Source of the DNA: Epithemia pelagica
Lineage: Eukaryota > Protista > Bacillariophyta
Direction: 5' to 3'
NCBI GenBank assembly: GCA_946965045.2
Contig: OX337234.1
Coordinates: forward strand, 2,542,001-2,606,000
Length of the DNA: 64,000 nt
A program made the position numbers and the translations under genes. Positions 1 through 64,000 of this stretch are shown in pieces; positions within the stretch are counted from its first letter, which is position 1; each line of letters opens with the position of its first letter. Under the pieces are notes generated by a model. The model had not been told where the DNA came from. It searched no databases and saw nothing but the letters and a program-made list of their open reading frames with translations.

Positions 1-595
1 GCTGTTGTGGAGAGACAAATTGTTCCTCGTCCTGCACTTCCGTCGAGAAAGACCTTTGCAAATTTCCCTCCTCCAGTGAGATCCCACTGTTCCTTCTCCT
101 GATTTCACTTTGGTTATTGTTCTTCTTGCCCACTCGGCGTTGCGCATCTTTGAGTTCGAGAATCTTTCGTATTAACAAATGCTGCTCGTGGCCCTCATCC
201 AACTTTTTTTTCAATGTTGCTTTGTCAACCTTCCCATTCGGAAAGCCGTGAATAGCTTGCGACACTTGCTGACGACTATTTACATTCAGGACGCGACCTC
301 CATTGAGCTTACAGAGATCTCGTTCCATTTCCTCCAATGATTCATGCGTCGGTACTGTGACCCACTCATCGACGTTTTCATTGTCGGGGAAACTACCATT
401 TTTTGATGCCATGTCATCCTCTTTCGTGGAACTGGACGAATGAAACCGTCGTCGCGAAAATGCTAGAGAAAGAATGGAAGTATCCTGTACTGGCACGAAA
501 GCCGCCGTCCGATGGTTTCGTGCAATGCGAGTTGGAGCAAAGGCTGCGGTCCAACAAGCGGCACGACTTCTGCAGGCGAGGAACGCCATTGTCAT
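1..595 (-). CDS. 5' part of a gene running off the left edge; organelle-targeting-like N-terminus and a segment resembling the family A DNA polymerase thumb
   Basis: Hand translation from ATG at 595 (or 589) is stop-free to base 1: MTMAFLACRSRAACWTAAFAPTRIARNHR...SLEEMERDLCKLNGGRVLNVNSRQQVSQAIHGFPNGKVDKATLKKKLDEGHEQHLLIRKILELKDAQRR. Absent from the ORF track (no stop inside the window). Confidence 0.7.
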   Translation of the reverse strand, partial: MTMAFLACRSRAACWTAAFAPTRIARNHRTAAFVPVQDTSILSLAFSRRRFHSSSSTKEDDMASKNGSFPDNENVDEWVTVPTHESLEEMERDLCKLNGGRVLNVNSRQQVSQAIHGFPNGKVDKATLKKKLDEGHEQHLLIRKILELKDAQRRVGKKNNNQSEIRRRNSGISLEEGNLQRSFSTEVQDEEQFVSPQQ

Positions 596-906
596 ATGGA
601 TCGCCAATGGACAGCACCAAGAAAATGAAAGCATCTCATAACAATCGATGCAGGGAGCGCCAGCGTGGAAGGATCGTGGATGAAAGAAAAAGACGTGGAT
701 CCTATCCACGTTGTGTATGGATCTTTTTCCCAAGAGACGAAAGAAAATGTGACAAGATGTTTTGGCAAGCAAAAAAAGGGACAGTCCACGACCGTGGATG
801 GCTGGCGCTTGGTCGCCTTAGAATCGCGTTAAGTCCCAGATCCACAAAGACAATGTTTTTTCCATGTATTCTATTCTACTCCTATGTGCTTCTTTCCAAC
901 ATCACG

Positions 907-1593
907 ATGAAATCAATTCTGCCGGCAGTTGTTCTCGCAACCATCCTCTCATCCATTGACGGCGCTACGCTTGAAACAGATGCAGAAGACTCGTGCATAT
1001 GTACCCTTTTGGATCGTCCGAATGTGCTTGAGAAAGAGAAGCGCGCACGATGGATGGTCCACTCCCTCAATTTTGGTGTTCTCTCCACCATAAGTTCTCG
1101 ATTGCCGGATCAACCGCCCTTTGGGAATGTGTACAGTTTTGTAGATGGTCTATGCAATACGTCCTCGGGAGTCCCGTATTTTTATGGAACCTACATGGAT
1201 CAATCCTTCAAAGATTCCAAGGAGAATCCCAGTGCCTCATTTACCTTGAGCGAAGCTTCGCTTCCAAGTTTATGCGCTGGAAAGGACCCAATCAAGGCAT
1301 GTGCGTCCCACACAGGTTTGGGAGATCCAGAAAATCCTATTTGTGCCCGCCTGACCTTGACGGGGAAACTGGTGGAAGTTCCGTCATCCACCAAGGAATA
1401 TGAGGAGGCCAAGAATGCTCTTCTTCAACGACATCCAGTAATGCAACACTGGCCCACCGGCCATAATTGGATTGTGGCAAAGCTGGAGATTGAAGATATT
1501 TGGTTCATTGATTATTTTGGTGGGGCTAGCATCCTTTCGGTGGATGATTATTTTTCAGTGAATCTATTTCCCTCGACAGACAACGAAGGATGA
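907..1593 (+). CDS. CREG: CREG-family secreted/lysosomal glycoprotein (pyridoxamine 5'-phosphate oxidase-like split barrel)
   Basis: Signal peptide MKSILPAVVLATILSSIDG at 907; motifs ARWMVH..FGVLSTIS, PFGNVYSFVDG, GVPYFY, DPENPICARLTLTG, RHPVMQHWP.GHNW, IWFIDYFGG. Confidence 0.9.
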   Translation: MKSILPAVVLATILSSIDGATLETDAEDSCICTLLDRPNVLEKEKRARWMVHSLNFGVLSTISSRLPDQPPFGNVYSFVDGLCNTSSGVPYFYGTYMDQSFKDSKENPSASFTLSEASLPSLCAGKDPIKACASHTGLGDPENPICARLTLTGKLVEVPSSTKEYEEAKNALLQRHPVMQHWPTGHNWIVAKLEIEDIWFIDYFGGASILSVDDYFSVNLFPSTDNEG

Positions 1594-2112
1594 TACCAAA
1601 TCTGAGGAAATTCATCACTTCCTTCGAAAAGTGTAAGCACTCATCATCACGAGGGAGGAGATGAACTGCACAATTAAGGGACCTTGTTCAATGTTTCTAT
1701 TTTGTTGTCTTGAGGCTACTGAAAAGCTTAACATGGCAAATGGCACTCCTAGGAGTAACATAGATAGGAGTAGGTAGGAGAAGATTAGTGTCTTAGACTC
1801 AAGAGCTAACATCTACATTAAGGTACGGGATTCGATAGGCGGAGACATTGCTGCCGTCAATTCTCAATGCCAAATTTGGATGTCTCATAGCAAGCAGAAG
1901 CGACAGGAAGGCAAAGGGACTGTCGAGGCCATATACAAAGCACCTCTCTCTATCTTTCTCTCTGGTCCCAGCAACGAGATCGCGTTTCATCCGAACACGG
2001 AACGATTGTGTGTCGCTATCTCGAGGGAACATATCGAGTCTCCTCTTAGTACTCCACTCCATTACGTGAAGCTCTTCGCCTTTTTCGACATAGCTGACAG
2101 CATCATTCGTAC

Positions 2113-3329
2113 ATGGTGGTGGAATCTGATCGGCCACTCTCCTCAGACAATATAAAGCAGATTCTGGAGGATATCGAAATCGAACGAGACGACGAGAAGC
2201 AAGCCAATACCAGTTCGGCACCCGATCTTGAGAGCACGAGTGTTCAGAGCGGCCTGAGTAGTGTAAGCAACGAATCTCCCACCAACCATTTTCAAAAAAG
2301 AAGACCAAGAACCGATCGGAAAAAGAAAGTGTATACATCGATTCCCTCCAGAACGATCCGAGCTATTATGGATACAGTTGCCCATTCTCGAAAACATGCG
2401 TCTTCTCGTGGGGGATTGACAGTGCCCACGGGGGCCGATCTGGGCTCTTCACCCACACCGGGTTCTGCACCCCTCCGAAGCAAATCGGTCGGCTCTTCGG
2501 CGGCACCCTCCGCCACACCGACCTTAACGTTGAGTGCGTGGCAATATTGGAGTCGTTTGACGGATTTGCGTCAAATGGACATGCAATCAGCTTTGGACCA
2601 AATGAAAACACTTTTGAGTACCCGTCCTCATGTAGTATACAAGACATCGTACTACCGAAAACAAACAAAGAATCATTGGGCCCGAGATGACCCAGCCTTT
2701 TTGTTCTTACAAGGGATCTTCTTGATCGTCTCCGCCGTTGCCTATTCAGTGGCTTTTCGAATTAGCATTACTGGATCCATTTCATTTCTGCTGTATACGG
2801 TTGTCTGGAATTGGCTTGGTATGGGCATTGCCTTGGCTACGCTTTGTCGAGAAATTGCCAATCGACAATTAGTGGGCCAGCAAGCAGCAACCAGCACGAG
2901 CCATGTGAGACAACAAGTTGAATGGCTCTATGCATTCGATATCCATTGTAATTCCTTTTTCCCAGTCTTTGTGGTTCTCTGTAAGTTTTCTGAAGGCACA
3001 TTCGTTGCGGTGCCCTGTTTACAAGACGTGTTGCTTACGACGTTTGTTTATCTTTGACAGATGGGGCACAATTCTTTCTGTTACCCCTGGTTTTGGGCGA
3101 GGGGCTGATTTCGTTGTTGTTGGCAAATACACTATACGCTGTGGCCTTGTCATGGTATTGGTACATTACGCACGTGGGCTACAGATCTTTACCATTTTTG
3201 GGCAACACAGAAGTGTTCTTGTTCCCAATCGCAGCCATTGCTCTTGTGTTTGTCGCCAATATTGTTGGATATCCCTTTGGCTTTGGATGGAATGCCGCTC
3301 GAGTCATGGCTAGGTTTTACTTCATGTAG
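2113..3329 (+). CDS. UNC50: UNC-50/GMH1 Golgi membrane protein, 2 exons (intron 2981-3060); start uncertain
   Basis: QMDMQSALDQM, YRKQTKNHWARDDPAF, VEWLYAFDIHCNSFFP; GTAAG..TTGACAG phase-1 intron joins ORFs 2113-3057 and 3054-3329 (VVL-Y-GAQFFLLP). Confidence 0.92.
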
Positions 3330-3626
3330 CGGTATGAAGGAACAGGGACAATCGCGACAAAAGGATAGGCTATAATCGATTGCAACAGTAAGCGTTTTGT
3401 ATACAAATGACGGCGTTGCTTATAATCTTATAGCCATTGAAGCAACTCAATCTCCCTGGACCGAAGTAACAGCCAATGGAACTTAACAAAATCTATTATT
3501 ACTCAACTGAACAACTATAATTCTCGTTCGGAATCAGGAGAGAAACGAAACGACAAACCGTTTGTGGCGCATATCTCTGGAGACTGTATCCTTCATCTTC
3601 TATGTAATCCTTCAATCTTGGTCCGC

Positions 3627-4431
3627 CTATAGAATTTCGCAGCAGGAACTCTTATCCTTTGGGGTGCAACCAACTTGTTCGGTATCCAAAACAAGTTCTT
3701 TGGAGGGCTCCCCTTTGCCTCCCGAAGAGCCGTCCACAGCATATAATCTCACGCAATAGGTTTTTCCTGGCTCCAAGGGTTCTGCTACCACCCGTTTGGC
3801 GTCACTGGCACGGATGCCTGTCTTTTGGTTCTGACCATAGGAGGGCGCCGGATACTCTTTCCATTCCAGTACGTATTCCAAATTTGAATCACTCAGGGGT
3901 TCAAACTTGAGAGCTATTGTTGTCTAGTAGCAATGAGAGAGGTGAACCATGGTTGTGTGGGGGAAAGGTTAGGATCACTGGTCGGTAGGAACATTGGTTC
4001 GAATTAGCACATTGACACACATATATGGAAACGTTCCAATGCACCGTTAAATCCCTTTGCTTCTCAGATACTATCTAGCAAAAAGCAGATGTCGACATTT
4101 CAAACAATCCGACAAGGAGTCTAATGAAAAAATCATTGAAGCTCATGGTGTCTTGCTGGTTGGAAACGTTTGCCATTTCACCGCTCGATGACCGTAGCAC
4201 AAACTCCTTCCCTCCGAATGTATAAACTCAGGTCTCTGCACAAGGACCACTGAAGATTGTTGCTCAGTAATCTCATGTAGAACGTATCGAGATATTCTCG
4301 TCCCAGGGGAGCTCGTTTGTGTTCTCTTGGTCGTCGGCAGCATTGGTGGCAGCTGGAACCATCGCGTCAATTTTGTCACTCACCTCTGTCGTGTCAATGA
4401 GTTCAAGCTTCGGTCCTGGAGGAACAGACAT
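3627..4431 (-). CDS. Small (114 aa) single fibronectin type III domain protein with C-terminal CCEIL prenylation motif; exons 4431-4384 and 3923-3627
   Basis: Exon 1 MSVPPGPKLELIDTTE, GTGAGT donor at 4383, CTACTAG acceptor at 3924, in-frame TTIALKFEPLSDSNLEYVLEWKEY...LEPGKTYCVRLYAV...GEPS (FN3 pattern), ends SSCCEIL. Confidence 0.8.
4059..4142 (-). ncRNA. Intronic box C/D snoRNA with two LSU rRNA antisense elements
   Basis: Terminal stem GCTTC/GAAGC, box C-like ATGATT, D'-like CGGA, box D CTGA; guides TTAGACTCCTTG (complement of LSU CAAGGAGUCUAA) and GCTAGATAGTA (complement of LSU UACUAUCUAGC). Confidence 0.85.
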
Positions 4432-4759
4432 TTTGTACAAGGCCTGTATGTAAAGTAAGCAATGGATGAAGCAAGAATGGTTGCTTCAATGATATCTCAA
4501 AGCCGATACGGTTGGGAGGATGCGTAATACGCGCATTGGAGAGATGGAATAAGCTTTTTGGATCTTTTTCTCAAAAAAAGCGCCAAAATACGCTCAAATT
4601 TGGTAGGAAAATAAGTGACAGACAGACGGACGAACATTCAGATTCAGTCGCGTTTATCTCCGCGTGGTGCCACGTGGCTTTCGGTCAGCCATTGCTTCCT
4701 CCTTTCCCATCATTGTTTTTGACATTTTGATCTGTTTGATACCACTCGGTCTCCCGACC
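4432..4759. promoter_or_regulatory. Probable bidirectional promoter between the FN3/snoRNA host gene and RRP9
   Basis: About 330 bp between divergent ATGs at 4431 (-) and 4760 (+); no specific motif identified. Confidence 0.5.
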
Positions 4760-6295
4760 ATGGCGAATAGCCAGAAAACGAGATCGAATATGGAAGGCCG
4801 TCGTGCTTCCCGAAAGAGAGGACCATCGAACATCAATCTTGCGGATGTGAACATTGATTCGGACGACAGTGACGAACATGATGATGTTTCCGTCCAAAGT
4901 AGCTCCGACGAACTAACCGAGGAAAACTTGGCTGCCAAAAAAGTGCGCTTGGCTCGAGAATATTTAGAACGGGTAGAAGCCGCTAGCAGCAGTGATGACT
5001 CGGAAGATGAGGATGACGAGATGGGAGAGAATGAAGACAGACACTCAAAGTTGACCCATCGTTTACGTGATCGGCGACTGGAACAGACGGGAGGATTGGA
5101 AAAGTTGGTTGCGGATAAAATATCACAGAGTGTGAGCGACATCAACTCGAAAGTTTCTAGTGGAGCTGCTGCATCGGTTCATGATATCGATGCTGAGAGA
5201 CAGGCAAAAGCGTGGATTTCGGCTGGACACGTGCGTTTACTCAGGGGTCATGATCTGTCGCCGACCTGCGTTGCCTTGCAGAATGATGGATCACGGGCAC
5301 TGTCAGGTTCGAAAGATCATTCAGTGATTTTATGGGACGTCGAAACGTGTCGCATACTGCAAGTTTTGTGTCCGCATTGGAAGAAACAACATATGGACAA
5401 TTCCTCCTCTCGAACGGATGGCCAAATACTGTCGGTCGCCTGTTCTCACGACGGTCGATACGCCGCAGTGGGTTCACGAGATGCCGTAGTTCGAATATAT
5501 GATGTACGGCTCCATTCAAAGCAATCATCATCCGACAACAATCTTCAGTCAGGACGACAACCAAACATGGTGAAGGAGTTTCGGGGTCATAAAGGGGCTA
5601 TTACATCGCTTTCTTTCCAGGCAGGCTCGTCGAATCTTTATTCGGCAAGTGAAGATCGGTGTATTCGAAGTTACAATCTGGATGAAATGGTTCAGCTGGA
5701 GACCTTGTACGGCCATCAACTCGGAGTTACGTCGATCGATTGCTACGAAAAAGAACGACCGGTTTCGGTGGGACGCGATCGAACGGCAAGGGCATGGAAG
5801 TTAGCGGAAGATACTCATATGATTTATCGTGGTGGAGGTCAAATGCAACCTTCGGAATGTGTTTCGATAATCAAGGATGACTGGTTCTTGACCGGACACG
5901 AGGACGGTCAACTCTGCTTATGGTCGACCGATAAAAAGAAGCCAGTCGTGTCGTCGAACCAGGCTCATGGTGCAAACGTTGAGGGCACCAATCGATCGAT
6001 TGTCTCTGTCGGTGCTCTTCGAAGGAGCGATTTGGCGGTGTCCGGTTCCTGTGATGGATTCATGAGACTTTGGAAGATTCAAATGGGTGCTACCAAAGCT
6101 GACAAGAGAGACATTACAGAATGTGGCCAGGTGCCGATACATGGATACATTAATGATATTGCCGTGGGACCAGACGCGAGGTTTGCTGTGCTTGCTGTTG
6201 GAAATGAACATCGACTTGGAAGGTGGAATCCTGTGGCGAGAGCCAAGAATCGTCTGGCCATTGTCCATTCACTGTCAAATGAGTCGAACAAATAA
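4760..6295 (+). CDS. RRP9: U3 snoRNP WD40 protein RRP9 / U3-55K
   Basis: Acidic N-terminus with KVRLAREYL; WD repeats SGSKDHSVILWD, LYSASEDR, LETLYGHQ, SVGRDRTARAWKL, SGSCDG; terminal AVGNEHRLGRW. Confidence 0.92.
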   Translation: MANSQKTRSNMEGRRASRKRGPSNINLADVNIDSDDSDEHDDVSVQSSSDELTEENLAAKKVRLAREYLERVEAASSSDDSEDEDDEMGENEDRHSKLTHRLRDRRLEQTGGLEKLVADKISQSVSDINSKVSSGAAASVHDIDAERQAKAWISAGHVRLLRGHDLSPTCVALQNDGSRALSGSKDHSVILWDVETCRILQVLCPHWKKQHMDNSSSRTDGQILSVACSHDGRYAAVGSRDAVVRIYDVRLHSKQSSSDNNLQSGRQPNMVKEFRGHKGAITSLSFQAGSSNLYSASEDRCIRSYNLDEMVQLETLYGHQLGVTSIDCYEKERPVSVGRDRTARAWKLAEDTHMIYRGGGQMQPSECVSIIKDDWFLTGHEDGQLCLWSTDKKKPVVSSNQAHGANVEGTNRSIVSVGALRRSDLAVSGSCDGFMRLWKIQMGATKADKRDITECGQVPIHGYINDIAVGPDARFAVLAVGNEHRLGRWNPVARAKNRLAIVHSLSNESNK

Positions 6296-6423
6296 GTAAC
6301 ATGAATCCAAACGGGCAGAGAAACATATCTATCATCTATCCCCGTCGAAAAAGCAAAGGCCATTCAAGTCTGGACTACGTGGTAAGAAAAAATGAATCGA
6401 ACTTATCAAGGTGAGGAGTCTAT

Positions 6424-7280
6424 TTAGCGAGATGGAAAAATTGGAACACCGGAACAAACAGATGCCATTGTCAAGCAAGTCAAGCTGTATGCCACCGACG
6501 TTAGGTATGTTGCAACAAATGTCAAGGTTATGGCCTTGGTTTTGCTCAGCTGGGTTCGTTGCTGAACAAACCTTGAAAGGCGCTCCATCTTTGGGGCCAA
6601 GGCTAATGCTAGTGCCACTCGAATGGGTCGGAGGAAATTGTTTGCAACCCAAAAGCCAGCATAAAATGCGAGGAATCCTTTCCATAGGCCAGGTGACAGT
6701 GGAGAAAGCCCCGTCTATGGATTCAGACAGTGTAAAAAGTGATGAGATAAAGTCTCAATAACCTCAACATTGCGTATTCGTCCTTCCTCATTTTACTTAC
6801 TCGAAGGGAATAGAAAAACCAAGCTATACTGGTGGACGATCCAGAATTTACTTGACTTACAACGTTGTAAGACATGGCGGCGTAAACTCCCATTTTTGTG
6901 AGCCGCTGACGAAGGGTCAAACCATCTTCATTGGTGCCTAGACCCATATATTTCAGGATCCGACTCTTGACGGAGGTGGCGGCCGATTCGGTGGACGAGT
7001 TGAAATTCTCCACGGTTGCCGTCGACATGGCTCTTTCCGAATTCGGCAAACTTGTCGGCACTCGTTGTTGATGAGGGTGGTTCCATATCGGATTCATTCG
7101 AGTACAAGGGCGTTCCTGAAGAGACCACAGTTGTGCTGGTTCTTGAAACATGGATCGTCGTTCGCCCATGCGAACGCGGGTTGACGAAGCGGGGGAATAG
7201 CCATTGGAGGACAGGGTCAACCATGTGAAGACAAGGAAAACCAGGGAGTATAATGGACGGATACTGTTGGTTTGGGTCAT
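6424..7280 (-). CDS. DUF1279/FAM210-like membrane protein, probably plastid-targeted; intron 6715-6800
   Basis: Signal peptide ending SSNG-YSP; LRQRLTKMGVYAAMSY..IAWFFYSLR|TGLSPLSPGLWKGFLAFYAGFWVANNFLRPIRVALALALAP; paralog at 45465-46345 with the same intron position. Confidence 0.7.
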
Positions 7281-7741
7281 GGTCTCGTCCAGAAAAGATC
7301 AAAGGCAACGGGATTGTGTTTATGGATAGATATGGCAAACAGTTTGCCAACTGTATGACATTCAAACTTCGTTTCAGTTGATGGATTGTGACTTGTGACG
7401 CCAATTGGATCGACCGGTCGCTTCCACTCGGCAGATGTCAAAAAAAGAAATGGATACAATGGGACCATCGACAACGGACCATCCGTCGTCGAGAGAACAC
7501 AAACACCCAAAAGATAGCCGAAAACCCAAAAGGGGGATCGCGGTTTCCAGGTTCCTTGTGAAGAATTCTTCGTGTCGGGCCACGTCAATCGAAAGGATGC
7601 TGATGGACATATCGTGTGTCAATCGACTATGAGCTGGAATGTAGAACACGTCACGTGATTTGATGTTGGCGCATCTGCTCGGCCATCGCATCTGTTCATC
7701 ACGCCGTCCTTCGTTCATTTAAGTATCAACGCGCATGCACA

Positions 7742-8188
7742 TCACGCTGGCGGATAATCATTTAAATGATTGTTACCCCAGTGTTCGAGGTCTGTGGAAA
7801 CGATGTGCGCGTAATCGGCATTGCTGGTAAAGTACACACCCCCGTTTCCCTCGCTCATACCTGGAATATCGAGGGAGGACATGTCTCCAGGAGACATCTT
7901 AAAGGCCTTGAGCATGGCGGGTGCCATTTCTCCCTTTTCTCCCATTTTGAACAGCTGGGGGGCGTGTCCGAGAATGGGGTAGGACCTCCAGCCCGGCGGA
8001 TGAGGAGGCACGACAAAGGAAGCAGAGCTCACCGGTTTCGTTTCTGTCCCACTGTTGGAAAGGTCAGTGGCGAAAGGACATTTCCTCTTTTCCCCTTGGA
8101 CCGCAACGGCGGGGCATTCCATTTGGTGGTGATTTTTGCTGGCTTCGACGATCATGATCGCAATTCGGTTCGATTGGTAAATGAGCAC
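7742..8188 (-). pseudogene. Truncated cytochrome P450-like N-terminal fragment
   Basis: PPHPPGWRSYPILGHAPQLF..MLKAFK..GDMSSLDIPG..VYFTSNADYAHIV resembles the P450 Pro hinge/A-helix/beta1 region; the ORF stops well before any I-helix or heme Cys and I found no continuation. Confidence 0.4.
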
Positions 8189-8725
8189 TAAGATTGGAAA
8201 GGTTTGGATTTGTAATTTGTAAGAGGGATTCGCAGAAGGATTCTAGAGTTAGGGTTAGCAAGAAAAAAGAAGACCTGGTTTGGAGATCCAAGGTCCTTCG
8301 CTCGGAACTTGGTTAACGACTCAAACCAATCGTATCAAATCCGGAGAAAGGGGGAGGGGGTGTTGCAGAGAGTCCTTCTTCCCCCCCCCCCCCCAGCTCG
8401 AAGTCGGGGAAACGTATGTTCCGATGGCAAGCTAGAGCACCAACAACATGTTGCCGGCTCGATCGGGTCGGCCGGCCGGGCTTTTTGCCTCCGGGTTGCG
8501 CGCCGAAGGCTTTGGCAATGCGCCACCGGGGTGGGGGGAAAAGCCAACACACGAAAGCACACAAAATCCACACAGCGAGCGACTACCGTCCATAAATAGC
8601 AACCTCCACCACCTTGCTTCGCAACACCCCTTCCGGTTGGTCGGTGCCCGCAACACCCCACAAAATCACAAACACAACCAAACACAAACACATCAAACAC
8701 CTCAAACTCAGCACCGATCGGGAGG

Positions 8726-9086
8726 ATGATGTCTCCCCTCGAATCCTCCGGGAGCCACGACAGCCACCTCACGAACGACCACGACCACGACGACGAGCGC
8801 GACGACTATCACAACCACAAGAAGCACCCGCGGGTGGTGCCGGTGGCGTGGTCGCTCTTCTGGATGCGGTGGCGGGGGAAGCCGTGGTCCCTGGGATTGC
8901 TGTTGGTGTTTCTGGTGGTGGTGGCGGGACACCGGCTGTTCGCCCGCATCGAGGGACACAAGTCCTACGTTCATTCCCCCATCCACACGACCGAGCGGGA
9001 CTGTCCGTCCCCGGGGTACCCCACCCTGGCACAGCAGCAGCAGCAACAGCAGGCATCCACGACCATCCCCGACCCGAAATTTCCAC

Positions 9087-9126
<40 letters not shown>

Positions 9127-9856
9127 CTGCCTGACGACCCTGACGGACGAGCAGGAGAAATCCCGGCTCCAGAAATGGGTCCGGTGGCGGAACTTCGACG
9201 GCCTCCTGGAGCTGACCTGGGACAACAAGGCCTCGTACGCCAACAAGCACGGCTACCGCCTCTTCGACGAGTCCGCACAGCTCGATCGGTCCCGGCCCCC
9301 CTCCTGGTCCAAGATCAAGGCCACCCGCCGATTGCTCCTGGAGGAGGGCTGCGAGTGGGTCTGGTGGGTCGACGCCGACACGGTCGTCATAAACTCGGCC
9401 AAGTGCGCCGAGGACTTTCTGCCGGCGAGCAACACCAACGGCGACCTCCTGCTGTCGGAGCACTCCTCGGGGGGCTTCAACGCCGGCGGCTGGTGGATCC
9501 GAAACTCGGAGTACTCGCTGGCCTTCCTGGACGAGTGGTGGAACAAGAAGGAGTACGTCAAGCCCCCGGGCCTCGCCAAGTCGGGGGACAACGACGCCTT
9601 CCAGGTCCTGCTGAAAAAACGCAAGGAGGACTTCGGGGACCACCTCCTGACGCCCTCGGGCTGCACCTTCAACTCCTTCGCGTTGTTTTTCACGCCGAGG
9701 GAGCTGGCGGCCTTCCAGGTCTCGGGGGAGGCCATCACGGAGCAGGACTGGTACACCAGCGACAAGTTCTACCACAAGGGGGACCTCCTCGCGCACGCGG
9801 CCGGCTACAACAACAAGGAGGACTCGATCCGGATGCTCCTCGACCTGGCGGAATGA
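8726..9856 (+). CDS. Glycosyltransferase family 34 (GMA12/MNN10-like), type II membrane protein, intronless, very high GC3
   Basis: TM segment SLGLLLVFLVVVAG; NKASYANKHGY, RPPSWSKI, EWVWWVDADTVV (DxD), FNAGGWWIRNS, DNDAF, KGDLLAHAAG. Confidence 0.9.
9088..9125 (+). repeat. (CAG/AGC)n microsatellite encoding poly-Ser in the GT34 stem; shorter poly-Gln run near 9032-9052
   Basis: About 12 consecutive CAG units seen directly. Confidence 0.95.
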
Positions 9857-10907
9857 AACAAAACGAAGGAGCAGCCTTCGTGCGATCGTGCATTTCTTCG
9901 TGGAATCGTCCCGGCGGAGCGGTGGATCCCTTCGTGGGGCCAAGGTCCTCCGGTCCCGCACCACTGCGGCAACGAGCGATCCCAGCTCGGGCGGAGTGGC
10001 TTGCGGCGGGACCAGGGCTGGCACGGCACTCCCCGCCGGGAGGACGACGCCAGAACGGGAAACCGGGCGTCCCATGGGGCGGGCCTTTCTCCGGGCATAC
10101 CGTTCGAGGCGAAGGACACGGCGGCAGACTACCGGGTAGAGTAGACTAGTTGTAGCCATCCGAATAGTCGTAGGAATGGCGGAATGCGTTCTCGGTTTTG
10201 TTCCAGCAAGACTACAAGCATGGCACAGGACACCCAAATTTCCCCCTGTCTCCCACAAAACCACAAACATGGAATCATTCTAACAGAGAAGGTAGCGAAT
10301 GGACAGAACCAACAAACAAAAAGGTTCCGAATGGATTTAATTGGTTTAGAAAATAATTGGATGAATGAAACAGAACTCCAAAAGAATCATTCTCTCTTCA
10401 TCTTTGGATCCATGCTTGCGACGATCGCTCGAGTGATCGTAATTGATACGCGGCTTGCTCTGGATTGCTTCTTTTCATGAAGGACTGTTGGGACTAGGCT
10501 TGTGATTGCTGCTTTTCAGGAAGGGCAGCGGGGGACCAAAAGATTTATCTAGAATATTCATCGTCATGCTTTTTCATTTCTTTGAGAGGCCCCAGACCTT
10601 AAATTCGTTTATCGTCGCGCTTCAACTGGTGGAGGGTGCCCTTGACATCGAATAGCTCAGAGCAATCGATGGTTGTTCGTTTGAGGTAAATGGCGTCATG
10701 TCCACTTTTTATCACTAGTTTGTCCTCGGCCATGATGGGGAATACGGCAAACCCATCGTTCTCAGAAGATTCTCGAATATGACTCGGCACGGTCGGAAGT
10801 TGCGGCAGATTCAGAAGAGCTGGCTGCGATTCTGGCTGAGAAATCTTGTGCTCATGCTTGGTACCTTGGTCGTCAAGACCGAGTCCAACAGAAAACGTCC
10901 AAGACGG

Positions 10908-11244
10908 TATTGTCCAACCGACAATATGATCGCTGACGTGTTAACCAAACCACTTCAGGGTGCCAAATTTCACAAACTCCGTCGGCTACTATTAGGATTG
11001 AAGAATGATGATCCTGACTACTAGATCCATCATCCCAGGAGTGTGTTGGAGATACAGCAATATTCGACTACCTGGATTCATGACTGAACGGCCGTTGAAC
11101 AATGAGGAAGAAGAATCGATCTTTCGAAGAATTGAAAGAAGGTCTTCTCCTCATTCTTTTCTTTAAAAGTAAGACTATTTGTAGAACAATATCTTTGCCT
11201 ATTGTCATTAGTCTCGTGACTGTGGCTTTAGTGTATTTCCAACA
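10908..11244 (+). mobile_element. 3' remnant of a Ty1/copia element: RNase H C-terminus, PPT and 201-bp LTR (11044-11244)
   Basis: YCPTDNMIADVLTKPLQGAKFHKLRRLLLG*, then CCCAGGAGTG, then LTR bounded by TGTTGGA...TCCAACA. Confidence 0.85.
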
Positions 11245-11286
11245 GTAATGATATCTTTTCTTTCTTTTCCTCGTTTTGCTGAACAT

Positions 11287-12052
11287 TAGTAGAATTCCGT
11301 CAGTACACGCTCTAGAAGAGCCACAATCGATTACCAACTGATACCAAGGTTCTCCACGGGTCAGAGAACAAAGGAAACCCAAGGGTTCTATCGTAGGGAT
11401 AGTCAGGACACTGAAGATGTGATGATATGGTAATGTTAATGATTGTGAGCTTACTACTAGGTTTGGTGTGTGAGATTTCCATTCTTGTTGTCGATCGTGT
11501 GAAATAGGTTCTTGGCGGTGATAGGTCTGGAATGGTTGGAGTTGATGTATGTGAGGTATATAACATGTATATGTGCTTGTATATCATATACAGCCTCAAC
11601 GATTCTTGGCTAAAGTTGGTATATGTAGTTTTGTTGGCGCGTCCTTGTTTGCAATCTTGAAATAGTGGGAACGATGATATGGTCTCGCGTGATCGTGATT
11701 CGTGCCTTGTGTACTTAGACCGTTGGGTCGGATACACGATTGCCACGCTCGGATAATTCTTGCCCGCATCTTGACGAATTTGGGCGCGCACGCTTAGGGC
11801 ATAGGTCAGGCTCGGATGTTCAACGGATGATCATCCGTTGATGGGATATCAAGACCAAAGTTGATTCTTGATAGCACGTTCGTCAATCTGTTCTCACTTT
11901 TTGGTATATGCGACCGAAATATAGGTTGAGCTAGCGCGAAGCTAGGTATGTAGTGTGGATGTAGGTGATGTAGGTGATGTTTGAAGCCACGGGACTCGAC
12001 TAACCGATGAGATGCCGAACCTAACCGATGATTTTCGGTGAGAGTTCTACTA
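11287..12052 (-). repeat. 3' LTR of the copia element
   Basis: Matches 18749-19514 with three substitutions found by eye. Confidence 0.97.
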
Positions 12053-15000
12053 CTCCCCACAGCTCGTTGGTTCAGCCTTGTCATCGCTGGATTTGTAGAG
12101 ATCTTGAACTTCTCCTCTCCAAAACAATAGGGGCTTGAGTAGAGGCCAAATAGTTGCAAATTCCCAATGCTTGCTGAGGATGTCGGCAGGGTTGGTCTAC
12201 CCATCCTTCCAATAGAATGCAACGTATTGCGCTGCTATCGCTTCTCGTACCCGGTGATATGAAAGGAGATGATGTCTCTTGGACAAGATAGAATGAGGCA
12301 TTGTTGCGTTAACAACCACAGATCGATTGTCTCCAAACAGATAACTGCGATCCCTGATTGGTACTCCAAGGTAACAAAGTGAATGCCGTAATTCAGTGAT
12401 TTGGTCGACTGCTGTCCTTGCTGCCACAAATTCTGATCCATATGTTGCCGTTTCCACAGTGCTCTGTCGTTTGCTGTACCAATCAATTGGTGTCCCATTC
12501 AAGAGATGCAGGATGGCTGTTACAGACTTTCCTGTGATCATGTCGTGCATAAGGTTAGCATCAACATAGTGCGTTGTCGTCACATATCGTCCAAGTGGTT
12601 CTGGGCAATCATGAGGGATGTATTCCTTGGCATCTGAATAGACCGTACGACTCCAATCAAAGTCTTGACTTGGAATGCTTGAGAAATCGAGCTCTCCGAT
12701 TCGGAATCTGATTGCACCATCAGAAAGATTGAAAAGGTATCCATAGATGCGTTTAGCTCTGTTGAGATGTCCCTGTCTTGGAGCTGCGTGGAACCTGGAA
12801 AGGGTCATCGTAGCAGTAAAAACATCAAAGCAACCAATTGTAATCACCCACTGAAGCTGTCCAATCAAGGTCTGGAAGTGCTGTGTACCTTCTTCATCAA
12901 GGAGTTCGGTGTCGTCCAATTCCAGGTGATCACCAGCAATGAGAGGGGTTTTAGCCTTCTTGGGTTTCTCTTTGAAGATACGTTCGAAGGTGTCCATCAT
13001 TTTGCTAATGTATCGGCGTGGATCAGAGACTAGGGTTCCGTCAGGGTCCTTGGTGTACCGGCATCCCAGGTGATAGTCAATAGGTCCATCTCCCTTAAGC
13101 TTGAAGTTGTACTTTTCCTTGAAGACTTTGCAAATGTTTCCAGGGTCAGTAGCTATGATGGCTAAGTCATCCACATATACAGCGATGTATTCGTAGCAAT
13201 CCTCCCCAGGTGCTTTTCTCATCCAAATGTCAGGATCTGCCTTGCTTGGTGAGAAACCCATATCGGTGAGGACGTCAAAAAGGACATCATGCCATCGTGC
13301 GCCTGAAGATTTGAGACCATAGAGGGCCTTGTAGATGATGAGGATGTGACCTTCTAGCTCCCTGAACTCGGGTCCTGCCACAATATATAACTTCTCCCCA
13401 GTCAATGCTTCAAGATACGCATTCCCAATGTCTGCTCCCCATACTTCTAGATCGTTCAGAGATCCAAGGAATAAAGCAATTCGTAGGTTGCGAATAGAAA
13501 CAACTCCAGAGTAGATCGTTTCCACAGGTTCCTTCGTCAAGTGTCCATCTGCAACAAGTCGTGCCTTGTGCCTACCATCATGTTTCACATCAAAAACGAG
13601 ATGCACTCGAATCTTTTGATATCCCTCAGGTGCATTTGATACTTTGCCATTTGTGAAGATGGCCTTCCCATGGTCTTTGAATGTCTCATATGATTGTATC
13701 TGAGACAGTTCCAATTCAGTTGCGTCTTGCCACCTTGTGTTACCATTTTGTTTGTCAAGATTGACAGCCTCGGCGTAATCTCGAGGGACTTGGAATCCAA
13801 ACTTATACTTGACTGATCGACGTACTTGTTTGATCCTTGATTGTTTTGCAGCACGTATCAGGCGTTTACTCGTCTTGACGTAGCGTTTCAGGTGTTTCCA
13901 TCCTGGTTCGTTGAGGAGCCCATGCTTCTTTCCATATATGGCAACGGTGATTGGGTCGTCGTTGGCAATAAGGGAGAGTGGTTCATAGGTTGTCTCCCCA
14001 GTTTCCCAATCCACAAGCAAGTTATACTTACTCCCCTTATAATCCGGGTCGGTTGAAGACAGTGGGCCTTGATGTGCAATAACATCCCTGAAACGGAACA
14101 AATTATCTCCCGAGGTCTGCGCTTGATTGTCCCTCTCAATATACTCCATTAACTGGTTATAAGAGATCATTTCATCAACGTCAGAATTTGTCTTGCGGTA
14201 GATGTACTTGATGCGTTCTTCTTGCTTGAGTGATTCTTCATTAAGATCTACAACTCGTTTGACAACGCGTGCTCGATGACGCTCCCCATTTTCTTCAGTG
14301 TCGCATAGGAAAGTGCGTCCTATCATGTCTTCGTAATCGATTGTAGGCATTGGTTTGGATGGATCTTCACTTTTACTGCGAATGAAGACAGTGTCAGCCT
14401 GCTTATCAGTGTCATCTTTCGGAGACGTCTCCCCTGAAGGTCGATCCACACGAAGGTTGGGTGTAGTGGAAGCGACACGGCGAACAGCGGAACGGTAGAG
14501 GATATGGTTGTCAGCAGACAAAATCTTCCATGTAAAAGCATCACCAACGTTGTGAGCAAAACCAACCCAATGGCCAAGTTTCTCATCGGTCGAAGAAGGG
14601 TAGGGACCAGACGACGGTTCGGAGGGGTCAACACGATAGTAGACTTCATCCCAGAAGGGAAAGAACAGGAGGTGCGAAATGTCGGGAGGGTGACCGGTGA
14701 GAGCCTCAATAGGAGTACGTCCAGAGTGTGCATGTGAAGAAGAATGATTCAATAAGTCACAGACATATTCAAGGCAAAGTAACCAAACATTGGCCGGGCA
14801 TCCAGTTGCATTCATGATAGCGTTCGTCATTCGTTTAACGGTCTGATAACGATTCTCGGCTTTGTTCTGATGCTGGTGGTATGGTTCAGAGCGATACTCC
14901 CCGATGAGCAAGGTGCGAAGGATATCCTTAACCTTATGGGAAATGAGAGATGAACCCCCATCACTAATGAGTGTCTCCATAACACCTCGCATGCGTATAT

Positions 15001-17716
15001 TGTCTTGAAGAGTGTTCACAAATTGCTTGGTAGACTTGATACCGTAAATATCAGTGACAAGAGTATCGCGGCCAACAAAAATTTGAGCCACCTTTCCACC
15101 ATGATCAACAGCAGGTGTATCAGAAAAGATCGAATCGGTAGCAACGGGTTCATGACGACGTGGTAGATTCAGGATAGGGTTGCGTGCCTTGAAATGTTTC
15201 TTGAGAGTGTCATAGTCAAAAATCACATTAGCATGTCGTGTAGTATGCTTGAAAGTATCGGCAATAACTTCCTCGGATTGCCAACCAAAGAAGGGACGAA
15301 ATTGTTTCCAATCATGTTCTTCCACATAACGACGATGGACAGATGCATGTTGAAGGGTTGGATCTTCACCATTAGCATCAGCATAGATAGAGAAATATGT
15401 GGTGTTGTCGGGTCCGTGGTCATAAGGAAGGTCAAGGAGAAGATTGAGATTGCAGACAACACGATCAGTGTACTCCCCATTCGTGTCATATGGATAACGT
15501 GCCATACTGCCGTCGGTCGCAACCTGATGCCATGTAGTAGAAGCATCATGCTGTGGATCTGAATGAGTATGGTCAAGAACAGAGGGGTCCCAAGTAGATG
15601 GCGAAGTAAAGATGATTTGCGGCAATCGGTTCATGTCATCATCAGAAGGGATACCTAATGAGTGGATAAAGGCAAGTCCATCCTTGATACACAGAGGTAA
15701 AGCACGTCCATCAAGGGTAGTGATACGTTGCTTTCCATCCACCTTGACAGAACGTTCATCCACAGATAGCCCATAATGTTCCAATTGACAAGGCGCATGT
15801 ATAGACTGTCCTTTTCCATAGTATGCATATTCGTTGAAGATACCAACGATTGGTCCATCATTAGTTTCAAACTTGGCAGCACAAGTGACAATGGGGAGAC
15901 CAGTAAGTTCATGGTTGTCGATTCCCGCAATCGTGATGTTACGACCTGTTTTGGAAAGGATACGCATATCAGCTCCGGCTAAACCACCATTGGCACCACG
16001 ATCAATGAGTTGATTCCCAGTATAAGTCGACTTTCGAGAGAACATATATTGAGTCATGTGGACCTTCTGCTTGTGCTCATTCTGTTTGAAACTAACTTTC
16101 TTACTCGTCTTAGATGCGGCATTGGATAGAACATTAGACAAATCAGAAGCTGGGTGATTGAGGTCGGTTGACGTCATTGCTTGATGGATGAGATGGGTGG
16201 CTGGATCGGAATCATCCTGCGGATATGTGGGGTTGTCCAGGTCATCGAAAACATCTTGACCAGGGTCAGGATCAGGTTCAGGATCAATGTCAAGGGAGTG
16301 TTGCTGTACTTTTCTTGGACTCGGAGTAGAAGCTTGCACGTTCTTGTTATACTCAACAATCATCTTGCGAGCATCCTCAGGAAGTTTAAACCATAGGTCA
16401 CGAGGAAGACTGGCTTTTGGAGATGCTGTGTTATCATCTTGGACATTGGTATTGTTTATCTGATATGCATCGTCTTCCTGAAGGGATCCCTCAATATCAT
16501 GTTGTGTTTCGTGTTGCTCGTGTTGCTTGACACTACGACGACGACCAGTTGCAGAAGATTGCGTGACTTGATCATGGTCATATGCTGCGTCCATCAAAAT
16601 GGAGAAGTACGACTGATAACATAAAGACTTTGCTCCAGACTTCGTGTTGACGACGTTGTCCAAGATTTTAACTCTGCGAAGGTCAGGTACCTTCTCGACA
16701 GCTTGCATAAGAAACGTCATCCTGGTGTGATCAGGTATGCGATCAGAGAGATCAACAAGGTTATCGAGTAAACGTAGTTTGTCTTGGAAATGAAGCAAAA
16801 ATTGACGTGATGATCCACGCCATGTATCATCGAGGCAAAGGTTGGAGATGTAATTGGTTAATCGTAAGACCTCTCGTTTCGCTAAGTCTGACTTCGTATG
16901 CAATGTGTGAAGCTTCTGTAACACTGCTCGTGCGTCTTCATCATGTTCATGTTCGCGAACATAAGCTCTTCCTTGATCAGTCTGGATGATGCGCACAAGG
17001 ACGGAGTATAGGAAGATTTGTTGCTCTTGGAAAAGTTCTGTTGCATACGTATCATTCGTCGGTGGCTTGTATCGGAAGTCAAGAACATTAGATAAACCTT
17101 GGGCTTTTGCTGTGGTCTTGAAAGTCCTCCAGAACGTGTCGTAGTATCGTTCATCCTTGAATGTTTCATATGCCATAGCGTCACGTTTGGTTCCCTTCTT
17201 GAATGCGGTTAGGTCCAGTTGGGACTGTGATGCAGCAGAAGTAGTACTAAACGATTTGGGTGACGTCGAATGGGATGGAGATTTCATAGGTGATACTGGG
17301 TCATCGATAGGGCTTCCGGAGCGAAAGTCAGTGTTTATCCTCCATAGATCAAATTCTGCCTTGGTCAGATTCATCCAGGTTGCCTTGGAAGGTATACCCT
17401 GAATGTCAATACTCGTTTGTCGGAACCAATGGGCAAGCAACTTGATCTGCTGGCTTATATTGACATGTAGGTCATGCATTTGTTTTCCTGACTTGTATTT
17501 TGTCATACTATCCATGTTCTTCTCAGGGTCAATTGCCATATGTTCAATGATACTAAGGATATCATCAAAAGCATGATGGTGCATCCATTTCACGAATACA
17601 TCGACCCTTTCCTTGGAAAAGTTGAACAACACCTGAGTAATATGATCAAAGACTTCTTGATCAGATATACTTTGATTGGTGTTGAACTCTGGTGTGGTTG
17701 GTGTAGTTGGTTCCAT
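12050..17716 (-). CDS. Copia gag-pol polyprotein with one premature TAG at 12197-12199 in RNase H
   Basis: PR LIDRGANGG; IN VATDSIFSD..ISDGG..QNKAENRYQ; RT KIRVHLVFDVKHDGRHKARLVA..ALYGLKSSG..YVDDL; RH YVDANL..TYGSEFVA..GDN; the frame continues past TAG as TNPADILSKHW..CGE* to 12050. Confidence 0.95.
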
Positions 17717-17929
17717 GATTGCTTGACTTGGTGATAAGATATGTTGATATGTGTCCTGTGATGTCTTAGTCGAAAACTTTAGTTAAAGCTTGTAACCCGG
17801 ATGTGTGGTGTGCCTTGTGAACCCGGATGTGCCACGTATGTCCACGTGTGATGTGATGTCCGAAAGGTAACCCGGATGTGCGGAACTCGGTTTTGTCTCT
17901 GGTTTGGTGTGAAAACTACTTAAAATTAC

Positions 17930-18709
17930 TTAAACGTGGTCACTTCTGGGCTCGTTGTGGTAATCAAGTTGAATCGGAGACTCAGTAACAGAGGCAGCTT
18001 CTTCGTTGCCGTTGTGGTCCTCAACTAGGTGGTTCACTGGTTGGATGAGTAGAGGGAAGATAGTGGCACGGAAGTCCTGGTGCAACTTGATAACGTGGAT
18101 GAAACCAACGTAGTCGTCGAGACGTGTAGTCAAGGTAGGAAGAGGTTGGTTAGTCTTGTTCACGACCCAAATGGTATGGAAGTAATTGACCGGACGCTGG
18201 AAAGTAAGGAAGCGTACCCGAAGGCAGCCTGATGGGGTGGTCGATAGGGTCGTCGCTATGTATCGGTAGCTTGGAGATTGGCATAGCAAGTCTAGGAGTC
18301 GTTGGATATCCTCTAGGTCGACGAAGGGTTGGACGGACTCGAACGAGACCTCGTGTTCGAGCGTCGAACGGATGTGGTCCGGGTCGCTCTGATACTCGGA
18401 TGGCTCGCGGAAGTAACGGAGGTGCGCGTTGATGAGACGGCTCGTACGTCGGGTGCGAGTTGGGTTCGGGCGAGGAGGTGTACTCGGTCGGGGTGCAAGG
18501 GTGTTCGGCGGGCGATTCGGGTCGGACGGCGGAGGGACGACTTGATCGGGAGTCTGGAACGGATTAGGCGCGCTAGCCTTCTCCGGGGAGTTAGAGGGCG
18601 TCTCGATGAGGAATTCGCCAGGGTGGACGGCAATCTGCTGTGTTGGGTCACCACTCTGCTGGAAAGCGTTGTAGATCCGACGGATAGGAGTATTGGAGTC
18701 ACTGGACAT
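17930..18709 (-). CDS. Extra 259-aa ORF (ORF0) between PBS and gag in the copia element; function unknown
   Basis: ATG 40 bp inside the element, same strand as gag-pol; Pro-rich N-half and globular-looking C-half. Confidence 0.6.
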   Translation of the reverse strand: MSSDSNTPIRRIYNAFQQSGDPTQQIAVHPGEFLIETPSNSPEKASAPNPFQTPDQVVPPPSDPNRPPNTLAPRPSTPPRPNPTRTRRTSRLINAHLRYFREPSEYQSDPDHIRSTLEHEVSFESVQPFVDLEDIQRLLDLLCQSPSYRYIATTLSTTPSGCLRVRFLTFQRPVNYFHTIWVVNKTNQPLPTLTTRLDDYVGFIHVIKLHQDFRATIFPLLIQPVNHLVEDHNGNEEAASVTESPIQLDYHNEPRSDHV

Positions 18710-18733
18710 GAAAACTTCGGGGAAATGAGACAG

Positions 18734-18748
18734 GTGAGACTGTTAATC
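18734..18748 (-). promoter_or_regulatory. Primer-binding site complementary to the anticodon arm of tRNA-Asn(GUU)
   Basis: GATTAACAGTCTCAC directly follows the 5' LTR; its complement GTGAGA-CTGTTAA-TC is an Asn anticodon stem-loop. Confidence 0.65.
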
Positions 18749-19514
18749 TAGTAGAATTCCGTCAGTACACGCTCTAGAAGAGCCACAATCGATTACCAAC
18801 TGATACCAAGGTTCTCCACGGGTCAGAGAACAAAGGAAACCCAAGGGTTCTATCATAGGGATAGTCAGGACACTGAAGACGTGATGATATGGTAATGTTA
18901 ATGATTGTGAGCTTACTACTAGGTTTGGTGTGTGAGATTTCCATTCTTGTTGTCGATCGTGTGAAATAGGTTCTTGGCGGTGATAGGTCTGGAATGGTTG
19001 GAGTTGATGTATGTGAGGTATATAACATGTATATGTGCTTGTATATCATATACAGCCTCAACGATTCTTGGCTAAAGTTGGTATATGTAGTTTTGTTGGC
19101 GCGTCCTTGTTTGCAATCTTGAAATAGTGGGAACGATGATATGGTCTCGCGTGATCGTGATTCGTGCCTTGTGTACTTAGACCGTTGGGTCGGATACACG
19201 ATTGTCACGCTCGGATAATTCTTGCCCGCATCTTGACGAATTTGGGCGCGCACGCTTAGGGCATAGGTCAGGCTCGGATGTTCAACGGATGATCATCCGT
19301 TGATGGGATATCAAGACCAAAGTTGATTCTTGATAGCACGTTCGTCAATCTGTTCTCACTTTTTGGTATATGCGACCGAAATATAGGTTGAGCTAGCGCG
19401 AAGCTAGGTATGTAGTGTGGATGTAGGTGATGTAGGTGATGTTTGAAGCCACGGGACTCGACTAACCGATGAGATGCCGAACCTAACCGATGATTTTCGG
19501 TGAGAGTTCTACTA
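18749..19514 (-). repeat. 5' LTR of the copia element
   Basis: Direct repeat of 11287-12052. Confidence 0.97.
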
Positions 19515-19770
19515 AACATTATCGGCAGTTGACTTCCCACCGTCATCGGCAGAAGAAGACCGCATTGAACGAGGCTTCCAACTAGCTCATCGCTTGACTT
19601 GGCCAACTGGTGGGTGCATCTTTCAGGTTTTGGCAAAGCGCAAAGTGACAACAACAAAACAGAAACAGAAAATGAAAATGAAACAGTTCGTACTTCGTGC
19701 GCTCCCAGTGTTCCGTCTGCCTGTCAGCCGGTACGCTTCCGAAAGTTTCATTAGTGTTTCATGCTAGCGA

Positions 19771-22700
19771 TATAGGTTTCAAATTTCATCGTCGAAGTTT
19801 CTCCGCCTAAACTTCGGCACCTAAGTTTCTCCGAAGTTTCATGACGCTGCTTTGGCCTTACCAAAGTTTCGGGTGGCCCTTTAAATATTTAGCCTATGTA
19901 TTGAATCCTGTCTGTGAACGTTGGTGTCAACGTCCATATCTTCCGAGTGATCTTTCGTGTAGATGTCCATTCTGCCGACTGCCGACCAAACATGATCTGC
20001 CATCTCGAATCGACAGGAACCATGTACCATGTACCCGCCTCCCGCCTCCATCTTCATCCAACAACCAAACAAAAGTCGTGATTGCTGCTGTGGTGAAGCA
20101 TTGATAACAATGGACAACCTTACAGCGGTTGAGCAAGACGTTGGTACCTCCCTGGCATTTGCCAACATATCTCCATTGACAGAGGACCAGCAGCAGATGT
20201 TGGAGGCCCAGACGAACCAGAACGATGTCGACGAGGTGGTTGCGGAGGATGTCGAAGAAGTGGCAGAAGGGCAAGTGCTGGTGAGAACAAAGCGAAAGGC
20301 CAATCCTCCGAAGAAGAAGGCTAACGAATTCATCCGAGAGCAGTTCAACATTGGACCAGATCCCAACCGACAGGGATATCTGGCCATTGTTTGCGTCCAC
20401 TGCAAAGAGTTCCGATCCTGGAAAACATTCAACGCGAGTGTAGCCTCCAACCACATTATCCACAAGTGTCGGAAAGTTCCTGCAACTATCAAGAACAGTT
20501 GTGAAGACTCGACACAAGCTTCAAAGCGGGCCAAGAAACAACTCGGGCTGATTGTTGGTGGTCCATTGAGTCAAGAGTCGTCGGCTTCTGTCAGCAACAG
20601 CAGCAGCAGTGGTGACAATCTTGTCAGCAATGGTAGTAGTTCCCGTAAGGCTCCATCCACCATCACCACCAAGAAGCAGTCTTCGTCCCAATCCTCGATG
20701 CTACAGTTTGGGCACATTGTCAACGAGGTGACTGCCAACAAGGCAATCACCAAGTCCGTCGAAACGATGCTTGCACGGTTTGAACCACTCAACAGGGTCA
20801 GTGACCCCTTCTTCCAGGACGAGATGGTGTCGCGTTGGGGAAAGGCTATTCTACGATACCTTCCCAACCATCAAAATACTGTATACAAGCGATTTGTTGT
20901 CCCCATTGATAGAAACTGTCGTACGGAGCTGAAGCAAATGTTGGACAAGATTCAGGGTGGACTTACCATTGCTGCTGATGGTGTGACAGCAAATGGTACA
21001 AGTACCATCCTGTACACAGTCTCCAAGGGCCCAGTCACTATGTTCTGTAGAGCCACAAGACTTCGTAACGAAGCACATGTTACTGGTGCAGAGGTGGAGG
21101 ACATGGTGGATTTTATGGAGGCAGCACGTCGCGACTTTGATACATCAGTGGTTTGTGTTGCTTGTGACAACGCAGCCAACAATATTGTTAAAGGAGCATG
21201 TGAGAAGTACAGAGAACGCAACAAATCAGAACCTAGTATTCTCCACAACCGAGACTGTGCACACTGCATTGATCTTGTGGCCAAAGATCTGGCAAAAGTT
21301 CCATGCATTGAGTCAGTTCTGACCGATGCTCAGTTACTCATGGAGTTTTCCACAACAGACAACATCGATGGCATCCGGCACGAGCTTGTGCGAACTGGAG
21401 AGCTCCCTCGGTCATGTGGTCATGTGACCAATTACTCCGACACCAGATTCAACAAAGTTGGCATGACACTCATGTCCATAACCAAACAGAAGGAGTTCTA
21501 CGAGTGGTGCTGTAACAATCCACCTATGTTCATGCAGTACTATAATACGCAGAACAAGAAGCGTCAGGAGAAGCTTGATGCTGCTCTCCGATTGGTCAAT
21601 CGCGATTTCTGGGCCAAGCTTCATGTCCTGATTCAACTTTTCCAAGTCATTGAACATGGAACAAAGCTGGTATCAAGTGAAAAATTCCCACTGTCAGCAT
21701 ACTACCCACTGGTTGTGGCAATGAGGAATGAGATTCACCAAGTCATGAAGAACAGTAGTGGAACACGATCTTTTGATTCTCTGTTTGCAGTGCCTGGGGC
21801 ATCGGAATCTGTTTTTGACAGTATTGATGTCCGCTTCAACTTCACTGGTGTCCAACCCAATGGAAGGAAAGTTGGGCTACTTGACAAGTACCATGTGTGG
21901 GCCTATATTGTTGACCCATTCCGCCCAATGATCCCATTCCGTCCGTCGCTTCCCTCCCTTGCTTGTTCTGTCCGAGAAGCAATCGACTTCTTTGTCCACG
22001 AGGATGACTCAGCAACTCCAACAAACTCAGCAACTCCACCTCCAGCTCCAGGTCCATCTCACTACAACCCTAACTATGACTATGGAGATGAAGATATTGC
22101 TGAAGTTCAACGAGCAATCCGTGAAATTGAGCAAGAATTGGAACCACCACAGAGCGACAAGACCGTTGTCGACAGGGAGCTTCGGTCGTACCTAGGTCAT
22201 TCAGGAGACTGGATTGACCTGTTCCAAAAAGAAAAGGTGCGGCCATCTATGGACCAGAATGCAGAAGAGCGTAAGCTTACCATTTCCATGGTTACCAAAT
22301 GGCTTGAAGACACGGGATGGTATCAAGGACGGATGGAATTCTTCAGCATAGCACCATCTACAAAAGTGTTTCCATTGCTGATTGAACCACTCCTATCTGT
22401 CAGGGCAACAGGGTCAATTTGCGTAGAGAGAGTTGCTAAACCTCTCAAAAATAATATTTGGAATAAACTTCGTGCGTCGCTGGGCCAGGACAAGGCTGAG
22501 GTTTGCCTCAGGGTTGGGCTCAACCTACGGTATCTGCTGAACGTGCGGTCAACCATCCGCCAAGCAACCCATGAGCAATACCTTGATTGTGATCTCTTTG
22601 GATCTGTGTAAGTCAATCAATGGTTTACCTTTGATAACGAGGAGGACCTGTTGTGTTGTTGGTCTTTATTACGTCTTACAAAAAAATGAGGGAAGGAGCC

Positions 22701-22805
22701 ATTTTTCATAGCTACCTAAACTGCCTTAACTTCAAAACCTAAGTTTCACCTAAATTTCTTTAGAAACTACACAAAAAATCTGAGTACCTAAGTTTGAAAG
22801 CAATA
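19771..22805 (+). mobile_element. hAT DNA transposon no. 1 (3035 bp), 8-bp TSD GCTAGCGA
   Basis: TSD at 19763-19770 and 22806-22813; imperfect 13-bp TIR TATAGGTTTCAAA / TATTGCTTTCAAA; CTAAGTTT subterminal repeats at both ends. Confidence 0.9.
20029..22611 (+). CDS. hAT transposase (BED-like finger, DUF659-type core), intact 860 aa
   Basis: CVHC..NHIIHKC; LTIAADGVT; CDNAAN; DCAHCIDL (CxxH); DTRF; ATGSICVERVAK. Confidence 0.85.
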   Translation: MYPPPASIFIQQPNKSRDCCCGEALITMDNLTAVEQDVGTSLAFANISPLTEDQQQMLEAQTNQNDVDEVVAEDVEEVAEGQVLVRTKRKANPPKKKANEFIREQFNIGPDPNRQGYLAIVCVHCKEFRSWKTFNASVASNHIIHKCRKVPATIKNSCEDSTQASKRAKKQLGLIVGGPLSQESSASVSNSSSSGDNLVSNGSSSRKAPSTITTKKQSSSQSSMLQFGHIVNEVTANKAITKSVETMLARFEPLNRVSDPFFQDEMVSRWGKAILRYLPNHQNTVYKRFVVPIDRNCRTELKQMLDKIQGGLTIAADGVTANGTSTILYTVSKGPVTMFCRATRLRNEAHVTGAEVEDMVDFMEAARRDFDTSVVCVACDNAANNIVKGACEKYRERNKSEPSILHNRDCAHCIDLVAKDLAKVPCIESVLTDAQLLMEFSTTDNIDGIRHELVRTGELPRSCGHVTNYSDTRFNKVGMTLMSITKQKEFYEWCCNNPPMFMQYYNTQNKKRQEKLDAALRLVNRDFWAKLHVLIQLFQVIEHGTKLVSSEKFPLSAYYPLVVAMRNEIHQVMKNSSGTRSFDSLFAVPGASESVFDSIDVRFNFTGVQPNGRKVGLLDKYHVWAYIVDPFRPMIPFRPSLPSLACSVREAIDFFVHEDDSATPTNSATPPPAPGPSHYNPNYDYGDEDIAEVQRAIREIEQELEPPQSDKTVVDRELRSYLGHSGDWIDLFQKEKVRPSMDQNAEERKLTISMVTKWLEDTGWYQGRMEFFSIAPSTKVFPLLIEPLLSVRATGSICVERVAKPLKNNIWNKLRASLGQDKAEVCLRVGLNLRYLLNVRSTIRQATHEQYLDCDLFGSV

Positions 22806-23005
22806 GCTAGCGAGTATCGTACGTGCCGCGCCCTACTAACTCACTACGGTAGGAGTTAACTACGAACGTCAATTGGCCGCGCATTCTACGGCCGCCGCGT
22901 GTTTTTCTGTGTTACCCGGGTAACAGTTTCATGGCGGGTTTCAGGCCACCCTCCTGGAGAGAGCAACAGAGAGAGAGATAAGAGCGTATAGGAAACCAAC
23001 AACCT

Positions 23006-24478
23006 TTGACGATGTCGACGACCTGGAGCTCTCGAGTAGACGGACTCTGCTTGGTTACTGACAGTGGCGTTTTTCTGCAATCTCTCTCACAAAGATTGTT
23101 TGTGCGCCCCTGTTATCCAGATTTATTTGCAATATGCGAAACCATATGGATGGAGGGGACTCAAGGTATATTCCTCTTGGGAACGCCAGGAATCGGAAAG
23201 AGTTGTTTCTTGGATTATGTTCTCCATCGCTGCCTCTACGATGCTAATGGACAGAACGTGTTGTATCTTCATGGTCCGCGCGACAGAGCTTTTGTTTTTC
23301 AACATGTTGGCGGCACTATTGCTGTTGCGAAACACAACTTGAGTGCCGTGCTTAGTGGCAGCATTGAAATTCCACCAGATTCATTTGACGTCGTGCTTTA
23401 CGACCCTCATGAGAGTGCAGAACGTACAAACAATGTTCACATTTCTTTCTTTACAGGAAAGAACTTTATTGTCCCAATATCACCAGACAAGGAAAACTGT
23501 AAGAAGCTTCGAAAGGATACAAGATGCCAGGCAACATTATACATGGGGACTCTTTCGATGGGTGAAGCCGAAGATATGAGGGAATCTTGCTATCCGGCCG
23601 TGACGGCAGATCTACTTCAAACCCGCTATCGAAAAATCGGTGGTATAGCTCGCTACCTATATCGTCCACCGCGTCCCATGGCCAACGATGTGGTTGACCA
23701 AACGGTCGAAGATGTTCAGAAGAATCAACAATTCGCCCTCAACGACATTGCACAGAATCCCCTCCGTATTGATGCTGGGGAAGTCGCGGCCGATTTCAAA
23801 AACCTCTGGTCTTTATATCATCTTCAACCCACCCTAGAAAATGGCCGCACCAATTTTCAAGATTACACGATCGAACTCGTCTGCGAAGATGTTAGGGCTC
23901 GTATTCGTGACAAGTTGATGAACAAGGACGTAAATGAATTGTGGAATTTGTTCATCAGCACGATGGAAAGGCATGGAACTCTCAAAGGTATCCGATATGA
24001 GGCATACGCACACAAGAAGATCATTGCGCACGGAGTCAATTTAGAAGCAACCTTGCTTACTAAAGCTGGAGTGGGTAGATCCAGGAAACAGATTAAAATC
24101 CCTGCGTCACTGCCAAAAATCAACCTATTAACCAACGATCTTGGTGAACAATTCCAAACTGGCGTCAACAGCGCACGCGAACTTCGTACTGGCGGACTTC
24201 GTACTGGCGGCTACCTTCTTCCAAGCAACTCCAACTTCCCTGTTGTGGACTCGTTGTTTGCCTCTCCGAAGCCGAAGGAGACCCTGTCTCTGCACATGAA
24301 AGCAGGTCGTAGCAAGCCGCTGTCTGGACCATCTGCGACGAGCATACAAGCCGCAGCTGGAGGGTGCTTAGTCTTTGTTGTTCCCGACGAGAGTATTATC
24401 TTACGAAAGTTAAGGTACTCTGAAGGTGACGGACCAGCACAATGGAAACAATATCGCCTAGTATTGAAGCAACCTTAG
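23006..24478 (+). CDS. Crinkler/RHS-like P-loop NTPase with C-terminal restriction-endonuclease-like region
   Basis: IFLLGTPGIGKSCFLDYVL Walker A; VVLYD; IGGIARYL; GIRYEAYAH; YLLPSNSNFPVVDSL..LSLHMKAG. Confidence 0.7.
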   Translation: MTMSTTWSSRVDGLCLVTDSGVFLQSLSQRLFVRPCYPDLFAICETIWMEGTQGIFLLGTPGIGKSCFLDYVLHRCLYDANGQNVLYLHGPRDRAFVFQHVGGTIAVAKHNLSAVLSGSIEIPPDSFDVVLYDPHESAERTNNVHISFFTGKNFIVPISPDKENCKKLRKDTRCQATLYMGTLSMGEAEDMRESCYPAVTADLLQTRYRKIGGIARYLYRPPRPMANDVVDQTVEDVQKNQQFALNDIAQNPLRIDAGEVAADFKNLWSLYHLQPTLENGRTNFQDYTIELVCEDVRARIRDKLMNKDVNELWNLFISTMERHGTLKGIRYEAYAHKKIIAHGVNLEATLLTKAGVGRSRKQIKIPASLPKINLLTNDLGEQFQTGVNSARELRTGGLRTGGYLLPSNSNFPVVDSLFASPKPKETLSLHMKAGRSKPLSGPSATSIQAAAGGCLVFVVPDESIILRKLRYSEGDGPAQWKQYRLVLKQP

Positions 24479-24672
24479 AATTCCATATCCTTTCCTTTGC
24501 GTCGCGATACACAAACACACTTAATCTCCCTCTCCTTCCGGCAGAGCAAAGGTCATATTTTAATAATCCTTTCATTGCCTCCAATAGCGGGGGCGGGGCG
24601 ATTTACACTTTTTTTTTGGCTTGAGGGAGGGCCGAAGCCTTGGGGCATGGCCTCAGGCACCAAGGGTGCTGC

Positions 24673-24715
24673 AGGGCTGGCTCAGCAGCAAGCATGCAGC
24701 TGTTGAGCCAGCCCT
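24673..24715 (+). other. 17-bp stem / 9-nt loop GC-rich hairpin about 200 bp downstream of the CRN-like gene
   Basis: AGGGCTGGCTCAGCAGC pairs with GCTGTTGAGCCAGCCCT (one G-U pair). Confidence 0.85.
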
Positions 24716-24962
24716 CCTCAGCCACCAGCGCAAGGTGGGCGGCGCTTGCCCAGCCAGGGAGCGCGGGTTAATGAATGAGACAACGACAAACCAGTTTCAA
24801 TAAAGAAATGCTTCTAGTTAGTAGAAACACTATTTATGATAGGTTACAGCCTCACTTGCTGCATGTCGATTAGGCTCTCTCTATCTTCAACTCAAAAGCA
24901 AGGTAGTGTGGTAGTTGATTGGCTGGAAGTCTGATACTTTTTCGCGATCGCGCAATTCGAAT

Positions 24963-26300
24963 CAGTGTCCACTGCTTAGCTGTTTTTTGTCTGTGCCACC
25001 TTCACAGGTTCCCAGGTGGACACAGCCAGCATTTTATGTTTTTCGTCTGTCTGTCTACCCAATAAAATTCCTCAGGGTTGGAGCAAGGCCAGCGTGCATG
25101 TGACAGTTGACGGTTGGTGGTTGTCCTCTGGTCACCACGATTCAAATTTTTTGGGCAACCCTCCCGTCCTCGTCTGTCACAAAACACCAAAAACCGAGCC
25201 AAATGCTTGACCATGACGTGAGGTGAGAACAATGGATGCAACATGCTGGGCTGAACCTGAACTGCTTCTCACTTCTCACTACTGTGGCTTATTTCTAATC
25301 TTCTTGTTTCTTTTTCTTTCTTCTCACTCATCACTGCTGCAATCTTTCCTCTTGTTCATGCATGATCCTTTGGCTTGTCTCTTGTTGAACAAGTAGACTA
25401 GGAACAAGCCGCTTGATGTCAACTGGAGTATCTTACCCGTCTCATTTGTTGATGTAGGAATAATTGTTTTGTTGTTTGATTGTTGGTTGGTTGCTTTCAT
25501 GTCTTCTGTAGGATAGATGATTCACTATCGTCATAGGTCGTAGCATCATCTCATTTCTCAATGACCGAACACTTTGTTGTTTTTGCTTCAAATAGATGGG
25601 AAGCCCTCTTGCTCTTGCCACACCCTACTTTCCATGTCTATCAGTTCATAGATTCAAAAGTTGTAGCTGTAGCGTGTGAGAGCTGCTTGTGTTCATGGTG
25701 AAACTGAGAGTCATTGCCATGCTCAAAACAGAAAAGAGATCTGCAACCAATTCAGAATGCACTGAACTCTACGAATGAATAGCACTTGAGTTCTATTTCT
25801 ACTCCTAGTATATAAAGAAAACAATGTCTGCAGTCTGTTTATGAATCGAATGAAAGTTATCAAAAATCCGTCATTTCGACATGTAGAATGGCACGTAATG
25901 AGCTACCCAGAGACACAACAGATGATCGCCTCTCTTCCCATGAGCAGAGCAAACAAAAGTGACAAGTGTCAGTGATCAGTGAGCATGAGCTATGTAATTG
26001 TCATGGCAATTGGCAACGGATCACACTCACCTGGAATGCCATTCGTACGATGTGCTTCGGCAACAAGAGAAAAGAATTGTGTGCTTGTCATTATGAATTA
26101 TGGAGCAACCAGCAGTTATCCACGCACGGCCGCTTGCTGGGCATGCGTCTGTTTCAAACTGTGAAAACTCCAGCTGGGTATGCGTGCCAATTTGCCATTT
26201 GATCATTTCTATTTGTCTCAAAAGCAAAAAATGATGTCTGTGTCCACCTGGGAACCTTAAATGATGGCACAGACAAAAAACAGCTAAGCAGTGGACACTG
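24963..26300. mobile_element. Non-autonomous TIR element (about 1.34 kb) with about 65-bp TIRs, flanked by AT on both sides
   Basis: CAGTGTCCACTGCTTAGCTGTTTTTTGTCTGTGCCA..GGTTCCCAGGTGGACACAG inverted at 26237-26300; no long internal ORF. Confidence 0.85.
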
Positions 26301-26559
26301 ATACCGAGGGATGTACAACAAGTACAAAGCAGCAAATTCGCTCACAGTAACTCGACGTGGTATCTCCAGGGATGATTTCAACCGTGACGAAGAAGACAAG
26401 GATGAACTATCCGTAAACTGTACGTAGAAGAGTACCATACGTGCAACTGCAAATCCAGTCTTCTCCATGTGGTGACCAATGCCACTCATGTAGGAGTCGA
26501 AGTGAATTGTCATCCGTGAGAACGGAAGAGCTACCACAACCCACAACCCACAAAGCACA

Positions 26560-27337
26560 GGCTGGCAAGACATTTGCCCTCGATGCAGTACGAGTAATAA
26601 GAGGTAAGAGTACGAGTACTCTCGCATATTATTGTACAGCAGTGCGAGTACAATACTCGTCGTATTCTCATTATTTCGAAGAGCCCCATACACGTCCAGC
26701 ACTGTGAAGTAACTAATAGATATATTCTCAACTACTTAGTTACTTTTAAGTATCCCAAAAATAAAGACGTATTGTACTTCCTTTCTCTTAAGTACATCTA
26801 GTTTTAGTTCGATTATTACTTTCGTACTTAAAAGTATTCTGAGCAGACTGCTATGTACTACTTAGATACTTAAAACTACCTTCGAAATTTACCTTTTCTT
26901 TACTTTGATACTTAAGTTTATTCAAGACTTTGATGATTACTTTACTTTATGACTTATGTCCTCCATCTCATCGAGCCATGTACTTACTTAATTTCATTCG
27001 AACTACACTCCAAGCGGTGCTTAAGTACATGTACTTAGCTCCAATACTGCATCCAATTTCAATAAAAGTACTTCCCAATGTACTTCCTACAGCTTGGTAC
27101 GGGATGGATTTGGAAATTACTATGGTACTTATACTTTGTACTTACTAATGTATATCATTTCTGACTGGTACTTGACTTTTATACTTTTAGTACGTTGGAT
27201 TAGTGGCTACGCGCTTACTTTTATACTTTAAGTTACAACGAGGAAACAGGGTTACTTTACTTTGGGACCACAAATTATATCAATAAAAGGGGGTGAATGT
27301 ACTTGAGCTACTAATAGTACGTACGGGACACAACCCT
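26560..27337. repeat. AT-rich tract dense in AAGTAC/GAGTAC/TACTT motifs, like hAT subterminal arrays, with no paired TIR found
   Basis: Many TACTT/AAGTA motifs; similar tracts at about 33830-33900 and 44140-44260. Confidence 0.55.
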
Positions 27338-28895
27338 CCGACTAGGTGTCCGCTTCTTAGCCGTCCGGCCGCTCTCCGCGACCAATCATTTTTATTTTCG
27401 TTTTTTTTTTCGTTTATGAAGAAAATTTCTGGTCAAAATGAAAATGATCACGCCGGCCTTCTGGATCATCCTTTCGAATTCTTGTGAGAAGCCGTGCGCG
27501 CTTTGACCGTTGGTCTTCCCTTTTCCCTTTCATTCCAACACTCCTCACAAATTTTGTCACTTCGTCTTTTCTCTTTTAGGTGTTTGTCATGGACATGCAC
27601 CATGAACATGCATTCTGCATCATTTGCGTATCACTGACATTCGACATGCAAAGACCATAGATAGTGTTTGGCTGTGCCCCCTTCCCTCCTTTTTCTAGTG
27701 TTCTTTGTTCTCGTGTAGTTCTCGGTTTAAAAGCACACCTTCATCCACATCCGCACACCTTGTTTGTCTATGCCGTAGGCTTGTCTCTTTGCAAGCAAAT
27801 AAGCTTGACCTACTACCACCTCTTTTAGAATGAATCTCTTCCTGCTTGTGTCATGGAGTATGCAGAGTCCCACATGCTGCTGAGAAACACATCATGAGAT
27901 ACTCCTGGCAAAAAAAACGACCAAGAGGCGCAAGTCGACAACACAAGACACTAAAGACTCAAACTGAGCAACAGGTGAGAAAGGAATGGTTCCACTAATC
28001 CTATCTTACTGAGGTTGAAAATTCTACTCCTACGAATGACATGTTAGAAGAATCCTACATTTGATTTTAGCTGCCGCCCATTGAATGGACCAAAAATGGA
28101 TGTTGTACGGCACAAACACTTGAAAGTGTGGCAAAGAAGTGAGAACGTAACCCAAACCATGGTCCATTACACTGCAGGGATTAGGCCGTCCGGAACTTAC
28201 CATGCGGACAAAGATGACATGCTCAGAGCTCAGTAACGAAGCATGAGGCCGTTTGGGGGTTTGGTTTGGTCTCATTTTGTTGCGGCATTGATTTTATGAC
28301 TCTCCTGAACGAACAGGAATATTTTGAGTCTTGTTGAGCAGAACGCCAGCCATCTTACAACTGCCAAATCACGCCAGCCTTTCCAGCCGGATGTGATCAT
28401 TTTTTTCTGGCGGGGAAGGAGTTTTTGGTGAGCAGGACCTGGGATCTGTAATCGAGTACGAGTACCGAGCATAATACTCGAGTAATACTCGAGTATTGGT
28501 GGTAAAATACTCGTACTTCCTCCAAGTTCGACATACAAGTAATTACTCGATACTCTTACTTTCTTCTCGAGTATTACTCGTGTACTCGTACTCATGGATT
28601 CATAATTTGGCAAGTAAGTACTCTTTACTCGTACTCGAGCTCCAACCAATACCCGAGTAGTACTCGAATGTTGCTTCATTGTACTCGAGTATTTCCATTG
28701 CATCACGGTTTGTCCCCACATTTTTAATGAACGACTGTTTGTCCCCACATTTCTAATGAATTTTACACCACCGACCACCGACCACTGTGCCACATGTACC
28801 TCATTCTTTTATTGTCACTCACCAACCATTGGCCAGCCTACATCCTACCTTGTTTGTTTATCATTTGAAGCCTCAACAGCTTCTTCGCCAAAGGA

Positions 28896-31800
28896 ATGGC
28901 TTCATCATCAACACCAGTTTCTGCCATTACAGATCCATCTTTCGAGACTAATAACCCAAGCACATCTAATGCAGGTGGCGCCGCCATGTCAACACCAAGC
29001 ACCTCTTCCGAAACACCGGAAGTGCCTTCAACAATTGAGAGGACTGATACTACAGATCAAGTCTCTGGACACTTGACTCCTGTTGTTTCTGTTGCTGCCC
29101 CTGTTGAAGATCGAAACGCAGCCATCAAAGCAGAAAAAGATTTATGCCTCCTACATGAGAGGAAATCTGAATATTATATGTTCAGCAAGCAGAAGCGACC
29201 AAGTCCAACATGGGATCATTGTCTTCAATTTGATGCTGCAGCTATGTATGCCTTTTTTGAAAGCCTTAACGATGACTCTCGTTATTTGACCCCTACAACT
29301 GGCCTTGGACAAGTCAAGTTATATCTGTATTCCCTGAAGAAACCCAAAAAAGATGGCCCTGATTTTGATTACTCATATAATTTATCCCAATCTCTTGTTT
29401 TATGCAAGCACTGCTTCTATGATGATGGAACTCCGTTGAAACAATGCTTGCACAAGCTACACAAGGGTGCCGTGTCTAATTTTCAAAAACACATCCACAA
29501 GTGTCATTCCAATGTCAAGAGGCTCAGTCTACGCAAGAGTTGTGATGAAACCGCATCAAGGAAAAAATTGAAAACCCTTGATTCATATGTGAAAGTCTCA
29601 AGACAAGAAGACAAAGACAAGGCAATAAAAAAATACCAAGAAAGTTTGCAGACCTTTATAAACGACTCTGCCGTATCTAAATACAACCTTGAGAAGCCAC
29701 GATTCAAAGCAATGATGCAGAATGCGTACAATCTTGTCCATGATCATGGTGGCAGCCCTGAAGACTTGATGATGGGTGTTCACAGATTTACCACATTACA
29801 AGACAAATCTTTCACTGACCAACGCACTGTTATTCGAACAGCCATCCACTCGGTCCAGCTGTGGTTCCAGCATCACACGCCTTCTGCACAAAAGTTTATC
29901 TCACTTTGCCAAGATCTCTGGGATGGCAAACGCCGTGAACTGCTTGGCATTTCCCTCATGTTCATCCATCCAGCGACGATGGCATTTTTTAAAGTATCTG
30001 CCGGTCTTGTCCACAGCAGTGGCAAGAAATCCGACCAAATCTGTGCGGACACTGAGGCTATTCTCAGTCTTTACAACATTTCCAAAAGAGACCTATATCG
30101 CCCAGTGAACGACACAACAAATGCCGCCCTGAAGGCTGGCAGGTTGATTGTTGGTTGCAAGGATTCGGGGACCTGTGGCATGCATAAATGTGAACTCATT
30201 CTCAAGCATGCCACAGGTCAGCTTGTGAGGAAGAAGAACAAGGAAGCTGTAGATCCGTTCCCTATTTTGGAAAATCTTCGAAAGAAGGCGAGGAAGTTTG
30301 CATCGTATCTAATGGATAGAAAATCAAAATCAAGGTACAAGGTATTCCATGAGTTTGTCGTGAACAAGAGGGGAAGCAAGAAAGGTGCGTTGCATTTGGA
30401 ACTGGCAAATGACACGCGTGTATCTGGGACAATATTCATGTACCAGAGTATGGAGAGAGCCTTCTTTGATCTCTACTATTTCCTGATGGATGAAAGCTGC
30501 CCAAAAGAACTCGTTGATCTTCAATTGTCACCCGAGGAATGGCAACAGTTAGCAGAAGCAGAAGCTGTCCTTCGGTCTACACAAATTTTGTCTCTTGACT
30601 TGCAGACAAACATCCCTGGCGCTGTAGCAATTTCTCCTCTCCTTGTATGTTTTGCCAAATCAAAAATCCCTAAGACAAAAGATGACTTTGTGGAGGGCAT
30701 TGTTGTTATTGACAACAACTCACCACCCTGGTGTGCCGCCGATACTCTACACAAAAACCTCCCGAAGACCAGAAGAGCCATCAGTAGCTGTAGAGATGGT
30801 ACTGCGCAGCTGGTGGCTCGACTGGTGAAGAACTACGACGAGTACTTCACCCACCAAGCAGATGACGATTGGATGGCCATGTTCTGCCATCCATTCATGG
30901 CAGAACACGGGATAAGCATTCTTGTCGAAAAGGCAAAGGTTGCAAGTAAAGAAAAGAGAGAGGGCCAGAAGGACAAGTTCATTGATGCAGTTGCAGCAAT
31001 GATCAAACTCCCTGATGATGGTACTATACAAGATACCAGTGTGGGTGCGAATGGAAGTTCCATGTCTCCCACCAATGGACACACCCAAGTGACAGATTCG
31101 CAACAGGAAGAAGACAGTAAGTAACATGTTTGTTAGTGCCCCATACTAGTATGGCATTGTATTGGGTATGGCACTCACAACTTGTTTCAGACATTGAAAT
31201 TGACCCCTTCTTTGATGTCGGGGGTCCAGACCTGTCCACTACAGATGCTGGTGCACGTACTAATATGGTTGCATCTAGAGAGGCTATGGCTAAACAGATG
31301 GCGACCTCTGAAGTGACCAGTTATCTCATGTATGCAAAAACAATGAACTGGAAAGAAGTGATATCAGCCCATCCAAGCCCATTGTTTCAGAGCATCGGCC
31401 AAAAGGACAAAGACTTGCCCTGGACCAGGCAGCTTGTGTCGTATGCGGTTCACAAAAACATTAAGGAGCTGTGGAAGTTATTCGATGTGCTTAATTGGTG
31501 GAATGACTTTGGACGACAGCACTACCCCCATGTCATGATGGTGGCAAGTGTCACGTTGGCTCGGCCATACTCTAATGCACAACAAGAAAGGGATTTTTCC
31601 CTGGCAACTTGGTTCGATGGGAACCTCGTACAAAAACAAAAACCAGCAACTTTGGAAAAAAGGCTGATGACGTGCCTAAATAGAGAGCCTGTGAAGATGC
31701 TAGAGGAAACTCTGCATCAACTTGATCCCAAATATAAAGTGGCAGAAACTGAAGATGAGGATGCCGGTCCAACCATGGAGTCGGCAGATGAGGATAACCC

Positions 31801-31900
31801 GAACAGTACCAGTAGCGAAGATGAAGAGGAGATCGATCAAGCTGTAGACGATATGGATGGTGCAAACAACGAAGAAGGAGACGATATTCTTGGATTTTAG
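28896..31900 (+). CDS. hAT transposase, 2 exons (intron 31117-31190), 976 aa
   Basis: LCKHC..NFQKHIHKCH (BED-like); SLCQDLWDG; VNDTTN; CGMH (CxxH); NDTRVSG; LNWWND..YPHV..SNAQQERDFS dimerisation motif; GTAAGT..TTTCAG phase-1 intron joins two track ORFs. Confidence 0.9.
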
Positions 31901-31935
31901 GTAAATGTTTAGTTATTGTGAGAGATGGTTTGTGG

Positions 31936-33398
31936 TTAGCAGTATGCTTGTTGTCGTGTATACCCGATGCCAATGCTCATACGTAGAACAGAGTTCCATG
32001 TAGTGGGATAAACGGACTTGTGATAAACGTCCGCTCTGAAGATGATAATGTTGCCGTAGTCCAGTGAACAAAAAGTTGCACGACGCTTGACCTTTCCGTT
32101 ACCCCGGTGGCGGCTGCTAAACTCCATTCCACCACCACCAGAGTCTTTGCATAGACCAAATTGGATGATGATCGGGTAGAGGTAGGATGGAAATGATTTG
32201 TTGCCTGCCAGTTCTAATGCATCTTCAACGTCTCCTTCATGAGGCAGGTCAAGGTGGTATCCAGCTTCCTTGTCTTTGGGAGGATCTGAATGCCCTGAAT
32301 GACAAAAAGAGAACGTTTATTGGGGACGAAGTGCATGAGAGGATAGCAAGAAAAGTAGGGACAACATGTGAGTCGAGTGTGTGAAGTGTGAAGAAGGAAG
32401 CAGCAAGAAAAGTGGGGACACATTGCATGAAGTAAAAAGCAAGAAAAGTGGGGACAAAACGTGAGCCGAGTGTATGAAGCAGAGAACAGCAAGATAAGTG
32501 GGGACACATTGCACGAAATAAAAAGCAAGAAAAGTGGGGACAAAACGTGAGCCGAGTGTATGAAGCAGAGAACAGCAAGATAAGTGGGGACACATTGCAC
32601 GAAATAAAAAGCAAGAAAAGTGGGGACAAAACGTGAGCCGAGTGTATGAAGCAGAGAACAGCAAGATAAGTGGGGACACATTGCACGAAATAAAAAGCAA
32701 GAAAAGTGGGGACAAAACGTGAGCCCAAGAACAAAAAAGGTGAGAGACAACGACAGCAGCCAATGGAATAAGGACATGATAATGAGAGTATCAATCTGCT
32801 TACAGCTGAATAGGTATGGCGAGGCCCACTTGTGATGGGGAAATGATTTCTCAATCCACTTCCCAATAATCAGTGAAATCCATTCCAGTTGAGAGTCGCA
32901 GGCTGCTCCGAGTTCAGAGACGGGGCACAAGGGGAGCACAACGAACTGTGCTCCCTTGGTGTGGGCAAATCGATTCCAATGCCTGCCTTCCGCGCAGTGC
33001 ATGGCATCGTAGTAGAGTGTGTCTTGAATTTGGTGGTCGAGGGCATGCTGCATATATGCAAAACCCCTGCTGTTCAGCTGCCCCCATACATCGTCGCGTC
33101 GTACTCTGTAACAGAGATATTTCACTTGGATGTCGCAAACATCTTCAACAAACGGCGTGATCTTGGTTGCCTGTCCATCTGCATTTCTGCTTCGTGGATA
33201 TCTTTCTATATGACTTGGGACAGTAAGTGATTCCATCCATTCAAAAATTGCTTTTTTCATTTTTCGTTGCTTCTTCTTCTTCGCCGATTCATGACTTGGA
33301 CATGTATCAAAGTAGTTCCCTTCACCCAAAGTAAAAAGAGGGTGAGGGCCATAGGGAATCAATGGATTTCTTTTTGTTCGTTGAAGAGAGTTGTTCAT
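31936..33398 (-). CDS. 2OG-Fe(II) dioxygenase-superfamily protein (about 317 aa); exons 33398-32804 and 32294-31936; cargo of hAT no. 2
   Basis: GTAAGC donor at 32803 and CATTCAG acceptor at 32295 join in frame: YLFSWHSDPPKDKEAGYHLD (HxD)..IIIQFGL..GGGGMEF..GNIIIFRADVYH (distal His)..VLRMS (RxS). Confidence 0.72.
32403..32726. repeat. Minisatellite, 86-bp unit, about 3.8 copies, inside the cargo-gene intron
   Basis: GCAAGAAAAGTGGGGACAAAACGTGAGCC recurs at 32439, 32525, 32611 and 32697. Confidence 0.97.
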
Positions 33399-34365
33399 TG
33401 TGCATCTGTTTGATTGCCATTTCCTTGGTGTGATGTTCCAGGATGTAGAACTGGTGCAGGCACGTTGTACGTTGTCCAACGTGGAGGTGGGGGTGACCTA
33501 TGACTCGCGACTAACATGGCGGGATTCTTGGCAAGTACTACTCGAGTATACTCGAGTACTTGCGAGTATATACTCGATACTCATACTCTCTATACATTCT
33601 ATGGACGAGTAATCATTGATACTCGTACTCGTACAGCCAGGAGTGATTCAGTACTCGTACTCGAACGTGTAGGAGTACAGAAGTATATAATGAGTACTCG
33701 TACTCTCACATTTGGGCTGTACTCGATAATCATACTCTAGCTAATTTTAGGTCGATTACTGATCCCAGAGCAGGACAGACCATGAAAGAGTTGACAGGCA
33801 GACCACTAAAAGGCGGACACCTAGTCGGTGCCTTTACTTCTTAAGTTGTAAGGAAATCAAAGTAAAGTACAAAAGTAAAGTACTTTGTCAAAAATGGTAC
33901 TTTGGGCCTTTGAGTCCTTCCCGAGCTCCCACCTCTTTGCCATGCCGAGATGGTTTGTCTTTGATTGCAATGCTAACAGAGCAGAAGGACAAATAGAGAT
34001 AGAACAGTTTTCAGTTAACATTAGATTCGATCAATCCACAGAATAGATCTGCTTCATGTTGTGGGGGGAATAGGGTCACCCTCTTTCCACTCAGAGGTCA
34101 CTGACTTTGCTTCCAAAGAAAGTGGAGGCCGCATCCCAAAGATCCAACTCAAAGAACATTTGCAGGATTCCCGTTGGTCCTCCCTTAGCTCCCCCCAGGC
34201 CTGATCAGGTAGCACCATACAATCAGCCCACGGAGGGAAGGAGGCGGGCAACTCACAAAGAACTTCCAGCCAGAGCCAAAGGAGCAGGAGCCAGTGCCTT
34301 ACCATGTCGGCGTCTGGACATCCTGTTGGTCTCTGTACCCCCCACATCGAAGCCATCTTGTCCTC

Positions 34366-36027
34366 TCACATTTCTTGAGTGTAACGTAGAAATGGCGCCA
34401 GCAGCAACGTCGGATCTGTATATGTTTGATCCATTGGTCCTCCTTCTTTCCTTGTTCCTGACGATTCTTTAACACGCCATCTGTTGATGATGTCTGTGTC
34501 TGAGACTGATACATTCATCTCTTTAGCTCGCGTGTTGGATCCTCTTCTGAAAGACCGGAAGTTTGAATACTTGTTTACAATATCTTCTTCATCACCGATG
34601 GCGTGAGAAGGAAATAGGTGCGGCTTTTGGTTCCAAACTTGCATGAGATGGGAGTGAAATATCTCATCAATGTCTCGGGATGATATTTTCGTTCCATTTC
34701 GATGAGTCATCAACGGTCCCTTGGTCCTGTTATTGTCTTTGGAGAGAAGCACCGCTCGCCGAACCCACGTTCGGACTTCGATGCCACTTTTCGTGATGTC
34801 GCTACACGGCAGCAAATGCGCCCTCTCGACGTTTTCACCCTTGAATTGGCCCCACAGTGCTATTACCACACAACTGGCACGATGGCGCAAAGAATCTCCA
34901 TGACGTAGTAGCCCTTCCAAGTCTAGGAGGAAACCTTCTGGTCCTCTTAGAGACAACACATATGCCACCACGAAGAAAGTCCCTGCCATGACCTGCGTGT
35001 ATTGCCAGTCCAAGGATTGCGAGTTCACCACCGAGTGCTCAATCGAGTCGAGTACCGCTGATAAGAGATCGGGTGTGATAGCTTGATCCGGACGCCAGTC
35101 CTGTCCCATTCGCCTTTTGAGACCTTCAGCGAATCTTGAAAACCAAAGAGAGCCACTCTCGTCGTTGCCGATTCTACTCGCCGTTTTTCCATTGTTGTCC
35201 ACAAGTACCATCGAAGCCGAGTCCATTAACGTGGATGGGGTGGTTCGTACATAGTTCGAATAGGCTGACCGAATCCTCCTTACCGAGTCAAATTGCTTAT
35301 GGCTCTTGTGATATTTGCCTTGGTTTCTTGAGTCGTCAAGCATGAGGAACGCCAAATGATATCCACAATGATTGTGAGGAGGGAAGGGTGTCGCCCTCTC
35401 AAACGGGCCGTATGGGATTCCGACTTTTGCCGACCTTTCAATCATTTTTCTCACCAAGGCACCGTTCTGTTTTACCGTGCTGGATGCTCTGCTCCAAAAG
35501 GCATCGAGATTCATCCTTCGAATGCATAGCATAAGGTAGGTTTCTTGCACATCGCTGCGAATTGGATCTTGGAATCGCAGTTTGCGAAATATGCACAAGT
35601 CGCACTCGAAGGGGGTGATTAGATGGTCGCCCTTCCTTGCCTTCAGAAAGTCCTCCGATCGATCTCTAGTTTGATGTTTCCAACTTTCTGCGACTAGTCG
35701 GTCTTGATCGTCTTGTCCATAGGAGGTGTTTTTGCTAGCAATGTAGAATCCGTCATCTTCGTTCAAAGAATAACACTCTGGACACCATGCTTTCCGACAT
35801 GGTGGCCAGTTTCCAACACTGAATGCAAAGTTTCCGCAAAAGATCCCGTCCACCCAGTTCATCAATTTTCCACAGTTCTCGCAATTTCCTTTCCACTGCG
35901 AACATTTTTGGCGTCCTGCGCAGCTGCCATGGTTTTGACCTGAGAAAAGGAAAAGCAAAACCAACGATGAGTGGCTCATAATTTTCACGGGGCCAAAATG
36001 ATGTTCCGGCTGGGATTTCGATGACAA
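34366..36027 (-). CDS. Tyrosine recombinase with Cys-rich N-terminus; start uncertain
   Basis: LSLRGPEG (Arg), GQFKGE (Lys), FRSFRRG (HxxR-like), NRW, TYT (Tyr); CENC..CRKAWCPECY and CDLC. Confidence 0.85.
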   Translation of the reverse strand: MSSKSQPEHHFGPVKIMSHSSLVLLFLFSGQNHGSCAGRQKCSQWKGNCENCGKLMNWVDGIFCGNFAFSVGNWPPCRKAWCPECYSLNEDDGFYIASKNTSYGQDDQDRLVAESWKHQTRDRSEDFLKARKGDHLITPFECDLCIFRKLRFQDPIRSDVQETYLMLCIRRMNLDAFWSRASSTVKQNGALVRKMIERSAKVGIPYGPFERATPFPPHNHCGYHLAFLMLDDSRNQGKYHKSHKQFDSVRRIRSAYSNYVRTTPSTLMDSASMVLVDNNGKTASRIGNDESGSLWFSRFAEGLKRRMGQDWRPDQAITPDLLSAVLDSIEHSVVNSQSLDWQYTQVMAGTFFVVAYVLSLRGPEGFLLDLEGLLRHGDSLRHRASCVVIALWGQFKGENVERAHLLPCSDITKSGIEVRTWVRRAVLLSKDNNRTKGPLMTHRNGTKISSRDIDEIFHSHLMQVWNQKPHLFPSHAIGDEEDIVNKYSNFRSFRRGSNTRAKEMNVSVSDTDIINRWRVKESSGTRKEGGPMDQTYTDPTLLLAPFLRYTQEM

Positions 36028-39000
36028 GGTCGCAAGCTTTGTGCATTAGTCTGTACCACCGCGGGGTAAGCAGACGATGGCACAAGAATACATGAGTTGA
36101 TTTTGGTCTCTTGTGTCTGATCTTTCGGAGCTCCTCCAGGGCGGCATCCGCAGCGCCAGCTGGAGGGCTCCAGACAAAGTGTCCTGGCCTCAGTATGGGC
36201 AGGGACAGTTTGTTTGACTCCGTGGGCATTGTCCAGCCTCGAATGTCGTGGGCGGTTGTAAACCAGTCCATGGGGGTTAGCCATTCCGTCTTTGGCCCCA
36301 GCCAGGACTTGACCCATCCCATCAGGGAGTCCGACATCTGAATCGGTGTCTTGTGCAGAGGGATGAAAGAGAGCATTGGCTGGCCGGCCATGACACCCTC
36401 GTTTAGTTGACCTCTAGAAATTCCATCCACCCCCCATGCAATCATTCTCTTCCCCGAGACATGCGAAATATGCAGTCTCAGTGAATAGGCCATTTCAAGA
36501 CGTCGCAAACGAATTACAAGGTCGAGCAATTTAGGGCTGGAAGACGAGCCTTTATAGAAACATCTTTCGACTGTGGAGTTGTCTGTAAAGAAAAAGACCT
36601 CCGAAGACTTCAGCGACCCTTTGTTCGCTTCCTCTTCCAACGCTTCCACGCAGTTGGTGAATTCCCTCCAGTTTGAGGATTCTCCAACCACAACATCGCT
36701 GTCCCAAACTCCAATTCTGTATGATAACCCCTTTTGCGGTAATTGAATCGCCGAACCAAAACCGGCACCTGATGCATCTCCGGATCCGTACAAAGCTATG
36801 AAGATGGTTTCGCAGCGGACCTTTATGACTGGAGGGTCGTCACAGTCGAAGAGTGCCACCAGTGCCCCAACATCCGTTTTTAACCTTGGTACCCCGGATA
36901 TTTGAGGCGGAGGTTTGTCAGCGTTGTCACCGTCGTCACCAAAACCACACAGTGTGTCGTATTCACGTGCATCCAGTTTTTCTTGTAGCTCAGTAACCCA
37001 TTCTCTAGCTGAAAGTTTCCATCCTTCCGTGTTGCGTCCGCCTCGCCACATGTTTATTGATAGATAAAAGCCTTTGAGAAATGGCATCATGCACGCATAA
37101 GTCATTGCCAGATGGACTAGGAACCCAACATCGCGTTGCATTTGTTTGTGGGAGAAAGAGGGGGAGTCAGAGCTGTCGTAGGCTTTCTTGTACTGTTCGA
37201 TGATGGCCTTCCCCTTTTCCCACTTTGCTTGAGTGACTGTTTTCGACACAGCCGTGTCTGAAATATGTTGGACGGACCCAGCCCAAGCTCCCGGTGTTTT
37301 GGAGGGTGGTCGTCGCTTTCTGGGAGCGTCCTGGATTCCGAAGTATTGGAGGCGCGCAGCCAACTGTCGACCTACTTGCCAGGCATTTTCCGCCGAAGAT
37401 CCGATGATTCGAATGTCGTCCATGTAGGTGACAGAGTCCCCAGCAATGGAGTTTGTCCGCGAGTTCCATTTCATTATCCAAGGGCGTACCGGAGAGTAAT
37501 CAGCCGAGCCTGGAATATTGAAGCGAACCTCGTCAAATCCACATGGGTTGAAGAGATCGTGCGGGGATCCACGAGCAACTTCTTCGGCCAAGTAGAATTG
37601 TTCCACCGCATGAAACGGGCTGGGAAGCATGCCCATGAACAATCTATTCCACCGAACTTTGTCGGCGCAGCCAGCCTCCAAAAGATCCGAAGGGAACAAG
37701 TCCTTGATGGGTCGAAGATCAACTCCAGCAAATGGCCGCAAATTCAGGTCCATAGGAAAATTAAGAAACATTTCCCCTAGGTCCATATCGCCGCAGTAGG
37801 AGGCCGTCGTAAGCAGACGCAATGAAGTCTCCGCCGTCGGAAGCCAGAAGTTTGGTGCCCATAAGGAGTCGTTAAGGCCAGAACTGGTACCGTTGTATAC
37901 CATGCGTATATCAGTTTCACCCTAAGGCACATCAAAATAATCCGTTAGGCTAAGAATCGTTGCGTCCGTATCAAAATAACCGCGAGACAGGACCTTGGCG
38001 AGTTTTGCCGCCACACGAGGCCGAGAATCGGCGGTAGGAGCGCGCTGAGGCCGTTTGTTGTGTGGAAGAGGAGCTGTAACATGGATAGGGGTACCGAACC
38101 AGGCATCCCTTTGCTGTTGAAGACCGTTCCACCGCCAGAAGATGAGGGAGGAGCCCTGGTCCCAGTCCCACCAGGAGGCCGCCAGCAATTGAGAAAGGAC
38201 CGAGCGCCCAGCCACACAAACATCGTAAAGAGAAAAAGTATCACCCCCCCCCCCCCCCCCCCCCCTGGCGCTGTCGCGCCGCTGGTAGAAGCGACAGCCA
38301 CTCATTGCCAAACCGAGACCGCAGATAGTGAAGGAAACTGCGATACAAGGAACGTCGCCACCACCAAAGGCCAAGAAGACGAAAACCAGCGAGAGCCGCA
38401 TCGGTGAGCCAGGGAAAGACGCCCCGAATGCGGCCGTCCCACAAAGCATAAGGTGCCTCCGCGTCATCAGCCTTGGTAGCCTTGGTTGCAATCAAGGAGT
38501 CGTCCAGCCAAGCCGCATGTGGAAGAAAGGCACGAAGCGACGCAAACCAAGTGCCGAGCTGTCCATCTTTCGTAGCAGCGTCCACGGGAGGGGACGGCCG
38601 CGGCCGTTTTGTCATCGGAGGTGAATGGGGAGGAGGACCATCACGCTTTTCACCAGCCCGGTCGAGATGGTGGACATAGACGGGTTCCAAATGAGGAAGT
38701 GCTCCACCCAACACAGCAGCAGGGATCTTGATGGGGATGAAGCGGGCGCCCAAAACATGTGAGTGCCACCAAGCATGAGCCTCGGAAGTCGGCGACAACC
38801 ACAAGGGAAGATCGAAAGCGGCGCCCAACTCAGCAGGAGTGAGACATCGGTGGCCCCAGCCTGTCTTCAAAAATGTCGTAGGAACCAAAACGTGGCGTTT
38901 CAAGTCTCGGACGTAGAGCTGACTGTGCTGCGGATAACAAGGTTGCGACGGACCCACCGCAGAGCAAGAAACCGGCCGAATCGAATGATCAAGGATGGCC

Positions 39001-39623
39001 GAAATGGTACGCCGGACCTCCACTTGAAAATGCAATGGTGGAAGATTCTTGCGGCCGACCTGAACTCTTGCCGTGGTAATGCCCCCACAGCGAGTATGAT
39101 TCACGGTGAGCCACTGTACGCACGGAAGCGCAGGTCGAGTCCATCCTGAAGGCAAAAGGAGCAACACAGGCCAATCAGAAGGGATGTGGGGCAAAGTAGT
39201 CCCCAAGTAAGTCGGATCTCCTTCCACCAGGACCAACGAGATCAATCCTCGTCCCAAGATGAAGTTGATGCTAGGGACGAGATGAAGCTTGGGTTCTAAC
39301 TGCTGTGCGACCGCATGCCAGAAAGGGTTGGATCGTCGGGCTTCATAGTCGCTGGCAAGCATGTAGATTCCGCTCCAATCCCCGTTGTTAAGGGCCAAAC
39401 CCCAGTACCAAGAACTCTGTCCCAACAAGAGGCAAGAGACATCAGCACGGAAGGTTTTGACTCCGCGATCCACCATGCGTCGAACCGAACGTTGAAGCGT
39501 AACTTCACAGGGCGGATGAGGTCGAGCCCGAGGTTTCGTTGGACGTGGGGGAAGTTCCGTACTAATCGTAGAAGCCTCACTAAGAGCATCTAAATCAGCC
39601 GTGACAGATGGCGAAATCTCCAT
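35753..39623 (-). pseudogene. YR-element pol: C5-MTase-like N-terminal region + RT + RNase H, broken by a G22 frameshift (38244-38265) and a TAG (37922-37924)
   Basis: FDVP*GETDIRMVYNGT, DLGEMFLNF, FMGMLPSP, YMDD, GAWAG; RH GDASGAGFG, SSNWRE, TDN, GVDGISRG; three track ORFs join into one frame. Confidence 0.88.
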
Positions 39624-39647
39624 TCCTAATTTAGATGCTCCGTCCCA

Positions 39648-42099
39648 TCACGAATCGTTGTTGTTGTTGTTATTGCCACCACGACGCTTGTTGGCCTTCT
39701 TTAATTCCGCAACGTCCTTTTTAACGGAATCCACAGTGCTGTTGGCAGTATCCGCTGCTTTCTTCGCCGCTTGACAATCCTTGACCGTCACTTGCATGGT
39801 TTGTTTCATAGAGTCCACCTTGTCCTCCAGAGTTTTGAGCGATTCAAATCCGGAGTTAGTGGACAAGAATCGAATGTACTCGCTTGAAACAGACGGATGA
39901 TTTTTAAATCGTGCCGTTGAGTATTCAGCCATCACGTCATGTGTGCGAAGAACACCATAGAGAACCCAAGCACACTGTCCACTCTGATCCGAGGTCGAAA
40001 TGGACGAATAGACCTGAGCGCGCACTTTGTAAAGGTCCATAAAGAAACGACGAACAACTTGTGTTACCAAACTGAAAGCCTTTCGGGTGGTGAACTTCGA
40101 TTTCATGGTGAGTTCATTCATCGTTTCGTCGAAGTAATTGATCAACTCACGGCAACACCCAATCGAGACTGAGAGCATGGACGTAGCTAAGGCTCGAGCT
40201 TCCGGCTCCCCAGACATGGTGATTGCGATTTGCTCTCCAAACATGGAGTGCATTGTCCCGATCTTGTTTATGATTCGGTCTCGAACCCCAGTTTCCGGGG
40301 ACTCCCAATCTTCGTAGTCTTTCATTGCTGTCAAGAACGACGGATCTCGACCAGTTCCAGGCAAATCCTTATAGAAGATTTGCGGGAACTCTAGCTTCAT
40401 TGCGTAAAGCGCTCTTGCTTCGTTTGTTGTTGCAATTTGCATCTTGTGTTGCTTCTCCATTGTAGTCAACATGGAAAGGACATCACCATGTTCCTGAGCA
40501 GCGCACCATTCCAAGATCAAGGGCAAGTCAAAGAACCAACCGTATGCCCTGGACCCAAACTTCATTGCAACCCAGGCCTTGCAGTCATCCACTGTGGACA
40601 GTCCTAAGTTCCTGAACTTGATTGCCGTTGTATCCATCTTCGTTTTCAAGCGTTGAAAATCAGCCTGACCCTGTTGGAGAACAGCTTTGAGACCTTGTAT
40701 TTCTGCCTCGAGCTTACTGGTTTTGGCTAGCCAATCAATTTGCTGTTGCTGAGTTAGATTGCCAGAATTTCCCATTCCCATCGTAGAAAAAGCGCTATTG
40801 TTTCCCAAGTTCTGCTGAAGAGTCGAAACCGAATGCTCCACAGCAGAAACTCGCCCAATGAGCCCTTGAAGACCCTTCACCAAATTGGAACGAAGAGAGT
40901 CTATCATGGCTTTTGAATCCGAGGTCAAAGTCTGTAATTTGTTTCGAGATTCCAAATGCAAAGTCTTGAAATGAGCCGACGCGCTGTTGACCTGACTATC
41001 CAAATCATTGATCCTCGACTTTACAAAAGATTCTAAAGATCGTAGGGACTCTTGGCTCGATCCTTCCGTAGTTGAGTCACCACCCGTGATTGAATTGGTG
41101 ATGGCTTGAAGGACTCCCCAAATTGTAGGTGCCTGGAAATCTTCACTGATGTTTTCTCTCGGACCAATTTCCATGTGCAGTTTCTCGAGTTGAAGCCCCA
41201 AGGCTTCAACATTATCCACCACTTCTTTCTTCGCTTTAGCTTGGTCAGTGGAGATGGCGCGAATCAGTTCCCCAGCCTCCATCATAGAGTCTTCGATTTC
41301 TCGGAGCACCATTGGAATCATTATGGGATCTTCTCGGATTTTCGATGTTACTTCTTGAAGATTCCCACCCAAGATTTTTCGATGAGGAGAGAAGTTCTCA
41401 ACCACGAAGGATGGGTTCGAAGCAGTAAAACGTTTGGACACGGTGTACGGAGTAGCCGCATCGGTAATCTTGGTAACACGTGCTTCGGACTCTTCAAGAT
41501 CTTCATTTGAATCACCATCTTGCTTGATCGATGCGAAGCGTTTGATGGCCAATGATTTCTTCATCCAGTCGTCCACTGTATGCTTTTCTTGGAGAAGCTT
41601 GTTCTTGATCTCGGACGGAATGGAGTCAAGAGGGATAGCTGGAGAGCAGAATGCGGATGCAGAGTTTTTCATGATGAAACCTCCGCTGGTCTGGGTCAAG
41701 TCAAAAGGAGGCAAACCTGTTCCATGGTCCCCGGCTTTAGTGCACTTGGGGTCGATGCAAAAGGTGTTGCCTCCACGCTTGATGCCCAAACAGAGGAGCT
41801 TTTCCTGTGCTACTTCTTCTGAAAGAAAGGTAATGCCGAACTTACTTGTAGAAGAAAAGTCACCCGTGATGCCCGAAGGGTCCGCCATGGTCTTCGTAGG
41901 AGTAGCTGCCGATAGATCCGTAGTGGTAGAAGTAGGGAGAAAGGAAATTTGACCACTAGCCCCCCCCCCCCCCCTGAGCCCCGGCTCGAGCCGGGGCCCC
42001 GGCCATGCCCGGAGTGGCAATGGACGCAGAAGCAACCAGAGAGGAGAGGAGAGAATCTTCGTCCTCGGGAGGAGGAGCGTGAGACGGAGCGAAAGACAT
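39648..42099 (-). CDS. ORF1 (gag-like coiled-coil protein) of the YR element; probable 1-nt frameshift in G15 at 41960-41974
   Basis: 842-aa ORF with heptad-rich region and C/H cluster CLG..FC..C...H; the upstream frame MSFAPSHAPPPEDED..GAQGGGG joins across the G tract. Confidence 0.75.
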
Positions 42100-43453
42100 G
42101 GTAGACGACGAAAACGGAACGGAACGGGAGAAGGAAAAGCCCAAGTTACTCTTGTGAGGTGGTGGAACGCTGCCAAAGGAGATCAGACCTTTGCCAAACG
42201 AACGCTGAACCTGAGAAGAGTGAGCTCAGTGCGTTGTGGATTATAGTACGACTTTGGCTGCGATGACCCAATCGCCAGCCTAGCCTCATTGGATGGGATG
42301 GATGCATTGGAAGCCAAACCATCATTGTTGAAATGTTTCGCTTAACAAGCGAGATCAGTTGTCGGCAAGCCTCGGGTAGAATAGCTCTTTCACTCGTCAT
42401 TTGCCGTTCTCACATATCTTGTTGTTGTCGGCATGTGCAGATGTTTTCCAGTGAACGATCTTCCGAGTGAAGATACTGAAGCGTGACATCTCCCTGTGAC
42501 ATGTCTGTCGCTGGCCTGCCTCATGCCCTGCGTCGTTTCATATCAACACTTTGTTACATGGGGCAAGGAGGGCGTGGTCTTGGTCATGCTCTTGGTCCCC
42601 TTTTAACTTGGCTGTACATCGAGGTACTTCACAGCTCTGACGTCCAGACGTGGGACTGGCAGGGTGGGTTTCACAAAACCGTCCCCACTCCGTTGGGAAT
42701 CCCAGCGAGCCTGGCGACAGCATGCTTTGCAGCGGATAACTGATCTTGGAACTAATTCTACGAATACAATGGGGGAAAGTCACAATTCAAAGTAACGCCG
42801 ACTGTGCGATCAATCATCATCGACGGTGCCACTAAAGCCGTATTGCCCGTTGATGAGTGATGATCAGCGCACTTCAGATGCTTCCAGGTCGTTGACACTT
42901 GACACCCGCGATTCTTTGGTCCACAATGCATGATTACACATAGGTCGTCAGAGCATTGCTATGACGGAGCACACATGCCCTATTGCTGGACCTGGCGGAT
43001 TACTTGTTGCTGATGCAGTTTCAATCGCTATCGAACTGGATGTGGTTGCTGCAATGACTTGAAGAAATTGCATCATCGAGCCTTGGGCACCTAATGGCCA
43101 GCGCATCATGGTCTACTCTCTGTTAAGTACATCCGTGGATCGAAAGGACGGCCTTTTATTTTATGGACTGTCTGGACCAGGGAATACATTTGTATGAAAC
43201 AGGAGAAGTGAAGCTAGGCGGCATCCTACTCCAAGTCGTCATGGTTGCGACCATGATCCAGTGTTTGATGAAGGTGATGAGAGATTAGTTTTTTCTCTTA
43301 TCACTGGAGCGTCTTTGTCCCACAACTCATTCTGCTGCAAGTTGAAATGTACAAATAATACAATTGATCCTTGCTCAAGAGAGTCTGCAGAAGATTGTCA
43401 AGTCGACGATCAAAATCGGATGGTGGTTGTCACTTTGGTGGTTGTTCGAGGTA

Positions 43454-44054
43454 AGGGCTGGGTAAGCCGATCCATGTTCGGCTAAGTAGGCTCAGTACAT
43501 TAAGCTACGTAGTACCATTTTCATCGCTGTAACAAGTGGGGCGAATGGTCACAAATCGAAAACTTGCTGCCACGAGAAACAATGCAATCCGGAAACCATC
43601 ACTCGACAATGGTCGAAGAAATCACCCCCATGGCAATAACTTCATGGATAATTGAGCCTAACTGAATCACTTTTAGAATAATACTCTTGAATACTAGAGC
43701 AACTATGGTTTCAATTTGATTCAGTCACCGTTGAGAAATGAATGAGTTAGGAAGGTTTTTGGATTACATCACCACAGAAAAATGAGTATACCTTTTGATC
43801 CAACGCGACAAATCTTCTGTAGCTGCAGAACACAGTAATACTAGCAAACTCAAACAACTTACAGTAGTAGGATGTTAATCGGTAAATGCATGCGACATCA
43901 ACGGATCTCGCCGTCATCGTGGAGTGTTTTTGCATTTTTTCGGACTTCCCACCATTTCAGGTAATACGTGTACTATGGGATTTTATGTACGATACGTAGC
44001 TTTTGTACTGAACCTACTTAGCCGAACATGGATCGGCTTACAATACCCAGCCCT
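43454..44054. mobile_element. MITE (about 600 bp) with about 60-bp imperfect TIRs, flanked by TA
   Basis: AGGGCTGGGT..AAGCCGATCCATGTTCGGCTAAGTAGG.TCAGTAC inverted at about 43985-44054; left copy lacks 5 bp. Confidence 0.85.
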
Positions 44055-44502
44055 TAGCTATCCGAAGGTCATGGTCACGGGGGACATTTTGGGGGAGAAA
44101 CCACCTCCAAATTGGCATACAGCAAAATGAGAATTGAAAAAATGGGGTACTACCAATTGGATAGTATGAGTATGTACACAGATTTTATCTGGTCGACGGA
44201 TACTTCTGAATTTGGTATAGATGCAAAAAGTACATCTGAAAGTATGAGTATAAGCGAATAGTAGAGTCTTGCGTTCTGGGGTCCAAAGTCCAAACCATCT
44301 CCTCTCTCACTCTAACCCTGCACCACCGGCGCATAGACAGATTACAGATTTCCAAACACCATACTCAACAAAAGAGTCAAGGACCGTTGAAAAGCTGTAG
44401 CACATCCAACCAATTCTCAAAAGGCGCACCTCCCATTAATCAGTCCACGATCGGAAGAGAGAAAAGGTGACAACATCCATATTTCATAAAGGGTTGAGGA
44501 AA

Positions 44503-45264
44503 ATGGTAGATCTGAAACAATCTGCGAACGTGGGAGGCCTGGACCTTGACGATGCGCTGGATGAAATGCTGGGACCCAGTCAACCCCGCGAAACCCCAGT
44601 TTCCAACAACACTGGAAACGTCAGTGCTGCACTGGAGCGGCTCCGAGAAAAGAAATCACGTCTCGCCATGCTCCGTGATCGTTCTAAGCAATGGCAGGAC
44701 AAATACAGCGAACCTCGGAGTCCGGAAGTGAATCCATCGCGGACTGGCACGGATGAAGCAGGAGCTATTCCCACCGTTTCCGTTTCGGGTCATAATGAGA
44801 AGAATGAACTCCCGACACCTTTGGACCATTCGTCAGCATTGACTACTAGACAAGAGGTGAATGGGAGCGTGCCCGCTGTGGAGAAGAAGCCATTGATTAC
44901 TACTACCACTGTCAAGCGAGAGGACGATCGGAGGCGGAAACGTCTGGAACTCAAGGAGAAACTTCGTCAGAAGGAAGCGCAACTTGCAAAACTTCGTAGT
45001 CAAACGATGCTTCGTAAGAGACCACTGGAGAATCAAGAGGCTGGCACGGACAGTGATCAATCACGATTGTCCGAGTCCGCTTCGACGTCTTCGTCGGAAG
45101 GACCACAAAGTGCAAGTGAACGGCCATCCGTCTCGTCATCCTACGATCGACAAAAGCATATTGAACATCTCAAACGAGTGAAAATGATGACTGCCAAGAA
45201 ACGTCAAGATCTGGCTCGATACAGATCGAAATTCGCACGACAAGCGGCAGCGGAAGCCTACTGA
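44503..45264 (+). CDS. Hypothetical coiled-coil, Ser-rich protein
   Basis: 254-codon ORF from ATG 44503 with three charged helical segments; no family recognised. Confidence 0.65.
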   Translation: MVDLKQSANVGGLDLDDALDEMLGPSQPRETPVSNNTGNVSAALERLREKKSRLAMLRDRSKQWQDKYSEPRSPEVNPSRTGTDEAGAIPTVSVSGHNEKNELPTPLDHSSALTTRQEVNGSVPAVEKKPLITTTTVKREDDRRRKRLELKEKLRQKEAQLAKLRSQTMLRKRPLENQEAGTDSDQSRLSESASTSSSEGPQSASERPSVSSSYDRQKHIEHLKRVKMMTAKKRQDLARYRSKFARQAAAEAY

Positions 45265-45464
45265 GATGGGTGATGAGCGGTCTGTTGTGTAGTGACAATG
45301 GTTGGTGCATGGGCGAATTGGGTGGCGAGTGCATCGGGGGAAGATATGAAGTTTAATAACTAATAGTACATAACCATTTTGGTCCGAATTGTGTTCGAGT
45401 AAACATCTTGTATAGGCGCATTAGCGAAACAAACCGGTTGCGTCTCTTTGGTTGTCCTGTTCCT

Positions 45465-46345
45465 TTACAAGGTTGCCTTTGGTGGCAAAACAGGAACTCC
45501 GGCAAGTGCACCAGCCAAACTCACCATTGCGGCCAACAAGGCGCTCGTTCCTATTAAATTCACTACAATCACTGTGAGTGTAATGGCAACCCCTTTCTTG
45601 ACGTTGCACTTGTTTTGAACCCACAAAACAATTTTATCAAACTGTGGGGCAACCGCCACAGAGGCTGCCAATCGGATGGGACGAACAATGTTGTTGAACA
45701 CATAAAAACCGGCATATACGGCCAAGAACTTTTTCCATTGACCAGGGGCCAGTGGTGACTGACCAGTCTGTGGAACAAAAAACGAATACAACCGGACTCC
45801 AGGATGAGTGCACTGCAAGTCGGAAGCACCGATCCTCCCGTCAGGTAACGTACCTGCTTGGCAAAAATGAACCACGCAATGGACATACAGACACAGTAGC
45901 TCATATTACTGACCCATCCATAGGACAGGACAACTGCCAGACCCATTTTCGCCATGCGTTGGCGGAACGTCAAGCCATCATTCTCTTTGTTGCCTCTAAC
46001 ATATTTCATGGCCCGTTGGAAAATGTTTAGCTTTTCCGTCTCAACGGCATTTGATGTAGAGTTGGCAGCGCTATTTTCCAAGGAATCAGAACTTTCGATG
46101 GTCTCCTCGGTTGGTTGTGGTTCGGTAGTCTCCTCCTCTGTCGATTTTGGTTCGGCATCCTCCGCTTCGGCTGCCCATAGAGAGGGTACTCTGGAGATGG
46201 TGTTGAAGCGAGGGGACGGCAGTGAAGGAAGGAAACTGGAACTTTGGAATCGCACATCTCTACGGACACCCACACTTGCGTGAAACGCCTCAACATGCAA
46301 TTGAAGGCCCCAAAGGCAAGAGACAAGAACAAAAGACTGCGTCAT
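45465..46345 (-). CDS. DUF1279/FAM210-like membrane protein, plastid-type bipartite presequence; intron 45768-45853
   Basis: Signal peptide ending HVEA-FH; GLTFRQRMAKMGLAVVLSY..IAWFIFAKQ|TGQSPLAPGQWKKFLAVYAGF..RPIRLA. Confidence 0.75.
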
Positions 46346-47179
46346 GGTAGTTCAGCTGACGTCGGAAGTCGGAACGGTGGAGTTTTGGAGAGCGACAAGT
46401 TGAAGATTTGCGTGTGAATGAATCGTCCTCCCCCCCAGTTCTTCAGTCGGCCCTTTTAGGGGGTACCGGAAAGAAAGGGAACGCCAGACGCCCCCGCTTC
46501 TTTGGTTCTTGTGTTTCGATCACAACACCGAAGATCTTTCTCTCCCTCTCGTGTTGCTGTTGGGTTGTTGGTTGTTGTGTCTCTTGTCTCTTGCTGAGCA
46601 CGACTCCGCATTGTTGTCATCGGTTCTGGTGGGTGCTTCTACGTCTGGATTGCATCATTTCCTGCTCATTTCCGGAAGGACACAAATAGATTGTTCCAGG
46701 AGATCGACGCCGTACGATTCCGTTTCACGACGTACCACTGCGATCTTGTTGCGTGACGAAACAAGTTGGACGACTTTGTTCACCCGAAAGAGCGCCGAAA
46801 TCAAGTGACTGAAGAACTCCAAGCCCTGTATCCCTTTGATTCTTTCTCTATTCATACCAAGAGGCTCTCCGTAAAGAGGAAGACACCGTTTGATTCCCCC
46901 CTACACTGCAAGCACATCAGCATCTCACTTGGAGAAGGGAGCAATTCATCACGTTTGGTGTCAAAAGTTGTCGGGTGTCTGTTTTAGAATTGTTTTAAAC
47001 TGAATATACTAGCAGCAGTGACGCCTCTGCCGTTGTTGTGCTCACACATCTTGCATACGAGAAACAACCTGGCAAAACTGCTTGTGTGTTTGTCCATTCT
47101 TTTTCAGTGGTGAGGGGAGCACTTTCAAAAGGTTCCCGAAACAAAACGTTGCGTTCAATTGACATTCCCTTTTCCAAAA

Positions 47180-49612
47180 ATGTCGTCGACTATTCTCTAT
47201 CGGTTTCGTTCCGGAACCACGTTTGAAGCACTGCCATTGCCAGGTTCTGCGGCGCGTTTGTTTGATGTAAAGAAGGCGATTGTGCTGGTCAAAAAGCTTG
47301 ATCAAGCTGGATCGATGGAATTTGATCTTTCGGTTCGTGACGCTACGACCGATGAGGAATATACCGACGAAAACATGGTATTGCCTCGGGGAACTCGCAT
47401 AGTGATTCAACGTTTGCCAGCATCACGAGGTCATGGCTTTTTAAGTCGAATGGCACGTCATCCCTATGGTGGTGGTGTGGGAGGCCCTCATGCAGGAGGA
47501 CCACCTGGTGGTGCAGCCAATGCCAATTTTTACACGATTGATTCCCGTGCCCATGGCGATGAAGATGAATTTGTTTCGGCAGCGCCATCTCCCGCGGTCA
47601 AGCAAGAAGACGAAGAATTGGCTGCCCTGAGAGCTGCAACGGATGCGGCGACTCAGGCCGCTCGAAACTCGGGAATTGGTCTTCGTGCCGGACAACATAA
47701 TCAATCAAACTTTCGACCCGGCATTGCCGGACAAGGACCACCACCGACGCAACAGCCTGGTCGGCAACAAGGGAACTTTGTTCCGCGGCCACGTCTGAAT
47801 GCCGATCCGGAGCTTCGGGAACAAGAAAAGCAATTAATGCCCAAGAAACGTGCCACGGGAATCCCTCGGACTTTTTTGAATTTGAATGCACCACCCCAAA
47901 CGGGAGATGGAGGTACAGGAGAGGGCGAGGGGAACAATGTCCCCTTGCTTCAGCCGAATGCGATTGGGTTCGAAGAGCTTGTCAACCGGGGAGGAGGTCA
48001 ATCCGAGAGTGCCGGAGGGTCCATGCGCGATCTCGACTATGCTCTCAAACTCACTGCCACGACAGTGCCAGAGTACCTCCAATGTGCCATTTGTAACAAT
48101 ATTGTTCGTGATGCAATGATCCTTCCATGGGACCCAGAAGGACGTACTACTCGCGAGTCTTGTATTCGAAATGCCCTTACGCAAAATGGATTTCGTTGCC
48201 CATTGACGGGCCAAGAAGGAGTAAGCCCCGATGACCTTCTTCCCAACCACGCTTTGCGAAAGGCTGTGGAGCAGTTTGTCAAGGGGGTTATGGAGAAAAT
48301 GGAGGAAATTGAGAAGGAACAAGTGGATGAAGAAGACGAGGCCCCTGGCGCTGAAACCAAGGGCGTTGGAAACATTCTTGACGGTGAAGGAGCCGACAAG
48401 GGCGTCATTATATCAAAACGCACGAGTATTGCCGACCGCAAAAAGAAAGGCGAAGAAGATGATCCATTCGGCGGAGGCGATGACTTGTTTGGCGGAGACG
48501 TTTTCGCAGTGGCACACGAAGACAAGACAAACGAGGACGAAAGTGAACCAGCGCAGAAAACAGAAGCCACGGAGACAAAGGAGCCGTCAAACGAAGAAGC
48601 TAGTCCAACTACTGTGGAAGCCGAAGACAAGACTAGCGCTGTGACAGGGCAGCAAATTGGTAGCACATTAAAGACGGAATCTAAGGAACATGCTTCTGAT
48701 GAGCAAGCGGACGTGAAATCCGCAGAGCGCGTTAGCGGGGATGCTGAACAAAACCACCAGCGAGGAGACAGCCGCGCTCGATCGTTGTCTCCTCCAGGTC
48801 ACACCACTGCTAGAGAAAAGAGTCCGTCGGAGGGAGTTGCTTCGTCCGCCCGTCGTGAAGCGCGTCGTCGTGGTCCCCCCATTGGGTATTCAATGGGACC
48901 TGCCGGCGGGGCCGTGAGTGGTCCGCGGGAGGACATGAACGATGTTTCTCCTCGTGGACGTAGCAACAATGCTCCTAGTGGCGATGGCTTTGGCGAGGAC
49001 GCCGAGCATGGATTTCGTGGAGGAGGAAGACCCGATGATCGTCGTCGGCAACAGGCATACGACAAGGACGATGCGTCCTATGCAGACGATTCTAGTCATG
49101 GTGGCGGGAGTCGCCACGAGGACTATGGTAGATCGCGGCGAGGTCATCAAGACTATTACAGAGGTGGTCGTGGCCGCGGTCGAGGGCGTGGGCGTGACCA
49201 ACAAGCTTCGTCGTCGTACGGAGACAGCCACAACTCCGGTGCACCCACCAGTGAAGATGGCGATCGATATCACAGTGGTGACCCACGAGGCATGAAACGT
49301 CCTCGGTCAGAATCAGATGGGGACGGCGCCCATTACAGAGAAGGAGACGACAGTCGTCGCCCAGGACGACACGACGACCGGTATGGCTATGGTGGTGGTG
49401 GTGGCCGAGGTGGTTACCAACATGGTGATCGATATGATTCGTCCTATGGCGGCGGTGGGAGAAGAGGCGGTTTTCGCGGCGGTGGTGGTTCTGGTGGACG
49501 AGGAGGCTTTTATGAAGATCGCGGTGGCGGACGAGGAGGTATATTCCGTGGTGGACGTGGGCGTGGTGGTGGACGAGGTTCTTATCATTCTCGAGGCAGA
49601 GGTCGATACTAG
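47180..49612 (+). CDS. RBBP6: RBBP6/Mpe1 DWNN-domain polyadenylation factor with degenerate RING/U-box and RGG tail
   Basis: DWNN MSSTILYRFRS..LPRGTRIVIQRLP; ATGIPRTFL; LQCAIC..DA..CIRNAL..CPL..LLPNHALRKAV. Confidence 0.88.
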   Translation: MSSTILYRFRSGTTFEALPLPGSAARLFDVKKAIVLVKKLDQAGSMEFDLSVRDATTDEEYTDENMVLPRGTRIVIQRLPASRGHGFLSRMARHPYGGGVGGPHAGGPPGGAANANFYTIDSRAHGDEDEFVSAAPSPAVKQEDEELAALRAATDAATQAARNSGIGLRAGQHNQSNFRPGIAGQGPPPTQQPGRQQGNFVPRPRLNADPELREQEKQLMPKKRATGIPRTFLNLNAPPQTGDGGTGEGEGNNVPLLQPNAIGFEELVNRGGGQSESAGGSMRDLDYALKLTATTVPEYLQCAICNNIVRDAMILPWDPEGRTTRESCIRNALTQNGFRCPLTGQEGVSPDDLLPNHALRKAVEQFVKGVMEKMEEIEKEQVDEEDEAPGAETKGVGNILDGEGADKGVIISKRTSIADRKKKGEEDDPFGGGDDLFGGDVFAVAHEDKTNEDESEPAQKTEATETKEPSNEEASPTTVEAEDKTSAVTGQQIGSTLKTESKEHASDEQADVKSAERVSGDAEQNHQRGDSRARSLSPPGHTTAREKSPSEGVASSARREARRRGPPIGYSMGPAGGAVSGPREDMNDVSPRGRSNNAPSGDGFGEDAEHGFRGGGRPDDRRRQQAYDKDDASYADDSSHGGGSRHEDYGRSRRGHQDYYRGGRGRGRGRGRDQQASSSYGDSHNSGAPTSEDGDRYHSGDPRGMKRPRSESDGDGAHYREGDDSRRPGRHDDRYGYGGGGGRGGYQHGDRYDSSYGGGGRRGGFRGGGGSGGRGGFYEDRGGGRGGIFRGGRGRGGGRGSYHSRGRGRY

Positions 49613-49796
49613 AATGTAACTGTAAGGTACAAACATTGCCACCGCTGATTAGCTCTGTAGACCTGAGCAAGAAAAGAAGTCGAAGATGAACCATGAAAAT
49701 CGTGAAAAAACATTTGAAGCGGGCATATTTATTGAAACAAAGATACTAGCAATTTTTTTATTAATTTCATCTTGTCTTTTGTTTCTTGCGTGAAAC

Positions 49797-50668
49797 TTAT
49801 GCTACGACATCATCAACCGTTACACTTTCTTCGTCGCTGCCATCGGACGACTCTTCTTTGTCAAGGTCCACAATTTCCTCCTCGCTACTCTGTAAGTCGG
49901 TAGTCTAAGGACCATCCCCAGGAATTCTAAAGGCATACCAAGGAAACTCTGAAGATCTCGAAAAACTTACAACCTTGTATACACCATCGTAGACTTTCAT
50001 CCAAAGCTTCGGGTCACTGTCCAATGCCATATGGAAATCCAAGCAAAAAGAATCACTCCAACCCAATGGACTGCATGAAAGTAAACGGGCCTTCTCGGAA
50101 GAAGAAATCGGAAAACGAAGCTTGAACATATCCGCACGACGTGGTGAGACAATCGATTCAGAAGAGGACACAAGCTGGGAAGAAGGTGCATTCTTCAACT
50201 GGGCAGAACGACTGTCCTCGTTCCTCGTATACCACCAGCAGTCCCGCCGACTTTGAAAGAACGGTATCGCCACTCGCGACCTGCAGTCGAAAGGACACGG
50301 CCCTTAGAATTCGACAAGGAACCAGCAGCATTATCAGACGTCGAAGAAAGGTCTAGCACATCTCGAGTCGAAACACCATTGTGCTTTTCTCTTTCTCCTT
50401 GGGAAAGTTGGGGAACGGGAGTGGGAGATAAAATTTTGCTCTTGGGAATGTCGTCCCACCCCCAGTTCTTCAACCGCTCTTTATATTTTAGAGGGAGGGG
50501 GTACCAGAAATTGGGTGTAAGAGGAGGCTCTCCGTAGTGTAGGCGTGCGTCATCTTGTATAAGTGGGAAAGAGGAGACCGATGGGGTATGTGTCGAAGGA
50601 TTTGGATGGGCTGACACGGATAAGGGACAGAAGGTAAATGTCAGTAGACCAGTCACTAACACAGACAA
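49797..50668 (-). pseudogene. Possible disrupted hypothetical gene divergent from the 2OG-Fe(II) gene
   Basis: Protein-like segments in two frames (DDARLHYGEPPLTPNFWYP..; LDFHMALDSDPKLWMKVYDG..IPGDGP*TTDLQSSEEE); no clean gene model. Confidence 0.3.
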
Positions 50669-50832
50669 CGGAGAAACAGACTGTCGTCAGTATATTCGTG
50701 AGGAGACTGCGGGATTTGCAGCAAAACTCGAGTTTTGTTTGCCATCCCATGTATTGTTGTATGTAGTAGCGATTCAAAATTCAAAAACTTTCAGTAAAGG
50801 AAAGCAGGATCGTACGACACAAAAAACAGGAG

Positions 50833-52937
50833 ATGCCTCGACAACAGGGTACAGCGAAATCACGAAGGGTGATGAAAGTATCTCCAGAGGAGATCGAGTC
50901 AGAAGACAATGACGAACATGTGTCCGAGGCGAAATCGGCAGAGGAGACGAGGCGGAGGAAGAGGTCAAAGAGCGTGGTGAGACAAGGGGAGAAAGCCAAA
51001 AAGGAACTGAAATCAGGAAACGCGATGAATCGCTCTCCAAGGAAGAGCGATGCAGAAGACAATGCTACGGACGATGAAGATGTCTTTGAGGCGGAATCGA
51101 AAAAGAAAAAGAGGCAGAGGAAGAGTGGTAAGCGCGACGTGAATCAAGGTAAGAAAGCCAAAAAGGTACTGAAATCACCAAAGGCGATGAAACGCTCTCC
51201 AAGGAAGAGCGAGGCAGAACACAATCCTACGGACGATGAAGATATCTCGGAGGAGGAATCGGTAGAGGAGAAGACGCAGACGAAGAGGTTTAAGCGCGAT
51301 GTGAATGAAGGCGAGAAAAGGGAAAAGGAAGCGAAAGCAGGAGAGGGGATGAAAGCCTCTTCAGAGGAGAGTGAGTCAGAAGAGAGCGAGTCAGAAAATA
51401 ATTCTACGGATGATGAAGATTTCTCTAACGTGGAAGCGGTAGAGAAGAAGACGCAACCGAAGAGGTACATGGGCGTTGTGAAACAAGGAGAAAAGGCCAA
51501 AAAGAAACCGAAATCACCAAAGGCGATGAAAACCTTGCATAAGAAGAGCGATGCAGAAGACAATCCTACGGAGGATGAAGAAGGCTCTGAGGCGGAATCG
51601 GTAGCGACGAAGACGGAGACGAAGAGGTTGAAGGGCGTAAAGAAACAAAGAGAGAAAGCCAAAAAGGAACCGAATTCAACAAGTCAGACGACAGCGAGAA
51701 AGAAGCATAGACGTCGTGGGAAGCTGTGTGACGTTGCTAAGGAGAAGTTGTCGAAGAAGACTGACGGACAGGAGAAGAAGTATCCATTGCTGTTGTACGA
51801 CGATGATTCGAAAGATGATGAGTTGAAGCTATCGGTAAAGTCCATCAGGAAAAGAGGGAGTGTGGTATTGGAGGGAATTTTCAAGCCGGAGGAGCATGAG
51901 TTATTGAAGACTCGTGCATTGTTATGTTTCACCCATGAGGAAGTGGACGGAATTTCTAAGCATTGCGAGAATATTGGGCCTATTGTGACTACTAGCGGAG
52001 GCACACTGCAAGTTGAAATCAAGGAGAAAGTGAAGAAAGTCGAAGATGAACGTAAATCAGCAGTTGAGGAGTTGACGTGTCGCATGGAAAAGAGGCTGAG
52101 AACTCTGGCATACATTCTGTACGGGTCACGTGATTGCACGGTCAAGAAGATGTATGTTTGGAAGAAACGAAACGAAGCTGATGCACAATGGCTCCATGCG
52201 GACTCTATGTATCAAAACAATCTAAAGGCTCTGTTGTGCCTGTCAGTCGATGGTTGTGCGGCAACTCAGGTACTTCCGTATGATTGTCTTCATGACAAGC
52301 CACTGCTAGCTTGTCCAAGTCAAAAGACGTTGCGTAATGATACGATACGCGAACGATTCAAGTACCTTTATGAAGTGAGTGGAAGTTATAATTGGTTGAA
52401 GGAAATCTACGATCAGCGGCTGAAACCGGCAAAAGAAGACGGATTTGAATTTGGCGATATGTTTGTGTTTAGTGGAGATGTTCTTCATGCCGGACCAAGT
52501 ACGAAAAACGACCCAAGAGATCGATTGTTTCTGTTTATGACTCTAGATTTTGGTCACACTGCTGATTATCACAATCGTCAGCTGCATCCTGCGTCATTGT
52601 ACGAGGTGCTTCATGGCTGTAACAGCCCACAAAAGCTGAGAGCAGTGGCGATTCATTGTGCTGCAAGGCGGGCAAGCGATGCAGAGGTGAAGAATGCGTA
52701 CGACTGTTCATGGCCGAAGAATTCGACGGGGGGGGGGGGGGGGGGGGGACGTCGGGAGGAATGACGACGGAAGGCCGGAGTACCCTTTCGTCAAGTGACT
52801 CAGCAAAGAAGAAAAGGAAACGAGAAGTTGATGCTGTCGAGCCAGCGCCGCCAACTCTTACGGAGCTCAAGGCAAAGATTGAAGAGGTGGCAGAAGAAGT
52901 GTCGACCTCCGGTGAGGAGAAGAAGGATGGGTTCTAG
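50833..52937 (+). CDS. PhyH-like 2OG-Fe(II) oxygenase with Lys/Glu-rich repetitive N-terminus; probable frameshift in G21 (52728-52748) extends it to 52937
   Basis: AQWLHAD (HxD), FGDMFVFSGDVLHAG, RDRLFLF; about five 55-60-aa repeats KK.LKSPKAMKRSPRKS.AEDNPTDDED. Confidence 0.75.
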
Positions 52938-55900
52938 GTATCATCACCCAACAGCACGAGAGGGCAGGTTGCGTCATGCGTTTATCAATCAGACGATCGT
53001 TATTAGTATGTTGAATGTCGTTAATACGTCAGATAAACTATAGAACTAGTTGCAACCTCAGGCTTTGTTGGTTGGGGATATGTATAAGTTGCACTGGTTG
53101 GGCAGTTGTGGTTCATCGGGTCTGAGCTACTTCCGCATTTCATGAGATGGGATCATCGTTTCCAGTCCGTGTAATTGGACTTCTTCTTATATGAGGCTAT
53201 GTGACGGAGTCCTGACATCTCCGTGATGTCATGAGATGACGTCATAATGTGGAAGATAACGTTGTCATGTCACGGAATGGAATATTTCGTCGTCAGGCAG
53301 CTGACTATGGTGCCCTTGGTGGGGGCTAGACACAGATCTTTTGGAGCGGCGCAGATTCGGGGGGGGGGGGGTGGTAGCTGCACAGTGTAATATATTATAT
53401 AAAATAAATCGCATTTGTGTGATCACGGCGTGCAATCGCTGGAGAAAACAGTACCTGTGCTACCTGGATGCAAATTTCATAGTAGGTGACTAATGGTAAT
53501 GCTATGGCCATGGCAAAAGAATGGACCCAGTTGAGCTAAGGTTGAAATTACAAAAGTAACAATAGAACAGTACCTGTGCTACCAGGATGATATAGTGATG
53601 GCAAAAGGATGCACCCAGTTGAGCTAACGTTGAAAGTACAAGAAGCAATGGACCTTGTAGATCATTCGTTATTCTGTTGATAAAGCCACGAATCGAAGTC
53701 GACCATGGTATCATAGAGTTTGGAACCAGAGTCTGCTATTTTGTCTCTGTGTACATGTAGCAAGGGATCTTGAATGTTATTTTCCAAGGAGTATGCATGC
53801 TTGTTTCAAGAGGGAACGGTAGAAGATTGGATGCCTTTTGGCAAACTCATGAGGGGATACTTCGGGAAAGCGAGTCTTGAGAAAAAGGAGAAAGAGGTGG
53901 ACACCGAGAGGAGGGGACTTCGTAATCTTCTTTGTGCTTTACAGATGATAAGACAGACTTGTCGTCAGATAGAGCCCTGATATCATGCACAGACATCTTT
54001 CCATTGAAAGTTTCCATCGAAAGCTTGGTTGATTGTGAACAGATGCAGGATATCGCAATAATGAGATTGCTATTGCATGGGATGGGATATGTCATCCTAA
54101 CGCAATGAGATCACATGACATGTGGAATTGTGGGATCATAGTAGGTACGTCATTTTTTTACTAACTCCATACCAGACTGTGTAGGTAGTTCGTCTCACAT
54201 TTTTATACTACAGTAGAAATTTTTTGTACGACCGGGAAGTAGTTTCGTGCGAGTCGCGCGGTTTCCCTCTCGTGTGTGACACTTGTGTGACACTTGTGTG
54301 ACACTTTGTGACATGGCTTCCAGGAATTTCTCACTACCTACACAGCTTGATAGGGAGTAAGTTTACGCCCTCCTCGACCATTGCCCTCCTCGTCATTCTA
54401 CCCTCCGCGCCGGGCGCGCCCGACGCGAGAGGACGGCCAGACACAGGGAAGTATTAATACTACTTCTAGGTAGATGACGTGACTGTCATTTTATGAAATG
54501 ATATGTCGTTGCCACAGTCTAGGGGAGACGGTACAAGGAGAAGGTAAAAAGTGATGCCGCGTGTAGTCCTCCTGCGAGCAATGGGTAGCGTTAACATAAG
54601 TGCTAGTAACTATGTGCTGTTGAAATGTAGGGAATCGCTTTAAGTCATGCACCCTAAACATGACACTACCATAGGTAGTTCTGCTCTATTTCAACATGAG
54701 GGGAATCGACCCATCCTTCGACTCGAGTCCGCCTAAAGCAAACCTCTCAGGACCAGTATCGATGTGCAAACCTCACACATTGGTTGGATTATAATGTAAG
54801 CTATAACCACTAGGCCAAGATGTACCTAAGAGATCATGGAATTATCACATTTTATTCCATTGGACGAGAGATCTCCCAGCACCTATAGCAATATGATAAC
54901 GGAATACGGAAATATACCACAAATATACTTCAATCGATTCAGTATTTTGGCTCAAGTTGGTATGTATTCATTTTATTCCGTAGAAGGAGAAATCCCCGAA
55001 CGCCTGTGGCAATATAATATTGGAATACGCAAATATACCACAAATATATGTTCACCGATATATAGGATATAAGGAAGATTCTGTATTGAGTTTTGAGGCT
55101 CGGGGGAATTCTACCATATGGTATGGTAGCAGATGACACACGACAGGAAGGAAATATTCCATCCTATGAGATGAAAACGTCACGACTGTGATGGTGTCGT
55201 TAAGGTTGCACCTGGATCTCTAGCCTATATCACACTCAAGAAATCAGAATAGGTAGATCTCTACCAATCATCAAGCGTCGAGATATGTCATACGTCTATA
55301 ACAATCGCTGACGTACCATGTATTACCCATCAGTCTCGGCGATATATCATGGCATGACATGGAAACGTCATTGATGAACGGTGACGTGAGAACTGTCTGC
55401 ACTGCCCGACCTGGCATAAATAGGTACGCCAATACCTAGCTGTATCCGAAAGACAATGACTGCGATATCTGATGCCATGACATGGTGAAGCGTGTAACAT
55501 ATGCTGATGGCATGCATCTAATTAGGTTGATAATTCCGTGTCGGTGTACGTTACTGAGTACAATCACTGAATCTCCCATGTCGTGAAATGGCACTCTTAT
55601 TGCTGCATCATCTGTTATCTAGAGTAACAAGTCAGCCTAACTACGGAACCTCGGAGTAACAGTAGCTAAAGAGGTGTCGCACGTAGTTAACCTGCTAGCA
55701 ATGGGTAGATAGTAACTATGTGCTAGTATAAATCTTTGGTGCAACTGAAAACTGTGATTTCAACGTCATGAAATGACATCGACACGAGACATCATAAATA
55801 GTGATGTAGAAAGCATAGCTACGCATTCGACAAGACGTAGCTAAACGACCACCTACGCACCGATCGAAATCGAACACGTCTCCGAGATATTCATGGCATG

Positions 55901-56684
55901 AGATGGAAACGTCATGGACGAAGGGTGACATGAGAATTTTGTGCACTACTGAATCTAGGTACTAAGTAAATACGTCTTAATCAAAAGCGGCTGACGTTAC
56001 TGAGTACAATCACTGGATCTCCCATGTCATGAAATGACACTCTTGCTTCATCATCTGTTATGTACGGCAACAACTTAGCGTAGCTTATACTACGCAGCGA
56101 CTGAAAACCATTATGTCTGAGATGAATTCATGGGATTGAGATATCTCATGTCATGACATGGAAAAGTCAGCGATGAAGGGTGACGTGAGAACTATTTGCA
56201 CAGTTTGCCAGCAATGAAGCTAAAAAGTTATCGCGCGTAGTACGAAGGTACAGAGCATTCCTGCCTATCAATACTAATTCTTGTTACAATAGGTAGGGTC
56301 TACAAAGTACTCCTATCTGCTTGCCCACATCGCCGAGTAAGGATCTATGTCATCGGAAGGCAGGATCTCATTCCTTGACATGACGTAGCCAAACCTAGAA
56401 GGCCGCACTAATGACGTCTCCCATACGTTGGTAGAACGTTTAGTATATGTATCTTTGAGAGGGACAATGACTGGTGTTTGTACATCTACATTCATTTGCA
56501 CCGCAACTACATATCATCCTTAGATGCTCTTACTTGTGCTTTGACAGGGTACTAAGACGATGCGACATACCACGCATCATCTTCAAGATTCCAGATCTGT
56601 AAATCATGTCACATTGGTTAATCCCTTGCGAGCAGCAAAAGCTTTATCTTCACTTCCTGTCGCCGCAAGTACGCCAACGTACCT

Positions 56685-59600
56685 TGACTGCTTCGGTGTC
56701 GAGTGGAGTTGGGACACCCCTCACTGAGCAAACGATGACGTTTGGAGGTAGTGCGTCACACATTCCATGGGATGAGATATTCCTCTACATTTGCCTTGTA
56801 GAGACTAACAATACCACCAATCACAGACAGGTGCTAGCACTGACGTTAGGATTAGTTAACACACGACTGCATCGGTCTAGAAACACCAGTCACTGAGTGA
56901 AGTATGACGTTTGCTAATTCACCACCAATGGTATGAAAATCTAGCGGAAACTGAAGTAGTGCGTCACACATTTCATGGGATGGGAGATACCATGTCAATG
57001 GATATTGATTGTGATGTCAAAATGTGACATCGATTTCAGAGAACCTGCGATGTGACGTTGTCATGAATCACTTACCAATGTTATTGTTGGTAACATGTAT
57101 CCGAAGTGATTGACTGAAGTCATAAATTAGCATAACTTGCAACAACATCATGGGTAGGAACACACGCAGCACCCCTGCCAACAATGGCAAAGACAAAATA
57201 ATCCCCAAAAAAGTCAAAGACTCCATTGAGAAGAAAGCCCCATCACGAAACTCTATGATTTTCTCCAGCGATGATTCGGAAGACACTCCTACAATGTCAC
57301 CACCAATGGTGACGGCGTATGACAAAATGGAAACGGACTCATTTAAAGACATGAAAGAAAGTTTGAAGACCCAAGATATAACAGTCAAGATTACCCCGGA
57401 CAAGAATGATGATGACAGCAACATTATCGAAGACAGTGATGACGATAATATGATTGTGATGTCGCCGAAGAAACTTCATCCGTCTCCAGTGTCAAAGACA
57501 GAGATGAACCTGAAATTTTGTTCCGGCGGCCCCAATAAATCTGTCGACGCCAAAAATAACCTTGCTACGAAAACAAGATGCATTAGGCCATTAACAATTC
57601 CTTTTCGATATTGCGACGACGACGAAGATTCTGAACACATGATTCCTGAAAACACTGATGAACAACAAAATGACGAAATACCGTCCTCTATGTTGCAAGG
57701 GGAGGATATCGATGACTTCCTCTCTCATATTGAAAGCGACCTCCAAAATTTTGATCCTACCAATGAAGTTTCTCCGGACGCATATCAGACAGACTTTATT
57801 CCAGAATCCATTTCCTTCACGGCAGTTCGTGCATCAGGAGGCTACATGTGTGGAACATATGGAATTTGCAAATTACCACACACCTATTCCGATGAACAAC
57901 AACCATTTCTCCCTCAGCATTCTCTTCAACAATCCTTAACTAGTGAAGAGCAACCAGCAGAAGAAGACCTGTACATCGAGGATCGACCACCAGCACAGCA
58001 AGACATTATTAAGGTGTTATTAGAGCACAGATCCTTGCTCCCCGATCGTTGCGTAACTGTTCTGTCCGCGTCTAAACGCCTTCCGGACGCAAATGGATCT
58101 GCTTTAAGTATTTGTCTGTGGGCAAAAAAAGCTGGCCTTGCTTATGACCAGACAAGAGCTTTCCAAGTGTTCACCAGCTGTTTTGTTCTTTCATTTTTCC
58201 GAGATGCCAAGATGCCTTCAGCTGCACGTACTCGAAGCCAAGCATTTTTGAAAGAAAAATTGCGATTGATGAAGCTAGCTGGCAAATTACCCATTCCAGC
58301 TACCCAACAAAGAATGAGTAATTTCAAAGAGAGCAATCTTGTTTGCTTTCTTCATGGACCAGGCGGAAATGGAAAATCAGCTGTTCTTGAAATGCTACAG
58401 TCCTACGCTCGTGAATACTGCAAATTCCTTGGATATGAGTATACGAAATGGACGATTATTGTTTCTGCAATGAGTGGTGTTGCTGCAACACTTGTTGGTG
58501 GTTACACTACTCATTCAGCTGTACATCTCAACAAGTGCATCTGCAACATACCATTTGAGGACAAAATACGTTGGAAACAAACAAGATTATTAATTGTCGA
58601 TGAGATCTCCTTTGCATCCAAGTCGGATGTACAAAAACTTGACGCTCGCGTCAAATACCTGAAGGACAGTCCTATCCAGAAGTACGGAGGACTTGATATT
58701 ATCTTCTGCGGTGACATGCGTCAGTTGCAACCTGCTAATGGTTATATGAGAATTTATGATGAGGAATTCCCCGAATTTCATGGGAGTGTTAACTGCTACC
58801 TTGAACTGAATGGGATGCACATATTTTCAGGTGATATGGCATGGGGGAAACTTTTGAGTCGATTTTGCAATGGAGAATTGACGTCAGATGATGTTGATCT
58901 TCTAAATACAAGGGTAGTTGACCAAAACAACCTGAGTCTTCCAGTGGACCTTCGGTATGCATGCTTCAAGAATATTGATCGGGTTTCAATTAATACATGG
59001 CTGTTTCTGAGTCATGTTCAATCAGCCCCGGACACAGCATACATCAAGAAGAACTGCATTCTTATTTTGTCCAGCAATCTTCAGATTAAAGAGGGCGATT
59101 GCCAATATCGTTCACCATCAAATGGATGGGAACATTATTTTTGGCATCATTGTGGTGAAGGGTATTGCAAACCAACAAGCTTTTCCGGTCGGTTTGATCC
59201 TGCTATGTTGCTTTTCTACAATCGACCAGTTATGGTCACCAACAACGAAAATGTCGAGAAGATGATAGCAAATGGGACACGTTCATATGTCCGGGCTGTT
59301 CATCTGAAACCTGGAGAGTCTTATACTATGTGTTCTGTTGACTCTATTTCAATTCCAACAGTCAGAGCAGACCAAATACAAAAAGTGGTGCTTGCCTTTG
59401 AGAATTCCTCTTCAACAGATGAGACATTTGAGCTGGTTCCTAAAGAGCATACATTCATTGCTGATGTACCATATCCAAAATCACTTCAATGCGGAAAAAA
59501 GGAATCACGGCTGACACTTCACATGCAAGGACTTCAGCTCCCCTTTATCTGCAACAATGCAACAAAGGGTCATAAACTTCACGGTGCGTCAGTTGCATCG

Positions 59601-60795
59601 CTGTTTGTACATACCCGGTCAATGGTTGAAAATTGGTCCCATGTCGTTCTCTCACGAGTACGCACAATGACAGGACTTTATCTGAAAAAACCTTTGGAAA
59701 AGAGACTCCTAATGTACCACAAGTCTACAAGAACCTGATCAATTTCATGAAAACAAAAGAGGTTCAACCAATTTCCAATGACGACTACAACATCTTATTC
59801 GAGGGTGAAAATGAAGGCATAATACAGTCTCTCTTCCACTAATACAAATACAATTGAAAAAGACTTCGGACCAAATATCCGACAGAAATGGGATGTCCTA
59901 TTTCCTAGCGGGCTCCTCTTTACCAACTACCATCGTTATTTGTCAATCACCTTTCATAACATCTTACCCATCGCGGATGCGTCATGCACTACGAGTAAAG
60001 ATTTTGTGTTTCAACTTCCAATATCCTCACTTACCAGACGTGCGACCCAAGAGACGTCAGTTGCCCCACTTACTAAGCTAGCTTCTAGCTTCTAGCTATT
60101 AGTTTCCTCGCTCCTCATTTTGTGTGGAGCCGGGCGCGTCGGTCGATGTCACCCAAGCGGGTGCGCGCGGCAGCGTTAAAATAGACTGTACCTTTTTTTA
60201 GCTTCTAGCTATAAGCTTTTCATCCTGGTAAAACAGGTAGTGTTTTCTTCAACGGATGCGCATACCTCTAGCTGCAGGTGTTTTTCAGCGCATACCTAGC
60301 TAGCTCCAGCAGGGGAGCACCTAGGTAGAGGCGATTTTGCTTCCAATCTTGCTACCTTTCTATGGGGTGAAAGTAGATTTTGTTGGCGGGCTGTGCAAAG
60401 AGTTCTCACGTCACCCTTCATCCGTGACGTTTTCATATCGTGGCGCGAGATATCGCAATCAGATGAATTGCTCTTGCACATGATGGCTTCAGACGTACGA
60501 CCGAACTAGATTTATAGGACGAGGATATGTGTGTTCCATCATCTGACACCACCTAGTTGTGGCCGTGGACAGCGTGTCGTGCAATGCCTGCCGTCATGTA
60601 TCCGACAAGATCGTCATAAGTAAATTGCAAAACCTCATTTCGGACCTCACACATCCAACCTGTTGTGGACATATAAATTGGTAGGGAGAACATATACATG
60701 ACTGCTTCGGTGTCGAGTGAAGTTGGGACACCCCTCACTGAGCAAACGATGACGTTTGGAGGTAGTGCGTCACACATTTCATGGGATGAGATATT
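56685..60795 (+). repeat. 97-bp direct repeats (56685-56781, 60699-60795) bracketing the Pif1 gene
   Basis: TGACTGCTTCGGTGTCGAGTG..GATGAGATATT, two mismatches seen, offset 4014. Confidence 0.9.
57150..59738 (+). CDS. PIF1: Pif1-family SF1B helicase of Helitron-associated type, without a recognisable HUH Rep domain; some motifs degenerate
   Basis: FLHGPGGNGKS, AMSGVAATL..TTHSA, LIVDEISF, YGGLDIIFCGDMRQLQP, PVMVTNN..IANGT, NATKGHKLHG, HVVLSRV. Confidence 0.85.
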   Translation: MGRNTRSTPANNGKDKIIPKKVKDSIEKKAPSRNSMIFSSDDSEDTPTMSPPMVTAYDKMETDSFKDMKESLKTQDITVKITPDKNDDDSNIIEDSDDDNMIVMSPKKLHPSPVSKTEMNLKFCSGGPNKSVDAKNNLATKTRCIRPLTIPFRYCDDDEDSEHMIPENTDEQQNDEIPSSMLQGEDIDDFLSHIESDLQNFDPTNEVSPDAYQTDFIPESISFTAVRASGGYMCGTYGICKLPHTYSDEQQPFLPQHSLQQSLTSEEQPAEEDLYIEDRPPAQQDIIKVLLEHRSLLPDRCVTVLSASKRLPDANGSALSICLWAKKAGLAYDQTRAFQVFTSCFVLSFFRDAKMPSAARTRSQAFLKEKLRLMKLAGKLPIPATQQRMSNFKESNLVCFLHGPGGNGKSAVLEMLQSYAREYCKFLGYEYTKWTIIVSAMSGVAATLVGGYTTHSAVHLNKCICNIPFEDKIRWKQTRLLIVDEISFASKSDVQKLDARVKYLKDSPIQKYGGLDIIFCGDMRQLQPANGYMRIYDEEFPEFHGSVNCYLELNGMHIFSGDMAWGKLLSRFCNGELTSDDVDLLNTRVVDQNNLSLPVDLRYACFKNIDRVSINTWLFLSHVQSAPDTAYIKKNCILILSSNLQIKEGDCQYRSPSNGWEHYFWHHCGEGYCKPTSFSGRFDPAMLLFYNRPVMVTNNENVEKMIANGTRSYVRAVHLKPGESYTMCSVDSISIPTVRADQIQKVVLAFENSSSTDETFELVPKEHTFIADVPYPKSLQCGKKESRLTLHMQGLQLPFICNNATKGHKLHGASVASLFVHTRSMVENWSHVVLSRVRTMTGLYLKKPLEKRLLMYHKSTRT

Positions 60796-61378
60796 GTTTC
60801 ACTCGGCCGAAACGAGGAGTTCGTTGTTGCGTTTGGTGTCGTTGTCGTTACAATCTCGTTGGAAGACCAGATCTCATTTCATGACATGCCACAGTCAAGT
60901 AACGTGGCTGAGTATCATTGATAGTGCGTCAGGATTATAAGTCTAGGTGTCAGAAACGTAGGCCACAAATAGGATGCTCCTAGTTCAATCTGGGATAAGT
61001 CACGTAAAACACATGTGTCACAGTGGTTTGCAGTTTCATCCCAAGATATTGGATACTCGTATCCCATTTCCAGAAAAGATTTTGACTGCTACCTGTCAAC
61101 TGAACACATGCGTCAGAATCAATACCTTATGTTTCTGACTCGCGTCTCACTCTGAATAACAAGTGCGACTAGATTATGAATCATGAATCTTTTATATTAA
61201 ATAGAACTATCATCTGTTGATGTGACACAGAAAACGACAGACGCAATTTCAACATCTGTTGGACTATTTGGAGTTTGTTGGTAAAGACACAAGTTCTCAA
61301 CAAAATCGCGTGCTGAAACATCAATCCTGAGGATATCGATATCTCTCATCCTATGGCTTGACTGAATTCAGTTTCATC

Positions 61379-62016
61379 ATGGAATTCCTTGAAATTGCGG
61401 AGTGTTTGCTTTCATTGAAAGAAGGCATAGATCACCCATGGCACCATAGAGATTCAAAGCATCAGACTATGCGGACGATCAACGCCTTACACAATTTCTA
61501 CCGAAAAGTGGAAGATCTACAAGATTACAGGAAAAAATTCGGGAACTGCAATGTCCCACAAGTGTTTAACGACAATCAACCTTTGGCTAACTGGTAAGTG
61601 TTTAATGCGTGTATTTGTAAATAAAATGGCATGGTAATCCTAATAAGAATGTTGTTAGGGTTGCACGCATCAGGCGGGAAAAGCGAAAATTTGATGAAGG
61701 ACGAAGAACGATTCTTGACAAAGAAAGAATAGAGTTTCTCAACAATCTAGGATTTGATTGGGGTCAACGAAGAGGCGACGACCTGTGGAACAAGCGTTAC
61801 AACCAGCTCAAGATATTCCAACTCAAATATCATCACACAAGAGTGCCAACAAAGTCAAAATTGCTGGGCCGTTGGGTTAGTACACAACGAGACCAGTACA
61901 AAAAGATGAAAATGGGGATGAAGTCACTCATGACTCCAAGAAAAGTAGCTCTTCTTGAGCAATTGGAGTTTTGTTGGGATTGTGAAAAGCCTCGGGGTAA
62001 AGGTACCGGTTCTTAA
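61379..62016 (+). CDS. Small protein with two helicase-associated (HA) domains; intron 61594-61658
   Basis: LQDYRKKFGNCNVP..LANW|VARIRR..ERIEFLNNLGFDW and WNKRYNQL..HHTRVP..LGRWVSTQR..LLEQLEFCWD. Confidence 0.88.
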
Positions 62017-62370
62017 TATAGTGAATGACTAGTTACTTTGTTGGTATCTTGGTCTTTGAGACGATGCCGCAGACTCTGTCGGATGGCGATCTCCCATGTC
62101 ATGAAATGGCACCTATGTGCGCACCTTTCACCCTTATGTCTGGCATCGATTTCATCGCAGGGTAATATCGCATGCTATGACATGGCAAAATCATTTGTGA
62201 AGGATGACGTGCATCATGCATTCAGGCCGAGACACCATTCGACACAAGCAGACAGCCCTCTTGTGAACTCAACAGGTGGCCACTATCCCTGCCGGCTTCT
62301 ATTCTAGGTTTCCTGACCTTGCCAGTCAAATACTGCACGCTTCTATTCCAGGTTTCCTGACCTTGCCACT

Positions 62371-63193
62371 TACATAGACATATCACGTCACCATTACGTT
62401 CCCATCTCATTGCAAGGCCGGATCTCAGTTCATGACATGCCACAGTCATTGGTGAAGGGTGACGTGTGCACCAAATCAAGACATGAACAGCGCTGGAGAA
62501 ACCGCAGTTGCGCATTACTCCTAAAATGTACTCCTAGCTGCACTGTGGAGAGACCGCAGTTGCGCATTATTCCTAAAAGCTGCACTGCGACGGTGTTCTA
62601 GGCTCTATAGCTTCTAGCTGAGCTTTACATCCTGGTAGCACCACCTACATAGACATATCACGTCACCATTACGTTCCCATCTCATTGCATGGCCGGATCT
62701 CAGTTCATGACATGCCACAGTCATTGGTGAAGGGTGACGTGTGCACCAAATCAAGACATGAACAGCGCTGGAGAAACCGCAGTTGCGCATTACTCCTAAA
62801 AATGTACTCCTAGCTGCACTGTGGCGAGACCGCAGTTGCGCATTATTCCTAAAAGCTGCAGTGCGACGGTGTTCTAGGCTCTATAGCTTCTAGCTGAGCT
62901 TTACATCCTGGTAGCACCACCTACATAGACATATCACGTCACCATTACGTTCCCATCTCATTGCATGGCCGGATCTCAGTTCATGACATGCCACAGTCAT
63001 TGGTGAAGGGTGACGTGTGCACCAAATCAAGACATGAACAGCGCTGGAGAAACCGCAGTTGCGCATTACTCCTAAAAATGTACTCCTAGCTGCACTGTGG
63101 AGAGACCGCAGTTGCGCATTATTCCTAAAAGCTGCAGTGCGACGGTGTTCTAGGCTCTATAGCTTCTAGCTGAGATTTACATCCTGGTAGCAC
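62371..63193. repeat. Tandem array, 275-276 bp unit, 3 near-identical copies
   Basis: TACATAGACATATCACG recurs at 62371, 62646 and 62922. Confidence 0.97.
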
Positions 63194-64000
63194 AGGTAGT
63201 GTTCCTCCAGCGGATGCGCATACCTCTACCTGCTAAGCGTGTTCCAGCTAGCTCCAGCAGACACAAGCTGTTCCCGCAGACACTTCTCACGTCATCCTTC
63301 ATTGATTATGTTTCCATGCCATGGCATGAGATATCACAGTCGGATGAAGTTATGTGTAGTTGGCCAACTCAATTCAATTACAATTACACCTACTATTTGC
63401 AATGTCACCGTGTTTAAGATGTCTGATGGTACTTAAGACTAAGCGCGTCAGCCGCTGTTATAGACGTACCACCAAAACTTGACACATCATCATGATTGAA
63501 TAAGAGGTAACCTAGTATCATAGATTTGTACGTTTCAATGTCAAAGCATGACATATTGCGATTCCATGAATTGGTCTCGGGCATTATAGCTACGTCTTGT
63601 CGATTGGTTACCTAGCTAGCTTACTCTTTTTACCTAATACTAAGGGATTATTCTCGCTCCACTTGCCATATTTCGTCGTCTTTCGTTGTATTTGGCTACT
63701 TTCCTAACAAATATGTCCCTTACCACACGACAACTAACCACGATCCCTACAAGACCAAATTATACGAGACAAAATTCATTCATCACCTCATAATTTCCTA
63801 AATATGGAAGCACGTATTGACGAAAGCAGTGCATCCCAGGCCGCTGCTGGGGATTTGGGTCAACTACCATACACCGATTCTGCTATAAAAGAACGGGATG
63901 ATGCAGGTCCTCCAACTCTGTTTCCTGATATTAGAGGCATGGAGCAACGCACATTTTGGAAAAAACCGTACTCCTGAGCAGACCACTCGAATTAACAAGT

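Follow-up and report, generated by a model that had tools for sequence, protein, structure and literature searches.

We asked what a DNA transposon of the diatom Epithemia pelagica carries besides its transposase. The window, that is the whole stretch of 64,000 nucleotides analysed here (contig OX337234.1), contains a complete hAT element of 5,330 bp at positions 28439-33768, hereafter hAT-A, in which the transposase gene converges on a second gene. Does this second gene belong to the element, and is its product, as the initial annotation claimed, a 2OG-Fe(II) dioxygenase? The reading we favour, with a probability of about 0.6, is that hAT-A is an autonomous mobile element with a gene of its own, long co-inherited with the transposase, movable as a module and most likely encoding a very divergent Fe(II)/2OG dioxygenase.

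Structure and mobility of the element

The coordinates of all features are collected in Table 1. The terminal inverted repeats (TIRs) are 17 nt long with one mismatch, and no other such sites were found in the window. They are flanked by a perfect 8-bp target-site duplication (TSD), AGCAGGAC, of the length typical of the hAT superfamily, as are the corresponding duplications of a second full copy, L002 (CTCGCGCT), and of an unrelated hAT family, hAT-B (AGTGGAAC). The transposase product has 976 aa, one intron and no internal stop, and Pfam Dimer_Tnp_hAT (PF05699) was matched in its second exon, scoring 29.5 bits where the cutoff is 21.4 (E 6e-7). Thus the complete element and the intact transposase described in the initial annotation are borne out by the TIRs, the TSD, the dimerisation domain and the uninterrupted product. 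The transposase shares 29% identity over 758 residues with the PF05699-bearing transposase of hAT-B, and the alignment to this intronless ORF crosses the splice junction colinearly. By eye, a BED-like C-x2-C...H-x4-H stretch can be seen in exon 1; Pfam and PDB searches with this exon found no match, whether to an RNase H-like DDE core, a BED finger or any other domain. Six exact matches of the motif TTTGTCCCCAC occur in the window (0.08 expected), every one of them within the element, and an Rfam search of the element found nothing.

hAT-A is a recently mobile transposon. L002 is 99.5% identical to it and has the same TIRs at another site, and the empty target site with a single TSD copy is present in contigs of the DNA runs (joint 28429/33768). 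Short derivatives, which have nothing but the termini in common with the gene-bearing copies, outnumber these roughly ten-fold. The second gene has also moved recently, within a block of 1.75 kb, into hAT-B. This block comprises the entire second gene and the final 95 nt of the hAT-A transposase, and DNA run X3 shows loose ends at both of its breakpoints. The second gene thus behaves as a module. In view of the near-identical copies, the intact genes and the recent passage into another hAT family, the system is probably still active, and tractable.

Table 1. Features of hAT-A and its flanks, with positions in the window; the exons and introns are predicted
Feature	Position	Strand	Remarks
Left target-site duplication, AGCAGGAC	28431-28438	.	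Identical to 33769-33776
Left terminal inverted repeat	28439-28455	+	Also bounds copy L002
Left subterminal region, TACTCGAGTA-type short repeats	28456-28700	.	Repeat families D3-D11, I7-I17
Motif TTTGTCCCCAC, two copies, candidate shared cis element	28703-28754	+	About 150-190 nt upstream of the transposase ATG
Transposase exon 1	28896-31116	+	aa 1-740 and first base of codon 741
Transposase intron	31117-31190	+	74 nt, GT..AG
Transposase exon 2	31191-31900	+	hAT dimerisation domain; stop 31898-31900
Block shared with the unrelated hAT (hAT-B)	31806-33549	.	About 99% identical; corresponds to L001 7857-9679
Spacer between the two convergent stop codons	31901-31935	.	35 bp
Second gene, exon 2	31936-32294	-	aa 199-317, with H212, D214, H290, R303, S305; stop 31936-31938
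Second gene, intron	32295-32803	-	509 nt, phase 1, GT..AG
Minisatellite within the second-gene intron	32345-32725	.	86 bp; TRF array 32389-32725, related units reach 32345
Second gene, exon 1	32804-33398	-	aa 1-198 and first base of the Trp199 codon
Second gene, 5' region and right subterminal repeats	33399-33751	.	
Right terminal inverted repeat	33752-33768	-	
Right target-site duplication, AGCAGGAC	33769-33776	.	

The second gene, its intron and its partnership with the transposase

The second gene is predicted to have two exons and a spliced product of 317 aa, and its stop codon lies 35 bp from that of the transposase, exactly as the initial annotation had it. The intron is largely filled by a minisatellite whose units each bear GTGGGGAC motifs, and it measures 509 nt in the window, 595 nt in L001 and 766 nt in L002, with the 317-aa product intact in all three copies. 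The changes in repeat number, which are not multiples of three, are restricted to the proposed intron. The position and phase of the intron are the same in relatives only 36-47% identical, which come from another assembly and from a metagenome contig: L003 and L004 keep a phase-1 intron at the same split Trp codon (TGG), and intron lengths of 89 and 95 nt occur among the relatives. From this shared split-Trp intron, and from a product unaffected by variation in repeat number, we infer that the second gene is real and is spliced in vivo at the proposed junction; the hidden gene with a minisatellite-filled intron, one of the claims of the initial annotation, thus gains support from the relatives. 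Could the ORF pieces and splice sites nevertheless be chance features of transposon DNA? The metatranscriptome contigs over the element cover only 167 nt at the second-gene start codon and 116 nt inside the intron repeat, no RNA across the junction 32804/32294 was seen among these two, and the gene lacks transcript evidence and annotation. Such a reading is contradicted by the conservation data, since both exons are conserved as protein across divergent loci, the junction is kept and the changes that would shift the frame are confined to the intron, and we regard it as the least credible of all.

How the gene escaped notice is evident from the public assemblies. The products given by ORF callers run on through the intron and are longer than the spliced protein; four such forms were found, of 394, 411, 447 and 468 aa. 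The spliced 317-aa product has no record in the collection of 5.8 billion proteins that was searched. A word-indexed protein search recovered other copies with the read-through ORF and nothing with exon 1 alone. The exon-1 protein of P0002 and P0003 is 100% identical to that of the window. The exon-2 relatives share 34-46% identity, and distant homologues of exon 1 were found too. In the second assembly, every copy is a pseudogene. Scans of metagenomes that used the exon-2 alignment or the C-terminal part of the transposase gave nothing, and neither did tblastn against phage records.

The initial annotation had named linkage in other copies as a check, and the linkage is there: the gene is kept in the three near-identical copies, and a convergent hAT-A-type transposase remnant of 28-50% identity lies downstream of a second-gene relative at seven of ten divergent loci (L003, L004, L008, L009, L092, L093 and L094). 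The divergence of these remnants is similar to that of the second gene itself. The sequences therefore point to a second gene that has long accompanied the transposase, co-inherited with it through a long-diverged hAT lineage. Five of seven variable coding sites in the three copies of the second gene are synonymous, as compared with 6 of 17 in the transposase, but this excess is not significant (Fisher p 0.18).

It could also be proposed that a host metabolic gene was captured recently and passively by transduplication and has no role for the element, a circumstance which the initial annotation named as fatal to its own reading. hAT and other DNA transposons do acquire host fragments, and the block that was just copied into another hAT indicates that such capture occurs here. 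Yet neither the window nor the 5.8 billion proteins yielded a host paralogue, and the element itself contains the complete ORF and its intron, as well as the predicted promoter. Moreover, in other genomes, at a protein identity of 36-50%, the gene still has the same orientation and intron position and is still linked to a hAT-A-type transposase. We therefore consider passive capture largely refuted and very improbable.

Identity of the second-gene product

The initial annotation had predicted the pattern HxD...H...RxS, and this pattern is present and nearly invariant. Its HxD, though, is the family-conserved H212-L-D214 (YHLDLP) and not WHSD (residues 200-202, at the exon junction), which we rejected as a metal motif for lack of conservation, L004 having DGD in its place. 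Counted as presence of the residue only, H212 and D214 each occur in 8 of 8 family members that cover them and H290 in 14 of 14, while R303 is found in 11 of 11 and S305 in 10 of 11. No more than 22 of the 317 columns reach 90% conservation, among them Y211, H212, D214, H290, S292, V293, R303 and S305. The HxD is separated from the distal H by 76 residues, and R303 follows H290 by 13. Both spacings lie within the range of the 2OG-Fe(II) superfamily, in which the basic residue (RxS) that binds the C5 carboxylate of 2OG follows the distal His at a distance of about 10-17 residues. H212, D214 and H290 would be the metal ligands and R303-x-S305 the 2OG binder. In the Atlas language-model search, the neighbours of two divergent members (36% identical to each other) were of the PF13640, HalD and PhyH families, with scores of 0.89 and 0.91; values near 0.9 serve as leads only and are too low to exclude chance.

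The homology searches were run with each exon separately. Pfam, NCBIfam and PHROGs, applied to both exons and to family members, gave no significant match to a 2OG or any other family, and PDB sequence searches with a single sequence or a profile gave no significant match either. The hhalign comparisons of the family with E. coli YbiX and with a YbiX-family profile (39 sequences, from 80 fetched loci) yielded nothing. The placement among TET/JBP or AlkB enzymes that the initial annotation had considered found no support: neither exon matched Tet_JBP, nor did any of 15 family members, even with E values up to 10 allowed; the comparison with E. coli AlkB by hhalign had a probability of 0.2%, and Pfam likewise revealed no AlkB-type domain. 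The N-terminal 198 aa have no recognisable relative. AlphaFold models of exon 2 alone, from the window and from L004 with 15-row alignments, had a pLDDT of about 52 and were mutually discordant, and Foldseek with these fragment models found nothing at E<=0.001, the matches being non-significant ones to beta-sandwiches. No similarity was found to the other putative oxygenase of the window, at 50833-52764.

The dioxygenase claimed in the initial annotation is favoured by the residues and the language-model neighbours, but not by a family match, and the fragment models are unusable for the fold. It may be that the second gene is real and owned by the element, and that it encodes another beta-rich accessory protein, such as a transposition cofactor or a DNA- or chromatin-binding factor, in which the conserved H, D, H and R have a different role. 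The failure of every homology method to tie the product to a 2OG family, the fold left unestablished by the exon-2 models and the level of the Atlas scores would all fit such a protein. Against it, the facial triad and RxS residues and their spacings are kept, while identity elsewhere in the family has dropped to about 35%, and two divergent members independently retrieve the very 2OG-Fe(II) clan that had been predicted from the motif. We regard a protein of this kind as somewhat unlikely, while a 2OG-Fe(II) dioxygenase is plausible from the sequence.

If the second-gene product is a dioxygenase, how could it serve hAT-A? We infer a double-stranded beta-helix (DSBH) fold, catalysis, a substrate and a benefit to the element. 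The promoter of the second gene must sit within the element; it would lie in the right subterminal region, with the 3' end of the gene facing that of the transposase. By likeness to the fungal DNA transposons that bear TET/JBP genes, the enzyme would probably benefit the element by modifying a mark on nucleic acid or chromatin, for example to counter methylation-based silencing. In a diatom, methylation controls young transposable elements, which cytosine methylation restrains (PMC9998398). A bolder proposal would be that these proteins form a clade of Fe(II)/2OG dioxygenases that has so far escaped recognition, present only as cargo of diatom hATs and with no sequence kinship to TET/JBP, which counters silencing at the element through DNA or chromatin marks, is exchanged between hAT families and constitutes a toolkit independent of the fungal one. 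As a whole, this proposal seems unlikely to us.

Relation to known transposon cargo

To our knowledge, dioxygenase-carrying DNA transposons have so far been described for fungi only, and with TET/JBP enzymes only. The initial annotation knew of no hAT equivalent; this was mistaken, as hAT transposons with TET/JBP dioxygenases have been published for rust fungi, namely the Puccinia hAT7 elements (PMC12730594), beside the KDZ, IS3EU, EnSpm, Harbinger and Helitron lineages of fungal DNA transposons that encode such enzymes (Kojima 2025, PMC12730594). Dioxygenase cargo on a hAT is thus already known, and what is new is the pairing in hAT-A with a different, unannotated dioxygenase-like protein. 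Like the fungal transposons (PMC12730594), hAT-A is bounded by TIRs and TSDs and has an intact, putative Fe(II)/2OG dioxygenase gene beside the transposase; this gene is intact in several copies, although it counts as dioxygenase cargo only if its identity holds. In both systems the gene, which has no terminal signatures of its own, passes from one transposon family to another, unrelated one, and in both the escape from methylation-based silencing is a proposed role only. Unlike the fungal enzymes, the second-gene product matches neither the Tet_JBP Pfam domain nor any other family. The host is a diatom instead of a fungus, the TSD has 8 bp instead of 7, and the cargo lies downstream of and convergent with the transposase, whereas in hAT7 it is upstream and in the same orientation.

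The product resembles the PF13640 (prolyl-4-hydroxylase-like), HalD and PhyH oxygenases, its nearest language-model neighbours, in the HxD...H...RxS pattern and in compatible spacing, and differs from them in giving no HMM or profile-profile match. DNA transposons also capture gene fragments, as in Pack-MULEs and transduplication. hAT-A shares with these the non-transposase coding sequence within a DNA transposon, and the hAT-B chimera is a case of fresh foreign DNA; it departs from them in having a complete gene with its own predicted promoter and intron, long conserved with the transposase, for which no host parent was detected. Since the second gene was missed by ORF-based annotation, cargo of this kind may be commoner in algal genomes than present counts suggest. 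If the identity proposed here is true, the family would offer a new enzyme for tests on 5mC, 6mA, RNA or histone marks, and if a hAT transposase is stably paired with a dioxygenase-like protein in a diatom lineage, the strategy seen in the fungal transposons would have arisen more than once.

Structure of the hAT-A element

The initial annotation had proposed a complete hAT transposon in the window, and this is borne out by the TIRs, the TSD and the hAT dimerisation domain of the element, here called hAT-A. Its termini form a 17-nt inverted repeat with one mismatch and are flanked by the perfect 8-bp TSD AGCAGGAC; the TIR pattern has no further occurrence in the window, where 0.02 matches are expected. 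Two DNA runs from the source organism yielded contigs, roughly ten times as deep as the element, in which 28429 is joined to 33768 and the target is uninterrupted, with a single copy of the TSD. We therefore conclude that hAT-A sits in repeated sequence, other copies of which are empty. The insertion target (28272-28438 and 33769-33800) is itself a repeat. The termini of the element (28439-28700 and 33649-33768) have about ten-fold the depth of its interior in the DNA runs, and a diverged variant of 28572-28694 with 12 differences is also high-copy, which suggests that many short non-autonomous derivatives of hAT-A exist.

Coordinates of the two hAT elements and of the genes of hAT-A
Feature	Location	Strand	Remarks
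hAT-A element	28439-33768		complete hAT transposon
hAT-A transposase exons	28896-31116 + 31191-31900	+	74-nt GT..AG intron between
Second gene, exon 1	33398-32804	-	
Second gene, exon 2	32294-31936	-	
hAT-B element	L001 7354-14039		second, unrelated hAT element; TIR CAGGGTATTGAAGT, TSD AGTGGAAC

The hAT-A transposase is a predicted product of 976 aa without internal stops. Its C-terminal exon scores above the Pfam cutoff for the hAT dimerisation domain, and no Pfam or PDB match was found for the N-terminal 740 aa. The splice model is supported by the intronless, 1,213-aa transposase of hAT-B (with PF05699), since the alignment of the two proteins, only 29% identical over 758 residues, crosses the proposed junction. 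The transposase gene's acidic 3' portion (31722-31864) matches a contig of depth 1165 from the DNA run X3, with indels and unrelated flanks, and is thus common to another repeated sequence.

The second gene and its copies

The initial annotation had also described a hidden, spliced gene converging on the transposase, with stops 35 bp apart. This spacing was confirmed, and the predicted intron of exactly 509 nt, with GT..AG ends, gives a spliced product of 317 aa. Protein collection entries of 394, 411, 447 and 468 aa are all 100% identical to it over exon 1, their lengths arising because ORF callers run exon 1 on into the intron. The read contigs over the gene are of DNA type and contain the intron sequence. 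One metatranscriptome contig, of 167 nt, lies at 33242-33408, and a 116-nt contig from the marine metatranscriptome X2 falls, with no mismatch, wholly within the intron repeat.

This repeat is a minisatellite of about 3.9 units of 86 bp. As this unit length is not divisible by three, a gain or loss of units would disrupt a coding region. The intron measures 509 nt in the window, 595 nt at locus L001 and 766 nt at locus L002, the latter a full hAT-A copy at a different site with its own TSD, CTCGCGCT, and 99.5% identity. An intact 317-aa spliced protein is predicted in all three copies, with two amino-acid changes at L001 and zero at L002. Together with the intron position kept in two divergent homologues (L003 and L004), this provides strong comparative backing for the predicted gene model. 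Variable coding sites are synonymous in 5 of 7 cases in the second gene versus 6 of 17 in the transposase (Fisher p 0.18), an excess that is suggestive only.

In the DNA runs X3 and X4 the summed depth for words of the intron minisatellite (32382-32743) exceeds that of the remaining element by a factor of tens to hundreds; the minisatellite may have many copies at other genomic sites, or summing over multi-mapping contigs may have inflated the figure. All six occurrences of the motif TTTGTCCCCAC in the window (0.08 expected) fall within hAT-A: two lie upstream of the transposase ATG (28709-28748, plus strand) and four in the minisatellite (32448-32716, minus strand). The sites all read in the sense direction of the gene concerned, and the motif may be a regulatory or protein-binding site common to both genes.

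Transfer and age of the gene pair

hAT-B, which has AAGTCA-type subterminal repeats, harbours 1.75 kb of sequence that matches window 31806-33549 at about 99% identity. This block takes in the entire second gene, the 35-bp spacer and, from the hAT-A transposase gene, the final 95 nt; because these hAT-A fragments are retained, the direction of transfer was from hAT-A to hAT-B. Both breakpoints of the block are loose ends in X3, in which the depth of the cargo region is about 2.2 times that of the hAT-A transposase.

Could the second gene be a recent capture? Exhaustive searching of exon 2 by HMMER gave seven true relatives of 34-46% identity (top E 6e-14) and a profile search seven more; they stem from ENA assembly ERZ25042306, whose loci are more AT-rich, and from one JGI metagenome contig. 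Homology to exon 1 is present upstream of the exon-2 relatives; at L003 and L004 introns of 89 and 95 nt occupy the same position and phase as in the window, splitting the TGG codon which follows a conserved Y-[LI]-F. The initial annotation had called for a check of linkage in other copies, and in seven of the ten divergent loci a remnant of a hAT-A-type transposase (28-50% identity) was found just downstream on the opposite strand. The divergence of the remnants resembles that of the second gene. The two genes have thus long been inherited as a pair, and a recent capture is very unlikely. All ERZ25042306 copies of the gene have stops or frameshifts; on the short L004 contig the homologue is intact as far as the contig extends. 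The most complete divergent relative, L094 6590-11147, has the cargo homologue and, after it, a hAT-A-type transposase in convergent orientation; pieces with 26-50% identity account for transposase residues 160-952, and the relative appears interrupted and decayed.

Identity of the second gene product and comparison with known systems

Conservation of at least 90% is reached in only 22 of the 317 columns of the family alignment, among them W141, F144 and H146 of exon 1 and Y211, H212, D214, L215, H290, S292, V293, R303 and S305 of exon 2. The HxD...H...RxS pattern noted initially is thus present and conserved (H212, D214, H290, R303, S305), whereas the junction-spanning WHSD is not conserved across relatives and is ruled out as a metal motif. 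The H-x-D, the His 76 residues on and the R-x-S 13 further are arranged as we would expect in an Fe(II)/2OG dioxygenase. By protein-language-model features, exon 2 has its neighbours in the 2OG-FeII_Oxy_3, HalD/BesD, Oxygenase-NA and PhyH clusters (score 0.89), and the 36% identical L004 homologue scores 0.91, with PF13640 in 55 of 100 named hits; by the tool's own rating, scores of 0.89-0.91 are leads. Neither the single sequence nor the profile matched Pfam, NCBIfam, PHROGs or PDB sequences, and hhalign of the family against AlkB and against a YbiX-family profile gave no match. Two predicted models of exon-2 fragments, which lack strand I and the whole N-terminal part, disagree (pLDDT about 52), and Foldseek with these low-confidence models returned nothing significant. 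We consider the product to be probably an Fe(II)/2OG dioxygenase, at odds of roughly two in three (0.6-0.7). No evidence was found for membership of TET/JBP or AlkB, there being no Pfam match and a negative AlkB comparison. For a 643-aa ORF (50833-52764), initially regarded as another putative 2OG oxygenase, Pfam gave no match at E<=0.1, and the ORF does not resemble the cargo protein.

Of the original interpretation, the complete hAT stands, with a long-linked gene that comparative evidence supports as spliced at the proposed junction, and the dioxygenase identity is plausible, but neither a specific link to TET/JBP or AlkB nor the statement that no hAT equivalent was known is supported. The latter is outdated: eleven lineages of fungal DNA transposons encode TET/JBP dioxygenases, including hAT7 in Puccinia (Kojima 2025, PMC12730594), and the concept of a dioxygenase-bearing transposon is therefore already known. 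An anti-silencing role has been proposed for TET/JBP genes (PMC12730594). A putative role of this kind for the second gene product would be reasonable, because in a model diatom young transposons are kept in check by cytosine methylation (PMC9998398). The fungal genes are frequently transferred between transposon superfamilies, and such signature-less hopping between transposon families resembles the passage from hAT-A to hAT-B (PMC12730594). Relative to the fungal precedent, the novelty lies in the host group, in a protein family recognised by no library searched, in a convergent, intron-bearing gene architecture maintained over long divergence, and in a hAT-to-hAT transfer caught fresh.
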